Notes: generated by a model not told the origin, from the letters alone. A stretch of 64,000 bases of DNA from Candidatus Zhuqueibacterota bacterium (GCA_049322915.1 JBMOPW010000032.1:178496-242495), one strand, 5' to 3'. Positions 1 through 64,000 are shown, counted from the stretch's first letter. Translations and numbers: made by a program.

Positions 1-330
1 TTCCGCTATCCGGGTCCGCGACCGCACACGAAAGAAACCGGCATTGTGATGTTGGCCGATACCGTCGAAGCCGCGGCTCGAACGCTGAAAGATCCGTCCG
101 CCGGAAGAATTCGAGGCATGATCACCACGATTGTGCACGATCGTTTCGAGGACTCTGAACTTGACGAATGTCCTTTGACCATGCGTGATCTCAATAAAAT
201 TATCGATAGCTTCGACACGATTTTGTTAGGTCGTTTTCACACGCGGATTGAATACCCGGAACGAAACGATAAACCGGGCGCGTCAAAAGAACGAAAGCTG
301 AAAGATAAAAATGCCGAAATACAAAATTAA
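1..330 (+). CDS. C-terminal part of a 7TM-HD/HDIG phosphohydrolase (PgpH-like), truncated by the window edge
   Basis: Frame open from base 1: FRYPGPRPHTKETGIVMLADTVEAAARTL...FHTRIEYP, the typical C-terminus of HDIG proteins found upstream of ybeY. Confidence 0.85.
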   Translation, partial: FRYPGPRPHTKETGIVMLADTVEAAARTLKDPSAGRIRGMITTIVHDRFEDSELDECPLTMRDLNKIIDSFDTILLGRFHTRIEYPERNDKPGASKERKLKDKNAEIQN

Positions 331-742
331 AGTTGAAGACATTTATTCCCAATGCCCGGCCGAAAAGAAAATTCTCAAGAAAATTGCAGAACATGTGTTG
401 TCAGAAGAACGGGTGATGCTAGCGGATATAAATATCGTTCTGGTGGATGATGCCTTCATCATCAATCTCAATAAGCAGTATCTGAACAAGACAACAACCA
501 CAGATGTGATCAGTTTCAATTTCGAAGAGCCCCCGGATCTTCAGAATCTGGATGGTGAAGTGTACGCCAATGTCGAGCAAATTCGACGGCAGGCTGAAGA
601 GTATGAGGTGACGGAAGCGGAGGAGCTTCATCGCATTGTCATTCACGGATTGCTTCATCTCATCGGATATAATGATGCCAGCCCGGTCGACAAAAATGCC
701 ATGACGGAGAAGGAAAATTTTTATCTATCTCCGATACAATGA
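311..742 (+). CDS. ybeY: rRNA maturation endoribonuclease YbeY
   Basis: TDVISF and HGLLHLIGYND (H-x3-H-x5-H/D) motifs. Confidence 0.92.
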   Translation: MPKYKIKVEDIYSQCPAEKKILKKIAEHVLSEERVMLADINIVLVDDAFIINLNKQYLNKTTTTDVISFNFEEPPDLQNLDGEVYANVEQIRRQAEEYEVTEAEELHRIVIHGLLHLIGYNDASPVDKNAMTEKENFYLSPIQ

Positions 743-769
743 ACATAATTTTAGGAGGTTTTTTCCCTT

Positions 770-2080
770 TTGGATAGCCAGTCATTTTTTCAATTGGTGC
801 TATTTTTTATTTTAGTCTTGCTGTCTGCTTTCTTCTCCGGCAGTGAAGCCGCTTTTTTTTCGTTGTCAAAGGAGATGGTCGAGAGGCTGCGTGAAAGCAG
901 ATCCAAACATGCAACGAGAATCGTTCAGTTACTGGAAAAGCCGCGCTTTTTGCTAATCTCAATCCTGGTCGGCAACACAATCGTCAATGTCGCTGCAGCA
1001 TCGGTCGCGGCATTATTTACCAGTGATTTGAGCAGCCGATACCACTTTTCAGAAGATGTGGCCATTTTTGTGGAAGTAATTGTCGTCACCACCGTTCTGA
1101 TAATTTTTGCTGAATTGACCCCGAAAATATTTGCAGTCAAAAATGCCTACAAATTTGCTGCTACCATTGCTATCCCTTTAAGGATCATCACAATTATATT
1201 GTTTCCTATCTCTGCTATTTTGAACAATTTTCCGAAGCTCATCTCCGGCCTTGTCGCGACCCGGGTGAGAAAACATCTGTTGTCCAAAGATGAATTAAAA
1301 ACGTTGCTGGAAGTGAGTGAGGAAAAAGGCGCGCTCGAAGAAGATGAAAAAGAGATGATTCATTCCATTCTGGAATTTTCTGAGACGACAGTGCGTGAAA
1401 TTATGGTGCCTCGCATCGATATGATTCGCGTGGAAAAGAGAGCGTCTCTCGAAATACTCATTGAAACGATCAAGAAAGAGGGACATACCCGCCTTCCGCT
1501 GTACGACCAGAAAATCGATAATATATTGGGGATAATTCACGCCAAGGACTTGCTGCCTTTTATTGGTGATAATTCTAAAAAGTTTGATCTTGAATCGCTG
1601 GCGCGGCCTGCCATGTTCGTCCCGGAAAGCAAACTGATCGGTGAATTGCTCAAGGATTTTCAGATCGAAAAGCAGCACATGGCAATTGTGGTGGATGAGT
1701 ATGGCGGCACAGCCGGCCTCATCACTCTGGAAGACGTCATCGAAGAGATCGTCGGGGAGATACAGGATGAATACGACTCCGAATCGCCGCTCATCAGGAA
1801 GATTGATGAAAAAACCTATCTCGTCGACGCCAAAATTGATCTGGATGTATTGAATGATGAGCTGGATATCCATCTGCCCGAAGATGCCAGCTATGAAAGT
1901 CTGGGCGGATTCATCCTGGACTTGATTGGCGCGGTGCCTCACAAGAAACAGGAGATAAGCTATTCCGGCTGCCGGTTTATTATTGAAAAAATCGAGCGCA
2001 ATAGAATCGTTCAGGTAATGCTCATTCGGGAACACAGCAGCAACAATAGCCAATCCGATTTTGAACCAGAGGAAAACTGA
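770..2080 (+). CDS. Hemolysin/CorC (CNNM-CBS-CorC_HlyC, GldE-like) transporter
   Basis: FFSGSEAAFFSL N-terminal CNNM domain, tandem CBS (VVDEYGGTAGLITLED), C-terminal transporter-associated domain; TTG start after GGAGG. Confidence 0.9.
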   Translation: MDSQSFFQLVLFFILVLLSAFFSGSEAAFFSLSKEMVERLRESRSKHATRIVQLLEKPRFLLISILVGNTIVNVAAASVAALFTSDLSSRYHFSEDVAIFVEVIVVTTVLIIFAELTPKIFAVKNAYKFAATIAIPLRIITIILFPISAILNNFPKLISGLVATRVRKHLLSKDELKTLLEVSEEKGALEEDEKEMIHSILEFSETTVREIMVPRIDMIRVEKRASLEILIETIKKEGHTRLPLYDQKIDNILGIIHAKDLLPFIGDNSKKFDLESLARPAMFVPESKLIGELLKDFQIEKQHMAIVVDEYGGTAGLITLEDVIEEIVGEIQDEYDSESPLIRKIDEKTYLVDAKIDLDVLNDELDIHLPEDASYESLGGFILDLIGAVPHKKQEISYSGCRFIIEKIERNRIVQVMLIREHSSNNSQSDFEPEEN

Positions 2081-2152
2081 GCCCGGACTTCTTTCTGCGA
2101 AACGAACTGGCGGTGATGTCACTTCAATAAAACAGGCCTGGTTTCACGATTA

Positions 2153-2224
2153 AAAGATGGATTCCCTTTCAGCAGGCAAGCGAAATGCAGGATGCCCCTG
2201 GTGAAGTGGAGTCCATTTTTTTTA
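2153..2224 (+). terminator. Probable intrinsic terminator
   Basis: ATGGATTCC...GGAGTCCAT long imperfect stem followed by a T run after the corC-like gene. Confidence 0.5.
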
Positions 2225-2265
2225 TCCTGTAAGAATCGGAGATCTGTTATTGTCAGAAAAAAATC

Positions 2266-2294
2266 TTGACAAAGTAAATAAAATTTATTAATAT
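2266..2294 (+). promoter_or_regulatory. Sigma70-type promoter
   Basis: TTGACA-17 bp-TAATAT upstream of the 2356 ORF. Confidence 0.6.
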
Positions 2295-2355
2295 ATGGGC
2301 GATTAAAATTAATAAAAAATCCGTTTACCATGTTGAATGTTTTGGGGAGGTTGTT

Positions 2356-3543
2356 ATGCAGAAGATGTATTTCGATGCGCGGGACATTTTTCGCTCGACA
2401 CGGATTGCACTGAGTTTGCAGAGAATCTGGCTGCAATTCGTTGGATTGGCTATTGGCTATCTGGGCTACCTCATGCTCACCTATATTAGCTTCATGACTG
2501 CTGGATTGGAACTTGTCGGCGTGTGGAAAAAACATGGTTTACTGCCGTGTATTTTTTCAGAGCCCCATACCTGGATCGCGACGATGGTCTACAGCATCGG
2601 TGTGCTATGGCTGCTGGTGGTCTATTTAATCGCCACGACGGCTGTTGCCAGGGCGACGTACATGACTTCGAAGGGCAATCATTTTTACACATGGAGAGAT
2701 GCTTTAAAATTTTCATTCAGGAAGATCAGTTCCATTATCCTTTCGCCGATGGCCATTTTGATTTTAATCGGATTATTCGTTTCAGGCGGCGCTGTCGTTG
2801 GATGGTTGGGAAAAATACCGTTCATCGGAGAATTTGGAATCACCATTTTTACGTTGTTTTGGTTCATCGCTTCTTTGCTCATTGTATTTTTTGGCATTGT
2901 GCTGATTGTGGCGCTGATTCAGGCGCCGGCGATTTTGGCAACCACCGATGACGACGCATTCGAAGTTGTGTTTCAGTCGTTCTCCCTTGTCTGGGCTCAG
3001 CCCTGGCGTCTGATTCTATACGAAGCGATTTCGGCTGTCATGGCAGTGGTGGGTTTTGTCGTTCTGGCTACTATTTCAAAAAATGCCTACATCGTGATGG
3101 ACAGAATATTCAGCAATACCATGGGCGAAGATTTCATCAATATCTCCGCGCAGGGAATGTACATTCTTTCAGTATGGCTCACCCACTCTATGAACTGGGT
3201 TCACTCCGCGTTTCACGATATTTCCGATATGTTCTATTTCAGCCGTGAATATGATCCGCTGCAATTAGCGATTGGTTATCATTATGCGGCCTCTTACATT
3301 TTTGCCCTGTGGATGCTGTTCATTGGCGGTTTGATTCTCTCCTACGGAATCGCGTCGTTCAATGTGGGCAATACGCTCACCTATCTGGTGCTGCGAAAGA
3401 AGAAGGACGATGAGAATCTCCTTGAGCGCAAAGATAAAGAGGAGGAAGAAGACGAGGAGGAAGAATCTTCGGAAGAGAAGAAAGAGGGCAATGCCGACGA
3501 GTCAAAGGGTACGACCGAAGACGAAGAAAAAGAAGAAGCGTGA
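2356..3543 (+). CDS. Hypothetical multi-pass membrane protein with acidic C-terminal tail
   Basis: Several hydrophobic segments; GGAGG RBS; E/D-rich tail. Confidence 0.8.
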   Translation: MQKMYFDARDIFRSTRIALSLQRIWLQFVGLAIGYLGYLMLTYISFMTAGLELVGVWKKHGLLPCIFSEPHTWIATMVYSIGVLWLLVVYLIATTAVARATYMTSKGNHFYTWRDALKFSFRKISSIILSPMAILILIGLFVSGGAVVGWLGKIPFIGEFGITIFTLFWFIASLLIVFFGIVLIVALIQAPAILATTDDDAFEVVFQSFSLVWAQPWRLILYEAISAVMAVVGFVVLATISKNAYIVMDRIFSNTMGEDFINISAQGMYILSVWLTHSMNWVHSAFHDISDMFYFSREYDPLQLAIGYHYAASYIFALWMLFIGGLILSYGIASFNVGNTLTYLVLRKKKDDENLLERKDKEEEEDEEEESSEEKKEGNADESKGTTEDEEKEEA

Positions 3544-3629
3544 TAATGCTAAAATACTGTGTGGATGAAACGCGCCGAGAGGCCACCTGTGCGCTACCCA
3601 AATTTTTATAAGATGAATTTCTGATGAAT

Positions 3630-3668
3630 ACCATCCGTGATATGACCCACGGATGGTTTTTTATTTTT
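3630..3668 (+). terminator. Intrinsic terminator
   Basis: ACCATCCGTG-loop-CACGGATGGT followed by a T tract. Confidence 0.8.
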
Positions 3669-3775
3669 GAGAGCTATCTACGGATTTAGGCCGGTTCCAG
3701 CAACGACTTTCTGGGCTTGTAGCTACCAAAATGAGACGATAGTTTAGCGGGTATTTCATGAGTTAACTCGAAGGG

Positions 3776-4816
3776 ATGAAAAATATGGCTATAAATCAGT
3801 TACGGAAAGATCCCATCTCCGGGCGATGGACGATTGTTCTGAAAGATGAATTTCAATTAGAAAAGTTAATAATAAATACGAAGACTAAATTTGAGGAGCC
3901 TAAAGTTGGCGTTTGTCCCTTCTGCGAGACGAAAGAACACCTGACGCCTCCGGAAATAATGGCGCTTCGCCGCGAGGGGTATCCCCAGAACGGACAGGGC
4001 TGGCGCGTTCGCGTGATACCGGATAAGAATCCGGTGCTCCAGATTTACGGCGATATCAACAACAGGGGAGTTGGTCTCTACGATGTGCTGGATGGAATTG
4101 GCGCGCATGAAATTGTCATTGAAACGCCGCGGCACGATGAATCGTTGGCGGATCTGGCGCCGGAGCAGATTTCGGAAGTACTCTGGACCTACAAGGAACG
4201 CATTCTTGATTTGAAAGAAGATGAGCGGCTACGCTACATCATGGTACATAAAAATTCCGGCGAGGCGGTGGGCGAGACAGCCGAACACTCATATTCATTT
4301 ATCATTGGCTCTCCGGTGACGCCCAAACGGGTGAAAGATGAATTGGTGAATTCCCGCGAATACTTCCAGTACAAGGAGCGCTGCGTTTTTTGCGACGTCA
4401 TCCGGCAGGAGAAATTGATGGAGGAGCGAATCGTTGTGGACGATGGCAATTATCTTGCCTTCACTCCCTTTGCCTCGCGCCGGCCCTTCGAAGTGTGGAT
4501 TGCCCCGCAACGGCATCAGACATTTTTCGAACAGGAAGCTGATATCCATGGGCTGGCGGTTATTTTGAAGTCGGTGTTGGGCAGGCTCTTTAAACTCCTG
4601 AATAAACCGGCCTATACCATGGTGGTTCATTCCGGACCAAACATCAAAGCCGGTCGGAAGCGGGGCTTCTGGACGACGCTGGAGAAAGATTATCACTGGC
4701 ACATTGAAATTACGCCGCGACTCCGAAGCTACACAAGTTTTGAGGTGAGCGCTGGCTTCCCGGTAAATTCAGTGATACCGTTCCGGGCCGCCGAGTTGCT
4801 GAGAGGGGTTGAATAA
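3776..4816 (+). CDS. GalT-like (HIT superfamily) nucleotidyltransferase with atypical active site
   Basis: LRKDPISGRW, CPFC, GAHEIVIETP, CVFCD and YHWHIEITPR motifs; the HxHxQ motif reads HSYSF. Confidence 0.85.
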   Translation: MKNMAINQLRKDPISGRWTIVLKDEFQLEKLIINTKTKFEEPKVGVCPFCETKEHLTPPEIMALRREGYPQNGQGWRVRVIPDKNPVLQIYGDINNRGVGLYDVLDGIGAHEIVIETPRHDESLADLAPEQISEVLWTYKERILDLKEDERLRYIMVHKNSGEAVGETAEHSYSFIIGSPVTPKRVKDELVNSREYFQYKERCVFCDVIRQEKLMEERIVVDDGNYLAFTPFASRRPFEVWIAPQRHQTFFEQEADIHGLAVILKSVLGRLFKLLNKPAYTMVVHSGPNIKAGRKRGFWTTLEKDYHWHIEITPRLRSYTSFEVSAGFPVNSVIPFRAAELLRGVE

Positions 4817-4828
4817 TTCTCTGTTGCT

Positions 4829-5749
4829 ATGGCTTATTTTCAGCTCGAAAAAATGCCGTCCTGTCTGGCGCTGTATCAATCCGGCGAACTGTACCTGCGC
4901 ATACAGCGGCTGCACGATATGTTAAAACAATGCAGCCTCTGTCCCCGTCGCTGCGGCGTTGATCGGACTGCCGGCGAAATTGGCGTCTGCAACGCCGGCG
5001 CCACATTGAAAGTATCCAGCGCTTTTCCCCACTTTGGCGAAGAACGCCCGCTGGTTGGCAGGCGCGGTTCCGGCACGATCTTTTTCAGCCATTGCAACCT
5101 GCGCTGTAGTTTTTGCCAGAATTATGACATCAGCCACCACGGCGCCGGCGATGAAGTGAGTCCGGCGCAATTGTCCGGAATGATGATGTCGCTTCAGAAC
5201 GCCGGATGTCTGAATATCAATTTTGTCACGCCCACCCATTTTGTTCCGTACATTGTAGCAGCGCTGCCGCAGGCGATTCAGGATGGCCTGAAAATTCCCC
5301 TCGTCTATAATTGCAGCGGATATGAATCTCTGGAAGTGATCGAACTGCTCGATGGGATCATTGATATTTACATGCCGGATGCGAAATTTTCCAGCGTGGA
5401 GCATGCAACGCGATTCGCCTGTGCTGGTGATTACTTTTCAGTGTTGAAGCCAGTCCTCAAGGAAATGCATCGCCAGGTGGGCTCGCTCAAAACGACAGAA
5501 CATGGGGACGCCTATCGCGGGCTGCTCATTCGGCATCTGGTAATGCCGAATGATACGGCTGGCTCGCGGGAGATTTTGAGATTCATTGCTACTGAACTCG
5601 GTGCGGACAGCTATGTGAATATCATGAATCAATACCGTCCCTGCTTTCACGCCACAGCTGACTCGCTGATCAACCGACCCATTACCTCATGGGAATATCA
5701 ATCAGCCATTGAATTGGCAAAAGAATTTGGCCTCAATCGGGGCTTTTAA
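4829..5749 (+). CDS. Radical SAM protein, PflX-like
   Basis: CSLCPRRC N-terminal motif plus CNLRCSFC radical SAM motif and YMPDAK. Confidence 0.85.
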   Translation: MAYFQLEKMPSCLALYQSGELYLRIQRLHDMLKQCSLCPRRCGVDRTAGEIGVCNAGATLKVSSAFPHFGEERPLVGRRGSGTIFFSHCNLRCSFCQNYDISHHGAGDEVSPAQLSGMMMSLQNAGCLNINFVTPTHFVPYIVAALPQAIQDGLKIPLVYNCSGYESLEVIELLDGIIDIYMPDAKFSSVEHATRFACAGDYFSVLKPVLKEMHRQVGSLKTTEHGDAYRGLLIRHLVMPNDTAGSREILRFIATELGADSYVNIMNQYRPCFHATADSLINRPITSWEYQSAIELAKEFGLNRGF

Positions 5750-5768
5750 GAATGGAAGGAGTACCGCT

Positions 5769-7265
5769 TTGGAAATCGCGAATTGTCCCCGCCTTCAGAT
5801 GTCTAACATAACCAAGAAATACGCCGGGATTACGGCGCTTCAATCCGTGAATTTCACACTGAACAGGGGTGAGGTGCACGCTCTCGTCGGGGAGAATGGA
5901 GCCGGAAAATCAACGCTGATTAAGATACTTGGCGGAGCTATTCCCAAAACTCAGGGGGAAATTTTCTTCGATGGCGTGAAGCAGGAAATCCATGATCCCC
6001 AGCAGGCGCAAAGGTTGGGCGTTGCAGTCATTTACCAGGAACTCATGCTGGCTCCGGATCTCACGGCAGCCGATAATATCCTGTTGGGCCGATTTCCCAA
6101 AAAATGGAAACTGTTTGTGGATAAAAAAGAGGTGCTACGGCGGTCGAGGGAAATTTTATCCATGCTGGGCTCTCAGATTGATTTGAACATTCCCATTCAT
6201 TTGCTGACCATCGCTGAACAGCAGATGGTTGAAGTTGCCCGGGCGCTATCACTGAACGCGAACATCATTGTCATGGACGAGCCCTCGGCTGTGTTGACGC
6301 CGCATGAATTGGGAAAGCTGTTCGACGTGATTCGCACACTCAAACAGCAGGGCGTCTCATTCATTTACATCTCGCATCGGTTGGAAGAAGTGTTTCGAAT
6401 CGCCGATCGGGTGACGGTGCTTCGCGACGGCGCGCACCAGTGCACAAGAAATATTCGGGATGTGAATCGCGACCAGATCATCACCTTGATGGTGGGCCGA
6501 AATTTGACATTCGCTGATGCCGCCGCGCCGATAGGGAAAGGGCATCAGGCAATTTTGGAAGTCAAAGGGCTTCGCAGTGAATTTCTGCAGCATCCGATAG
6601 ACTTCACATTGTATCAGGGAGAAATTCTGGGCATCGCCGGGTTGGTCGGCGCTGGCCGAACCCAGGTGGTCCGGGCGTTGTTTGGCGCGGATGCAAAACT
6701 GGCCGGGCAAATTTTCATCAATGGCAAGACAGTGGAAATTCATTCACCGGCAGATGCTGTGCGGCAGGGATTGGGACTTGTTCCCGAGGATCGGAAAAAC
6801 CAGGGATTGCTGATGGATTTGTCCGTGGCTGAAAATATGACCATCACCAATCTCAAAAAATTAACGAGCGCCGGGGTGATTAAAAAATCAAGGGAAAAAC
6901 AGACGGCGGAGTCGTTGATAGCCCGTCTTGACATTCGGACATCCTCAATCGCTGATAACATAACCAGCCTGAGCGGGGGAAATCAGCAAAAAGTGATACT
7001 GGCGCGGTGGCTGGACAGCAACGCGAAAATCATAATTTTTGATGAACCGACTCGCGGCGTTGACGTAGGGGCGAAGAGTCAAATTCATTCGCTCATGCGG
7101 GAGTTGAAGGCTCAGGGGACATCGATTATCATGATTTCATCGGAACTACCGGAGATACTCGATTTGAGCGATCGGATTCTTGTCATGCGTCAGGGTCGAA
7201 TCACCGGGCAACTGCAGCGAGAACTGGCGACGGAAGAAAAGATCATTTCCATGGCAACTCAATGA
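5769..7265 (+). CDS. Sugar ABC transporter ATP-binding protein (RbsA/MglA type, two ABC domains)
   Basis: GENGAGKST, VMDEPS, LSGGNQQK, DEPTRGVD; TTG start after AAGGAG. Confidence 0.92.
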   Translation: MEIANCPRLQMSNITKKYAGITALQSVNFTLNRGEVHALVGENGAGKSTLIKILGGAIPKTQGEIFFDGVKQEIHDPQQAQRLGVAVIYQELMLAPDLTAADNILLGRFPKKWKLFVDKKEVLRRSREILSMLGSQIDLNIPIHLLTIAEQQMVEVARALSLNANIIVMDEPSAVLTPHELGKLFDVIRTLKQQGVSFIYISHRLEEVFRIADRVTVLRDGAHQCTRNIRDVNRDQIITLMVGRNLTFADAAAPIGKGHQAILEVKGLRSEFLQHPIDFTLYQGEILGIAGLVGAGRTQVVRALFGADAKLAGQIFINGKTVEIHSPADAVRQGLGLVPEDRKNQGLLMDLSVAENMTITNLKKLTSAGVIKKSREKQTAESLIARLDIRTSSIADNITSLSGGNQQKVILARWLDSNAKIIIFDEPTRGVDVGAKSQIHSLMRELKAQGTSIIMISSELPEILDLSDRILVMRQGRITGQLQRELATEEKIISMATQ

Positions 7266-7289
7266 ACAAAGGAAAAGGAGCGCTGACAC

Positions 7290-8432
7290 ATGTTGAAATT
7301 ATTTATCCTGATAAGTGCAATGCACTTATTTTTCAATAGCTGCATCGGGCAGGAAAAGGCGATTACGATTACTGTCACCGCCGCTGATTCCGTCATGCCG
7401 GCAGATGATAAAATTTATATCACCGGAAATGTGAAGCAATTGGGAAATTGGCAACCGGATTCCGTTTCTTTGAATAAAATCGGCAATTCGACCTGGGAAA
7501 TAACGTTGAAATTTCAGGTCGGCGAGCGGTTAGAATACAAATTCACCCGGGGAAGCTGGCAAAAAGAAGAGGTGCTGCCTGGCGGCGTTGTGCCCGGCAA
7601 TAAATATTTGATTGTTCAGTCGGATCAACGGGTGGAACACACCATTTACAACTGGCGGGATTTCTACCACACCCGGGTCGGTGGAATGACCGGCGCTGTG
7701 TCGTATCATGAAAATTTCCCTTCACAGAAGTTGGGCAATACCAGAACGCTCATCGTGTGGACTCCGCCAGATTATGAGCAAAGCACGACGCGATATCCGG
7801 TTTTATACATGCACGACGGGCAGAATGTTTTCGATCCGGCAACGTCCTTCCTGGGCGTTGACTGGCAAATTGATGAAACCGTCGATAGCCTGATTCGTCG
7901 CCAAAGGATCGAGGAAATTATTGTCGTGGGAATTTACAATACCGCAGACAGACTGCTCGAATATACCGATACTGAAAAAGGCCGCGCCTACATGGATTTT
8001 CTTGTCAATGAAGTAAAACCGTTCATCGATCAAAATTACCGGACAAAAACAGACCGGGACAACACAGCGATTATGGGCTCGTCCCTGGGTGGCCTGATTT
8101 CGTTCTATCTTGTCTGGCGATTTCCGGACATTTTCAGCAAGGCAGCCTGTCTTTCCACGTCCATTTACTGGAATAACGGCGCCATGGCCAGGGAAATCGA
8201 AGCGTACAATGGGCCAAAAAAAGATATTAAAATTTATTTTGACAGCAGCGGTGCGGGCAGAGAGGGGCTGCTGCTTCCATTCTATCATCGGATTAATGAA
8301 TTATTGGGCGCCAAAGGCTTTCAGATGGGAGTGGATCTGGAATATTTCTACGACGAAAAGGCGGATCATTCTGAGCCCTCCTGGGCCAAACGTTCCTGGC
8401 GACCGTTGGAATTTATGTTTGGGTTGAAATAA
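7290..8432 (+). CDS. Secreted/lipoprotein alpha/beta hydrolase (esterase family) with N-terminal CBM20-like domain
   Basis: Signal peptide; IYITGN..QLGNW and LEYKFTRGSW (CBM20-like); YPVLYMHDGQN and GSSLGG nucleophile elbow. Confidence 0.8.
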   Translation: MLKLFILISAMHLFFNSCIGQEKAITITVTAADSVMPADDKIYITGNVKQLGNWQPDSVSLNKIGNSTWEITLKFQVGERLEYKFTRGSWQKEEVLPGGVVPGNKYLIVQSDQRVEHTIYNWRDFYHTRVGGMTGAVSYHENFPSQKLGNTRTLIVWTPPDYEQSTTRYPVLYMHDGQNVFDPATSFLGVDWQIDETVDSLIRRQRIEEIIVVGIYNTADRLLEYTDTEKGRAYMDFLVNEVKPFIDQNYRTKTDRDNTAIMGSSLGGLISFYLVWRFPDIFSKAACLSTSIYWNNGAMAREIEAYNGPKKDIKIYFDSSGAGREGLLLPFYHRINELLGAKGFQMGVDLEYFYDEKADHSEPSWAKRSWRPLEFMFGLK

Positions 8433-8629
8433 GGCGCCCGGCGGATGCCAATCTGCCGCGACCCAGCTTGTGCGTTCTCCGCCGATGTGAATCAGGCTTT
8501 TTCCGGGTCAGCTTCGAGCCGCAGTAATGTGTGGTTGAACTGAGTCACCCACATCGACGTAATTATCGATTCCGCGCCAATTGAATCTTTTTTCTTCTCC
8601 GATCATCAAAATAGCAGGAGGAAAGAGAA

Positions 8630-8833
8630 ATGGAGAAGAAACCAGAGGCCATTATTCAGACGATTTGCGGCTCGATCGAGGATCGAATCGACGCATGTGC
8701 GGATCGGCATGTCGCTCAACTCTTGAAGGAGCGACTATGCTCGGAGCTGCGTGAGGGCTGCAAAAGTGAAATCGTAAATAATTTTTTAGATAAAATTGTC
8801 GATGAATTGATAAAACGAAAATTCAGAAATTGA
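8630..8833 (+). CDS. Small Cys-containing hypothetical protein
   Basis: AGGAGG RBS; first gene of a tightly spaced run; 4 Cys. Confidence 0.65.
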   Translation: MEKKPEAIIQTICGSIEDRIDACADRHVAQLLKERLCSELREGCKSEIVNNFLDKIVDELIKRKFRN

Positions 8834-8837
8834 TGCA

Positions 8838-9050
8838 ATGGAAAAGGTGACCAAAAAAGTTACAATTGAAGAGTTAATCGTGGAGCACCCATTTTCAGTG
8901 AATTATCTGATGGAGAAGAATATCCGCTGCATTCGCTGCGGAGAACCCATTTGGGGGACACTGGAGGAAGCTGCACGGGAAAAAGGCTATACAGATGATC
9001 AAATCGAATTAATTGTGAATGATATGAATGAAACAATCAGCAAACAGTAA
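8838..9050 (+). CDS. DUF1858-like small protein
   Basis: IRCIRCGEPIWGTLEEAAREKG CxxC pattern typical of DUF1858. Confidence 0.75.
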   Translation: MEKVTKKVTIEELIVEHPFSVNYLMEKNIRCIRCGEPIWGTLEEAAREKGYTDDQIELIVNDMNETISKQ

Positions 9051-9074
9051 AATAGTCTGTGTTAAGGAGGATTA

Positions 9075-9497
9075 ATGAAAGCAAAATTAAGACAGGTGAA
9101 TGGCCTGACCCTGGTCGGAAAAGGCGATTCAAATCATTGGGTAGCATTGGATACAGTGGAACATCTCGGAGGTACCGATGCTGGTACAAAGCCGATGGAA
9201 TTGATTTTATTGGGACTGGGTGGTTGCACGGCGATGGATGTGCTCTCGATTCTCAAAAAGAAACGGACGCCGATAACCGGATTTGAGATGGAGGTGGATG
9301 CAGAACAGGCGGAAAATTTTCCCAAGGTATTCACGAAAATTACGGTCAAATATATTTTTTACGGCGATAAAACCAGGATCAAAACGACGGATATCGAGCA
9401 TGCCATGGAGCTTTCGGCTAATGTTTACTGCTCCGTGTCCGCCATGTTAAAAGCTACAGCAGATATTCGGTATGAGTATGAAATCAAAGAGGCATGA
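9075..9497 (+). CDS. OsmC family protein
   Basis: PMELILLGLGGCTAMDV and YCSVSAML conserved Cys pair. Confidence 0.9.
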   Translation: MKAKLRQVNGLTLVGKGDSNHWVALDTVEHLGGTDAGTKPMELILLGLGGCTAMDVLSILKKKRTPITGFEMEVDAEQAENFPKVFTKITVKYIFYGDKTRIKTTDIEHAMELSANVYCSVSAMLKATADIRYEYEIKEA

Positions 9498-9608
9498 TTG
9501 ATTCAGGGATTATATTGAAATAAATCTGGAACTTCCATCAAATAAAACTTGTTTTTTTCAATTTAATTATTTATTATTTCACGTTGTAAAAAAATTGGAA
9601 GACAGGGT

Positions 9609-10181
9609 ATGATGGAAGTTTCAGAGAAAGATCTAATTCAACACGCTCGAAATGGCGATCGAATTGCACAGGCTCGGATTGTAGAAAAGTATGAAAAGAT
9701 GGTCTACAATCTGGGATTGAAATTATTGGGCAACCCGGATGCTGCCGAGTGCATTTTGCAGGAGACGTTTTTAAAAGTACTTCAGGCATTGCCCAACTTC
9801 AAAGAGCAGTCCCAATTGTCAACGTGGATCTATCGCATTGCGACAAATCAGGCGTTGATGCGTCTACGCACCAAGAAAAAAGAGCGCGCATCGTTCGAAT
9901 CGAACCTGGAAGATGAAAACAAGGATTACTCAGTTTTCATCCAGTCCCTCGACGCCGGGCCATTGGATGCGTTACTCAACACAGAGCTCAAAGAAAAGAT
10001 GGACTATGCCATCAGCAAGCTGCCGGACAATTACCGGACTGTCTTTGTGTTGAAAGACATTGAAGGAATGGCGTTGAAAGAAATAGCCGAGCTGCTGGAT
10101 CTTTCATTGCCGGCTGTGAAATCCAATTTGCATCGCGCGCGGGTTTTTCTGAGAAACCAATTATCTGAAATTTGGAATTAA
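9609..10181 (+). CDS. ECF RNA polymerase sigma factor
   Basis: Region 2 (QETFLK, STWIYRIATN) and region 4 (EIAELLDLSLPAVKSNLHRAR). Confidence 0.92.
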   Translation: MMEVSEKDLIQHARNGDRIAQARIVEKYEKMVYNLGLKLLGNPDAAECILQETFLKVLQALPNFKEQSQLSTWIYRIATNQALMRLRTKKKERASFESNLEDENKDYSVFIQSLDAGPLDALLNTELKEKMDYAISKLPDNYRTVFVLKDIEGMALKEIAELLDLSLPAVKSNLHRARVFLRNQLSEIWN

Positions 10182-10427
10182 TTGAGTGACAGCATGAATT
10201 GTATTGATACACTAAATAAAATCTGTGAAGAATTGGGCGAGTACATTGACGGCACGCTATGTTCGGACGTGCAGGAGCATTTACAACACTGCCCCAAATG
10301 CTGCGCTCATGTGGATTCCATTCGCAAAGTGGTTTACCTCTATAAAAAGTCTGCCCAGGAAGATGTCCCTCAAAAAATCGATGAAAGGCTCTGGAGAATT
10401 TTGAATCTTCAAAAGCCATGTGATTGA
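10182..10427 (+). CDS. Cytoplasmic zinc-binding anti-sigma factor (zf-HC2/ZAS)
   Basis: HLQHCPKC (HxxxCxxC), immediately after the ECF sigma gene, no TM segment; start may be ATG 10194. Confidence 0.85.
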   Translation: MSDSMNCIDTLNKICEELGEYIDGTLCSDVQEHLQHCPKCCAHVDSIRKVVYLYKKSAQEDVPQKIDERLWRILNLQKPCD

Positions 10428-10495
10428 TTTTTTTCTCCTCTCATGTAAACTTGTCATCCCCCCGATAGAGCTGAAAATAGGCCCAAACATTTCGC

Positions 10496-10524
10496 TTGAC
10501 ACATGAAAAAATATTTCGTATATT
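10496..10524 (+). promoter_or_regulatory. Sigma70-type promoter of rpiB-deoC
   Basis: TTGACA-17 bp-TATATT. Confidence 0.7.
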
Positions 10525-10660
10525 AGCGCAATTTCAACTCCCCGTTGAACATTCTGATTTTTAAAGAATAAGGCTTGTTGAAATATGAATTATTCATGCC
10601 TCTGGGAACAGCGCATAGCGTGTTCCGGGAGCGGTGAATGAAACAAGGGAGTCGGTTGCC

Positions 10661-12040
10661 TTGAAAAAAATTGCGCTTGGCTCGGACCATGCCGGCTTTG
10701 AAATGAAAGAAAAACTGAAAGATTATCTGTCTCAGTCTGGCTACTCAATAGAGGATTGCGGCACATTCAGCAGTGAATCGGTTGATTATCCGGTGATTGC
10801 GCTGAAAGTGGCGCGCCTGGTAGCCGATGCGGCTGTGGAACAGGGCATCATCATCGATGGCGCCGGAATTGGTTCGGCCATGGTTGCGAATAAAGTGAAG
10901 GGCGTTCGCGCGGCGCTCTGCTACGACCAGTCGACTGCCCGAAATAGCCGGGAGCACAATAACGCCAATGTGCTCACGCTGGGCGCTGGATTGATTGGAT
11001 TTGAATTGGCGAAACAAATCGCCGACATCTGGTTGAACACCAATTGCACTGTGGAGCGGCATTTGAAACGCGTGGCCATGATCGATGCTATTGAAAGCGG
11101 GGCGGGATTGGACAGCCAGCCGAAAATGACTACTACCGCATCGGGAAGCATCAATTCCAACGGTGTGACAGAAGCGGATCTGGCGAAGATCGTGGAGAAA
11201 GTCACTGCCATGCTGAAGCTGCAACCGGGCGCGCCGGTCAAATCCGGTTGTGAAAACGAGCCCTGCAGCGGCTGCGGCCAATGCGCTGATAAAATTCCCG
11301 AGACCGTCCGCGAGATGATTCACGCGGGGGCGAGTCGCATTTCTCATTCTCCAGGAGGAGTCGGATCGCCGCAGGACATAGCCCGATACATTGACCACAC
11401 GCTGTTGAAGCCCGAGGCTTCGAAGGAAGAAATCAAAACGCTGTGCAAAGAGGCAGCGGAACATCAGTTTGCCACCGTCTGCATCAATCCGACCTACGTG
11501 CGGCTGGCATACCAGATATTAAAAGATACTCCGGTCAAAGTGTGCACGGTCGTCGGATTTCCGCTGGGCGCGCATGCTTCGGAAATTAAAGCTCAGGAAA
11601 CCCGCCGGGCAATTCGCGAGGGCGCCAGGGAGATTGACATGGTTATTAATATTGGCGCGCTGAAAAGCGGTGAGGACGAACTGGTTTACAGGGACATCAA
11701 ATCTGTGGTGGATGCTTGTGTGGATGGATATGCGTTGTGCAAGGTGATCATTGAAGCCGCGCTGCTGACGGATGAAGAAAAAATCCGCGCGTGTGAATTG
11801 TCCAAAAAAGCCCGCGCCCACTTTGTAAAGACTTCGACGGGATTTGCCAAAGGCGGCGCTACTGTCCATGACGTCGCGCTCATGAGCAAAGTCGTCAGTG
11901 GAACGTCTATGGGAGTGAAGGCTGCCGGTGGAATCCGAACGTTGGAAGACGCCGAGAACATGATCGCTGCTGGCGCTACCCGGGTCGGAGCCAGCGCCGG
12001 TGTGAAAATAGTCCAGGAAGCGGTCAAAGCCGCAAGCTAA
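10661..12040 (+). CDS. deoC: Fused ribose-5-phosphate isomerase B / deoxyribose-phosphate aldolase
   Basis: N-terminal [30 protein letters not shown] (RpiB); C-terminal [31 protein letters not shown] (DeoC). Confidence 0.92.
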
Positions 12041-12061
12041 TGCCAGTTGATTGAGGGATGC

Positions 12062-12604
12062 GTGAGCCATATTTTTCTTGCAGGTGAAAAAGTGCTGCTT
12101 TCTCCCATTGAACCTGAGGATGCGCTGTTCTTAGCCGCAGGTGAGAATGATCCTGAAGTTCGGGACGCGTTATTTCTGGCGTTGCCTGTCTCGACGCAGC
12201 AGCAGATGGACAAAATCAGGCTCCATCAGGCGGCGAAGGATGCTGTTGTGTTTCTCATCCGCGAGCGCCAGACTGATAATCCGATTGGACAGACCGCCTT
12301 TTTTCGGATCGATTATGTCAGCCGGGCAGCCGTGTTCTATCTGGCTATTCTGGACACGGAGTATTGGTCCCGGGGTTTCGGGACCGAAGCGACGCAGCTC
12401 ATGGTGAGATATGGGTTCGATACGCTGAATCTCCATCGAATTCAACTTCATGTCTGCGCCGAAAATATAGCAGCGATTAAAATCTATCAGAAAGTTGGTT
12501 TCAAAAAAGAGGGAATCCTGCGGCAGGCTATGTATCGTCGCGGCGCCTTTGTGGATTTCTGGGTGATGGGCCTACTGAAAGACGAATGGCCAGGTACCTT
12601 TTAA
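12062..12604 (+). CDS. GNAT family N-acetyltransferase (RimJ/RimL type)
   Basis: YWSRGFGTEA, LNLHRIQLHV, YQKVGFKKEGILR. Confidence 0.85.
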   Translation: MSHIFLAGEKVLLSPIEPEDALFLAAGENDPEVRDALFLALPVSTQQQMDKIRLHQAAKDAVVFLIRERQTDNPIGQTAFFRIDYVSRAAVFYLAILDTEYWSRGFGTEATQLMVRYGFDTLNLHRIQLHVCAENIAAIKIYQKVGFKKEGILRQAMYRRGAFVDFWVMGLLKDEWPGTF

Positions 12605-12636
12605 AAGAAAAGACATAAAATCGCTCGTAAATCACG

Positions 12637-12996
12637 TTACTCTCCCCCACCTTCTGCCCGTTCAATTGTGGCAAACATCGATCCCTTCGAATGCGGTAAT
12701 CTCCAGTCAGCGCCGAAGTTCAAAATTTGATCTCGTTTCAACTCCGCCCGCTCTTTTGTTGTTGTATCGACGATGACGCGACCGTAATGATCCACAGTCC
12801 AAGCCATCATCAAAGCGACCGAACGGGGATGCCCGAATAACTGCATCAACATTTCAATGACGTAGTCGTACGTGTGATCGTTGTCGTCCAGCAGAACTAC
12901 ATGATATCTGGGAATTCTCAAGGGCGCCTGTTTGCGGCGCTTATCAGTTTTTCTGGTTACCTTCGTGCGTGCAATGGACGCAGTTTTCATTTGCAT
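12637..12996 (-). CDS. clpS: ATP-dependent Clp protease adaptor ClpS
   Basis: YHVVLLDDNDHTYDYVIEML...AWTVDHYGR. Confidence 0.85.
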   Translation of the reverse strand: MQMKTASIARTKVTRKTDKRRKQAPLRIPRYHVVLLDDNDHTYDYVIEMLMQLFGHPRSVALMMAWTVDHYGRVIVDTTTKERAELKRDQILNFGADWRLPHSKGSMFATIERAEGGGE

Positions 12997-13166
12997 GACT
13001 TTTCGCTCGACCCATAGAAAAGATTTAACTCAACTGCGCTACCTTCGATGGCAAGCCGATGAAAATTGGCCGAACCCAAATAGCCAGGCCAATTCTTGCA
13101 GGATCGGGCAATCTTGAAATTTATACTTTTGCCGATCCAATCGGTGTTGTCATTTTTAATGGTGAT

Positions 13167-13195
13167 AAAATAAAAAATCAAAAGTAGATTGTCAA
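13167..13195 (-). promoter_or_regulatory. Sigma70-type promoter of clpS
   Basis: Minus strand TTGACA-17 bp-TATTTT. Confidence 0.5.
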
Positions 13196-13326
13196 GGGGA
13201 ATAAATTCATTTTCATGAGCAAGGCGGAGTCGCGTAGTCGGAATTGGTGTTAAATTTATTAACTGGTCCTCAGCCCAATTTTAATAGAGGGCGCGCTGTC
13301 GTGTGTGGTATAATTATTGTATAGCA

Positions 13327-13798
13327 GTAACGACTCAGGTTCCAGGTTTAAAGGTTCCCGATTTCGGGTTAAAGAGAATTTTCGTCGCTATCCAGGCATG
13401 TAGTCTCGCCGCGAAGTCACACGAAGAAGTCATTTTATTCGTTCGTATTTTGTGCAATTCATTTTTTTAAACCACGTTCAGCTTTTCTGTATCGATAATT
13501 CAGCCTGCATTATTCATAGTATTTTTAAAGGAGGCTGGCTAACCTGAATAGTGCTGTTTTTAGAATAAACGTATAAAAACTGAGTTTCAAAATAGCTTAG
13601 CCTTTAGCTAATTGAAAATCTGACTGTCGACTCAAATTCTGAGCAAGTTCATGAATAATTCAGGTTAGATGTATTTTTTTTTCGCTCCTTTGAGGCTTTG
13701 TGGCTGAGCAGTTTCGAATATTCAATTACCAAATAGACATAATGAGATGATTCTAACCTTGAACTCTGAACGCTGAACCAGCCAACCTGTGTAGTTAC
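13327..13798. mobile_element. Non-autonomous miniature element with IS66-like GTAA ends
   Basis: TIRs GTAACGACTCAGGTT / AACCTGTGTAGTTAC (13/15 match); 8-bp flanks GTATAGCA / GTTCAGCA (6/8); heptamer repeat arms; no ORF. Confidence 0.55.
13504..13664. mobile_element. 161-bp MITE, copy 1
   Basis: TIR CCTGCATTATTCAT / ATGAATAATTCAGG (13/14); flanks TCAG / TTAG; 7 differences from the inverted copy at 57404-57564. Confidence 0.85.
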
Positions 13799-13951
13799 GT
13801 TCAGCATTAAAAAGGGCGCTGGTCAAGGTGGAGAATTGGCCAGGTTATTCCATGGGCTCGAAAATGCTGTAGCCATGCAGTGCGACCAATGGTGAGTGCA
13901 GGAGGTAATTCTCTCCAGTTCTGGTTGAATCAAATTTGATTTAAATTATTG

Positions 13952-13980
13952 TTGATTTTTGAAGATATTATCGATATATT
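13952..13980 (+). promoter_or_regulatory. Possible sigma70 promoter of glmM
   Basis: TTGATT-17 bp-TATATT. Confidence 0.45.
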
Positions 13981-14167
13981 TCCTTTTGTTTTTCGACCTG
14001 AGGTCGGGAAAAGTCCGAGTAATTTATCGTAAGACAGGTATGTTGACCGCGATTAATTGGCGGTCGTTATCCGTCAGTGACAATTTATTTTGATAACTAC
14101 TCTGTCAGAAAATGCAAAATCAGATATAGAAAAATAAGCACAAAAGTCCTAAGTGATGGAGGTAGAT

Positions 14168-15529
14168 GTGTCTAAGCTAATGATTAGCATCTCAGGCGTG
14201 CGAGGCATAGTGGGTGATGGACTGAGTCCTCAAGTGGTCACAAATTTTGCCCAGGCGTTCGGCAGTTATTTGGGGAATGGAAAAGTGATTGTGGGTAAGG
14301 ATTCCCGCGTCACCGGGCCGATGATGAAACATGCGGTCTTTGCCGGGCTATTGGCTGCCGGGTGTGATATTATCGATATCGGAACGGTCCCAACGCCAAC
14401 GGTGCAAATGGCCGTCGAGCATCTGAAAGCCCGGGGCGGCATCGCTATTACGGCGAGCCATAATCCAATTGAATGGAACGCGCTGAAGCTGATTGATTCC
14501 TCTGGATGGTTTCTCGATGAGGTGCAGGGCAACAAAGTGATTCATATTGTGAATGACAAAAAATACCAGAACGTGAAATGGAATCAGATTGGCAAAGTTG
14601 AATATTTTGATGGCGCCATTGAGCATCATCTCAAATCGATTTTGAAGCTCGATCTGGTCGATACTGAGTTCATCGCCGGCAAAAAATTTAAAGTGGTGGT
14701 TGATTGCGTGAACGGAGCCGGCGGGACGATACTCCCTGAATTACTGAATCGTCTCGGTTGCGAGGCGATCTTCATCAACGGAGAGCCCACAGGTCTGTTT
14801 CCCCGATCACCGGAACCGTTGCCGGAAAATCTGAAAGAATTATGCGATAAAGTGAAGTCTGAGAAAGCAGATATTGGATTTGCAGTCGATCCTGATGTGG
14901 ATCGGTTAGCCATTGTCTCAGAAAAGGGGAAGCCTCTGGGAGAGGAATACACGCTGGTTCTCGCTGTTAATTATGTCATGCAAAAGCGCCACGGCGCTAT
15001 TGTTGTCAATGCTTCGGTAACTCAGGCTATCGATGAAATTGCAAAACGATACGGCACAGAGGTATTGCGCACCAAGGTCGGGGAAATCCATGTGGCGAAA
15101 AAGATGCATGAAGTTAAGGCAGCCATCGGCGGCGAAGGTAATGGTGGCGTGATTCTGCCAGAGCTTCATCTCGGTCGCGATGCACCTTTGGGAATTGCCT
15201 TGATTCTACAGCACCTGGCTCAGTTCGGGGGAAAAATCTCGGAACTGCATAAGTCGCTGCCGCAATTTTATCAATCGAAAAATCGCATTGAATTGAAAGA
15301 AATCAATGTGGCTTCTGTTCTCGATTCGCTCATTAGCAATCATCGCAGCGAGCGACTTGATCTGACAGACGGACTGAAAATACTATGGCCGGACCAGTGG
15401 GTTCATATCCGACCTTCCAATACCGAGCCCATCATTCGTATCTATTCCGAAGCCCGATCTGTAGAAGAAGCCGATGCGCTTGGTTTCAGGTTCATCAAAG
15501 AGATCAAAGAAAATATCGGGCAAGCATGA
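14168..15529 (+). CDS. glmM: Phosphoglucosamine mutase / phosphohexomutase
   Basis: ISGVRG, TASHNP phosphoserine loop, DPDVDR metal loop, GGEGNGG; substrate specificity not certain. Confidence 0.85.
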   Translation: MSKLMISISGVRGIVGDGLSPQVVTNFAQAFGSYLGNGKVIVGKDSRVTGPMMKHAVFAGLLAAGCDIIDIGTVPTPTVQMAVEHLKARGGIAITASHNPIEWNALKLIDSSGWFLDEVQGNKVIHIVNDKKYQNVKWNQIGKVEYFDGAIEHHLKSILKLDLVDTEFIAGKKFKVVVDCVNGAGGTILPELLNRLGCEAIFINGEPTGLFPRSPEPLPENLKELCDKVKSEKADIGFAVDPDVDRLAIVSEKGKPLGEEYTLVLAVNYVMQKRHGAIVVNASVTQAIDEIAKRYGTEVLRTKVGEIHVAKKMHEVKAAIGGEGNGGVILPELHLGRDAPLGIALILQHLAQFGGKISELHKSLPQFYQSKNRIELKEINVASVLDSLISNHRSERLDLTDGLKILWPDQWVHIRPSNTEPIIRIYSEARSVEEADALGFRFIKEIKENIGQA

Positions 15530-15552
15530 AATACCAGGATGAATGATTTACG

Positions 15553-15594
15553 AAAATGCCTTGATGCGTGAAATAAATGCATGAAGGCATTTTT
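15553..15594 (+). terminator. Intrinsic terminator
   Basis: AAAATGCCTT.ATGC...GCAT.AAGGCATTTT hairpin with T tract. Confidence 0.7.
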
Positions 15595-15659
15595 GTTCTG
15601 GAGCACTTCACGATGGAAAATGGGTGATACTCAATTATGTCTGCGAGCAGTGAAAAATT

Positions 15660-16976
15660 ATGAACACGGAGCAACTCATCATTAAAAAGCGGGACCGGGG
15701 AGCGCTGTCGGAACAGGAATTCAGGTTTCTGATCGAAGGCTACACCGGCGGTGAGATTCCCGATTATCAGATGTCCGCTTTCCTGATGGCGGTGTTTTTT
15801 GTGGGTATGACGCTGGAAGAGACACGGATTCTCACGAGTGTCATGATCGAGTCAGGGGAGTCATTCAGTTTCAAACATCAGCCAAAATTTGTGGTGGATA
15901 AACATAGCACAGGAGGCGTCGGCGATAAAATTTCACTCATTTTAGCGCCGCTCGTGGCAGCGGCCGGTGTGGCAGTTCCAATGATTTCAGGCCGGGGGCT
16001 CGGTCATACCGGCGGCACGCTGGACAAGCTGGAAGCGATACCCGGATTTCGCACCAATTTATCTTCGTATGAATTCATGGCCCAGGTGGAATCGATTGGG
16101 GTGGCGATGATTGGCCAGACCGAAAAAATCGTCCCGGCCGATAAAAAAATCTATGCTCTACGCGACCGGACCGGGACTGTCGCTTCCATTCCACTGGTCG
16201 TTGCCAGCATTTTAAGCAAGAAAATTGCCGAAGGTATACAGGCTCTGGTGCTCGACGTGAAAACCGGGAATGGCGCATTTTTCAGGAGTCAGGAAGATGC
16301 TCGTGAATTGGCCCGGACGCTCATCGCAATCAGTCGTAAATTTGGTTTGCCGGCAACAGCGCTGTTGACAGCGATGGATCAACCTCTGGGTAACGCGATT
16401 GGGAATTGGCTGGAAACGCGGGAGGCCATCGAAACGTTGCAGGGCAATGGCCCGGAGGACGTGAGCGAACTAACTCTGGCACTTGGATCGCGCATGCTTC
16501 AACAGGCAAATATCGTTGCCGACCACGAGGCCGGCGTTAAGAAACTCACGGAGACTTTGGCGTCAGGGGCTGCGTTCAATAAGTTCGTGGCGATGGTGCA
16601 CGCTCAGGCCGGCGATATTTCATTTATCGAACATCCGGAGCGATACCCCATGCCGGACAGGCGTGTCATTGTGCGGAGCAAATACACAGGCTATATCTCC
16701 AGATTGGATGCATTGTCGATCGGGTTGCTGGCGATGGAAACCGGCGCTGGTCGCAAGAAGATGACAGATAGCATTGACTACACCTCTGGAATTTTGCTGA
16801 AAAAAAAAGTTGGTGATTCAGTGGAAAAGGGCGAAGCGTTGGCTGAAATCTATGCTGCTGATTCCGGAACTGAAGCCTCATGGCAGGAAAAATTTCTCGC
16901 GGCAGTGACAATATCCGAAACCTGTCCTGCAACGCCAGCGGTGATTATTGCGGAGATAAAAGAAAACGGCCAGTGA
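15660..16976 (+). CDS. pdp: Pyrimidine-nucleoside (thymidine) phosphorylase
   Basis: DKHSTGGVGDK, SGRGLGHTGGTLDKLE, SILSKKIAEG. Confidence 0.93.
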   Translation: MNTEQLIIKKRDRGALSEQEFRFLIEGYTGGEIPDYQMSAFLMAVFFVGMTLEETRILTSVMIESGESFSFKHQPKFVVDKHSTGGVGDKISLILAPLVAAAGVAVPMISGRGLGHTGGTLDKLEAIPGFRTNLSSYEFMAQVESIGVAMIGQTEKIVPADKKIYALRDRTGTVASIPLVVASILSKKIAEGIQALVLDVKTGNGAFFRSQEDARELARTLIAISRKFGLPATALLTAMDQPLGNAIGNWLETREAIETLQGNGPEDVSELTLALGSRMLQQANIVADHEAGVKKLTETLASGAAFNKFVAMVHAQAGDISFIEHPERYPMPDRRVIVRSKYTGYISRLDALSIGLLAMETGAGRKKMTDSIDYTSGILLKKKVGDSVEKGEALAEIYAADSGTEASWQEKFLAAVTISETCPATPAVIIAEIKENGQ

Positions 16977-17021
16977 GTCTGGCCGTTGTTGAAATGGAAA
17001 AGTCTGTTGTGTCGGTGAAAT

Positions 17022-19211
17022 TTAGAAACGAATTCGTTTTTGTTTATCCCGGTTCGCTTTATTCGAAAATCCAATGTGCTTGTCGCATTTTTCCACCGGG
17101 GCTGTGGACACTTCGAAGACTTCGGAGATGATGTCCGGGCAGGATTCCGTGGCGAGCTTCTTCGTTTCTTTACAGATATCGACCCTGACGACGCCGGCAG
17201 GCATTTTGAAATCTTCAATCGGCAGGTTCAGCGTATCATGCGCAGTCTTCATGAAGGGCGCCCAGATCGGCAGGGCAACGGTAGCGCCTGCCTGGTTTCC
17301 GCCCAGCGTGGTCGCCGGATCGTCGAAGCCTACCCAAACGCCGGCCGTAATTTGCGGTGTGAAACCGATAAACCAGGCATCAGTGAAACTGTTCGTCGTT
17401 CCTGTCTTGCCCCCGGCCGGCCGCGTAAATTTGTAAATTGCCCGCGCTGTAAAACCAGTGCCGTGATTGATGACCGTGCCCAGCATATCCGCCATGATGT
17501 ACGCGGTTTCTTTCCGCAAAACTTCCCGAACCTCGGGCTGATATTCTTCGACAATATTACCGTATTTATCTTCCACGCGTAAAATATAAAGTGGTTTAGC
17601 CAGCACGCCCTGATTGGCAAAAACGCCGAACGCGGACGTCATTTCAATGGGATACACGGCCGATGCGCCAAGAGCGATGGCATCGACAGCATCGATGGGG
17701 GACGTTAATCCCAGCTTACGCGCATAATCGACGACCTGGGCTGGAGGGACTATTTCCTGAACCAATCGCGCTGTGACAAGATTGAGCGAGCGGCGCAGCG
17801 CTTCGCGGAGCATGGTCGGCCCACCCTGAGACAGGTCGTAGTTATGAGGCGCCCAGCGATCGCCATTGGGCAGATAAAGAACAACCGGTTGATTGAGCAA
17901 TTCAAAGCAGGGCGAATAACCGTTGTCGATGGCAGCGGTGTAAACAACTGGCTTGAAGGTTGAACCAGGCTGGCGTTGCGCCTGAGTAGCGCGATTCCAT
18001 TTGTGTTTGGCAAAATCTTTACCACCCACCAATGCCAGAATATAACCTGTTTTCGGATCAATGGCCACCAGTGCGGCTTGAATCGTGGCTTTTTCCGTGA
18101 TCAGGGAATCGAGATAGTGGGTGTCTCTTCTGAGTTTGTCCCAACCTTGTTTGGATAGTACTTTCGGATCAATCAACTCTTTAGCGCGGCCATTGTTAAT
18201 CATTCGCTTATTGTATTGTTCCTGCAGAACCGCAAGCTGTTTTTTAACAGCAAGTTCAGCGGCTGCCTGCAAACGGGTATCCAGCGTGGAGTAAACGGAG
18301 TAACCACCCTTGTACAAATCCATGTGATAGCGTTCCTGGAGTTCCTGCCTGATTTCTTCGGTAAAATATGGAGCGATTCCGTGCTCGGCATCCGGATCGA
18401 TCGCCTTCAATTGAATCGGCATCGATTTGGTTGCTTCATAAGTTTGTCTGTCGATGTATCCCATTTCCAGCATATTGTGAAGAACCGTGTTTCTACGGAT
18501 CAGCGCCCGATCCGGATAACGATACGGATAATACGATGTCGGGCGTTGCAACAGCCCGGCGAGCATAGCGCATTCTTCCAATTGGAGATATTTTGCATCT
18601 TTTCCAAAAAACCACAAAGAGGCGGCCTGCACACCATAATTGCCATGTCCGAAATTCATCTGGTTGAGGTACATTTCCAGTATTTCGTTCTTCGTATAGG
18701 TGCGTTCGATCTGGATGGCCGTGATCCATTCTTTGATTTTTCGGGTCACGCGCTTCTCCAGTCCCAGATATAACTGCCTGGCTAATTGTTGCGTGATGGT
18801 GCTGGCGCCCTGTTCGTAGCTCATGCTCATAATATTCACCAGCATCACATAAGCGAACCGTTTTACATTTAGGCCCCAATGCGAGTAAAAAATGCGATCC
18901 TCTGTCGCCAGGACAGCCTTTGCCATGTTCTCAGGAATTTCTTCGAGTGGCAGGTAGATGCATTTCTTGGTGAACAACTCTTTAATGATCACGCCATCTT
19001 GAGAATATATTTTTGTGGCCAGTTCGGGTTCATACTGCTCAAGCTGAGTCAGCGAGGGCAGATCGCGGCTCAACACTAATATGTAAATGAAAATGATGAT
19101 AAAAAAAATCCCGATCCCAATGGGCGCCCAGAATTTCCAATTGAATCGTACCGGATTCTTTTCCGTGTACGCTGAACTTTCATCATTGCTATGTCGAATA
19201 TGTCTCTTCAT
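17022..19211 (-). CDS. Penicillin-binding protein 1A family (transglycosylase-transpeptidase)
   Basis: EDRIFYSH, GASTITQQLAR, RKIKE, STFK (SxxK), SLN, KTGT. Confidence 0.93.
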   Translation of the reverse strand: MKRHIRHSNDESSAYTEKNPVRFNWKFWAPIGIGIFFIIIFIYILVLSRDLPSLTQLEQYEPELATKIYSQDGVIIKELFTKKCIYLPLEEIPENMAKAVLATEDRIFYSHWGLNVKRFAYVMLVNIMSMSYEQGASTITQQLARQLYLGLEKRVTRKIKEWITAIQIERTYTKNEILEMYLNQMNFGHGNYGVQAASLWFFGKDAKYLQLEECAMLAGLLQRPTSYYPYRYPDRALIRRNTVLHNMLEMGYIDRQTYEATKSMPIQLKAIDPDAEHGIAPYFTEEIRQELQERYHMDLYKGGYSVYSTLDTRLQAAAELAVKKQLAVLQEQYNKRMINNGRAKELIDPKVLSKQGWDKLRRDTHYLDSLITEKATIQAALVAIDPKTGYILALVGGKDFAKHKWNRATQAQRQPGSTFKPVVYTAAIDNGYSPCFELLNQPVVLYLPNGDRWAPHNYDLSQGGPTMLREALRRSLNLVTARLVQEIVPPAQVVDYARKLGLTSPIDAVDAIALGASAVYPIEMTSAFGVFANQGVLAKPLYILRVEDKYGNIVEEYQPEVREVLRKETAYIMADMLGTVINHGTGFTARAIYKFTRPAGGKTGTTNSFTDAWFIGFTPQITAGVWVGFDDPATTLGGNQAGATVALPIWAPFMKTAHDTLNLPIEDFKMPAGVVRVDICKETKKLATESCPDIISEVFEVSTAPVEKCDKHIGFSNKANRDKQKRIRF

Positions 19212-19268
19212 GAGGGATTCCTGAAATTGATCCGTAACAATTTACAAATTTTTTAACAATACTAAGAG

Positions 19269-19994
19269 CTAACCGTTCCAGAAATGGAGCGTCAATTCAC
19301 CCGCTTCAAATTTGCCGTAGCTGTCGTGTTTGATCCAATCGCCCAGGTTGAGAAAAACGTGATGATCGATCCTTTCCAGGGCAGGCCGATGGGAATGCCC
19401 AACGATGACAAAGTCAAATCCATCCTTGAACTTATCTGTGGCGAAATCAAGATAATCTCCTTCATCATGAAGCACCAGATCAGTAGTGTGTTTTCGGCTG
19501 GTGGATGACATCAGTCTGGCCAGCGGGATTCCCAGATCCGGATGCAGCAGCCGATATAGAAAGACATTGAATCGATTCCGAAAAATTCTTTTTAAAAGCC
19601 GATAGCCGACATCTTTTTTTGAAATGCCATCTCCGTGGAATAAATAAAATTTCTTAGTTTGAATTTCAGTGGTACAAACATCCGAATGGACTTGGATGCC
19701 GACCTGATCGCGGAAGAAATTTTTAATCCAGCTATCGTGATTCCCTGGGAGAAAATGCACCGCGACATTGTTCTCAATGAGTTTCGATATTTGAAACAGG
19801 ACTGAGTAATTCTGGTTGGGCACGGCATATTTATACTCGAACCAGAAGTCAAATAAATCACCTAAAATATATAATCGGTTATTTGGTTGATTAATATAAT
19901 TGAAAAACGCGGTGAGTTTTTTAAGTTTCGCTGAATCATCAGAATTTGTACCGGCGCCAAAGTGAATATCAGATATAAAATAAGTTCGTTCCAT
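19269..19994 (-). CDS. lpxH: UDP-2,3-diacylglucosamine diphosphatase
   Basis: ISDIHFG, LGDLFDFW, GNHD, HGD, GHSH, NLGDW. Confidence 0.85.
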   Translation of the reverse strand: MERTYFISDIHFGAGTNSDDSAKLKKLTAFFNYINQPNNRLYILGDLFDFWFEYKYAVPNQNYSVLFQISKLIENNVAVHFLPGNHDSWIKNFFRDQVGIQVHSDVCTTEIQTKKFYLFHGDGISKKDVGYRLLKRIFRNRFNVFLYRLLHPDLGIPLARLMSSTSRKHTTDLVLHDEGDYLDFATDKFKDGFDFVIVGHSHRPALERIDHHVFLNLGDWIKHDSYGKFEAGELTLHFWNG

Positions 19995-20040
19995 GAATCC
20001 TTTCCGACATTGATGTTGGGAGGAGAATCGCTGACCGTTT

Positions 20041-20069
20041 AAGATACAAAATCAAGATTTATATTGCAA
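20041..20069 (-). promoter_or_regulatory. Promoter of lpxH-PBP1A
   Basis: Minus strand TTGCAA-17 bp-TATCTT. Confidence 0.5.
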
Positions 20070-20099
20070 TAAAAATGTAAAATAGCTGTAAAAAAGTTA

Positions 20100-20128
20100 T
20101 TGACAAAATCAAAATTATTTATTATTTT
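20100..20128 (+). promoter_or_regulatory. Promoter upstream of the ispE leader
   Basis: TTGACA-17 bp-TATTTT. Confidence 0.55.
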
Positions 20129-20303
20129 CGCTGACTATTTTTTGGTTCACAACGTTCAGGCAGCATGACATTGGCATTACAGACACTGAGTTATGAGAGT
20201 TTAAAATTCGGTCGATTGATTTCACGATTTCAGGAGTGCATTGCCCGGGGAAAACAAAGCAAATCTCGAAAAAGTGCATCGAAGGTTCACAAGGAATATT
20301 AAT

Positions 20304-20338
20304 AAACTCCATATCGCTTATGGAGTTTTTTGGTTTTT
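20304..20338 (+). terminator. Terminator-like hairpin directly before ispE
   Basis: AAACTCCATA-TCGCT-TATGGAGTTT followed by TTTGGTTTTT. Confidence 0.65.
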
Positions 20339-20339
20339 A

Positions 20340-21212
20340 ATGATGAAAGAAATACACGTAAGCGCCTGCGCCAAGATCAACCTTGGCCTGAGAATCGTCT
20401 CAAAACGTGAGGATGGCTACCATAATATCGAAACCGTATTTCAGCAGATTGATTTATGTGACGATATTACGATAACCACACTTTCGGACAGTGGCGTAAA
20501 AGTGCACAGCTCCGATCCGCAGATTCCGCAGAACGAAAATAATATCTGTGCGAAAGCCGCAAAGTTATTGGGTTTGAGCTATGGGATTGGATCGGGCGTG
20601 GAAATTTATATTGAGAAAAGAATTCCTATGGGCGCCGGTCTGGGTGGCGGCAGTAGTGACGCAGCCGCTGTATTGAAAGGATTGGCTCAGCTCTGGAATT
20701 TAAACATTCCTGAAAATGAAATGGTATCCCTCGCCAGGCAGGTTGGGGCTGATGTCCCTTTCTTTTTGAAAGGGGGCTCTGCGCTGGCAACAGGTATCGG
20801 GGATGAGCTGACTCCTCTCAATTTGGCAACAAATTATTATTGTCTTTTAGTATACCCAAATATTGAAATATCTTCAACATGGGCTTATAGTAATTATAAT
20901 TTTAACTTGACAAAGACAAAAAAAAGTATTAAATTACCACACCTTTTTTCTAATGATTGGGACATTTTTAAACTCAAGAGTACTGGTTGCAACGACTTTG
21001 AGGAGTTGGTATTTCAGAGATTCCCCGAGTTGAGTGATATCAAAACAACGCTTTATCAGGTGGGTGCATTTTTTGCCTGCATGTCGGGCAGCGGGTCAAC
21101 AGTTTTTGGGCTCTTTGACAGTGAAGAAAAAACTCAGGAGGTGCGAAGTACAAACTTTAAACACTACCAGGTTTTTTTTACAAAACCAATGACACTACAA
21201 AATCGTCTGTAA
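20340..21212 (+). CDS. ispE: 4-diphosphocytidyl-2-C-methyl-D-erythritol kinase
   Basis: AKINLGL, IPMGAGLGGGSSDAA, GADVPFF, MSGSGSTVFG. Confidence 0.95.
   Translation: MMKEIHVSACAKINLGLRIVSKREDGYHNIETVFQQIDLCDDITITTLSDSGVKVHSSDPQIPQNENNICAKAAKLLGLSYGIGSGVEIYIEKRIPMGAGLGGGSSDAAAVLKGLAQLWNLNIPENEMVSLARQVGADVPFFLKGGSALATGIGDELTPLNLATNYYCLLVYPNIEISSTWAYSNYNFNLTKTKKSIKLPHLFSNDWDIFKLKSTGCNDFEELVFQRFPELSDIKTTLYQVGAFFACMSGSGSTVFGLFDSEEKTQEVRSTNFKHYQVFFTKPMTLQNRL
20907..20935 (+). promoter_or_regulatory. Internal promoter within ispE
   Basis: TTGACA-17 bp-TAAATT with AT-rich upstream region. Confidence 0.55.
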
Positions 21213-21407
21213 CGAATTATGCAAGTGCTTGTTCATCACATGAGGTGCAGACAAAGGGGCTTTTGGTGTATTTTCTGTTATCTGTTACAGGGATTTTCTA
21301 AAGATGGTAATTCTGATTTTGTTGATGCTTCCAGATTTTTCCATTGAACCAGGGAAAATCATTTTTATTTTAAGGTTTAATCCAACAAATTATTACAGGA
21401 GAGAGGA

Positions 21408-21725
21408 ATGGAAATAACAGAAATTACCGTAACCCTTCGCAACGAGGATAAACTTAAAGCGTTCGTCAATGTAACTTTTGAAAATAAATTCGTTGTTCGT
21501 GGCATGAAAGTTATTAAGGGGTCGACCGGCTTTTTTGTAAGTATGCCAAGTCGTAAAATGCCAGACGGCACATTCAGGGACATTGCACATCCTATCAATA
21601 ATGAATTCCGCCAGTTTATCGAAAAGGTAATTTTGGAGGAGTATAACAAAACTTTAGAATTAGAAAAAACCGAAGGCTCTCATTCAAAACGAAATGAAAA
21701 TATTTTTGTGGATGATGAATATTGA
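21408..21725 (+). CDS. spoVG: SpoVG family nucleic-acid-binding protein
   Basis: MEITEI...LKAFVNVTF...FVSMPSRK..DGTFRDIAHPIN. Confidence 0.93.
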   Translation: MEITEITVTLRNEDKLKAFVNVTFENKFVVRGMKVIKGSTGFFVSMPSRKMPDGTFRDIAHPINNEFRQFIEKVILEEYNKTLELEKTEGSHSKRNENIFVDDEY

Positions 21726-21749
21726 TTCACGAAACCGATGAGTCATTTT

Positions 21750-21820
21750 TGGGGCGTCGCCAAGCGGCAAGGCACAGGGTTTTGGTCCCTGCATCGAAGG
21801 TTCGAATCCTTCCGCCCCAG
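21750..21820 (+). tRNA. tRNA-Gln (TTG)
   Basis: Acceptor TGGGGCG/CGCCCCA, anticodon arm CAGGG-TTTTGGT-CCCTG, T arm GAAGG-TTCGAAT-CCTTC; CCA not encoded. Confidence 0.96.
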
Positions 21821-22005
21821 CTTATATTCATATAATAAAGTAAGCGTCATTTTTATTTTCGAATGACGAAACTCAATTAAAGAGCAATTCTAAAGTAATA
21901 TGTGTGTTTAGCAGCAAATCAATCTGGAGTGAAACGACGCTATGAGTTCATTTCAGTATTGCTCTCTTGGGTATTCGTCATTTTTATGTATCGGGGTTAT
22001 GGGGC

Positions 22006-22941
22006 ATGGTCAATGCACTGAAAATTTTTTCTGGGAATGCCAGCAAAAAATTGTCAGAGAAAATAGTTTCCTATTTGGGTCTACCTCTTGGCGATTCGAG
22101 CACCCAGCATTTCAGCGATGGAGAAATCTGGGTAAAATACAACGAGAATATTCGCGGGTGCGATTTATTCATTATCCAGTCGACCTATTCGCCAGGCGAT
22201 AATTTGCTCGAACTGCTCATTATGATCGATACGGCGCGCAGAGCCTCAGCACGACGAATCACTGCAGTTCTTCCGTATTTCGGCTATGCCCGTCAGGATC
22301 GAAAAGATCAGCCGCGGGTAGCCATCACAGCAAAACTCGTCGCCAACTTGATAACAACCGCTGGTGCGGATCGCGTGCTCACGATGGATTTACATGCGCC
22401 GCAAATCCAGGGATTTTTTGATATCCCGGTTGATCATTTATATTCATCAGCTATTTTGACGGATTATTTCCGAAGGAAAGGCCTGGAAGATCCAATCGTG
22501 CTTTCCCCGGATATTGGCGGCGTGAAACTGGCGCGAGCCTATGCGAAGCGGCTCAACGTGCCTCTGGCTATTGTGGACAAGCGGCGTCCCGGTCCCAATA
22601 AATCTGAGGTAATGAATCTCATCGGTTCTGTGGCCAATAAAGACGTCATTATTATCGATGATATTGTTGACACCGGCGGAACAATGGTCAAAGCTGCCGA
22701 GCGGGCAATGGAGGAAGGCGCCAGAAGTGTGTACGCGGCATGTACGCATCCAATCCTTTCGGGTAACGCGATTCAGACTATCAAAGAGTCCAGGCTTTCG
22801 GAATTTGTGGTCACAGATTCGATCCCGCTACCGCCCGAAAAAACACTGAATAATTTAACAGTACTGTCCGTTGCCAGTATGTTTGGCAATGGTATAAAAA
22901 GAATTCACAATGAAGAGTCTATAAGTATTTTATTTGATTAA
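22006..22941 (+). CDS. prs: Ribose-phosphate pyrophosphokinase
   Basis: FSDGEI, PYFGYARQDRK, DLHAPQIQGFF, IIIDDIVDTGGT. Confidence 0.96.
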   Translation: MVNALKIFSGNASKKLSEKIVSYLGLPLGDSSTQHFSDGEIWVKYNENIRGCDLFIIQSTYSPGDNLLELLIMIDTARRASARRITAVLPYFGYARQDRKDQPRVAITAKLVANLITTAGADRVLTMDLHAPQIQGFFDIPVDHLYSSAILTDYFRRKGLEDPIVLSPDIGGVKLARAYAKRLNVPLAIVDKRRPGPNKSEVMNLIGSVANKDVIIIDDIVDTGGTMVKAAERAMEEGARSVYAACTHPILSGNAIQTIKESRLSEFVVTDSIPLPPEKTLNNLTVLSVASMFGNGIKRIHNEESISILFD

Positions 22942-22965
22942 AAGTAATATGATTGGAGTGAAGGA

Positions 22966-23592
22966 ATGTCTGAACAATTATTAAATGCAGAAGTTAGAAA
23001 ATTGACTGGAAAAGAAATCGCTAAAAAATTGAGACGGGAAGGCAAAGTCCCCGGCATATTCTATTCGCATAATGAAGAGTCAATTCCCATCATTGTCGAC
23101 GAACGTGAGTTGATGAAGGTACTGGTTTCCGAATCCAGTTTGATTGATATTCAAATTGAAAAAAAGAAGAAGCGAAAAGCGATTATCAGAGAAGTCCAGA
23201 CCGATCCAGTAAAACAGAATTTGGTACATGTCGATGTCATGGGCGTGAATTTGAAAGAGAAAGTCACTCTTGCGGTACCAATCCGGTTTGTCGGCGAGGC
23301 TGTTGGAGTAAAAACCCATGGCGGTATTTTGCATCAGTTGATGCGCGAAATAGAAGTTTCATGTCTGCCGCTTGATTTGCCGGAGCATATTGAAATCGAC
23401 GTCTCTGCTTTGAATGTGGGAGATTTGATTACAGTGAGCGCTATCCACCTTGAGAATGTGGAAATACTGGGCGAACCGGACCAGGCCATCGTGCACGTCA
23501 TCACGCCGACAGTTGCCAAGTCAAGTGAGACAGATCTATCTGAAGTAACCGAAGGTGAAGCAGGCGAAGAAGAGGCCGAGAAAGAAAAGTAG
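22966..23592 (+). CDS. rplY: 50S ribosomal protein L25/Ctc
   Basis: LRREGKVPGIFY, VQTDPV..LVHVD, C-terminal Ctc domain. Confidence 0.93.
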   Translation: MSEQLLNAEVRKLTGKEIAKKLRREGKVPGIFYSHNEESIPIIVDERELMKVLVSESSLIDIQIEKKKKRKAIIREVQTDPVKQNLVHVDVMGVNLKEKVTLAVPIRFVGEAVGVKTHGGILHQLMREIEVSCLPLDLPEHIEIDVSALNVGDLITVSAIHLENVEILGEPDQAIVHVITPTVAKSSETDLSEVTEGEAGEEEAEKEK

Positions 23593-23617
23593 AAAAGATA
23601 CGCCAGGATATTTCTGA

Positions 23618-24205
23618 ATGGATGCGAAATTTGTCATTGTTGGGCTGGGCAATCCTGGCAAGAAATATGCACATACAAGGCACAATATCGGTTTCATGGT
23701 GTTAGATCGGATCGCAGGAAAGGCTTCGAACACTTTCGAAAAATCAAATCGGCTTTATTGGAGCGCTTCTTATACTCACGGTCTGGAAACCGTGGCGTTG
23801 GTAAAGCCAGCAACGTTTATGAACTTAAGCGGTCAGGCTGTGGCTGATTACCTGACCAGTCAGAACGCTCAAGTCTCGCAATTGCTGGTGATTTGTGACG
23901 ATATTAATTTACCATTCGGAACAATCAGAATTCGGTTCAAGGGAAGCGATGGCGGACAAAAAGGCTTGAGATCGATCATCGAGCATCTTGGCACTGATAA
24001 TTTCCCGCGGCTGCGGATCGGAATCAGCAATGATTTTGAGGATGCTGCAGAATATGTTCTATCTCAATTTTCTGACTCGGAGGCGGCGCATTTGCCGATC
24101 ATTTTGAGCCATGCGGCAGATGCTGTTCAATGTTTTTTGGAAAATGGAATCGAAAGCGCCATGAGTCGATTTAATAGAAATTACCTGGATGAGGATGTGG
24201 TTTAA
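23618..24205 (+). CDS. pth: Peptidyl-tRNA hydrolase
   Basis: VGLGNPG..Y..TRHNIGF, KPATFMNLSG, RLRIGI. Confidence 0.94.
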   Translation: MDAKFVIVGLGNPGKKYAHTRHNIGFMVLDRIAGKASNTFEKSNRLYWSASYTHGLETVALVKPATFMNLSGQAVADYLTSQNAQVSQLLVICDDINLPFGTIRIRFKGSDGGQKGLRSIIEHLGTDNFPRLRIGISNDFEDAAEYVLSQFSDSEAAHLPIILSHAADAVQCFLENGIESAMSRFNRNYLDEDVV

Positions 24206-24527
24206 AAGTCTGTACAGCGGGAGAATTAAAAGAGTCGGTTGTATTTCGTTGAGATGATTGAGTACAAAGGTTGCATGACGGTGCTGAATTGGTAAAGTTT
24301 AATTTCTTTGGAGTTCATTGTCAGGGTAGATTGAAAAAATCGGATTGTCACAATCGCCGGATACTCATTTCAGGGTATTAAAACATGGCAGCCAGTCTGC
24401 CGGTTGGGTAATTCGAGCGGACAAAGGTAACTCATTGCGTCGCACTCCGACCAAATGGGGAGGAGTTGCAATGCGAATTGAGACTTTGTTTTAATAATGA
24501 AAGAATAATTTGGAGGTAAAAAAAGGC

Positions 24528-24992
24528 TTGAGAACGTACGAAACGGTAGTCGTTATTGATTCACTCTTAAAGAGCGAAGAAATTGATGCAGTCATTGAAA
24601 AGATATCGAGAATAATTAATAACAATGGCGGAGTAATTAAAACTGTCGATCACTGGGGCAAAAAGCGTTTGGCGTATGAAATTAAGAAACGTCAATATGG
24701 TTATTATGTTGAAATAATATTTGACGCTCCTGGCAATATTATCAAGACATTAGAGCGGGAATATAGATTGGATGAAAATATTTTACGCTATTTATCTTTA
24801 TACCTTGACGCGAGTGCTATCGCCTATATTGAAGAACAGCGAAACCGGCAAACGAAAACCCAGGTCGAAAAAGCTAATGGTCCCGAGGAAAAACCAGGCA
24901 AAGATGTAATTGAAACTGAGATATTAGCCCCGGTTGAAGAAAATGCAGAAGTCATCGCGCCATCGTCGGATCTGAAAGTAGATGCGGAATAA
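24528..24992 (+). CDS. rpsF: 30S ribosomal protein S6 with acidic extension
   Basis: RTYETVVVI, WGKKRLAYEIKK, ILRYL; TTG start after GGAGG. Confidence 0.93.
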   Translation: MRTYETVVVIDSLLKSEEIDAVIEKISRIINNNGGVIKTVDHWGKKRLAYEIKKRQYGYYVEIIFDAPGNIIKTLEREYRLDENILRYLSLYLDASAIAYIEEQRNRQTKTQVEKANGPEEKPGKDVIETEILAPVEENAEVIAPSSDLKVDAE

Positions 24993-25069
24993 GATAAAGA
25001 TTACGGGCTGAGGTAAGGTATCAAGGTGGTGAAAAAATGGTGTAAAGATAGTCTGGGAGGTCTTTGTTG

Positions 25070-25606
25070 ATGGCAAATTTGAAAATGCCGGATATTAATA
25101 ATGTGTTAATAGCAGGCAATTTAACATGTGACCCTTCTTTCAGAAAAACGACCAATGGGACACCAGTAGCGAATTTTTTTATTGCATCCAATCGTAAGTT
25201 TAAAGACAACAACGGACAGTGGCGTGAAAACGTTTGCTATGTCGGCGTTGTCGCATGGTACAAATTGGCGGAAAGCTGTTACGAAAATCTCAAGAAGGGG
25301 AACGCGATCATCGTCGATGGAGAACTACAAAGTCGCAGTTGGCGTAACGATGATGGTACGAGCAGAAACGTGGTTGAAATCAAAGCTAGAAGGATCCAAT
25401 TCCTAAACCGAAAGAGCATCTCCAAAGATGATGATGACTCTGTCGAGTTTGCAGAGGAAGAGGATTATCATTCCAGCACTATCGAAACAGACGAACCTGG
25501 AGATATGAATGAGACTGCCGCTCCTGATGGCGTATTTCGCGAAGGGAATAAGGACGAAGGTGGCAGTTCTGAGTACGATTTTGGCTATAAAGATTTTACC
25601 CTGTAA
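25070..25606 (+). CDS. ssb: Single-stranded DNA-binding protein
   Basis: NNVLIAGNLTCDP, GELQSRSW; located between rpsF and rpsR. Confidence 0.92.
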   Translation: MANLKMPDINNVLIAGNLTCDPSFRKTTNGTPVANFFIASNRKFKDNNGQWRENVCYVGVVAWYKLAESCYENLKKGNAIIVDGELQSRSWRNDDGTSRNVVEIKARRIQFLNRKSISKDDDDSVEFAEEEDYHSSTIETDEPGDMNETAAPDGVFREGNKDEGGSSEYDFGYKDFTL

Positions 25607-25672
25607 TTTGAAAATAGTCATCGTTTAAAAGAAAATAAGAAGAAGCTTTTTAAAGAGGAGATAAAAGCAATT

Positions 25673-25894
25673 ATGATGAGGAAAAAACGTATTTGTCGTT
25701 TTTGTGAAGATGGCTCTGATTACATCGATTTCAGAGATGAGAAAAAATTAATGCGGTTTACAACGGAGCAGGGGAAAATTATTCCCCGCAGAACTTCAGG
25801 GACATGCGCGAAACATCAACGGCAACTGGTGAAATCAATTAAACGTGCCAGACACCTGGCGCTGATCCCCTACATTGCAGAGATGAGCCGATAA
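25673..25894 (+). CDS. rpsR: 30S ribosomal protein S18 (Zn-binding C+ form)
   Basis: CRFC...GKIIPRR.SGTCAKHQR. Confidence 0.95.
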   Translation: MMRKKRICRFCEDGSDYIDFRDEKKLMRFTTEQGKIIPRRTSGTCAKHQRQLVKSIKRARHLALIPYIAEMSR

Positions 25895-25921
25895 TTTTAA
25901 ACACTATGAGGAAATTTTGTA

Positions 25922-26365
25922 ATGAAAGTAATTCTGAAAAAAGATTTTAATAAGGTTGGCAAAGTTGGCGATGTTGTAAAAGTGAAAGACGGCTATGCCC
26001 GAAATTATCTAATACCCCAGGGTATTGCTTTAAAAGCGGACGAAAGTAATATCAGGTTGCTGGAAGCGGAACGAAAGCTCATTCAAACGAGACTGAATAA
26101 AGATAGGAAGAGCGCAGAAAAATTAGCTGAGGAACTGGACAAAATATCTTGCACCGCAACAGTGACAGTCGGTGAAGAAGATAAGGTTTTTGGATCAGTC
26201 ACAAGCCAAACAATCGCAGATCTGCTGAAAGATAAAGGCGTCGAGATCGATAAAAAGAAAATCTTGCTTGACGAGCCCATCAAAGCATTGGGTATTTACA
26301 CGATTCCGATTAAGCTGCATTCCGAAGTCGAAGCTAAAATTAAACTCTGGGTGGTGAAGGAGTAG
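25922..26365 (+). CDS. rplI: 50S ribosomal protein L9
   Basis: MKVIL...VKVKDGYARNYLIP, FGSVT, PIKALG. Confidence 0.96.
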   Translation: MKVILKKDFNKVGKVGDVVKVKDGYARNYLIPQGIALKADESNIRLLEAERKLIQTRLNKDRKSAEKLAEELDKISCTATVTVGEEDKVFGSVTSQTIADLLKDKGVEIDKKKILLDEPIKALGIYTIPIKLHSEVEAKIKLWVVKE

Positions 26366-26489
26366 TATTGTTTCGCGGAGGGAGGAAAAGAAAGGAGAAC
26401 AACTTATTCAGAATTTAGCATTTTTAATTCCGAAATAAGTAACATGCATTGACGAAACAGCGGGCAATCTTTTCCAGGATTAATGCATA

Positions 26490-27230
26490 ATGAATGTATT
26501 CTGGTACTTGATTTTAGCGCATCTTATTGCTGATTTTCCCCTCCAGTCAGATAAGATTTATGCGATACGCCTCAAGCATAAATGGGGCGTTCTGCTCCAC
26601 GTCGGAATTTATTTCATCACCAACCTGGTCGTTGCCTTCCCATTTTTGAGTTTCAAACAATTCTGGTTCGCAATTTTATTTCTTGCCATAACCCATTTAA
26701 TTGAGGACTGGACCAAAATCGCCTTGACAAGAAAGGCGCTTCAGGATTCCATCGTCCTATTTTTTGTTGACCAATTTATTCATATCTTTTTCATCTGGCT
26801 CAGTTGTTTTGTCCTTTTTGATATTCCAGCACCTGAAATCACCAATCAATTTGTGCAACGATATTATTTTAACTCTCATATTATATTTATGCTCATTGGA
26901 TTGGTCTTTTCGGTTTTTGCCGGCGTCGTGCTCATTTATTATGTTCGGAAGTGCGTTCACAGAATAAAGTTCAGCAATGACGATAGTTCTGTGCAATTCC
27001 CAAAAATTAAAAAACGGCGTATCGGTTACATCGAACGCCTTTTTTCAACCAGTGGGGTGATACTCGGTGGCTGGTTTCTCATTTTATTGCCGCTCGCATT
27101 TCTTCCCCGATTGATCATTTCTAAGGATCGAGAACTGGAAGAATTTCTCTTGATAAATTTATTGACCGGATTGGCCATCTCAATCGGGAGCGGTGTATTT
27201 GTGCATGTTGCAAGCTATTATTTTGGTTAA
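26490..27230 (+). CDS. DUF3307-like membrane protein
   Basis: LAHLIADFPLQ, LLH, THLIED, DQFIH, IGYIER motifs. Confidence 0.75.
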   Translation: MNVFWYLILAHLIADFPLQSDKIYAIRLKHKWGVLLHVGIYFITNLVVAFPFLSFKQFWFAILFLAITHLIEDWTKIALTRKALQDSIVLFFVDQFIHIFFIWLSCFVLFDIPAPEITNQFVQRYYFNSHIIFMLIGLVFSVFAGVVLIYYVRKCVHRIKFSNDDSSVQFPKIKKRRIGYIERLFSTSGVILGGWFLILLPLAFLPRLIISKDRELEEFLLINLLTGLAISIGSGVFVHVASYYFG

Positions 27231-27293
27231 TTGACCAGAAGAAAATAAATTACTGAAAGGTCGATTAAAATTTTGTGAGGCCATAAAAAAGTG

Positions 27294-27322
27294 TTGACTT
27301 TAACTTGAATATATATTAAATT
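27294..27322 (+). promoter_or_regulatory. Sigma70-type promoter
   Basis: TTGACT-17 bp-TAAATT. Confidence 0.6.
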
Positions 27323-27624
27323 TTTCTCAATGAAAATTCAAAGGATATACAGGCATGAGCGGATCGTGAATTTGTGTCCATCAGACCGGGAAAGGTGAGG
27401 CAGGCTATTTAAGGTTAAAATAGAAAAAATAAATTATCGAGCGAGGAAGATTTATAATCATTATGAATACGAAGCATTATATTTTATAGTGCGGACGATT
27501 CAAAGCAGGATAATAATCTTTGGTACGGAGGGAAGGAATCTTCCATAATTCATTGGTTATTAGGGAAATACTGTAAATTAGTTTTAGAAAGCTAACATAT
27601 TAATTTGTGAGGGGAGGTTTTATT

Positions 27625-27816
27625 ATGGAAACTGTATATCCTGAATGTCTGAAATGTTCGACGGGCGTGCTGATCCCTTTATCTGATTATGGACGTGAAG
27701 GTTCATCTATAATGTATAAAGCGTGGGTTTGCACCAATCCGGAGTGTGGCTTTAACATTAGAATCGATAATGGAGAATTAAGCATTGGCAAAGTGATAGG
27801 CCAATCTTATAAATAA
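27625..27816 (+). CDS. Small zinc-ribbon-like protein (63 aa)
   Basis: CLKC...CTNPEC; strong GGGGAGG RBS. Confidence 0.8.
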   Translation: METVYPECLKCSTGVLIPLSDYGREGSSIMYKAWVCTNPECGFNIRIDNGELSIGKVIGQSYK

Positions 27817-27861
27817 TGAAGATTTTCCTCGCTCATAATTTTATTGGTTTCGGTCTTGTTG

Positions 27862-27898
27862 AAGAGGGTAAAGGGATTTAATTCCAATTACCCTTTTT
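27862..27898 (+). terminator. Intrinsic terminator
   Basis: AGGGTAA...TTACCCT stem followed by TTTT. Confidence 0.6.
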
Positions 27899-27931
27899 CA
27901 ATTTTATACATCTCGAAATGAAGACAAAAAA

Positions 27932-28864
27932 ATGAAAGACTATCTGACCAGTAATCTGAAGATAAAATTAAGCGTTCTCGGCATTGCCTTGTTTGTATGG
28001 CTGTATGTGAAAACTGAAGATAATTATAAATATAATTTAGATATTCCTCTCCGCATTACAAATTTAAGACCGAACCAGGTCATTGAAAATGAGCTTCCAC
28101 GAAACGTGACGGTGACTTCCTGGGGTAAGGGAAAAGCGCTTGTTTCGCTATTGATTCGTCGGGATGCATCCTATGTGCTGGACGTTGCCAATATTCATAA
28201 AAAAAAACGAGTCGCATTGGACAGGAATTCCATTCGCTTGCCCCGGAAAACAGACATTGAATTTTTTAACATCGTGACGCCTGAATCTGTCACAGTCGTG
28301 ATTACAGAACTCATTGAAAAAAAGGTCCCGGTAATAACTGATATTGAAATTGAAACGATTCCCGGGTATTCGAGCATTGATAATTTTATCATTGAACCAG
28401 AGTCTGTAATTGTGAGAGGCCCATTTGCTACGACTGATTCGATTAAGGCGATTCACACGGAGAAAAAAGTATATAAGAAGATTAAGCATGATTTTAATAA
28501 AAAACTGAATCTCGTTTTCCCGCAGCAAAAACATGTGAGGCTGATGACCGAAGAAATTGATGTGTTCGTTGATGTTCAAAAGCTCATGGAAAAACAGATA
28601 TATGAAATACCGGTCGAGGTGCGGAATCAGCCAGAAAATATGAGGATGACCGCCGCACCATCCACCTTATCGTTAGTGCTGGAAGGCGGTGCTGAACAGC
28701 TATTAACGGTCACTCACAATGATGTAAAGGCATATCTCGATTATGAAAAAATAAAAGGATCAAAAGAGAAATATCACCTGGCCTATATCGAAACACCGGA
28801 AGGTGTCAGGTACAGGGACGTCAAGCCTAAACGATTTAAAATTGTTGTAGAACGAATACGATAA
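27932..28864 (+). CDS. YbbR/CdaR-like protein
   Basis: N-terminal TM (KLSVLGIALFVWLYV) and repeated YbbR-like beta domains (KKVPV, EPESVIVRGP). Confidence 0.75.
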   Translation: MKDYLTSNLKIKLSVLGIALFVWLYVKTEDNYKYNLDIPLRITNLRPNQVIENELPRNVTVTSWGKGKALVSLLIRRDASYVLDVANIHKKKRVALDRNSIRLPRKTDIEFFNIVTPESVTVVITELIEKKVPVITDIEIETIPGYSSIDNFIIEPESVIVRGPFATTDSIKAIHTEKKVYKKIKHDFNKKLNLVFPQQKHVRLMTEEIDVFVDVQKLMEKQIYEIPVEVRNQPENMRMTAAPSTLSLVLEGGAEQLLTVTHNDVKAYLDYEKIKGSKEKYHLAYIETPEGVRYRDVKPKRFKIVVERIR

Positions 28865-28871
28865 GAGCGAA

Positions 28872-29867
28872 ATGATTGTATTAGGAATAGAAACGTCATG
28901 TGATGAAACCGCCGCGGCTATCTACGGGGATGAAGGATTACAGTCCAATATCATTGCATCCCAGACCGTGCATGCCGAATACGGCGGCGTGGTGCCGGAA
29001 CTGGCTTCGAGAGAGCATATCCGGCTCATCCTTCCAATTGTCAGAGAGGCAATCGAACAGGCGAAAATAAAATTCGAACAGGTCGAGGGAATTGCTGTTA
29101 CGTTCGGGCCGGGATTGGTTGGCTCAATATTGGTGGGCTTGAATGCCGCAAAGGCCATGGCCTACACGCGAAAGCTTCCCTGGGTTGGAGTGAATCATAT
29201 TGAAGGGCATATTTTTTCAATATTTTTAAATCACCCTGAATTGACCATGCCCTTCATTTCATTGATCATTTCAGGCGGGCACACGCAATTGATCGCTGTG
29301 AAAGGTCTGGGCCATTATGAAATCCTGGGGCGGACGCTCGATGATGCAGCCGGCGAGGCATTCGATAAGGTCGCCAAAATGTTAGAACTTGGCTATCCCG
29401 GCGGGCCAATTATTGATAAAGTGTCGCGGAATGGCGATAGCGATTTTGCAAAATTCCCGCGCGCACTTATGAAAGAGGATGATTTCAATTTCAGCTTCAG
29501 TGGCTTAAAAACGGCAGTTTTGTATTTTCTTAAAAAGATGAGTCCTGAAGATCGCCACGCGAATCGAGCGAACATAGCGGCGAGTTTTCAATCTGCTCTG
29601 GTTGAAACGCTGGTTGAGAAGACCTTGCACGCTGCAAAGAAGATGCGGATAAAACAGGTTGTTCTGGCCGGGGGCGTAGCAAGAAATAGTTATTTACGCG
29701 CGACGATGAGCGCGCGAGCGGAGCAAGAAAATTTGCAGGTGAATATTCCCGATCCAATCTTTTGCACGGATAATGCGGCGATGGTTGCATGGGTTGGGTA
29801 TCAAAAACTCAGGAAAGGGATCACTTCTGATTATCAACTTGCCCCGCTTCCAAATTTAAAATTATAG
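28872..29867 (+). CDS. tsaD: tRNA N6-threonylcarbamoyladenosine transferase TsaD
   Basis: LGIETSCDET, GGVVPELASR, HIEGH, SGGHT, DDAAGEAFDK, TDNAAM. Confidence 0.96.
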   Translation: MIVLGIETSCDETAAAIYGDEGLQSNIIASQTVHAEYGGVVPELASREHIRLILPIVREAIEQAKIKFEQVEGIAVTFGPGLVGSILVGLNAAKAMAYTRKLPWVGVNHIEGHIFSIFLNHPELTMPFISLIISGGHTQLIAVKGLGHYEILGRTLDDAAGEAFDKVAKMLELGYPGGPIIDKVSRNGDSDFAKFPRALMKEDDFNFSFSGLKTAVLYFLKKMSPEDRHANRANIAASFQSALVETLVEKTLHAAKKMRIKQVVLAGGVARNSYLRATMSARAEQENLQVNIPDPIFCTDNAAMVAWVGYQKLRKGITSDYQLAPLPNLKL

Positions 29868-29878
29868 TGGGAACTTGA

Positions 29879-30370
29879 TTATAATTTGGTCTGGTCAAAG
29901 ATTTCCACAAGCACGATCAACAGCCAGAATAGATAGGCCTCGTCCTGCTTGTTCAACGCATAATTGTCCGCAATGTCCTCAATGAGCATGTCCAATGCGT
30001 AACTGATGACCCCAATCTGCTTTATCTCGGGCTGTTTCTCGATGAAGTTATACGATTTCTCAATATCAAACTCATCGAATTTATCCAGCCAGAGTTCGCG
30101 TTTCTCCACAATATCCAGAATTTGGTTCGTTGAAATTTCTGATTGGGCATGCGGGAATGTCGATCTGAAAATAGCCCAGATGGTTCGGGTATAGTTATTT
30201 GTCAGTTCAGCTAATTCTGGATTCAGATGCTGATTGAACTTTTCAACAAATTCATGGATGTAGGGTTGCTCTTTTTTGAAATTTTCTTCAATCGCATTTA
30301 GCTCAGTAACTGTAGACCGACCGATTCGCATCCAAATTTCATCAACAGTTTTTCTGGGAATTAATTCCAT
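29879..30370 (-). CDS. Hypothetical protein
   Basis: 163-aa ORF with GGAGG RBS; no recognised motif. Confidence 0.7.
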   Translation of the reverse strand: MELIPRKTVDEIWMRIGRSTVTELNAIEENFKKEQPYIHEFVEKFNQHLNPELAELTNNYTRTIWAIFRSTFPHAQSEISTNQILDIVEKRELWLDKFDEFDIEKSYNFIEKQPEIKQIGVISYALDMLIEDIADNYALNKQDEAYLFWLLIVLVEIFDQTKL

Positions 30371-30598
30371 TTAACATTGCCTCCGTGTATCGATTCGGTA
30401 AAAGTATAACCGGAAATATGTATCTTACTGAAGTATCGGAAAAAAGTCGGAAAATATTAGTTACGGACCATGCGAAAGGGGATAGGAAATCATGCGGTCG
30501 TTAGCTGGAATGCCGGCCAGAAGCGATCCGATGGAAGTGGAAAAAGGATAACTATCAGGATACCGAATTGGGGAATAGGCTGCATGCCGGACGATGAA

Positions 30599-31060
30599 TT
30601 ACTTTTCAGTCAACGATTCAGGGAATTCCTTTTTCAATGTCCGGAGTAATTTCTGTGTGCTGGCCAGCGCCTGAAGCAATTGATCTTCTTCGTCCTCATC
30701 CTTTTCCTGCCTCAGGTTCCAGGCCTTTTTGAGGTTTTCAAAAATCAGGCTGGTCTTTTTTAGCAGAATGTCGCCTAATTCCTTTCGGTTCGGTTTTCGA
30801 CTTTTGAGCATCACTCGGGGACCAACGAAAAATCCAATCTGCTCCAGGTTCTCGATCTGTTCATTGAATAATACATTTTCATGACTATCAAAAACATCGA
30901 AGCGATTGTCCCTTTGAAGGATGATTAAAAACTCCTCAAATTGGATTTCGTCCAACTCCCCCATGAGACTGAGCTTCAACCAGATTTTCTTTATCGGGAC
31001 AATGAAATCGTGTTCTTCCTGAAGCAGTTGCTCTGCCAGATCCACGATGCGTGAACTCAT
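30599..31060 (-). CDS. Hypothetical helical protein
   Basis: 153-aa ORF with GAGG RBS; no recognised motif. Confidence 0.7.
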   Translation of the reverse strand: MSSRIVDLAEQLLQEEHDFIVPIKKIWLKLSLMGELDEIQFEEFLIILQRDNRFDVFDSHENVLFNEQIENLEQIGFFVGPRVMLKSRKPNRKELGDILLKKTSLIFENLKKAWNLRQEKDEDEEDQLLQALASTQKLLRTLKKEFPESLTEK

Positions 31061-31578
31061 TGTTACCTCTCTTCTTATTGATCTAACTGTGACACAAATG
31101 TGTCAAAAAAGTAATTCGCGCTACCACTAATATAGAAATATTACAATCAGTTTCAAGGATTTTTTCAGCTAAATTTTCAGAATTTTAAAACTGAAAATCC
31201 TTTTTTCTAAAATGTAATTTTCCAGCATGACTTCCGACCAGCTCACTCATTTCACATGGTAAATAATGCTTGATTTTTATTCAAATTATTTTAATTTTAA
31301 ATTTGCACAATGCGGAACGAGGACGATTGATTTCTTTGTTAAAGTGAATGACCAGTCTTAAGATTTCGGGAGAAAAATGGCTGATGCCAGACTCCTCCGG
31401 ACAGTTTTTAGATTACTGTTTTTTAAAATGGAGCTATCCCAACCAGACGTTGTGATTAATTCCGTGATTTATGATGGTGTTACATTTAAATAAACTCTGT
31501 TCAATAGGACTTTCACCCAAATAACTTTTAACCGGACATTCACCTACTGAACAGCCAGTCATTATTGAAGGGCCTGCA

Positions 31579-31968
31579 ATGGGATTAATATGCGCCATTT
31601 TAGCATCTGTGTACATCGTCGCCGTTTTTGTTTTTATCTGGGTGAGCATACGATTGGCCGGCTTCTCTCAGCAAAAAATATCCCATATTGCTTTTATGGC
31701 ATTGAACATTTTGATGGTTTCTTGGTTGGCCGGGATGGGGCTTGTCTTTGTCCCATTGGAATTGAAGCCGTTCATTCTGTTAATTGGAATGGCGCTCATT
31801 GTCCTCATCTTCATCCTTCTTTCGGATGAACAGGTTTTAAAAACGCTGATCGCCGGATTCGTTTTCATTTTTTGCCAGCTCTTCTTGCTCATGATCTTGT
31901 TGAGAGAGATATCAAACCGCGACCTGTTCCGACCGTTGCGAATATTTCTCTTTGAAAAATTTTATTGA
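31579..31968 (+). CDS. Hypothetical small membrane protein
   Basis: About 4 hydrophobic segments; start uncertain. Confidence 0.55.
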   Translation: MGLICAILASVYIVAVFVFIWVSIRLAGFSQQKISHIAFMALNILMVSWLAGMGLVFVPLELKPFILLIGMALIVLIFILLSDEQVLKTLIAGFVFIFCQLFLLMILLREISNRDLFRPLRIFLFEKFY

Positions 31969-32035
31969 GTCTTTCCAGTGCTTGCAACGGGGACCGAAAA
32001 ATGTAGTATCGTCACTTAATAAATTCAGGATCACT

Positions 32036-32998
32036 ATGTTCTATGTCGATAAATACGGCGTCCGAATTTTCGATAGCTCCTTCTGGCTGGACGCGCAGAG
32101 AAAGGTCCCTCTCTCCTTTGTTTCGCACGCTCACTCGGATCATGTTAAACCCCATAATGAAATTATAGCTACTCCGGCGACAATCAGTTTGGTGCAGCTC
32201 AGAAATTCCAAACTCAATGGCAGGCCCCTGCCGTATCATCAGAAATTGGATTTGGACGATTTCACCATTGAACTGTTTCCGTCCGGTCATATTCTAGGTT
32301 CAGCGCAGATTCTCATTCGGAAGAATGGCGCTTCGCTACTTTATAGCGGCGATTTTCGCCAGGGCGAGAGTTTGACGGCCGAAGCGATGGAATTTACTCG
32401 AGCGGATATTTTGATCATGGAGAGCACTTTCGGTGATCCGAAATTTGTCTTTCCAAAGCGGTGGATGATAATTGAACGGTTGGTGAAATTCATTGATAAG
32501 TGTTTCCATCATGGCGTTGTGCCGGTCATTATGGGGTATGCGATTGGCAAAGCCCAGGAAATTATCAAGATTTTGATTAACCTCGATTACCAGGTTTCGG
32601 TTCATGCGACCATTGCGCCGATTTTAAAAGTGTACGAGCAGTATGGCATCGACTTCAAAAATTATCAGGTCTATCAGGGCGAGGACTTGCGCGGAAGGGT
32701 GCTTGTGATTCCGCCCCATTTGTCGCGGAGCCATCTCATTGAAAAAATCTGGAAAAGTAAAAAGCTGATTCTCACCGGGTGGGCTGCATCGCCTGATGCC
32801 AGGTACCGGTATCATGCGGACGAGGCATTGCCCTTCAGCGATCATGCTGATTTTGAACAGCTCATAGAATATGTGCATCGGGTTCAACCCCAGCAGGTAT
32901 TTGTAACCCACGGCGATAATAATTTCATCCAACATCTCAGACGAGAAGGATTCCAGGCCAGTCCTTTGAAAGAGACAAATCAAATGACCCTGTTTTAA
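32036..32998 (+). CDS. Metallo-beta-lactamase/beta-CASP nuclease
   Basis: SHAHSDH, SGHILGS, YSGDF, MESTFG, FSDHAD, VTHG. Confidence 0.88.
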   Translation: MFYVDKYGVRIFDSSFWLDAQRKVPLSFVSHAHSDHVKPHNEIIATPATISLVQLRNSKLNGRPLPYHQKLDLDDFTIELFPSGHILGSAQILIRKNGASLLYSGDFRQGESLTAEAMEFTRADILIMESTFGDPKFVFPKRWMIIERLVKFIDKCFHHGVVPVIMGYAIGKAQEIIKILINLDYQVSVHATIAPILKVYEQYGIDFKNYQVYQGEDLRGRVLVIPPHLSRSHLIEKIWKSKKLILTGWAASPDARYRYHADEALPFSDHADFEQLIEYVHRVQPQQVFVTHGDNNFIQHLRREGFQASPLKETNQMTLF

Positions 32999-33249
32999 TC
33001 CCTCAGACGGAGGGGACTGTTGCGCGTCATCGCGGATAAGTTATAGAAAATATTTTGCCAATCAGGTTTGTATCTGTTCGTGGCGGCGCCGGCAGAATGA
33101 AACCGGATGCTCTCTCTGAGCAGGGCCAGTTTCATGCAGTTCCAAGTCGTTTGTTTACTGCGATGGAAACGATCTGACGATATGGTTCGAGATAAGTTGC
33201 CTCATCATAATTTTCACAGCGTCAATTTTTACGTGCGAGGAAAAGAAGC

Positions 33250-35802
33250 GTGGCGATTCGTGTTGATGATTATTTATCACCTTCTGCGGTGGCTGAGATG
33301 AGGGTGACGATTGCAAATGCGGATGAAAACGAGGTGTTTTTCGTAGGCAAAACGAATGATAAGAATATCGTCGAAAACATTGCGCCGTTCGCCCGTGGAA
33401 ATCAATCTGCTGTGCCGATAGTGAAGGAGATAGCAGAGCGGGGTGATGTCGTGGTTCACAATCATCCTTCAGGCGTACTCATTCCCTCCCAAAACGATCT
33501 CTTCATTGCTGCGGAATTATCGGATATGGGAATCGCGAGCTATATCGTCAATAATACTGTGGACAAAATTTATGTCATCATCGAGCCATTCTCAAAGTCG
33601 ACGAAAGTCCCCATTGATAAAGCGAAATTGTGTGACATGTTAGCACCGGGAGGTGTAGTTGCGCAACGGCTTGCAGGGTATGAATATCGTCCGCAGCAAA
33701 TTGAAATGATTGAGCACATCGTCGATGCCTTCAATTCAGAGAAAATAGCTGCTGTAGAAGCCGGCACCGGGGTCGGAAAATCGATGGCCTATCTCATTCC
33801 GGCAATATATTGGTCCATTACGAACAATGAGAGGTGCGTTGTCTCAACGAACACCATCAATCTTCAGGAACAGTTGATTCACAAGGATATTCCCTTTTTG
33901 CAGAAGGCGTTGGACGTGAAATTCAATGCGATCCTTGTCAAAGGCAGAGGCAACTATATCTGCCTGCGAAAGCTGAATTCATTACAAAGAAATCAGGAGT
34001 CGCTATTTCCTGAAGCGGAGTTGCAGGAAATTCAGGCGTTGGCTGAATGGGCTGAGGTTACTCCAGACGGCAGCAAATCGGATTTGAATTTTATGCCAAA
34101 AAGCAGTGTGTGGGAGAATGTGTGCGCTGAAAGCGATAGTTGTCTGAGGTCGTTTTGCCCGTATTTCAAAAGATGTTTTGTCTACAAAGCGAAACGTCGG
34201 GCAAATAAGGCGCATATCCTGATTGTGAACCATCATTTACTCTTTTCAGATCTGGCTGTGAAATCCCTCGGATTTGAAATTGCTGTCCTGCCAAAATACC
34301 ACCATGTCATTTTTGATGAAGCGCATAATATCGAGGAAATTGCCACAGACTACTTTGGTTTTGGGGTGACTCGGACCGGAATTAACCGGGTATTCCATCG
34401 CCTGCATCATCGCAAAGAAGGAAAAAATCTTGGCTATTTAAATCTATTGGATAAAAAGCTGTCAGCAGCGCTCGATGAACGTCCGTACACGCCGTTTCAG
34501 AAAATCGTGGATCGAATTCAGTTGGAGCTTTTATCATTATCTGAAACGCTGTACGACCAGAACAATGAAGTCATGCAGACCATGTTCAATCACCTCAACA
34601 CCTATGGCCAGGCGCAGCAAATGGAAAATCGGTTCCGGATTGATACCGATAATTTTTCAAACACGGAGTGGCGTCGAGATGTTTTGGCAGAGGTGAATAA
34701 ATTTCTATCAGCATTGGAGCGTTTTTACAGCAGTCTGGTCTTTATGTTGAATTCAATGGATAGTGTGGACATTGTTCTGAGCGAGGACATTCTTTCAACA
34801 AAAATTGATATCGACAGCCAGGCGCTGCGCATCAAGGCCATCATGGATTCTATGAAACGAATCCTCCTGACTTCAGATGAAGAAAACGTGCGCTGGATCG
34901 AAACGAAAAGGATGAGTTCCGGCAATGACATCGTTCGGTTGCGGTTGGCCCCATTGAATATCTCGGATCAGATGAAGGAGTTTGTGTTTGAGAAATTTAA
35001 AACGATCATATTGACCTCCGCGACGCTCACTGTAAGCGGACTGAAACATGGCGATGAGTTCAGCTTTCTCTCCAGACAGATCGGATTGGATCAACTGAAG
35101 CCTGCGCAGATAAACAAAGTGAAAATTCCCCCATCGTTTGATTTTAAAAATCAGGTGATCATGGCCATTCCGACAGATGTTCCTGATGTGGATGATCGGA
35201 AATATTCGGAAGAACTGGCGGATATTATTTTTCGCGCGCTGCTCGTCAGTGGAGGACGGGCGTTTGTCCTGTTCACATCCTATGGAATTCTGAATCAAGT
35301 CTATCAGATGCTGGAGCCAAAGCTCGCCAGGCAGCGAATTGCGTCATTGAAACAGGGACAAATCGACCGCCATCATCTGCTGCAGCAATTTAAAAAAGAT
35401 ACCACCAGCGTTTTGTTCGGCACTGATAGTTTCTGGCAGGGCGTGGATGTCGAAGGCGAGGCGCTGGAATCGGTCATTATCACCAAGCTGCCCTTCAGAG
35501 TGCCGACCGATCCCATTATTGAAGCGCGGATTCAAGCGATCGAGCGGAATGGCGGGAATGCTTTTATGGAATACAGCGTGCCACAGGCGGTGATAAAACT
35601 CAAACAAGGTTTTGGTCGACTCATTCGGAAAAAAACGGACCGGGGTTCTGTTTTTATTCTGGATAAAAGGATTCTTGAGAAATTTTACGGACGAATTTTT
35701 CTTCAGTCTCTCCCAAATGCACAACTCGTCACTGGACCCTCACTTACGGTGCTTCAGTCGGTTGAACAATTTTTCAAGGCATTCCGAAATAATCAATCGT
35801 AG
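33250..35802 (+). CDS. DinG/YoaA family Fe-S helicase with N-terminal JAB/MPN (RadC-like) domain
   Basis: HNHPSG..PS..D JAMM motif; AGTGVGKS, DEAH, SATL, QGFGRLIR; Fe-S cysteines. Confidence 0.88.
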   Translation: MAIRVDDYLSPSAVAEMRVTIANADENEVFFVGKTNDKNIVENIAPFARGNQSAVPIVKEIAERGDVVVHNHPSGVLIPSQNDLFIAAELSDMGIASYIVNNTVDKIYVIIEPFSKSTKVPIDKAKLCDMLAPGGVVAQRLAGYEYRPQQIEMIEHIVDAFNSEKIAAVEAGTGVGKSMAYLIPAIYWSITNNERCVVSTNTINLQEQLIHKDIPFLQKALDVKFNAILVKGRGNYICLRKLNSLQRNQESLFPEAELQEIQALAEWAEVTPDGSKSDLNFMPKSSVWENVCAESDSCLRSFCPYFKRCFVYKAKRRANKAHILIVNHHLLFSDLAVKSLGFEIAVLPKYHHVIFDEAHNIEEIATDYFGFGVTRTGINRVFHRLHHRKEGKNLGYLNLLDKKLSAALDERPYTPFQKIVDRIQLELLSLSETLYDQNNEVMQTMFNHLNTYGQAQQMENRFRIDTDNFSNTEWRRDVLAEVNKFLSALERFYSSLVFMLNSMDSVDIVLSEDILSTKIDIDSQALRIKAIMDSMKRILLTSDEENVRWIETKRMSSGNDIVRLRLAPLNISDQMKEFVFEKFKTIILTSATLTVSGLKHGDEFSFLSRQIGLDQLKPAQINKVKIPPSFDFKNQVIMAIPTDVPDVDDRKYSEELADIIFRALLVSGGRAFVLFTSYGILNQVYQMLEPKLARQRIASLKQGQIDRHHLLQQFKKDTTSVLFGTDSFWQGVDVEGEALESVIITKLPFRVPTDPIIEARIQAIERNGGNAFMEYSVPQAVIKLKQGFGRLIRKKTDRGSVFILDKRILEKFYGRIFLQSLPNAQLVTGPSLTVLQSVEQFFKAFRNNQS

Positions 35803-36623
35803 TTACACATGGACTTTTCGAGGCGGAATTGAAATGCCGCTCAACCGGGATGTTTCATCGCCCGCAGATCGCGCAGACAGTTAAGATCAGAAAACTGGAG
35901 TCTTTTCGACCTGATCTGAAACTTTGCAGCGACTGTTCACAGGCCAAGCCCGAGCGTCGGTCGTTCCCATCGCTGTATCCGAGGCGAAGCGCATAATATC
36001 GTCGGGAAAAAGTGTTTCAAAATAAAACGAATAGTGCATCGATTCATTCGAAACTAGAAATTCGAGATAACTTCTGCACCGATGGTTTTCAGAGAGTGTG
36101 GCAATCTGACATAAAAACGGTAGAATAAAGTTGCCTAACATTTGAATGGATTGATTTTTCACATTGTTTTCAATCGTCAGAAGTGTATTATTGATGCACG
36201 CAGTTTTGAAATAGTACATTGAGATGAGTCGCATTGAAACAAATTTTTAAATCGAGAAGAGTAGTTACAATAAATTAAACTAATCCTAATAATATTTTTT
36301 ATTTGTTGTCGATAATGAATTTGTTGTGGGTCATCAGGAAAATTTTGGACAACAGCTAAAATGCAAAGAACAGATGATCGCAGGATAACTCAAATAAAAA
36401 TAGCCTGAAAAAAGAGTGTGAATGGTAGTTAGATTTCAATTCCTGTGCTGCCTGACAGGCTGCATATTAATTTCATGATGCATGACAATGAAAAAATATG
36501 GGATGACACATTAATTATGTGTAACATTTTTGAATAATGGTTTAACAGGAATGATAATTGCAATGCGAAGAATGTTGTACTGAGTACGGGGGGTAAGTTA
36601 TAATATAAGCAAGGGAACGAGTT

Positions 36624-37913
36624 ATGAAAAGCAATTTGATGGTGCGAGTTAACATGAAACAGTATGGACCCTTAACCCAAACTGAACTACGTACTCTGGT
36701 GAAAAAAGGGAAGTTCACTCTCAATGATTACGTTTGGGACGAGGAAGATAGCGAATGGGTAAAGGCCGAGCAGATCGAGCAACTGAAAAAGCTTTTCAGT
36801 ATGGATACGCTGGAAAATTCAGAACGAAAGGTGATAGCCATTGGCAGTGGAAAAGGAGGTGTCGGAAAGACTGTATTCACGGCTTCTCTCGGGGTTGGTC
36901 TGGCTGCATTGGGGAAAGAAGTAATTTTAATCGATGCTGATTTCGGTGGAGCGAATCTTCACACGTGCATGGGATTGTTGGAACCCAAGTACACGTTTCT
37001 CGATTATTACACCATGGAACGTGAGTCGCTCGACGACATTATTCTGGATTCTCCGATAGAGAATTTGAAACTGATCAGCGGGGCCTGTGGCACATTGGGA
37101 ATGGCCAATCCAAAATACACGCAAAAACAGCGGTTCATCAAGGAATTGCGGGACCTGCAGGCTGACTATATCATCATCGATTTGGGAGCGGGTACTTCGT
37201 ACAATGTGATCGATTTTTTCCTGGCCGTTGACGAAGGGATTGTGGTCACGACTCCGGATCCCATGGCCATTCAGGAAGCCTTTGAATTTATCAAATTATG
37301 TCTGATTCGCAAGTTGCAGCAAACATTTAAAAACGAACCTGAAGTATTATCCATCCTTGAAATTGAAGGATTCAATAACCTGGCGCAGTTCAATGCCCCT
37401 GTTTCCGAGTTGTTGGCGCGCGCAGAAAAGACAGGACAGGCGCTTGTCTCCCGTGTGGAAGAAGTGTTGAATGCGTTCCGGCCAAAACTGATTTTAAACA
37501 TGGTCATGGAACCGGATGAGATCAAGGAGGGAATGTCTATCCGCACTGCGGTAGGTGAGTTACTATCCATTGATGTGGACTATGTCGGGTATATCGAATA
37601 CGATGAAAAAATGCGTCAGTCAGTCAAAGACCTGCGGCCGTTTATTTTGCACCATCCAAATTCTCCGGCCGCACGAAGCATTGCAAAAATCATTACACTC
37701 AAATTGTTCAAAGACAGCAAATTCAAGTCAATCATGCACAACTGGCGCATGCGACAGAATATTCAACAGCAGGCGAATGGCTATCCCGCGGCGCAGGAAC
37801 AACAGAACAACACAATTTGTTCGGTAAACTGTTTTTATTGGGACGATTGCGAATTTCAAAATGGCGGAATGCCCTGCCGAATACGTCATCTGGAGCCCAT
37901 TTTCAAAATCTGA
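36624..37913 (+). CDS. MinD/FlhG-like ATPase with N-terminal GYF_2 (DUF4339)-like domain and C-terminal Cys4 motif
   Basis: QYGPLT..EL...W...W; SGKGGVGKT; IDADFGGANLH; IIDLGAG; CSVNCFYWDDC...C. Confidence 0.8.
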   Translation: MKSNLMVRVNMKQYGPLTQTELRTLVKKGKFTLNDYVWDEEDSEWVKAEQIEQLKKLFSMDTLENSERKVIAIGSGKGGVGKTVFTASLGVGLAALGKEVILIDADFGGANLHTCMGLLEPKYTFLDYYTMERESLDDIILDSPIENLKLISGACGTLGMANPKYTQKQRFIKELRDLQADYIIIDLGAGTSYNVIDFFLAVDEGIVVTTPDPMAIQEAFEFIKLCLIRKLQQTFKNEPEVLSILEIEGFNNLAQFNAPVSELLARAEKTGQALVSRVEEVLNAFRPKLILNMVMEPDEIKEGMSIRTAVGELLSIDVDYVGYIEYDEKMRQSVKDLRPFILHHPNSPAARSIAKIITLKLFKDSKFKSIMHNWRMRQNIQQQANGYPAAQEQQNNTICSVNCFYWDDCEFQNGGMPCRIRHLEPIFKI

Positions 37914-37942
37914 GACGGTTCATATAAAACGATTGGACTAAC

Positions 37943-37978
37943 GAACCAGGAATGATAGCCATTTCTGGTTCTTTTTTT
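37943..37978 (+). terminator. Intrinsic terminator
   Basis: GAACCAGGAATG-ATAGC-CATTTCTGGTTC followed by a T run. Confidence 0.75.
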
Positions 37979-38240
37979 GTCCCTCGACGAAAGCAATCTA
38001 AATACTTTCTGTCTGCTCTTGAATGTCAATTGCCCACGGTGCCGACAAATCCGATGCTCATCCGTGTCAGCGCAACAGCGCAGGCAGAGCCTCGGTTCGG
38101 GTCTCTTCAATCGAACATAAATTTTTCCTTCCTTCCTCCGATGATAAGCAAATAATAATAAGAAAACTCTTTTTTTTTGAATGATAAATTCTTATATTCG
38201 GAATCCCAATTTGACATAAAACAGGAAGGTAGATTCGTCA

Positions 38241-39572
38241 ATGAATAAAACGATGCGCGCAGACGCCCTGAAAATTTTTAAATCCTCGCTGGATGCTGTT
38301 GACCCGGTTGCCGCGGTAAAAAAATTCCTGATAAAAAAGAACAGGACTGTGTCTGTCCAGGATCAATCCTTTTCGCTGGCCTCATTTGACGACGTGTACG
38401 TGATTGGTTTTGGCAAGGCAGCCGCAGCGATGGCAAAGGGTGTGGAGCAGGTTCTCGGCGATGATTTGAAACAGGGAATTATCAGCGTGAAATACGGCCA
38501 TCTCGATGAAGTTACATCCAGAATAAAAATCAATGAGGCGGCGCATCCAGTGCCGGATGAAGCGGGCGTTGCCGGCGCTACGGAGATAATTGAATTCCTG
38601 AAACAGCGAGGAGAACGGGATCTAGTTTTCTGTGTAATTTCAGGCGGGGGCTCTGCAATTTTCCCTCTGCCGTGCGAAGGGATTACTCTGGCTGAGAAGC
38701 AGGAAACGACCCGGCAGTTGCTTTCGTGCGGAGCGGACATTAAAGAAATCAACGCCATCCGAAAACATATTTCGCGCGTGAAAGGGGGGCAACTGACGCG
38801 GGTTGCCTATCCTGCGACGCTGGTGACGCTCATTCTATCCGATGTCATTGGCGATCCGCTCGATAGCATCGCCTCGGGACCGACGGTGGCGGATCGCTCC
38901 ACTTTTCAGGAGTGCCAGGCAATTCTTGAAAAATACCGGTTAGCGGGCAAAATACCTAAAGCAGTTGAGTCTCATCTCAGAAATGGCGCTGCGGGACAAA
39001 TTCCGGATACGCCGAAGGAGGGTGATCCCGCCTTCAGCCGAACTCATAATTTTATCATTGGCAGCAATTGGGAGGCGGTGCAATCGGCGCAACGCTGCGC
39101 GGAAAGTCTGGGCTACCGTACGTTCGTGTTATCAACCTTCATCGAGGGAGAAACGAAAGACGTGGCCCGGGTGCATGCGGCCATTGCCAAAGAAATTAAA
39201 AAGACAGGCAATCCCGTTGCTGCTCCAGCCTGCGTTATTTCCGGCGGGGAAACAACAGTGACGCTGCGCGGTGATGGCCTGGGTGGCCGCAATCAGGAAT
39301 TCGTTCTGGCGGCTGCCATGGATATTAAAGGCATGGAGAACGTCGTTGTTCTCAGCGCCGGCACAGACGGCACTGATGGCCCAACCGATGCAGCCGGCGC
39401 CATCGCCGACGGCGAGACAATTGTTCGCTCCGAAAGCATGGGATTAAAAGCGCTCGAATACCTCCAGCGCAATGATTCCTACACCTATTTCAATATATTG
39501 GGCGACCTGATCAAAACCGGGCCGACGAACACGAACGTGATGGATATTCGGTTATTGCTCGTGCGAAAATAG
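38241..39572 (+). CDS. Glycerate 2-kinase (MOFRL family)
   Basis: GKAAAAM, AAHPVPD, ISGGGSA, IASGPT, GGETTV, GGRNQE, TDGTDG, TNVMD. Confidence 0.93.
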   Translation: MNKTMRADALKIFKSSLDAVDPVAAVKKFLIKKNRTVSVQDQSFSLASFDDVYVIGFGKAAAAMAKGVEQVLGDDLKQGIISVKYGHLDEVTSRIKINEAAHPVPDEAGVAGATEIIEFLKQRGERDLVFCVISGGGSAIFPLPCEGITLAEKQETTRQLLSCGADIKEINAIRKHISRVKGGQLTRVAYPATLVTLILSDVIGDPLDSIASGPTVADRSTFQECQAILEKYRLAGKIPKAVESHLRNGAAGQIPDTPKEGDPAFSRTHNFIIGSNWEAVQSAQRCAESLGYRTFVLSTFIEGETKDVARVHAAIAKEIKKTGNPVAAPACVISGGETTVTLRGDGLGGRNQEFVLAAAMDIKGMENVVVLSAGTDGTDGPTDAAGAIADGETIVRSESMGLKALEYLQRNDSYTYFNILGDLIKTGPTNTNVMDIRLLLVRK

Positions 39573-39606
39573 AGATGATCGGAGATTTTGCTAAGGTAGC
39601 ATCAAA

Positions 39607-41697
39607 ATGATAAGTCAACGTTTTATTAGTCAGTCTATTACAAAGTTCAGTGATACCTTTATCCACTATACAAAAGTTAGCCAGAACACGTATGTTTTTA
39701 TTCTTGGAATTTTAGTAGGAATTCTCGGTGGATTTGTATCGATTGGATTTCGCTGGTTAATTAGTTTTTTTCAGAATATCACTGTTGGTGATTCCCATAA
39801 TATTTTAGAATCACTGCGTGTGATGCCTGTCTATTGGAAAATATTATTGCCGGTTCTTGGAGGGGCGATTGTCGGTCCGATCATCCATTTTTTTGCCAGG
39901 GAAGCCAAAGGACACGGCGTTCCCGAGGTTATGCAGGCCATCGCATTGAAGAATGGAGTCATCCGGCCGCGAGTCGCTATTATTAAATCGTTTGTCTCCG
40001 CAATTACAATCAGCACCGGCGGCTCTGTTGGACAGGAAGGCCCGATCATCCAGGTTGGCTCTGCATTAGGGTCCACCATCGGACAATGGCTAAAAGTTTC
40101 GCCGGATCGCCTGAAAATATTGGTCGGCTGTGGCGCCGCGGCCGGGATTGCTGCTACATTCAATGCGCCCATTGCCGGAGCATTTTTTGCGCTGGAGATA
40201 ATCATCGGCAATTTTGCACTGTTGAATTTCAGTCCCATCATCATTTCGTCGGTAATGGCGACTGTAATTTCACGAGCGTTTTTCGGCAACTATCCCATTT
40301 TTACAATTCCTCATTACTCATTGGTGAGTAGCTATGAAATCCCTCTATACATGGTTCTTGGATTTATAGCCGGATTTGTTGGATTAGCCTTTACGAAATC
40401 TGTCTATGCCAGTGAGAGATTTTTTCACCGGCTCACAATGCCTGATTATTTGAAAACGCCATTTGGTTCGATATTTTTGGGAATCATCATTGTATTTATG
40501 CCAAACGTTTTTGGCGGCGGGTATGAAACAATTGAGTTAGCTTTAAAAGGCGAGATAATTTGGTATACACTTTTCATTCTAATTTTTGTAAAATTGTTAG
40601 CGACCAGCATCACGCTCGGCTCCGGCGGATCCGGTGGAGTTTTTGCCCCATCCCTTTTTGTTGGCGCAGTTACCGGCGGTGCCTTCGGGTATCTTGTAAA
40701 TTATTTATTTCCAAATGTGACCGCCAGTAGCGGCGCGTATGCAATGGTTGGAATGGGAGCTGTGGTTGCCGGAACAACACACGCGCCGATCACTTCCATT
40801 TTGATGCTGTTTGAAATTACCAATGATTATAAAATTATTCTGCCAGTGATGATTTCATGTACCATTTCAACAATATTGGCCCGAAAGCTCAACGAAGATT
40901 CCATTTATACTCTGAAACTCAAGCTTCGTGGCATCACATTGAACCAGGGTCGGGAGGAGATTATCATGAAATCGTTTTGTGTCGGGGATCTGATGAAATC
41001 CAATCCGCCGACAATTGATGAATGCGCCCAACTAAAAAAGATAATCAAAGTTTTTATGACCAGCCAGGAACCATATTATTATGTGGTGAAAGAAAATGGT
41101 GAATTGGTCGGTTCATTGTCCACGCATTTGGTTAAAAATGTTTTGAGTCCTGACGAAAATTTGAATAGGTTAATCATTGCCAGAGATTTGTTAATTCCGG
41201 TAGAATCCTATGTAATGTCGAGTACCACGCTGGCCGATTGTATGGATCAGTTCGAACGAGTGGAGAGTGAACATTTGCCAGTAGTGGAAAGCAACGAAGT
41301 CCGAAAATTGATAGGCAGCATTTCAAAGAAAGATATTATAAAATTGTACAACAGGGAAATTCTTCGGAAGGATGTGTTAGGAATAAAATATGTCAGGGAG
41401 TTCGGGACCGAAAAACAGCGGAACCTTGTGCAGCTTCCCAGGGAATATAAAGTCGAATATATTCCTGTGCCGGATGATTTTATCGGTCGCACACTAAAGG
41501 AATTGAACATTCGTGCTGCCCACAGAGTGACAATTCTGGCAGTGAAAAAAAAGTTGAGCGATCTTGCACTGACAAGTGAAATCCCTAATCCAGAGCGTGT
41601 TTTTGAAAAAGGGGATATTTTAATCGTAGCTGGCAAAGATGAAGACGTGGAACGAATCCGGAAAATGGCAATAATAAAGAGAAGTGAAAAGAAATGA
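39607..41697 (+). CDS. ClC chloride channel/antiporter with CBS pair and C-terminal RCK_C (TrkA-C) domain
   Basis: GHGVPE, GQEGP, FNAPIAG, GGVFAP; CBS domains; FIGRTLKELNIR...GDILIVAG. Confidence 0.88.
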   Translation: MISQRFISQSITKFSDTFIHYTKVSQNTYVFILGILVGILGGFVSIGFRWLISFFQNITVGDSHNILESLRVMPVYWKILLPVLGGAIVGPIIHFFAREAKGHGVPEVMQAIALKNGVIRPRVAIIKSFVSAITISTGGSVGQEGPIIQVGSALGSTIGQWLKVSPDRLKILVGCGAAAGIAATFNAPIAGAFFALEIIIGNFALLNFSPIIISSVMATVISRAFFGNYPIFTIPHYSLVSSYEIPLYMVLGFIAGFVGLAFTKSVYASERFFHRLTMPDYLKTPFGSIFLGIIIVFMPNVFGGGYETIELALKGEIIWYTLFILIFVKLLATSITLGSGGSGGVFAPSLFVGAVTGGAFGYLVNYLFPNVTASSGAYAMVGMGAVVAGTTHAPITSILMLFEITNDYKIILPVMISCTISTILARKLNEDSIYTLKLKLRGITLNQGREEIIMKSFCVGDLMKSNPPTIDECAQLKKIIKVFMTSQEPYYYVVKENGELVGSLSTHLVKNVLSPDENLNRLIIARDLLIPVESYVMSSTTLADCMDQFERVESEHLPVVESNEVRKLIGSISKKDIIKLYNREILRKDVLGIKYVREFGTEKQRNLVQLPREYKVEYIPVPDDFIGRTLKELNIRAAHRVTILAVKKKLSDLALTSEIPNPERVFEKGDILIVAGKDEDVERIRKMAIIKRSEKK

Positions 41698-43052
41698 ATG
41701 GTGTTCGCAGGACTAAATTTTTGGCCTCCTCCCGAATATTAATTATCAGTTTTCTATTAATCATCCTCATTGGGACTGGATTACTCATGCTGCCCCAGGC
41801 GACAGTGGGAGAGACACTCTCATTTATTGATGCCTTGTTCACAGCAACTTCCGCCACCTGCGTTACCGGCCTTGTAATTGCGGATACCGGTACTAAATTC
41901 ACTGTGTTCGGGCAGTTAGTTATTCTCGCTTTGATTCAAGTTGGCGGACTTGGCATAATGACATTTTCCACCTTCTTCGTTTTCCTGCTCATGGGTAAAT
42001 TTTCGCTGTCCGATCGGGATATCATCCAGGAGACGTTCACCCAGTCCCCTTTCAAAAATGTATCAGGCCTGTTGAAATATGTATTTGTCTTGACAATTAT
42101 TATCGAAAGCATTGGCGCTTTACTTCTCACCGCTTGTTTCGCAGAGCAATATTCTCCAGGAAAATCCCTTTACCTGGGAGTTTTCCATTCTGTCGCGGCT
42201 TTTTGTAACGCTGGATTTTCGTTGTTCAACGATAATCTAATGGGATATGTCGGAGACTGGCGTATCAACGTTATCATTATGCTACTGATTATTTCTGGTG
42301 GAATTGGGTTTGTAATTCTCCATGAAGCAAAGAACATTCTTTTTTCAAAAAGACGCACAGTCTTTTCATTCCATTCGCGAGTCGTGTTTATTGTGACGGC
42401 TGCCCTCATTGCCGGAGGCGCCCTCCTCATTTTTTTATTTGAAAGGCAGAATACGCACTTCAATCTTCCACTTCATACGCAGGTGATGGCGTCATTCTTT
42501 CAATCGGTCACCTGTCGCACTGCTGGTTTCAATACAATGGACATTTCGCTCATGGCGAATGCAAGTCTGGTGTTAATGATTTTTCTGATGTTCATCGGCG
42601 CATCGCCGGGATCATGCGGAGGAGGAATTAAAACCAGCACTTTTGGCGTTCTGGTGGCGCTGATGGCGGCGCAATTTAAAAATAGTCAGGATGTGAATTT
42701 GCTCGAACGCCGCATCCCAGTGGATGTCATTTCGAAAGTGCTTTCCGTTTCATTTTTTTCAGTGGTTATCCTTTTTCTGGCCACGACATTACTGATGATT
42801 TCGGAGACAAGCGGGGCATATTCCGTGCAAAGTCGTGGGCTATTTCTGGATGCATTGTTTGAGGTGGTTTCAGCTTTTGGAACTGTCGGGCTTTCAGCAG
42901 GTTTAACGTTCAAATTATCAACGCTGGGGAAACTGATCATTATTATCACTATGTTCATTGGTCGCCTGGGACCTCTGACCATCGTAATGGCTATTGGAAA
43001 AAAAGGTTCGCCCGGATTCAGATATGCCCAGGAAAAAGTGTTAATTGGATAA
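41694..43052 (+). CDS. ktrB: Ktr/Trk K+ uptake membrane subunit (KtrB/TrkH)
   Basis: SATCVTGL, FCNAGF, RTAGFN, GGGIK, SAFGTVGLS, MFIGRLG. Confidence 0.9.
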   Translation: MNGVRRTKFLASSRILIISFLLIILIGTGLLMLPQATVGETLSFIDALFTATSATCVTGLVIADTGTKFTVFGQLVILALIQVGGLGIMTFSTFFVFLLMGKFSLSDRDIIQETFTQSPFKNVSGLLKYVFVLTIIIESIGALLLTACFAEQYSPGKSLYLGVFHSVAAFCNAGFSLFNDNLMGYVGDWRINVIIMLLIISGGIGFVILHEAKNILFSKRRTVFSFHSRVVFIVTAALIAGGALLIFLFERQNTHFNLPLHTQVMASFFQSVTCRTAGFNTMDISLMANASLVLMIFLMFIGASPGSCGGGIKTSTFGVLVALMAAQFKNSQDVNLLERRIPVDVISKVLSVSFFSVVILFLATTLLMISETSGAYSVQSRGLFLDALFEVVSAFGTVGLSAGLTFKLSTLGKLIIIITMFIGRLGPLTIVMAIGKKGSPGFRYAQEKVLIG

Positions 43053-43068
43053 TGGAATAGAGAGGTTT

Positions 43069-43725
43069 ATGCGACGTTTTGCTATCATCGGGCTGAGCGC
43101 GTTTGGCTCGTACTTGACTCGGTATTTGTCTGAAAGCGGTTTGCAGGTTATGGCGCTGGACTCTAATGAGAGTCGGATCGAAAAAGTAAAAAACCTCGCG
43201 TACAAGTCCGTCATTGTAGATGCGCGAGATAAAACAGCGTTGGAGAATCTTGGCATCGCTGATTTTGATGTGGTGGTGGTGAGTCTTGGCGACCAGATTG
43301 ATGCCAGCATTTTGGTCACACTCTATTTGAAGGAACTTGGCGTGAAAGAAATCATCGCCAAGGCGACAACAGAAGATCACGGCAAAATATTGGATAGAAT
43401 TGGCGCAACTAACGTCGTTTTCCCGGAGAAGGACATGGCGTTCCGGCTGGCCAGAAGCCTGGCAAATGTGAATGTTCTGGATGCCATTCCGCTCCTTCCG
43501 GGAGTGAGCATCCTGGAATTTGGCGCGCCGGTATCATTCCTCGGAAAATCATTGAAGGAACTCGATATTACCAATCGATTCGGGGTTCAAATTATTGTCA
43601 TCAAAGAAATCGTTCCGGAGAACCTGGTGGTTGTCCCTCGCGCCGATCACATTTTAAAAGATAGTGATATTCTCATCGGAATTGGCAAGGATGAAGATCT
43701 GGAGAGATTGCTAAAAGTGAAATGA
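43069..43725 (+). CDS. ktrA: Ktr/Trk K+ uptake regulatory subunit (KtrA/TrkA)
   Basis: RCK_N (IIGLSAFG, VVFPEKDMA) plus RCK_C. Confidence 0.88.
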   Translation: MRRFAIIGLSAFGSYLTRYLSESGLQVMALDSNESRIEKVKNLAYKSVIVDARDKTALENLGIADFDVVVVSLGDQIDASILVTLYLKELGVKEIIAKATTEDHGKILDRIGATNVVFPEKDMAFRLARSLANVNVLDAIPLLPGVSILEFGAPVSFLGKSLKELDITNRFGVQIIVIKEIVPENLVVVPRADHILKDSDILIGIGKDEDLERLLKVK

Positions 43726-43974
43726 ATAGCATGCCGGCCGTGATTTTCTGAAGAGGGAAAGCACTTTAGCGTATTGCATTTCGAAAGAGGGGAAGTCAGT
43801 TAGTTGATTGCAGTGTGCCTTTGGCTTTTCAGAGGTTCAGTGAAGAAAAAGCAACTGAATTAACCTGAAACGCGTCAGAGGCGCCGGGATAGCTGAGCAT
43901 GAAAACCAGACCGCAGTGGCGGTCAAAGAACGATAGAGATATGAATTGAAGTGAAAACATTGGGAGAGTGATTT

Positions 43975-46335
43975 ATGATGGAGGGCAATTTTACGCGACT
44001 GAAAGATATTGATGAAATCGATGATATCATAGTTCCTGATGAGCTACCGATACTACCGCTTCGTGACTTCATTGTCTACCCCCACATGGTGTCTCCGCTG
44101 ATTATTGCCCGGCCTAAATCTTTGCAGCTTGTCGATAATGTCATGGCCGGTGAGAAAATCCTGGGCCTTGTCGCCCAGCGCATGCCTGAAGAGGAAGAAC
44201 CCAGTTTTCAATCGCTTTTTAAATATGGCACGGCTGCTTATATTTTGAAAATGCTTCGTTTCCCGGATGGAAGTCTTAGAATTTTGGTGCAGGGACTGGC
44301 GCGAATTAAAATCACCAAAGCTGTCCAGCATGACCCGTATTTTATCGCGCGCGTGAAGCGCCTCGAAGAAAAATTTGAGATGAATATCGAAGTCAAAGCG
44401 CTGGCGCGTAACATCGCTACCCAATTCCAAAAAATAATCACGCTGGTACCAAATCTTCCCGACGAGCTGCAAATCGCAGTGATGAACATGGATGATCCCG
44501 GCCGGCTGACAGATTTATTGGCTTCCAATATCAATCTGTCTTTGGTGGAGAAGCAGAAGATACTGGAATTGCTGGACACCCGCGAACGGATGGAACAGCT
44601 CACCAAGTATCTGAGTCGTGAACTTGAAGTGCTGGAGATGGGAACGAAAATTCAAACTCAGGTTCAGTCCGAGATGGGAAAAAATCAGCGGGAATATTAT
44701 CTTCGTGAGCAGCTCAAGGCAATTCAAAATGAACTGGGTGAATCGGATGAACGAACCACGGAGATAAATGACCTCCGCAATAAAATCGCCAAGGCGAATA
44801 TGCCGGAGACCGCTGAAAAAGAAGCGCTGCGGGAATTGAATCGCCTTTCCAAAATGCCATTAGGCGCTGCGGAGTATACAGTCTCCCGGACTTATCTCGA
44901 TTGGCTGATTGCCATTCCCTGGAATAAATCCACTGAGGACAATCTCGATATAGCTGTCGCAGAGAGGATTCTCAATGAAGATCATTATGACCTGGAAAAG
45001 GTGAAAGAGAGAATTCTGGAGTTTTTAGCCGTTCGAAAGCTAAAGAGAGATATGAAAGGACCGATTCTCTGCTTTGTCGGGCCGCCGGGGGTTGGTAAAA
45101 CTTCACTGGGTCGCTCCATCGCCCGGGCGCTGGGCCGAAAATTCATCCGCATTTCATTGGGTGGTGTTCGAGATGAAGCAGAAATTCGAGGTCATCGACG
45201 AACCTACATTGGCGCGCTTCCCGGCAGAGTTATTCAGGGAATTAAAAACGTCGGCTCCAATAATCCCGTATTCATGCTGGATGAAGTGGATAAAATTGGC
45301 CAGGATTTTCGCGGCGATCCAAGTTCGGCGTTGCTGGAGGTGCTTGATCCTGAGCAGAATTTCTCGTTTTCAGACCATTACCTGGATGTCCCGTTCGACC
45401 TTTCCAGGGTGTTGTTCATTACGACCGCGAATTATTTAGATCCCATTCCTGCAGCGTTTCTGGACAGAATGGAGGTCATTGAACTGCCAGGCTATACTGC
45501 CGAAGAGAAAGTGCACATCACGTATAAATATTTGATCCCCAAACAACTGGAAGATCACGGCCTGCTGAAGAAACATGTGCTGTTCCATCGCTCTGCGGTG
45601 AATGAAATTATTGCGAATTATACCCGAGAGGCAGGCTTGAGAAATCTGGAGCGTGAAATCGCGAAGATATGCCGCAAGGTTGCCAGAAAAATTGCCAGTG
45701 GAGATACATCAAAAGTAGTCATCGATAAAAAGACTCTGTCTTCGTTTTTGGGCCCTGAAAAGTACTACTCGGAAGTCGCCGAGCGAATCACAGAATCCGG
45801 CATCGCGACCGGTCTGGCCTGGACTCCCTATGGAGGTGACATTTTATTTATAGAATGCAGCATAATCAAAGGCCAGAAAGGACTGATGCTGACCGGCCAA
45901 CTGGGCGATGTGATGAAAGAATCTGCGCAGGCTGCGCTCACCTATGTTCGTTCCAGAGTGCAGAATCTGGGAATTGGTAAAAAGCAGATTGAGAACAGTG
46001 AGATTCATATTCACGTGCCGGCCGGCGCCATTCCCAAGGATGGGCCCTCTGCTGGAATTACAATGGTCATTGCCATCATTTCATTGCTGAAGAATAAGCG
46101 CGTGAAAAAGGATGTGGCGATGACGGGTGAAATTACGCTGCGCGGGAAGGTGCTACCCATTGGTGGGGTCAAGGAAAAAATATTGGCTGCAAAGCGCGCG
46201 GGAATAAAGAAGGTGATTCTGCCGGCGAAAAATGAAAAGGATTTGAGTGAACTACCCCCGGAAGTGCGAGAGTCGATTGAGTTTCATCTTGTCGATAAAA
46301 TCGATGAGGTGGTTGATTTGATATTCAATCGTTAG
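43975..46335 (+). CDS. lon: Endopeptidase La
   Basis: [35 protein letters not shown]. Confidence 0.97.
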
Positions 46336-46361
46336 CACTAACACACACAGTTACCTATTAA

Positions 46362-46404
46362 AAAATCAGGGTTTCGATACATTGAGACGACCTGATTTTT
46401 TTTT
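46362..46404 (+). terminator. Intrinsic terminator after lon
   Basis: AAAATCAGG...CCTGATTTT stem followed by a long T tract. Confidence 0.75.
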
Positions 46405-46473
46405 GTCAATTTCAAATAGTTATTTCACGGAATTAATTTTTTACAAGAACTATTAGGGAATTGTAAAAAAATC

Positions 46474-46502
46474 TTGACAATTGAACAGATATTTACTATT
46501 AT
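46474..46502 (+). promoter_or_regulatory. Near-consensus sigma70 promoter of the STAND-kinase operon
   Basis: TTGACA-17 bp-TATTAT. Confidence 0.7.
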
Positions 46503-46580
46503 AGTTAACAACCTACACTTCTCCAACGTGCGACTCTGTTATTCATTATCAAATATTAATGAAAACAAAGTGAAAAGTTC

Positions 46581-48167
46581 ATGCAAAAAGAAAACCTGCC
46601 CCCTATTACTTCTGAATCACTGAATCAACTTTTATCATCTATAAACACGGGGTGTAGCCCGGAATGCCAGACTTTCATCAAAGAGTTCTATTCGCTGCTT
46701 TCGAGGGAATTGGATTTCCCGATTCATCAGGTACGATTTCATTCACATTTTTCTGTGTGTTATATGGATATGAGCGACATTCGAATTGAAGTGAGCGCCG
46801 AAACTCCATTTTTTCATATCCACCCGGACGCTGAGAAGAAATATCTTATCAATGAAATATTCTATCATATTAAGAAGTCTTTATATAGTAAAAATTTACA
46901 GGAAAAAATTTGTTTTATCTATTTCGATGGAAAGAGCAGTGAATTACAGGAATTAATAAAAAGTTCATACCTGGATATCGTATTACTGGGCAGAGCAGAT
47001 ATTGTGAAGGTTGTTTTTTCAGATCATAAAAGAGCCATGTTGGTGAAGTTAATCTCCGAGCAGCATGGCATTTCGATCATTTCTCCATTTAGCTATACGC
47101 GGGTGCCGACCGGGGGTATGTTTTATGGTCGCAAAGAGCAGATGAATAAATTGATTCGAAGTAATTTTGAAACTAATTTTGCAGTCGTGGGGTCAAGGCG
47201 TATTGGGAAGACGACGATTCTATTGAATTTGAAAAGGCACTTTGATCAGGAAAAATTGTTTCATGCCATTTTTTTAGATTGTTACCGAATTCAGAATATT
47301 TCCGAGTTCATAACGAAAATAGTCACTGAATTGGATGTCAGGTCATCGCTGAAAGTGAACATATCGACATTCCATGATTTTATGTCGCGGATGAAAAGTC
47401 GGTTCAATAAAAACCTGGTACTCATCCTCGATGAAATTGATGAACTTCTGGAGTATGATAAGACCTACAATTGGCAGCTATCGCGAATTTTTCATTCACT
47501 GGCTTCCGAGATTGTGTGCAAAATTATCATTGCCGGGTACCGTCGGCTCTATCAGGAAATCAATAATCAGCATTCACCGTTCTTCAAATACTTTGAACAG
47601 ATCCAGATAAAGGAGCTCGATGATACTTCAGCGCGGCAACTCATACTGGAGCCGCTGGATGACATTGGAGTAAAAATAAAAGATCGAGCCGGTTTCTCAG
47701 AAATGATCATGCATCTCTCCTCGAATCACCCCCAATTTATTCAATTTTTTTGCAGCTTGCTCATTGACCTTGTGAATAAGGAAAATCGAAACGAAGTGAC
47801 GAAGGACGATGTGCTGAAGTTAGAGGGTCAGGATGAATATTTCCACTTTGTGATGGACACATTCTTGATCAACACCGATCAATTCCAGCAATTGATCGTC
47901 TACGAAATGGCTCAATATAATTCTTTTGATGAGCAATTGGTGATTGAAAAATTAAAAGAAAATTACCAGGTGGATCTCTCCATTACATCAATCCAGAAGG
48001 ATTGTGTTGAATTGGAGTTAGCGAATATCTTGAAACGAGAAAAGTCGGTATACAAATTCGCGTACCCGGCGCTGCCAAAAATATTGAACAGCGATTTCAA
48101 CCTTACATTCAGAAAGCAGGCAATTGCCCGGGAAATATTAGCCGAGGGTAAATACTATGTCAAGTAG
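46581..48167 (+). CDS. STAND/AAA-type P-loop ATPase with unknown N-terminal domain and wHTH-like C-terminus
   Basis: SPF...FYGR, Walker A GSRRIGKT, Walker B LILDEID, SPFF, NHPQFIQ. Confidence 0.8.
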   Translation: MQKENLPPITSESLNQLLSSINTGCSPECQTFIKEFYSLLSRELDFPIHQVRFHSHFSVCYMDMSDIRIEVSAETPFFHIHPDAEKKYLINEIFYHIKKSLYSKNLQEKICFIYFDGKSSELQELIKSSYLDIVLLGRADIVKVVFSDHKRAMLVKLISEQHGISIISPFSYTRVPTGGMFYGRKEQMNKLIRSNFETNFAVVGSRRIGKTTILLNLKRHFDQEKLFHAIFLDCYRIQNISEFITKIVTELDVRSSLKVNISTFHDFMSRMKSRFNKNLVLILDEIDELLEYDKTYNWQLSRIFHSLASEIVCKIIIAGYRRLYQEINNQHSPFFKYFEQIQIKELDDTSARQLILEPLDDIGVKIKDRAGFSEMIMHLSSNHPQFIQFFCSLLIDLVNKENRNEVTKDDVLKLEGQDEYFHFVMDTFLINTDQFQQLIVYEMAQYNSFDEQLVIEKLKENYQVDLSITSIQKDCVELELANILKREKSVYKFAYPALPKILNSDFNLTFRKQAIAREILAEGKYYVK

Positions 48168-51100
48168 AAATGATTTTCAACAGATCATTATTGCGGGGAT
48201 AATACGCGGAAATTACTACTCCTTATTAGGACCGCGCTATAGCGAAAAGACCTTTTTTCTCCAGAAGGTCATTGAAGAATTAGAAAAAGATGAATTTATG
48301 AAGTGTATCTACTGGGAGGCGACAGAATTACAACGTGTGACGAAAGCAAAAACTCTCTACAACAATCTGCAAAGAATAATCGAACTCAAACTTAGAGAGG
48401 CGTACGATGGAGACTCAACATCGATCAGAAAACCGGCACGTGATAAGGAATTCCCAGCACTATTCTCTCAACCCATCAACTCCAGCAACCGCTTCCAGGA
48501 ATTTTTATCGGTCATTTTAAAGAATTACAATTATCGATTTGTCATTGTACTGAACAGGTTACAACTACTGCCGAAGTATGTGACCAGAGGTATACTCTCC
48601 AGTTTGCGAGAAATCTATAATTCAAGGGAAGTGAAAAAAGAATTCACGCGATTAAATGTCATCATCTCAGGAAGTAGTAACCTGCTAGAATTCACCAATG
48701 ATGAAAATTCTCCTTTTAATATTTCACATCCACTGTTGCTGGGACCATTAACGCGGGATGAGGCGCAGAGCAAATTGAACGCGTATTCTGAGCATGAAAT
48801 TTACTGTACTATGAAAGCACGTGAGTATCTGCTGAAGGAGTTCAACAATCATCCCTATTTTATCAGTAATATCAGCCCTGTCATTTTTAAATATGTGCAC
48901 GGAAAAGATGAACATGCGGTAACTCTGGATCATGCCAGGCGCTATTTGAATGATTTTATCAGAGATCAGGTGCAGAATCTTAGTGACCGGTACCTCAAAG
49001 AAATGGTTGTACGAGTGAAGGATGATATTGATATCTATGAGGCCATACTTGAATTGCTGAACTCGGGAAAAGTAAATCATCAAGAGCCAGAACGCGGTGT
49101 CAGCAAATATACGCTGAGCGGAGCGATGGTTAAAAATAAGCGAATGCTGGAGTTTACGAATAATGTGGTGAAGCGCTTTTTAAAACTTTATTTTAACGAC
49201 CTGACAAAAGGTGATATTTATCTGAAATTCAGCCAATGGGAAAAAGCGTTAGATCATTATAAAAAGCACAAAGCAAATCCTGATCGCCGGACTAAAATAT
49301 TGGAATTGAAGCGAATCGAGGAATCGATCACGTCACTGATAACATTAATCAACAAATGCATGGAAAGCGTCAAGGTCTGGGAATATTTCGTTGATAGTTT
49401 ATATTATATTATTGGATTCGATTCTGTTGAAATATTTGAACTGAAGGTGAGAGATCACACGAAAGTCATGCGTTTAACGCGGCGACATTGCAGGAATCCG
49501 CGTCATGGAAAATATTTGACAATCACGAGCCGTTCTGAGAATTTGGCCCGATACGCACTGGAGAGCAATAAATATGTGCTCAGCTTCAATGGAAGGGAGG
49601 CGGCATTCCCGACACGAAGCTGGGATGAAAAACGGAAGTGGATTGTCCTGTTCGATATGATCAATACTCGAAAGGAAATTCAGGAGGACCTGTGCAAAAT
49701 AATTGAACATTTTCTTGTTATCACCACATCTGTGATAGATCGGTTGTATTCCAATTTTGATATGTTCGACATGCTGGGTGAAGAGGTCAGCATCATCGAC
49801 AGGGATTATAATATGCTTTACATGAACAAGGCGCGTCGCGATAAATTCGACGCCGAAATCGATGTAAGCAAAGAGATGAAGTGCTATCATAAATTGGCTG
49901 GCCGGAAATTATTAGCTGAAGGAGAAAATGGATCCGATGCCGGCGTTTGTCCGGAATGCCCGGCGAAGGAAGTTTTTGAAGAATCCGAAAAGACAAGTCG
50001 TATGGCGTTGCGCCGGCCCCAGAGTTTCTGTTGCGAGATCGCCAACAACAAGGAATATTATTTATTACAAACATCGCTCACAATGCGAGATGAATATGGT
50101 AAGTTTACCAGAGCCATCAACATTTCCCGGGATGTCACTAAAATAAAACGAGCCAACGACCTGATTGATGACATTATTAATATTCAACAGCACGAGAACC
50201 TGGACGAACTGTTTCAACTCGTTTTGAAAAATATTTCCCTCATGGGATATGACCGAGTACGGTTTTATGAATATTTCTTAGAAAAACAGGGGGATGCGAA
50301 ACTGGTCTTGAACCACTATTACGGAATGGGCGAGAGAACATATCTCAATCGATTCGTGTTGGATTTAAATTCGATGGGAGTTTTACGCGAAGCGTTTGAC
50401 AATAAAAACTTAGTAGTCTGTCGGGTGAGGAAAAGTGATTTTCCTGAACGTTCCTGGGGGTGGATTCAGACGCTTGAGTTGGAAAACCTGGATGTTTTGT
50501 TCGCTCCTATTTACAACAACAACAGGCCATTTGGATTATTGAGCATAGATAATAAAACATCGCATGTACGATTCGAGGAAGAAGATAAACGGACCATCAA
50601 TAATATCGCCCGGTATATTATGTCCGCCGTCCAGAATATACTATTTTCGAAGAATCAAAAAATACTCTTTCAGATTACAAGTGAACTACATAATCACACC
50701 ATGTTGAAGACGCTCCTGCCCCGCATCTGCGAATCCATACTCATGCAGTTCAACGTTCGGACGTGCGCAATTTTCTTGTTCAATAAGTATCGAAATCATC
50801 TTGGCGCTTACTCGACGAAAATAATGCTGGATGGAAAAATCACTACAATCAATATCAACGAACATTATGTTCCAGGCGAGGCAATTACGGGCAAGGTGTA
50901 TGCTCACGGCCGTCCTGTAATTATCAATGACTTAGCCAACTATCCCGGCGATATCAGAGATGACTATAAAGCGAAAACTGAGAAGCACATCAAAGAAAAA
51001 ATAAAGAATTGCCTCTTTGTGCCAATTATCTCAGAATCAAAAATTTTAGGAATAATTCGCATCGTCAACAAACTGAATGCGAATAAAAAATTGTCTTCCA

Positions 51101-53118
51101 TTGGTTTCAAAGAAGATGAACAAGAACTTTTAGAGAATATTGGCAAACAGGTCGGCTTGGCCGTGAGTAAGCTTCAAGAAGCTCAGGCCAATGTCTGGCA
51201 AAGCAATATCATCTCCAGCACCCTCCGTGCAATTCAGGGCATTGAGACGAAATTCCTGGGGCAGTTCAATCTTGATGAAGTGGAAGAAAGCCATATTCAC
51301 TACATGTTTGAGAAAATATATTTTATCATTCTCACCGGCCTCACCATGAAAAGTCCCTATGGCTACAACCGGGCAGCGATTTTCAGATTTGAGAACAATC
51401 AATTGGTGTGCAAGCGGGGAATTGGTCCTAAGAATGAGGAAACAGGCTTTAATCTTTATTCCCGCAAGATTTGGGACAATATAATGGACGAAGAAAATAG
51501 CAGTCCCTATGATGAGCTATTTGAGAAAATCAGCAGTAACTTTGATGACTTCAAGGATTTCTATGGCAGCAATGATCCCAATGATAAATCAGTTTTCCTG
51601 AGTGAAGATTTCAACCGATTTGTAAAAAAAATTACCCTTACACCGGATGATGAAATAAGGAAATTTTACCATTCGTTGAAGGAGAATAAAAATGAGTTCC
51701 TGAGTGAAAATGGCGAGGATTATAAAGGTGATAGTAGTCATTTTCTATCGAAAATAAAAGCATACAACTGGCTGGTTTGCCCGCTCATTGTCGAGAATGA
51801 ACCGGCAGGACTCATCTTTGTGGACAATCGCTACAATCACAGACCGATCCTTGAAAATGATATTCACATGTTGAAACAGTTCCTTGATAGAATCAGCGTC
51901 ACACTGGGCAAACTGGAAGCACTGAAAAAACAGATGCGACAGGCCCGATCCCAGGCGTCGCTGTTCAAAATAATGGAGACACTCACTTCGAAGTTGAAAA
52001 TGGAAGAGAACGTTCAAATCATTCAATCTGAATTGCGCCGGATTATGCCAGCCATTTCCGGGATTTGCCTGCTGCAAAAAACAGATGCCGGGTATGTCCC
52101 AATTTCGACCTGTCTGAATAAAGCCAAGGCAAATTGCGAGCGCTGTGAGCGAACGGATAGAGATTGTTTGAAGGGTAAAGAAGAGTATTATTGTGAAAAA
52201 AAAGGAGATGATCCGTGTTTCAGAAACGCCGGTGGAAATTTCATCTCCCGATATCTGGCCGTTTTAGCCTATAATCAAGAGGAGTTGGGCATATTGGATG
52301 TGGATAGTCATCTGGAAAAAGCGTTTGATCAGGATGATTTGAGAATTTTAAAGAGCGTGGCTAATTATTTGTCCATCGAAATAATGGAGGCAAGGATTAC
52401 GAAAGACCGCGAGGAGATAATAAAAGAAAAGGAACAGAGCTTCAATGAAATCGCCCATCAAATGAAAACGCCGCTGATCAATGTCGAAAGGCTATCCCGG
52501 AATTTTATAAATTTCGAGTTGACTGAAGAGGAGAAAAAACGATCATTGAACACCATCGCCAGTGAGGCGAAGAAGGCTCTGAATTTTACGAAACAGATTC
52601 TGGATTTGAATTATCTTGCCTACAGCAATAAACAATTCGATCTCGTCATGAAGCCGGTCGCCAGAATTGTCCGGGAATCGATCAACAATAATCGGCCTAT
52701 TGCAGACGACAAAAACATCGAGATCAAAGTGGACGGTCTTTCCGAAAATATTTACGCCGAGGTAAATGAGGAGAATTTAATCAAAGCGCTGTCCAATATA
52801 ATTAATAATGCGGTGAAATATTCAAAGAATGAATCGAAAATACAATTGGCTGTGAAGGAGGTGAATAAAGAAATACAGTTTATGGTTCAGGATCATGGCG
52901 TTGGTATTCCGGAAAAGGAGTTGCCCAGAATATTTGATAAACATGAACGAGGCGCCTACGCGAAAGAGGTGCTCATTGAGGGCATTGGCATAGGGCTGGC
53001 CATTACAAAACTCATTGTAGATAAGCATCAGGGGAGGATAAAGGTGGAATCAAAAATAGGAGAAGGGAGTACATTTACCATTATTATTCCAAAAGAGAAA
53101 GAGAGGAGAAATGCCTGA
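48157..53118 (+). CDS. Giant sensor histidine kinase: degenerate STAND (AAA_35-like) domain, TPR, GAF/PAS array, HisKA-HATPase
   Basis: GPRYSEKT / IVLNRLQ / SPFNI / HPYF; PAS with KCY...CPECP; several GAF repeats; AHQMKTPL, NAVKYS, DHGVGIP, GIGIGLAI. Confidence 0.85.
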   Translation: MSSRNDFQQIIIAGIIRGNYYSLLGPRYSEKTFFLQKVIEELEKDEFMKCIYWEATELQRVTKAKTLYNNLQRIIELKLREAYDGDSTSIRKPARDKEFPALFSQPINSSNRFQEFLSVILKNYNYRFVIVLNRLQLLPKYVTRGILSSLREIYNSREVKKEFTRLNVIISGSSNLLEFTNDENSPFNISHPLLLGPLTRDEAQSKLNAYSEHEIYCTMKAREYLLKEFNNHPYFISNISPVIFKYVHGKDEHAVTLDHARRYLNDFIRDQVQNLSDRYLKEMVVRVKDDIDIYEAILELLNSGKVNHQEPERGVSKYTLSGAMVKNKRMLEFTNNVVKRFLKLYFNDLTKGDIYLKFSQWEKALDHYKKHKANPDRRTKILELKRIEESITSLITLINKCMESVKVWEYFVDSLYYIIGFDSVEIFELKVRDHTKVMRLTRRHCRNPRHGKYLTITSRSENLARYALESNKYVLSFNGREAAFPTRSWDEKRKWIVLFDMINTRKEIQEDLCKIIEHFLVITTSVIDRLYSNFDMFDMLGEEVSIIDRDYNMLYMNKARRDKFDAEIDVSKEMKCYHKLAGRKLLAEGENGSDAGVCPECPAKEVFEESEKTSRMALRRPQSFCCEIANNKEYYLLQTSLTMRDEYGKFTRAINISRDVTKIKRANDLIDDIINIQQHENLDELFQLVLKNISLMGYDRVRFYEYFLEKQGDAKLVLNHYYGMGERTYLNRFVLDLNSMGVLREAFDNKNLVVCRVRKSDFPERSWGWIQTLELENLDVLFAPIYNNNRPFGLLSIDNKTSHVRFEEEDKRTINNIARYIMSAVQNILFSKNQKILFQITSELHNHTMLKTLLPRICESILMQFNVRTCAIFLFNKYRNHLGAYSTKIMLDGKITTININEHYVPGEAITGKVYAHGRPVIINDLANYPGDIRDDYKAKTEKHIKEKIKNCLFVPIISESKILGIIRIVNKLNANKKLSSIGFKEDEQELLENIGKQVGLAVSKLQEAQANVWQSNIISSTLRAIQGIETKFLGQFNLDEVEESHIHYMFEKIYFIILTGLTMKSPYGYNRAAIFRFENNQLVCKRGIGPKNEETGFNLYSRKIWDNIMDEENSSPYDELFEKISSNFDDFKDFYGSNDPNDKSVFLSEDFNRFVKKITLTPDDEIRKFYHSLKENKNEFLSENGEDYKGDSSHFLSKIKAYNWLVCPLIVENEPAGLIFVDNRYNHRPILENDIHMLKQFLDRISVTLGKLEALKKQMRQARSQASLFKIMETLTSKLKMEENVQIIQSELRRIMPAISGICLLQKTDAGYVPISTCLNKAKANCERCERTDRDCLKGKEEYYCEKKGDDPCFRNAGGNFISRYLAVLAYNQEELGILDVDSHLEKAFDQDDLRILKSVANYLSIEIMEARITKDREEIIKEKEQSFNEIAHQMKTPLINVERLSRNFINFELTEEEKKRSLNTIASEAKKALNFTKQILDLNYLAYSNKQFDLVMKPVARIVRESINNNRPIADDKNIEIKVDGLSENIYAEVNEENLIKALSNIINNAVKYSKNESKIQLAVKEVNKEIQFMVQDHGVGIPEKELPRIFDKHERGAYAKEVLIEGIGIGLAITKLIVDKHQGRIKVESKIGEGSTFTIIIPKEKERRNA

Positions 53119-53488
53119 AAAGCTTCTTTACATCGAAGATAATGAGGCCCAACAATTGGCCTGGGAAATGGTTTTCAGGAACTTAGGCGGATTTGAAGTG
53201 GACCTGGCAAGCAATGGACTTGAAGGATTGGAAAAATTGAACACTTCCTACTCCGTCATCGTCCTGGATATGTCTTTGCCAAAATTGAACGGTCTTGGCT
53301 TTCTTGATAGATTGCATTCCGAAGACCGATACTGTGAATTTCGAAAAATTCCTATCGTGGTATTTACGGTGTGGGGGGACCTTCAGGATGTTGAACAAAA
53401 ATGCCAGCATTACCATGTGAAACTCATTAGCAAAGAGGAGGATGACGAGTTTGTCGTGCAAGAAATTAAAAAATTTATTCATAACTGA
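53111..53488 (+). CDS. Single-domain response regulator (CheY-like)
   Basis: YIEDN, VLDMSLPKLNG, IPIVVFT, conserved Lys (ISK). Confidence 0.88.
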   Translation: MPEKLLYIEDNEAQQLAWEMVFRNLGGFEVDLASNGLEGLEKLNTSYSVIVLDMSLPKLNGLGFLDRLHSEDRYCEFRKIPIVVFTVWGDLQDVEQKCQHYHVKLISKEEDDEFVVQEIKKFIHN

Positions 53489-53498
53489 TGGAGGAAAA

Positions 53499-54338
53499 AT
53501 GGATTCTAAAGATAAAATGAAAGGCGCGGATGAGCTTTTTAAAGAGGGGAAGCTGGCAGAAAAGGAGGAGCGATGGAGAGATGCGACGCAGTTATTTGAA
53601 AAGGCGGCAGAAGGATTTAACCTTCAAATTCAGTCCGCGCCTTCAGAGGGACGTATAAAAGAGGATGTTGTGATTCATTATTTGAGGTCCCGGATCAGCG
53701 GGTTGCTGAATCTGTTTCGATTCGAGTTTGAGGAGACGGATGAAATTGATGTACAGCGGGCCATCGATAAAATTGAGTTGTACCAGAAAGACAGGAATGA
53801 CAAGCTACAGAGATACCCTTCAGTTTTTCGAATGTCGAGTTCCATCGAACGAAGCTTAATTAATAAACTCGGAGAAAGCCTTTCGGCGCGCGGATTGAAG
53901 GAAGAATCAAGCCTGATTTTCCAGGAAGGTCAAAAACTGGAGACAGAGATATTAAAGACCCAATGCCGGCTATTGTTGAAAGAGAAAAAATTCGTCCAAT
54001 TTGGGGAGCGCGCGATTCACTGGGGGATCCGACAGGTTTTTTATAACTGGTACCTCGGTTATGGAGTTCGAATTCAGAATCTGGTCTGGTCGGCTTTGAT
54101 AATCCTGTTCGTCTTTGGATTTTTGTTCGCGACGATTGAGACGATCGAAGTCACAGAAGGTCCTGGATTTAATTTCGCAGATGGTCTGTTTGGAAGCGTG
54201 ATGACTTTTATTGGTTTCGATTTCAGTTCGATAGAGCCATTTACCCGCACTGGAAAGTGGCTCGTGAGTATAGAAGGCTTTCTCGGGTTCGTCACCTTTG
54301 GCGGAATCATCGCTTATATCTGGCGGAAGCTGAAATGA
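53499..54338 (+). CDS. Helical N-terminal domain plus 2-TM ion-channel-like (Ion_trans_2) domain
   Basis: LGYGVR, TM1, pore helix FADGLFGSVMTFIGFDF, P..R.GKW, TM2 EGFLG; GGAGG RBS. Confidence 0.7.
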   Translation: MDSKDKMKGADELFKEGKLAEKEERWRDATQLFEKAAEGFNLQIQSAPSEGRIKEDVVIHYLRSRISGLLNLFRFEFEETDEIDVQRAIDKIELYQKDRNDKLQRYPSVFRMSSSIERSLINKLGESLSARGLKEESSLIFQEGQKLETEILKTQCRLLLKEKKFVQFGERAIHWGIRQVFYNWYLGYGVRIQNLVWSALIILFVFGFLFATIETIEVTEGPGFNFADGLFGSVMTFIGFDFSSIEPFTRTGKWLVSIEGFLGFVTFGGIIAYIWRKLK

Positions 54339-54342
54339 CCAC

Positions 54343-56541
54343 CTAAAATTCCCCGGTAATTCCCACTGTAAAATTTCGGATTTCGGCCATATTGCGTTCT
54401 ATTTGCGTGTAATAATAGTCCAGCGCATTATTCACGGCCAATTGTAAATCCACATTGGCGAGATGATAGATGATCCTGAAATTCCAGACTTTTTGCGGCA
54501 CGCGATCATCATAATAATATAATTTGACTGCCTCGATGCGGCTGGCGTAGCGATATTCGGAATGCAGTTCCACATTACCCAGATGCAGTGACGGATGAAC
54601 GAAGGCAATCACTTTCGGGCGATAGGTCAGTGGCTCGTGGGTGATGACGTCTTCATGATCCAACACTGTGGCTGTCGCTTGAAGATGCAATCTCTTTTTC
54701 CACCAGTGTCCGCCAGTTGTAAACTCCATTCCCTGAATTCGCGCCTTGAGCAAATTTTTGAAGCGCACGGCGACCCGGATATCCTGAGCAAATTGAATTT
54801 CGCTCTGCCTCAAATCGATTTCAATGAGATTATCGAAGTCATTTCGGAAAGCGCCTATTTCGAAGAACCAGTTTTTGGTGACATACTGGCGCAGCCCAAC
54901 ATCGTACGACCAGGAGGTCTCTGCCTTGAGCTCCGGATTGGCTTCGACAATGACGCTGCTGCTTTCAAAATCCAGAAATCGTTCGGCAATGGTAGCGGCG
55001 CGAAAACCGCTGCCGGCAGAGGCCCGCAGAATGGTGTTTTCAAATGGCGTGTAATTGACGCCAAAACGGGGACTTACGAGGCTCTGCGCCATGCCATCGA
55101 CCAACTGGTAGCGATCGTAGCGCAGGCCTGGTGTGAACCGCAGTTTGTTGAACAACCGATATTCAGCCTGTCCATACAGCCCAATCGTGTAACCCTGATG
55201 ATCGCCGAAATACTTGGTGCTGCCAGTATCCCATTTGAATTCACAACCGTAAGTCAAATCCAGGTTGGAGAATGGCAAGTAATCACCTTGAATTTCAGCG
55301 CCAAGCCCTTTGGCCGGATTGAAATCGGTGGATTTGATGAACTCATTGCCCATCAGCGTCATCAAGTAGGACACCCGAAATTTTAGGGCCGCTTTCGAAG
55401 TGAGAATCCAGTTGAACTTGGTGTAAAAATTAGCCATCTTTATTTCACCGCGGCTGTTGCGGTTGGACGGCTTCACCTCGAATGGCTGCCGGGGGTCATC
55501 CCATCCGACATAAATGCCGCCGGCGTTGTAATTATAGGCGCTGTAAAGAGTCCAATTCGAACCACCTTTGAAATTGTAAGTGAATTTTCCAGTCGCATTC
55601 CACCGTTTGAAATCACCAACTTCGGTGAAGCCGGTGGATACATGCCGGCCCACAGAGACCCGAAATGCCAACGGCCCCAGGCGGCGACTGTGGCTGATGT
55701 CCACGCGGCTGAACTGTAGTGGGATGCTTGTCCACTTCCATTCATCGTACCGCGGCTCATCGTACTCGCCCCCGATGAGTTGCACCAGAGTTTTCCCCTG
55801 TTCATTCGGCGATTTTGTGATGATATTAATCACTCCACCGAGCGCGGCGGTTCCCCACAACGCAGAACCGGCGCCCTTGACCACTTCGATCTGTTCAATA
55901 TCCAGCACCGGCAGCAGATCCCAATTGAATTGACCGGTATCGCTGGTCATCACCGGAACGCCGTCCAGCAGCAACAAAGTACGGTTGGCTGCCCCAATCG
56001 TGAATCCGGTCGATCCCCGAATATTGACCTGGTCGCGAATGAAGTTCACCCCGGGGACTGTCTCCAGAACCTGATCCACACGCAGCGCGTTCTTCTGCCG
56101 AATTTCCGGAGCGGAGACGACCGAGACGCTGTTGGGCGTTTCGTCCAGGTCTTTCTTCATTTTATTGGCGGTGACAATGACCGGCGCAAAATTAATGACA
56201 GTCTCCTCCAACTGAATGTTCAGACGAATCACCTCATTTGCGGCGACGACGATTCCCGAATGGATGGCCGGCAAATGGCCAATCATCGTGGCGCGAATCG
56301 CGTATTGGCCCACCGGCACATGCGATATGGAAAAATTACCATTGAAATCACTGCTTGCGCCTAATGTGGTCCCGACAACTTGTATATTCACGCCCGGCAA
56401 TTTCTTGCCGGATGCCAGTTCTGTCACAGTGCCGGCGATTGTCCCATGCTCCTTTGCGAGGAGAGTGGTTGTCAGTGTCGAGAGAGAAAAGACTATTATT
56501 AGCCAGTGAGTGAAGGCGGAGTGTTGTCGATTTAACTTCAA
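54343..56541 (-). CDS. TonB-dependent receptor with carboxypeptidase-regulatory-like N-terminal domain
   Basis: GTIAGTV..LPGVNI, VIVTAN, plug (NIRG, LLLLDGVP, IEVVKGAGSALWG), terminal Phe. Confidence 0.92.
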   Translation of the reverse strand: MKLNRQHSAFTHWLIIVFSLSTLTTTLLAKEHGTIAGTVTELASGKKLPGVNIQVVGTTLGASSDFNGNFSISHVPVGQYAIRATMIGHLPAIHSGIVVAANEVIRLNIQLEETVINFAPVIVTANKMKKDLDETPNSVSVVSAPEIRQKNALRVDQVLETVPGVNFIRDQVNIRGSTGFTIGAANRTLLLLDGVPVMTSDTGQFNWDLLPVLDIEQIEVVKGAGSALWGTAALGGVINIITKSPNEQGKTLVQLIGGEYDEPRYDEWKWTSIPLQFSRVDISHSRRLGPLAFRVSVGRHVSTGFTEVGDFKRWNATGKFTYNFKGGSNWTLYSAYNYNAGGIYVGWDDPRQPFEVKPSNRNSRGEIKMANFYTKFNWILTSKAALKFRVSYLMTLMGNEFIKSTDFNPAKGLGAEIQGDYLPFSNLDLTYGCEFKWDTGSTKYFGDHQGYTIGLYGQAEYRLFNKLRFTPGLRYDRYQLVDGMAQSLVSPRFGVNYTPFENTILRASAGSGFRAATIAERFLDFESSSVIVEANPELKAETSWSYDVGLRQYVTKNWFFEIGAFRNDFDNLIEIDLRQSEIQFAQDIRVAVRFKNLLKARIQGMEFTTGGHWWKKRLHLQATATVLDHEDVITHEPLTYRPKVIAFVHPSLHLGNVELHSEYRYASRIEAVKLYYYDDRVPQKVWNFRIIYHLANVDLQLAVNNALDYYYTQIERNMAEIRNFTVGITGEF

Positions 56542-56558
56542 TTTTCTTTCCCTGAATT

Positions 56559-57392
56559 TTATGGAAATTCAATAGCATTAAAATTAACATGGATATCGAT
56601 GTTTTCTGCTTCGCCGCCAAAGGTCATATCCACGGTGCCCGGTTCACCCGGCGAATTGGCATTTTCATAAAACCCAATCGGAATGAGATCGGACAGGTTT
56701 TTGATGCTGCTCCCAACCCAGAAAAGTACGATGTAGTTGTAGACGCTCGAATTTACCGCCAGCCGGTAAGAGGACGAATCGACGTAAATAGGCTGAGTGT
56801 AATCGACATTTTCGAACAGCAGGTAATTCATGTCGGAGACAGGCTTGGTTCGGTAAATCGCCAGGAGCAATAATTGTGTGTCTTCAGGCCATGTTCCGGC
56901 GTAGGAAATATCTCCTGAAATATGCGCGTCTTTAGAAACAGTCTGCCAGTTGGCATAAATCGTCACGTCCTTTGCCACTGGATTTTCTTTCGAGACAGTG
57001 ACTGTGCCGGGCAAAATCGATTGCAGATCGCCGGTATAAAATCCGATCAGTCCGGTCAAATCCCAGTCCTTTCCCTTCTCCCGCCAGAGCACGCCAATCA
57101 TTTCGTACGAAGTGGGCGAAACATTGATTTTGAAGCTGACATCGTTGCCCTTGCTGTAATCCAATGCGCCGGAACTGCCCAGGTAGAGGAAGTTCTGCGG
57201 GTCCTGCGGGGGAAATTCTTTCAGCGCAAAGACCTCGACGCGATCTGTATTCTCAGGCGCTTCGCCTTTGAAGAAAACGACTTTGCCCTGAATTTGATAA
57301 TTCACCGGGTACAGTCCGTGGTCAACTTCGCAGCTCAACATGGCAATCAGGGCAATGAAAAGAATAGCGCTAAACAAAATGATTTTTTTCAT
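56559..57392 (-). CDS. Hypothetical lipoprotein with two internal repeat domains
   Basis: Lipobox MLSC; repeated IQGKV / ISGDI beta domains. Confidence 0.75.
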   Translation of the reverse strand: MKKIILFSAILFIALIAMLSCEVDHGLYPVNYQIQGKVVFFKGEAPENTDRVEVFALKEFPPQDPQNFLYLGSSGALDYSKGNDVSFKINVSPTSYEMIGVLWREKGKDWDLTGLIGFYTGDLQSILPGTVTVSKENPVAKDVTIYANWQTVSKDAHISGDISYAGTWPEDTQLLLLAIYRTKPVSDMNYLLFENVDYTQPIYVDSSSYRLAVNSSVYNYIVLFWVGSSIKNLSDLIPIGFYENANSPGEPGTVDMTFGGEAENIDIHVNFNAIEFP

Positions 57393-57403
57393 CGTGTCCC
57401 TTA

Positions 57404-57564
57404 CCTGAATTATTCATGAACTTGCTCAGAATTTGAGTCAACATTCAGATTTTCACTTAGCTAAAGGCTAAGCGATTTTGAAACTCAGTTTTTATACGCT
57501 TATTCTAAAAAGAGCACCATTCAGGTTAGCCAGCCTCCTTTAAAAATACTATGAATAATGCAGG
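57404..57564. mobile_element. 161-bp MITE, copy 2 (inverted relative to copy 1)
   Basis: Same TIRs as copy 1; perfect 4-bp target duplication CTTA (57400-57403, 57565-57568). Confidence 0.88.
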
Positions 57565-57565
57565 C

Positions 57566-59209
57566 TTACTGGATGATAATGAGTTTTTTGGTCGCACTGA
57601 ACGAGTCAGTGGACATCTGGTAGAAGTAAATTCCGGATGGAACGCTTCTACCCTGCTGATCGCGTCCTGCCCAATGATACTGATAGGATCCAGCCGCAAG
57701 CTCGGCATTGACGAGCGTTGCCACCAACCGTCCCACAGAATCGAAAATGTTCAGAATGACGTGCGAATGCTTCATGATGGAAAAGGAAATCAATGTCGCT
57801 GCATTGAACGGATTGGGATAGTTCTGATCCAACTGGTTGCTCACAGGCATCCGGCCATCGTTCAATGTGGCCAGCGCCGATTGCGTAAATTTGGTCTGGG
57901 TTCGGGCGTGAAAGTCCACCGGGGATTTCAACTGTTCGCACAGCAAGGATGCAGCATCCGGGCTGAAATTCGCCGGCAGAAAATAATTGTAATAGATGAA
58001 ATTGAATGTGGTGGAATCGGTGACGTAATTTTCAATGTTCGAATCTAAAGAGAAACCGGAATCGGCGAACGAAGAATCATCGCCGGTATCGAACGCCAGT
58101 GCCGAGAGGTCCCCGGTTGAGCCGTCGGTGGCTTCGTGATAGTAAATTCGGATATTGTCGCCGAGGGGTGGTATGTAAAAAACATTGAGCAGGGCGCCTT
58201 GATTGCCGGCGCCCATGGTCCAATTTAACTCGTCCGGCTGACACATTGAATTGATAGCATCATTTGTCTTGTCTCCATCAATCGTAACGCCCGCGCGGTT
58301 GTTCTCGCTGAAAAATTTCATTCCCGACGCGTTATGATTAAAATCCCAGGACACGCGTATGATGTCGATCTCCGCGCCGTATTGCTTGGCGTCCTCTACC
58401 GGTATTTCCACCAGCCGAAACGTGCCATTCCAGGGATAGAAAAATGCCGTTTGAGTAAACGCTTCGTTGACTTCCAGCGCCTCGTACTGAAAATATCCGA
58501 ACATGTTTCGGATGACTCGAACCGGGCCGGTTTTGGCGTACGCATAGCCCATGCGGATGAGTTCTTCATCGAGAAAAATTGGCAAAATCCAGAGCGACCC
58601 AATTGCCCGGATTTTTATTCGATCGAAAATATCCTCACCGGCGCCGGCAGGCGATTTTATTGACACATCGCTCAGTTGGCCGGTAGAATTGAAGCCAACT
58701 TCATAATTAGCAGATGAAACCCGATCGTTAGCTGCGTCATAGGCCATGGCATAGGTATTTGGAATCGGGTCTGTGATTTCCGTGGAGTGGTACAGATAAA
58801 CATAACCGTACTTGTTGAAAGAATCAAAAATCAGAATTTCGTAGCGGATCGTATCCGTATTGGCTGCCCATTCCAGAGAATCAGCGCGATCACCCAGATC
58901 ATTGGCCATGAAGACAAGCTCGTCGTTCGCGTCGAAAATGCCGGCCATGTCATTTTCCGGGACAAAATATTTCAATGAATCCTCCACGTCCGGATTGACT
59001 TCATCAATTTGAAAAGGGATCATATTCCAGGTATCGCTGCCGGCATGGTAGGAGAATAAATACAGGTGCGTCACGTCGCGGTTCGGAAGGTCGGAGAGCG
59101 AGCTACCGGTGAGAATAATGGGTTCGTACATCCGGTTGATTTGGGAGTGGCTCAGATTTGGAAAGAGGAGAAGCAAGCAGATCAATGCGTAGAAGAATCG
59201 GATTTTCAT
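57566..59209 (-). CDS. Secreted protein with T9SS type A/FlgD-Ig C-terminal domain
   Basis: Signal peptide; QNYPNPFN...VPSGIYFY...KKLIII. Confidence 0.85.
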   Translation of the reverse strand: MKIRFFYALICLLLLFPNLSHSQINRMYEPIILTGSSLSDLPNRDVTHLYLFSYHAGSDTWNMIPFQIDEVNPDVEDSLKYFVPENDMAGIFDANDELVFMANDLGDRADSLEWAANTDTIRYEILIFDSFNKYGYVYLYHSTEITDPIPNTYAMAYDAANDRVSSANYEVGFNSTGQLSDVSIKSPAGAGEDIFDRIKIRAIGSLWILPIFLDEELIRMGYAYAKTGPVRVIRNMFGYFQYEALEVNEAFTQTAFFYPWNGTFRLVEIPVEDAKQYGAEIDIIRVSWDFNHNASGMKFFSENNRAGVTIDGDKTNDAINSMCQPDELNWTMGAGNQGALLNVFYIPPLGDNIRIYYHEATDGSTGDLSALAFDTGDDSSFADSGFSLDSNIENYVTDSTTFNFIYYNYFLPANFSPDAASLLCEQLKSPVDFHARTQTKFTQSALATLNDGRMPVSNQLDQNYPNPFNAATLISFSIMKHSHVILNIFDSVGRLVATLVNAELAAGSYQYHWAGRDQQGRSVPSGIYFYQMSTDSFSATKKLIIIQ

Positions 59210-59354
59210 AAATGCCTCATCATTCGAGTCGTTAGTTGTCAGGACTGTAATAAAAGTTATGGTAACTTATCAAAATCAGAACAAAAATGCAAGTGAATAT
59301 TTTCTGGATGGACGTTCGCGCCTGCTAATGCAGGTGGGGCAATAATGCGGACAG

Positions 59355-61034
59355 TCACCGGCAAAGGATAAGTTTTTCGACTTGCTGATGATTGGCGGAG
59401 TTGAATTTTACAAAGTAAACGCCGGCAGGTGCACGGTGACTGCCAGTGACCGCCGACCATGAAATGCGATTGACTTCTTGGGTCAGGTTCACAGTGGTTC
59501 GGTAGATGCGTTGCCCCAGCGAGTTGTAAATCTGGATCGTCACCGGGGAGTCGTGCCGCTTTTTGATAACAAAGACGACTTCGGCGCTGAATGGATTGGG
59601 GTATATCTTCTCGATATTGAATGACGGCTGATTTGCCGGAGGCGCTGCTTCGCGGTACAGGTACACCGTATAAAGCTCCGGATTGTCTTTGAAATAGACA
59701 TGAATTGGCTGGGTGAACCGGTCGATATTGCATGGGATTAATAGGATTTTCTGGTCGCGCTCAATCCTGCCCAAGTCGTAGGTCTGGCCGGGTGACATGC
59801 TGAATGTCCGGAGATGGGAGCTATCGTAGACGGCGCCGGCAAGTTTCCAGTGATGCGTGCTATCGGTGAGCATTCGCGCCGTGAACTCGCCCTCCGCACG
59901 AGGGTGGAAGAGATAGTAGCCGGCAGTCAAATGATAGCCCTGTCCCTGTTGCTCGCTGAAATAGTCAATCGATGTTTCATTTTCGAGGGCAATTTCCGGG
60001 TAATTCTCCCCTTGCGAATAGAACGCCGGTCGGGCGCGGTGACCGGTGAAATAGTTCCAGATTGAAAATTTTGTGAATTCATTTTCAAAATTGGAGCCGG
60101 CAGCCTGGAAAATCTCATTGGCAGCAGTCAGAGCAGAATAGTTCGGCATCAACTCCCATATCTGATGAATGGCATCCGCGCCGAACCGATCTTCGATATA
60201 AAAACCGAAAATACACGAGCCGTAAATATGTTTGAAAATTTTGGGCACCGTGAAAGAGACGCCATTTAACGGGATGTCCGGGTTGTCGAAAAAATAGTCC
60301 ATGTAATACAGGTAATTATCCAGTTCATCGAAAACCTGGTCTTCCATCCATACGGCGGTGAGTTCGAAAAAGAACGAATCCATTTTTCGGAACACATAAC
60401 CCAACTGGATGGCGTGAAAAAATTCGTGGGCGGCCGTCGACTTTATCGCGCCATCGCCGTGGATATGAAAATTCTGTCCGAGAAAATCGTTGTCAAACAG
60501 GATGTAACTCGAGACATTGGTCTGTTCCCAGGCGGTTGAATCCACATCCTCGGTCACAGTAATGCCAAAGCTGTTGTTCAGGTCAAGCACGTAAATATCG
60601 TATGAGACAGTTCCGTTTTTAAATGATGGCGGAAGCGGGTACTCCAATTGTTCAATTTCAACGGCGTAGCTTCTTTCAAACGCCTCCGCGATTTTGTCGA
60701 TGCGGTCCGGGATGAGATTATTATTGGAATCCACAGCAGCGACGGCGTTTTCTCCCTCCGTCGTGTAATGGACAGCGAAATGCCCCTGAGCGCTGACAAT
60801 GCTATCCGGCAATTGCGGTCGACCTGTAGTGCGGGACGCGACGGCAATATCAGCCGCGTCAGTCATGGGGAATTCGTAACAATTGCATTGGTGAAGCCCG
60901 CTGCTTTGTGTGTGCGATCCCGCGGATTGAGTTTCAAAGTCTCTGTGCGCTATGAACATGATGCAGAGGCCGCCGCAGCAACTCATCAAAAGCAGCGCGA
61001 CAATAACGCCGGTGATTATGTTACGTTTTGACAT
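59355..61034 (-). CDS. Secreted zinc metallopeptidase-like protein (MXAN_6640-like) with T9SS-type C-terminal domain
   Basis: HFAVHY, TAAHEFFHAIQ...E (HExxH), YPNPFS...GVYFV. Confidence 0.8.
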   Translation of the reverse strand: MSKRNIITGVIVALLLMSCCGGLCIMFIAHRDFETQSAGSHTQSSGLHQCNCYEFPMTDAADIAVASRTTGRPQLPDSIVSAQGHFAVHYTTEGENAVAAVDSNNNLIPDRIDKIAEAFERSYAVEIEQLEYPLPPSFKNGTVSYDIYVLDLNNSFGITVTEDVDSTAWEQTNVSSYILFDNDFLGQNFHIHGDGAIKSTAAHEFFHAIQLGYVFRKMDSFFFELTAVWMEDQVFDELDNYLYYMDYFFDNPDIPLNGVSFTVPKIFKHIYGSCIFGFYIEDRFGADAIHQIWELMPNYSALTAANEIFQAAGSNFENEFTKFSIWNYFTGHRARPAFYSQGENYPEIALENETSIDYFSEQQGQGYHLTAGYYLFHPRAEGEFTARMLTDSTHHWKLAGAVYDSSHLRTFSMSPGQTYDLGRIERDQKILLIPCNIDRFTQPIHVYFKDNPELYTVYLYREAAPPANQPSFNIEKIYPNPFSAEVVFVIKKRHDSPVTIQIYNSLGQRIYRTTVNLTQEVNRISWSAVTGSHRAPAGVYFVKFNSANHQQVEKLILCR

Positions 61035-61137
61035 GATAGCTCATTGTTGAAAAGAATGATAAAGTGAATCAAGTGTTACTCTCGTGATCGAAGCATCAGG
61101 CAGACAGGTTGCATACAGTTGGCCGGCGGAAGAAAAA

Positions 61138-61191
61138 GTAAAGATGCCACGCCTCTGGGCGATTCCATTCACCTGCAAGGCGCGGCATCTT
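61138..61191 (-). terminator. Intrinsic terminator
   Basis: AAGATGCCACGCCT / AGGCGCGGCATCTT stem; T tract on the minus strand. Confidence 0.65.
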
Positions 61192-61207
61192 ATTAATCAG
61201 TTAAGAT

Positions 61208-62071
61208 TTATAGAAAGGAATAGGTGAATCCCAATGCAATGGCTTGTTTGATTTGACGCTTCTTGGAAATGTCTTTATCATAGAACATTTTCAAGTTGAA
61301 ATTGAATGCGATATACTTGGAGACTTTTGTGGACAGCACATTATCCCAGTTCACATCGATCTCATCCAGAGCGCCCAGCGTCGAGAAAAGTTCAAGTTTG
61401 GAAGTGAGCAGCGAAGTTGACGTCATCTTCCAATTCAGGTCAGTCACGGATTCCGCGCCGACTTCATTTTTTGTTTTTTCGATTTCGACCGTCTCTGCAT
61501 CATCGGCGTAAGGGACGGGGTAATCGCTGGTAACAGTCTGTTTCAACGCGACGCCGAGACGGGTCTGAATCAAGTCACCGGGTTTGTAACCAATGCCAGC
61601 GCTTTCCCTGAAATAGGCGGGATCCATGAGCGCTGAGATTTGAGTCTTCGTGTCTTCGGCATAGGCGTAGCCGGCGGCGAATTGTGTTTCGCCAGTGGCC
61701 GCGACAAATGGATTGAGCAGTTTGCCTAACTTGTAGGTGTACACGCTTTCAAGCTTGATTTCGTCGATGGATTTCCGCGACTCCTGATCCCCGATTTTGG
61801 TCGCGCCGTAGGTGAATTTTCCCGAGTTGGCCCAGTTGGTCTTTTCCTGTTCATTGACGAATTTGAAATTCAGATTCAATTGCCAGGCAAATGAATTTTC
61901 ACCGCCTTGCGCCCAGTTATCGAAACTGGTCTGGGTCAGATTGATGCCTCCGACCATGTTTTTTTGCCAGCCATATTTCGGCGCCTCGGCCGGTTTGTCC
62001 TGGCTGATAAGAGTGGACGCTGTCATCAGCGGAAGCAGGAAGCTGAGTGAGACGATAGTCAATACTTTCAT
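61208..62071 (-). CDS. DUF3078-like outer membrane protein
   Basis: Signal peptide; NLTQTSFDNWAQGGE, TQFAAGY, C-terminal LGFTYSF. Confidence 0.8.
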   Translation of the reverse strand: MKVLTIVSLSFLLPLMTASTLISQDKPAEAPKYGWQKNMVGGINLTQTSFDNWAQGGENSFAWQLNLNFKFVNEQEKTNWANSGKFTYGATKIGDQESRKSIDEIKLESVYTYKLGKLLNPFVAATGETQFAAGYAYAEDTKTQISALMDPAYFRESAGIGYKPGDLIQTRLGVALKQTVTSDYPVPYADDAETVEIEKTKNEVGAESVTDLNWKMTSTSLLTSKLELFSTLGALDEIDVNWDNVLSTKVSKYIAFNFNLKMFYDKDISKKRQIKQAIALGFTYSFL

Positions 62072-62199
62072 AAAGTGATCCTTTCCAATCGAATGAAAAA
62101 ATAGTAAATAATGAAGCCATCTCATTGAAACTGGATAGGGCGACGGCTTTATTCAGAAATAATTATTGTCCAGATTCTTCTCGGTTAGATCAGTGATTG

Positions 62200-62616
62200 T
62201 TATTTCAAACTAACGCCACAGTGGGCGCAGCGCGTCGCTTTAATGGGAATGACCGAGAGACATTCCGGGCATTCTTTTGTCGTTGGCTCGACCGGAGCAA
62301 GTTCCTCTTTTTTCTTCAGTTGGTTCATCCCGCGGATGAGCAGGAAAATGGCAAACGCGACGATGATAAAATCTATAATGGTATTGATGAAAATGCCATA
62401 GCTGATGGTGACAGCGGGCGTTTCTCCAACGGCTTGTTTAAGTGTAAGAGCGAATCGGCTGAAATCTGCTTTGCCTAACAGTAAACCAATCGGTGGCATG
62501 ATAATGTCTTTCACCAGTGAACTTACGATTTTACCGAATGAGGCGCCAATGATAATGCCAACAGCCATATCAACGACATTGCCGCGCATTGCAAATGCTT
62601 TGAATTCTTTAAACAT
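62200..62616 (-). CDS. mscL: Large-conductance mechanosensitive channel with C-terminal CxxC...CxxC
   Basis: [31 protein letters not shown]...RCAHC. Confidence 0.95.
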
Positions 62617-62730
62617 AAATCCTCCCAAAATGTTTTAAACGGGTTAGTTAAATTTACACATATGCTTTATTAGAACGAATTAAAACGAGATTGAAAAAGA
62701 GATTTGTTGGAATAGTTATTTTATAGTGCA

Positions 62731-62762
62731 TAGAAAAAGGACTGTCCACATGACTGTCCCTT
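62731..62762 (-). terminator. Intrinsic terminator just downstream of the intron/attC
   Basis: Minus strand AAGGGACAGTC-ATGTG-GACAGTCCCTT followed by TTT. Confidence 0.6.
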
Positions 62763-62776
62763 ATTATATTTCAAAG

Positions 62777-63624
62777 GTCGGGTAGGTCGGGGGCATTGCT
62801 GCCCCTTTCCCCCCTAAGAACCGTACGTGACAGTTTCCCGTCATACGGCTCAAGCCTCTGAAAAGTATCCCTTGTGGGGATACCCACGAATTAATAATAA
62901 TTTGTTTCACGTTACATTCTGATATTCAGAATAGCCATAAGGTATGTAGAGTGCACCATCCCGACTCGTCGGGACGTCATTTGCTTTCTCTACTTTCATC
63001 TGATTACACCAGTATTCACGAGACCAGAGACCTGCTGAACGTCTGCCTCTTTACAGAGTCCCGATTCATCGGGATATCCCGACCATTACAGCCGGACATT
63101 CGCTTCTTTCAGCATCCTATTCCAATCCACCATCAGCTTGCCTTACGGTTAGCCTGCCCATCATAACAGGGCGATGGAATTGGGTTTCCACGTTCCGTAT
63201 AATTGACCCCAATGAGTAACTTAGGTGGATTCTCTACGCCGGCGATACGACAGTTCCGTATAGGTAGTTAGAAGACCTATAACCTGATCGCCTGTGTAAA
63301 CACAAGGAAACACAGCTTATACCTATTTCTGGTTTTAGCCAGAATTTAATCTCCGTAAGTATGATGCACCATTGACGACGCTTACAGACTTTCAATTGAT
63401 TTCACCATATTACTCAGACCTTAGCCCTTAACCGGAGGAGATTTCCGGATGGGTTTTCATCTCACGATGTCCGACCGTTTCGGTGCATTGTCCGGTGAGC
63501 TTCACACCCCGTCATCAGCGCAACGGTAGCATGTCACCGTAAGGTACTGATAGGAACATATCAGGTTTGTCTAAAGAACAATATCTCTTTAACAAACATT
63601 CAATTATACAGCCTCGTGTCGCAC
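62777..63624 (-). mobile_element. ORF-less group II intron (IIB/CL-like), 848 nt
   Basis: 5' GTGCGACACG; domain V GAGCCGTATGACGGGAAACTGTCACGTACGGTTC with AGC triad; domain VI ending ...CTACCCGAC; no RT ORF. Confidence 0.9.
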
Positions 63625-63749
63625 CATAACGCTGGTTTAACCTGTAAAACCGCTACACTAAAACTAATGCAACGCACAAGGTTTTTAATTTCATCAGTAA
63701 GCTTAATTTGAATCAAGGCGGTTTTGTCAGGTTGAAACTGATATTATCC
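63625..63749 (-). other. Integron attC-like recombination site interrupted by the intron
   Basis: Minus strand R'' GGATAAT (degenerate); arms TTTCAACCTGACAAAACCGC / GCGGTTTTACAGGTTAAA with two extrahelical bases; R' GTTATG|C restored by removing the intron. Confidence 0.7.
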
Positions 63750-63776
63750 CAGCATATTGTAAATAGATAAATTAAC

Positions 63777-64000
63777 CTATCGATTTATTACCTTTTGTAA
63801 TTTAGTATTTAAAAATTTCGCTAACTCATACCCGATACCTATACTAAAACCTAATATAGAACTAATTTTAAATTGTACTGGTTCAACGGGAATTGGAATT
63901 TTTGAAACATAGAATTAATTAGTCATAGCGGTACAACTTTTTTTGATGCTATCTGCCGAAATGCTCATTCCAGGAGTCAATGTTCGCTGATTGATCGATC
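63777..64000 (-). pseudogene. 3' end of a disrupted AT-rich cassette-like gene
   Basis: Frame ...KKSCTAMTN*FYVSKIPIP...KVINR* with an in-frame TAA at 63915-63917; ends 27 nt before attC. Confidence 0.35.

Follow-up and report, generated by a model that had tools for sequence, protein, structure and literature searches.

The window analysed here, a stretch of 64,000 nucleotides from a Candidatus Zhuqueibacterota bacterium, carries on its minus strand a group II intron that interrupts the core of an integron attC site. The evidence makes it very probable that this element is an ORF-less derivative of a IIB1-type (CL1) lineage that inserts into the top strand of attC, within the R' core at GTTRRR^Y. 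Together with its relatives it constitutes a widespread and barely described attC-homing lineage, which differs from the known IIC-attC introns in its class, in the strand that it enters and in the rule by which it recognises its target. The features of the locus are as follows.

63625..63752, minus strand: attC top strand (DNA fold and layout alignment)
63749-63743, 63733-63717, 63653-63639 and 63638-63631, minus strand: parts of the attC site, R''-like box, L'', L' and spacer, respectively (alignment)
63625..63630, minus strand: bases 1-6 of the R' core, GTTATG, equivalent to IBS1 (sequence)
62777..63624, minus strand: ORF-less group II intron of 848 nt, 5' GUGCGAC ... CCCGAC 3' (Rfam and sequence)
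63189..63624, minus strand: domain I (RNAalifold consensus; the 3' limit is approximate, being converted by hand from alignment columns)
63282..63283, minus strand: GU, 5' strand of the internal loop under the EBS1 hairpin, candidate coordination loop/EBS3 (consensus fold)
63259..63281, minus strand: EBS1 hairpin, stem UAUAGGU/ACCUAUA, loop CUUCUAACU (fold and stem covariation)
63267..63272, minus strand: EBS1, UCUAAC, which pairs with the exon end GUUAUG (loop-exon covariation)
62777..62853, minus strand: domains V and VI, a 34-nt domain V starting with GAGC followed by domain VI (RF00029, full model 1-77)
62776, minus strand: core base 7 (C), first base of the 3' exon and IBS3 candidate (sequence)
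62200..62628, minus strand: mscL, the first downstream gene, on the same strand as the intron (Pfam MscL, E 2.9e-43)

Boundaries and copies of the intron

The first-pass annotation of this DNA had placed a group II intron in an attC core, and this was confirmed by Rfam matches and by boundaries that can be read from the sequence. In a scan of the window, Intron_gpII (RF00029, covering domains V and VI) matches 62853..62777 on the minus strand with 67.8 bits (gathering threshold 40) and group-II-D1D4-7 (RF02012) matches 63565..63424 on the same strand with 80.2 bits (gathering threshold 34). The termini, GUGCG at 63624-63620 and GAC at 62779-62777, agree with the group II consensus of GUGYG and AY (PMC7923331, which like all articles given here by PMC number is cited from excerpts). 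The span originally assigned to the element, 62777..63749, is correct with respect to the intron but also includes about 125 nt of the upstream attC; its orientation relative to the attC top strand likewise stands, to which has to be added that this is the minus strand of the window, a point that had been left unstated. The window intron contains no ORF of at least 100 aa on its own strand. Its fold is supported by a consensus of four relatives calculated with RNAalifold for domain I and part of domain II, where 47 of the 159 pairs show compensatory changes on both sides and where columns 7-25 and 464-481 of the alignment form the closing helix of domain I.

The host assembly, which consists of 45 contigs and is 96% complete, contains three full copies of the intron, copy A in the window, copy B on contig C19 and copy C on contig C36, besides one 60-nt fragment of the 5' end. 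Copy B is 100% identical to copy A over 848 nt, and copy C is related to copy A by 92% identity in BLAST and by 95% mean column identity in the alignment. The 5' exons end in GTTATG (A), GTTAGG (B) and GTTATA (C), and C is the first base of the 3' exon in all three cases. Copies A and B have neither flank in common and differ already in the five bases that precede them (TTATG vs TTAGG), which identifies them as separate insertions rather than as parts of one duplicated segment, and their complete identity at unrelated sites thus points to recent mobility. The contigs of the host are broken at the intron repeats. In the genome of the same genus designated G007, synteny ends at a DUF3078 gene and a gene of the MscS type takes the place of mscL, so that it offers no orthologous empty site for comparison.

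All three copies are located on the minus strand of their contigs. A bias with respect to replication, where the attC top strand would be the lagging-strand template, was considered and dropped in light of an inconsistent GC skew (+0.09 on C32, -0.03 on C19 and about +0.03 on C36). A search for an outward promoter within the intron, as found in IIC-attC introns, gave four promoter-like sites compared to 5.0 +/- 2.5 expected.

Class of the intron and the protein of its family

Group IIA and IIB introns contain a domain V of 34 nt, whereas in class IIC its length is 32 nt. The domain of the window intron conforms to the former, and the same relationship is reflected in an ORF-bearing member of the family, a 2323-nt intron in a related genome (G012, locus L034) with an ORF in domain IV. 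The encoded protein comprises RVT_N, RVT_1 and GIIM domains and is devoid of an endonuclease domain. Its closest solved relative is the Th.e.I3/T.el4h reverse transcriptase (PDB 6me0, chain C), which it matches over 432 residues with an E of 2.4e-145, compared to 5.3e-36 for LtrA and 3.8e-31 for a IIC reverse transcriptase. Th.e.I3 is a IIB1 intron with a CL1 reverse transcriptase (PMC8643678). Based on these pairwise matches of the L034 protein and on the length of domain V, the family classifies as IIB1/CL1-like and not as class C, in line with the IIB/CL type that had been proposed at the outset. The host genome itself contains no cognate intron protein, the best tblastn match being 31% identical and located inside an ORF of 988 aa.

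The insertion site is part of an attC site

The intron is inserted in cassette sense into the top strand, where it interrupts the R' core. As described in the first-pass annotation, R' is split as GTTATG/C, with the 5' exon ending in GTTATG at 63630-63625 and the C following at 62776. The restored heptamer GTTATGC fits GTTRRRY at six of seven positions and deviates at position 5, which is occupied by T, while the R'' box of the window site is degenerate (GGATAAT instead of RYYYAAC). The 128 nt upstream of the intron fold into an attC-like imperfect hairpin, and the 5' flank of each other copy equally forms a long imperfect hairpin. An alignment of ten sites, comprising the window site and nine others, reveals the layout R''(xxATAAC)-spacer-L''...L'-spacer-C-GTTRRR. 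The neighbouring ORFs up- and downstream share the strand of the introns and are cassette-like, encoding a protein of unknown family, a methyltransferase and a DUF4160/DUF2442 pair.

The position of the intron relative to the point of recombination is defined by two uninterrupted paralogues in the host genome. The paralogue of site A, at C14:538295-538422, is 87% identical and that of site C, a second copy on C36, is 100% identical over 117 nt. In both pairs, similarity extends to the G of the core, and the sequences diverge from TT onward. Since the homology ceases at G/TT, which is the crossover point of integron recombination, we place the cassette boundary at this position.

A covariance model (R1) was built from the ten attC sites. 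It assigns 118.6 bits to the window attC, which is itself a member of the training set, and identifies 15 sites on nine contigs of the host genome, ten of them outside the training set and showing recognisable R'' and R' boxes. In five copies that were not used for training, R1 places the end of attC at the intron boundary or within one base of it. The comparison of all copies in the host genome that the first-pass annotation had called for finds each of the three full copies at an attC site. On the flanks of metagenomic relatives, R1 yields eight matches in 7 of 46 loci at E <=1, and it is too closely tied to the long attC family of this phylum to serve there.

As a more general measure, we used a stem test that requires closure by AAC...GTT, a spacer length of 3-8 nt and no fewer than 15 bp in the stem, and that is conservative and thus provides a lower bound. 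It was passed by 16 of 46 metagenomic flanks and by 10 of 25 flanks from genomes, compared to 1.3% of 1000 control sites, which were GTTA[GT]N sites of the host genome. Site A fails this test with a stem of 9 bp as a consequence of its degenerate R'' box. By this measure, attC status is demonstrated for part of the copies rather than for every one of them. A preceding version of the test that required complementarity between R'' and R' was too strict and was replaced by the criterion of stem length, and a test based on energy alone, where 13 of 46 flanks were found at or below the 5% quantile of the controls, discriminated poorly.

No integron integrase scores above the cut-off in the host genome, where the best match to TIGR02249 reaches 79 bits compared to the required 265, and integrases above the curated cut-off are present in 8 of the 21 genomes of the order. 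For the sites in the host, solo attC sites or integrase-less clusters is the most suitable designation.

EBS1 pairs with the attC core

The hairpin TATAGGT-CTTCTAACT-ACCTATA, which had been noted at plus-strand 63259-63281, is present at this location, corresponding to intron positions 344-366, and its loop displays the UCUAAC that had been proposed as EBS1. Folding, which had been named as a means to refute this proposal, puts EBS1 into exactly this hairpin. In the consensus fold it is located in subdomain ID, and the stem that carries it is interrupted by a small internal loop (GU opposite CGGAA); this is the place expected in a IIB intron for EBS1, above the coordination loop. The hairpin is invariant between copies A and C, and among relatives its stem covaries while the loop is conserved. 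In the window, five of the six positions of the exon end pair with the loop, as had been claimed, by four Watson-Crick pairs and one G-U pair, with a mismatch at position -2.

The assignment of the loop as EBS1 is underlined by its covariation with the exon in relatives. These were collected in a metagenome scan anchored on a conserved 24-nt stretch beside the hairpin, which is blind to both loop and exon. Among the 80 loci obtained, 56 extend to the intron's 5' end and 46 of these are unique, 42 of which were counted. When the six bases of the loop are compared to the last six bases of the exon in fixed register, all six pair in 23 introns, five in 17 and four in two. The mean of 5.5 paired positions contrasts with 4.28 +/- 0.13 obtained by permuting the exons among the introns, and none of 2000 permutations reached the observed value. 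At position -1, pairing is found in 35 of the 42 cases (15 G-C, 9 A-U, 6 C-G, 4 G-U and 1 U-G). Four unique rows were left out of this count: in L091 the 5' end was mis-called by the aligner and inspection by eye reveals GTTATG with the loop CCUAAC, which pair at five of six positions; L081 contains an insertion in the hairpin; in L117 the boundary is off by one; and L074, whose 5' end is irregular, combines the loop UCAAGA with the exon GTTAGC, which do not fit and count against the rule. The metagenomic and genomic sets overlap in at least one case, with L131 repeating the genome copy L034.

Individual relatives illustrate the same relationship. In genomes of the phylum, the loop UAUAAC is found with the exon GTTATA (L043) and the loop CCUAAC with GTTAGG (L044), both perfect matches. 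L066 equally combines a changed loop with a perfectly matching exon. A record titled Desulfatiglandales contains the loop CCUAAC next to GTTGGG. Two members were retargeted to unrelated sequences, L102 with the exon TCTTGA and the loop TCAAGA and L124 with the exon GATGAT and the loop GTCGTC. Introns of a sublineage with a UUGCGAC start enter the core one base earlier, and their loop is shifted to match (L075, L142). These observations identify the loop UCUAAC as EBS1, paired with the core, and show that relatives with other loops reside at matching variants of the core. With respect to the other side of the junction, C is the first base of the 3' exon in 8 of the 10 copies that were read to this end, which would fit a G in the internal loop; for the metagenomic set, data on EBS3 come from only three loci that reach the 3' end within the flank of 700 nt.

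Distribution and target sites of relatives

Relatives of the intron were detected in 7 of 21 genomes of the order and in 22 of 167 genomes of the phylum, and also in records titled Desulfatiglandales, Desulfobacteraceae and Olavius symbiont. The 24 copies derived from genomes are found at GTTA[GT]N in 15 cases, at ATTATA in two, at a core shifted by one base in four and elsewhere in three (L025, L015 and L023, one of which adjoins the 3' end of another intron). With a chance rate of GTTA[GT]N of 1 in 512 per site, the 15 of 24 copies exceed random expectation. The 42 metagenomic copies show a similar pattern: 34 have GTT at positions -6 to -4, four have it one base later, one is at ATTATA and three are at non-core sites. 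A GTT core is thus the site of 38 of these 42 unique copies.

Target recognition proceeds without a detectable EBS2

In IIB1 introns, the interaction with the 5' exon extends beyond EBS1 by a 5-bp pairing of EBS2 with IBS2 and by EBS2a-IBS2a, which together involve exon positions of about -9 to -14 (PMC8643678). A search for an EBS2-IBS2 pairing between exon positions -20 to -7 and domain I with RNAduplex found no duplex that was better than in shuffled sequences in any of eight copies, and energies equal to or lower than the observed one were reached by a fraction of 0.365 to 0.93 of the shuffles. The loop at the canonical place of EBS2, ACGRGGAUUAA, is nearly invariant across unrelated exons, including those of the retargeted L102 and L124. 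A wobble-rich match of its GGAUUA portion with the conserved L' motif UGAKYU was also considered and set aside as evidence, since neither partner varies and the retargeted introns retain this loop although the motif is absent from them. By these results, the family deviates from the canonical recognition of targets by EBS2 and EBS2a in IIB1 introns.

This departure bears on the proposal of the first-pass annotation that the intron homes to integron cores by base pairing. The covariation of EBS1 with the exon supports the contribution of pairing, but pairing alone cannot account for the specificity for attC: GTTA[GT]N occurs 10,641 times in the host genome and GTTA[GT][AGC]C 1,801 times, compared to 15 matches of the attC model. 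That a six-base match is available about 10,600 times whereas all three copies are found at attC requires a determinant beyond base pairing. The likeliest candidates would be the attC stem-loop or its single-stranded state, which is the solution adopted by class IIC, or contacts with the intron protein, and selection against insertions elsewhere might further contribute to the restriction to attC.

Proposed mechanism and its alternatives

The described features suggest a mechanism where the intron would reverse-splice into the top, cassette-sense strand of attC between bases 6 and 7 of the core. Mobility and efficient splicing would require the reverse transcriptase/maturase of the family, lacking an endonuclease domain, to act in trans, and the recent mobility indicated by copies A and B was perhaps driven by a sibling intron copy that is either unassembled or lost. 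Since the host genome contains neither an integrase nor a cognate protein, mobility and splicing in the present-day host are unsupported, and the window copy may be stranded without its protein. Located 5 nt to the cassette side of G/TT, the intron should leave the recombination site foldable and usable, and it would be carried along as the leading segment of the cassette downstream. Its sense orientation should lead to co-transcription with the cassettes, from whose transcripts it could be spliced out. In sequencing runs, no contig was found that joins 62776 to 63625 as expected for a spliced or empty junction; the RNA runs contain relatives that are 90-95% alike and for that reason are uninformative on splicing or expression of the window copy.

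The main competing view regards the introns as immobile and unspliced relics without current function, where the 848-nt insert would interrupt the read-through from the upstream cassette region into mscL. We consider this conceivable, although with clearly lower probability than a mobile lineage. It would account for the missing reverse transcriptase/maturase in an assembly of 96% completeness, given that ORF-less bacterial introns are rare, found almost invariably together with a related copy that encodes the protein and normally dependent on such a protein in the same genome (PMC4424553), and equally for the mismatch at -2 of the EBS1-IBS1 pairing in the window copy and for sequencing runs without a spliced junction, the RNA runs among which contain relatives only. 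The identity of copies A and B over 848 nt at unrelated sites instead indicates recent insertion, the ribozyme core and the pairs of domain I are conserved with compensatory changes, and since the assembly breaks at precisely these repeats, an ORF-bearing copy may have escaped it. The link to attC could also be passive, by a single insertion into one cassette that was subsequently duplicated and shuffled without homing. A location on the cassette side of the crossover would indeed allow such carriage, but this view is largely refuted and we attribute only a very small probability to it: copies A and B are flanked by different bases on both sides, the five core bases included, great diversity is seen among the occupied attC sites, EBS1 and the exon end covary across 42 introns, and L102 and L124 have followed their altered loops to new targets.

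The remaining alternatives concern the consequences of the insertion and the identity of the element. That the intron silences or modulates recombination at attC, as had been suggested in the first-pass annotation, draws on the split of the R' heptamer. We regard it as improbable, as the displaced base is the seventh and least conserved of the core, while G/TT and six of the seven core bases stay with the L' arm. Even less can be said for a classic class IIC-attC intron, which is refuted despite a shared attC target and the failure to see EBS2 pairing in the window intron. The 34-nt domain V and the far stronger match of the family protein to IIB1/CL1 (E 2.4e-145) than to IIC (3.8e-31) are incompatible with this class, and so is the insertion into R' of the top strand in sense orientation, whereas IIC-attC introns enter R'' (TTGT/T) of the bottom strand, antisense to the cassettes (PMC3001079, PMC7923331), the insertion of class IIC into the bottom strand having been stated correctly in the first-pass annotation.

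Going beyond the preferred reading of an ORF-less IIB1-type derivative that inserts into the R' core, the lineage might represent a second, independent origin of attC specificity, where a IIB1/CL1 intron lacking EBS2 recognises the folded or single-stranded top strand in conjunction with a 6-bp EBS1 and rides on the downstream cassette. We put this forward tentatively, as a proposal that is less likely to be right than wrong in its full extent. In such a scenario, the insertion would be one base inside the cassette boundary, IntI recombination would still be possible and the intron would accompany each excision and integration. In addition, new genes could become linked to attC by recombination between intron copies that reside there and others at stray GTTRRR sites.

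Relation to known introns

The properties of the window intron and its family partly resemble those of IIC-attC introns such as S.ma.I2, which are likewise specific for attC, show no EBS2 pairing, encode a protein that lacks an endonuclease domain and are found in cassette clusters without an integrase as well. They differ in the class C affiliation of their ribozyme and protein and in the mode of recognition, which in IIC-attC introns combines an EBS1 of 3-4 bp with the recognition of a stem-loop, compared to the 6-bp EBS1 of the window intron. A 2015 review, as represented in its excerpts, describes attC targeting as a trait of class C alone (PMC4424553).

A closer counterpart is UHB.I2 (Sonbol and Siam 2021, Mob DNA 12:8, PMC7923331), a IIB1/CL1 intron with a UUGCG start that is located just after an attC in cassette orientation. 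Its 5' end, UUGCGAC, resembles that of the sublineage formed by L034, L012 and L050, and it contains the homologous loop UAGAAC, both as judged by eye. In contrast to the ORF-less window intron, UHB.I2 is a single ORF-bearing copy on one metagenome contig, and in the excerpts of their article its authors described the flanking exons as not conserved and did not link EBS1 to the attC core. In the full-text literature within our coverage, to which subscription journals do not belong, UHB.I2 is the only precedent, and we found no IIB lineage whose EBS1 had been matched to the attC core.

With respect to its protein, the family is closest to Th.e.I3/T.el4h. Thermosynechococcus elongatus likewise harbours many ORF-less IIB1 copies, for which the proteins of sibling introns provide splicing and mobility in trans, but these introns use EBS2 and EBS2a, which was not observed here, and the excerpts of the corresponding study report none of them at attC (PMC8643678).

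The orientation of the window intron has its own parallel. One class IIC intron, a single oddity cited in PMC7923331, is reportedly inserted into attC in the top strand and in cassette sense, thus sharing the orientation of the window intron while belonging to a different class.

Implications

The described lineage would constitute a second solution to the targeting of attC, one that operates on the opposite strand, at R' instead of R'' and with an EBS1 of full length, and that comes from a class otherwise known for homing into double-stranded DNA with the help of EBS2. It offers a natural test of the respective shares of base pairing and DNA structure in the target choice of group II introns, and it suggests that a programmable IIB1 scaffold can function without EBS2. 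In environmental cassette arrays, these introns would be sense-oriented and co-transcribed passengers that may move with the cassettes. Their abundance also illustrates that ORF-less bacterial introns can be numerous where surveys based on reverse-transcriptase ORFs would overlook them. In the window, the gene that follows the intron is an ordinary mscL.

Cassette sites and the region around mscL

Matches to our attC covariance model R1 in the source genome (G000) number 15 and are spread across nine contigs, where they occur as singles or in groups of two or three. No integrase of the integron type scores above the curated cut-off in this genome. A typical small cassette pair of the toxin-antitoxin type is found on contig C36, where it is flanked by attC-like sites:

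L036 1752-2336 (G000:C36), minus strand, DUF4160/DUF2442 gene pair

In the window, the attC and the intron precede mscL. Comparison of window 61208-62628 with the corresponding locus of a same-genus genome (L150, G007:C45) shows a syntenic DUF3078 gene, upstream of which synteny stops, and a gene encoding an MscS-type channel that occupies the place of mscL; mscL may be part of the variable region.

Rearranged intron copies and reverse-transcriptase-like ORFs

Several loci contain incomplete introns. On contig C19 of the source genome, a related intron is represented by a 60-nt 5' fragment (G000:C19:94699-94758, equivalent to L004 1501-1560, minus strand; 83% identical), which starts with CUGCGAC immediately after GTTATGA, the remainder of the intron being missing. 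Internally deleted introns are found in two related genomes, with the query matched over 1-223 and then 509-727 in L014 (G010:C54), and over 2-121 and then 517-708 in L016 (G002:C126); as defined by query coverage, EBS1 and most of domain I are absent from both.

In L023 (G002:C174, ~1609-1697, minus strand), an AUGCGAC intron 5' end directly adjoins the 3' end of a second intron, the latter identified by a D5/D6 match (48 bits); this arrangement represents two introns at one site, either in tandem or nested. The copy on metagenome contig L074 carries a retargeted EBS1 loop, UCAAGA, but is inserted at an attC-type core, GTTAGC. Its intron 5' end is irregular (GUGAACA), and it may be a recombinant of different intron copies.

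Two ORFs of the source genome have GIIM matches. One, of 988 aa, includes a reverse-transcriptase region (G000:C34:430784-431722, minus strand; 31% identity to the family protein, an endonuclease-less reverse transcriptase/maturase; GIIM 28 bits). The other, of 161 aa, has a 42-bit GIIM match (G000:C36:218581-218730), and intron copy C is some 11 kb away from it. Judged by sequence similarity, neither qualifies as a cognate maturase.

Elsewhere, the window contains:

21750-21820, plus strand, tRNA gene (59.1 bits)
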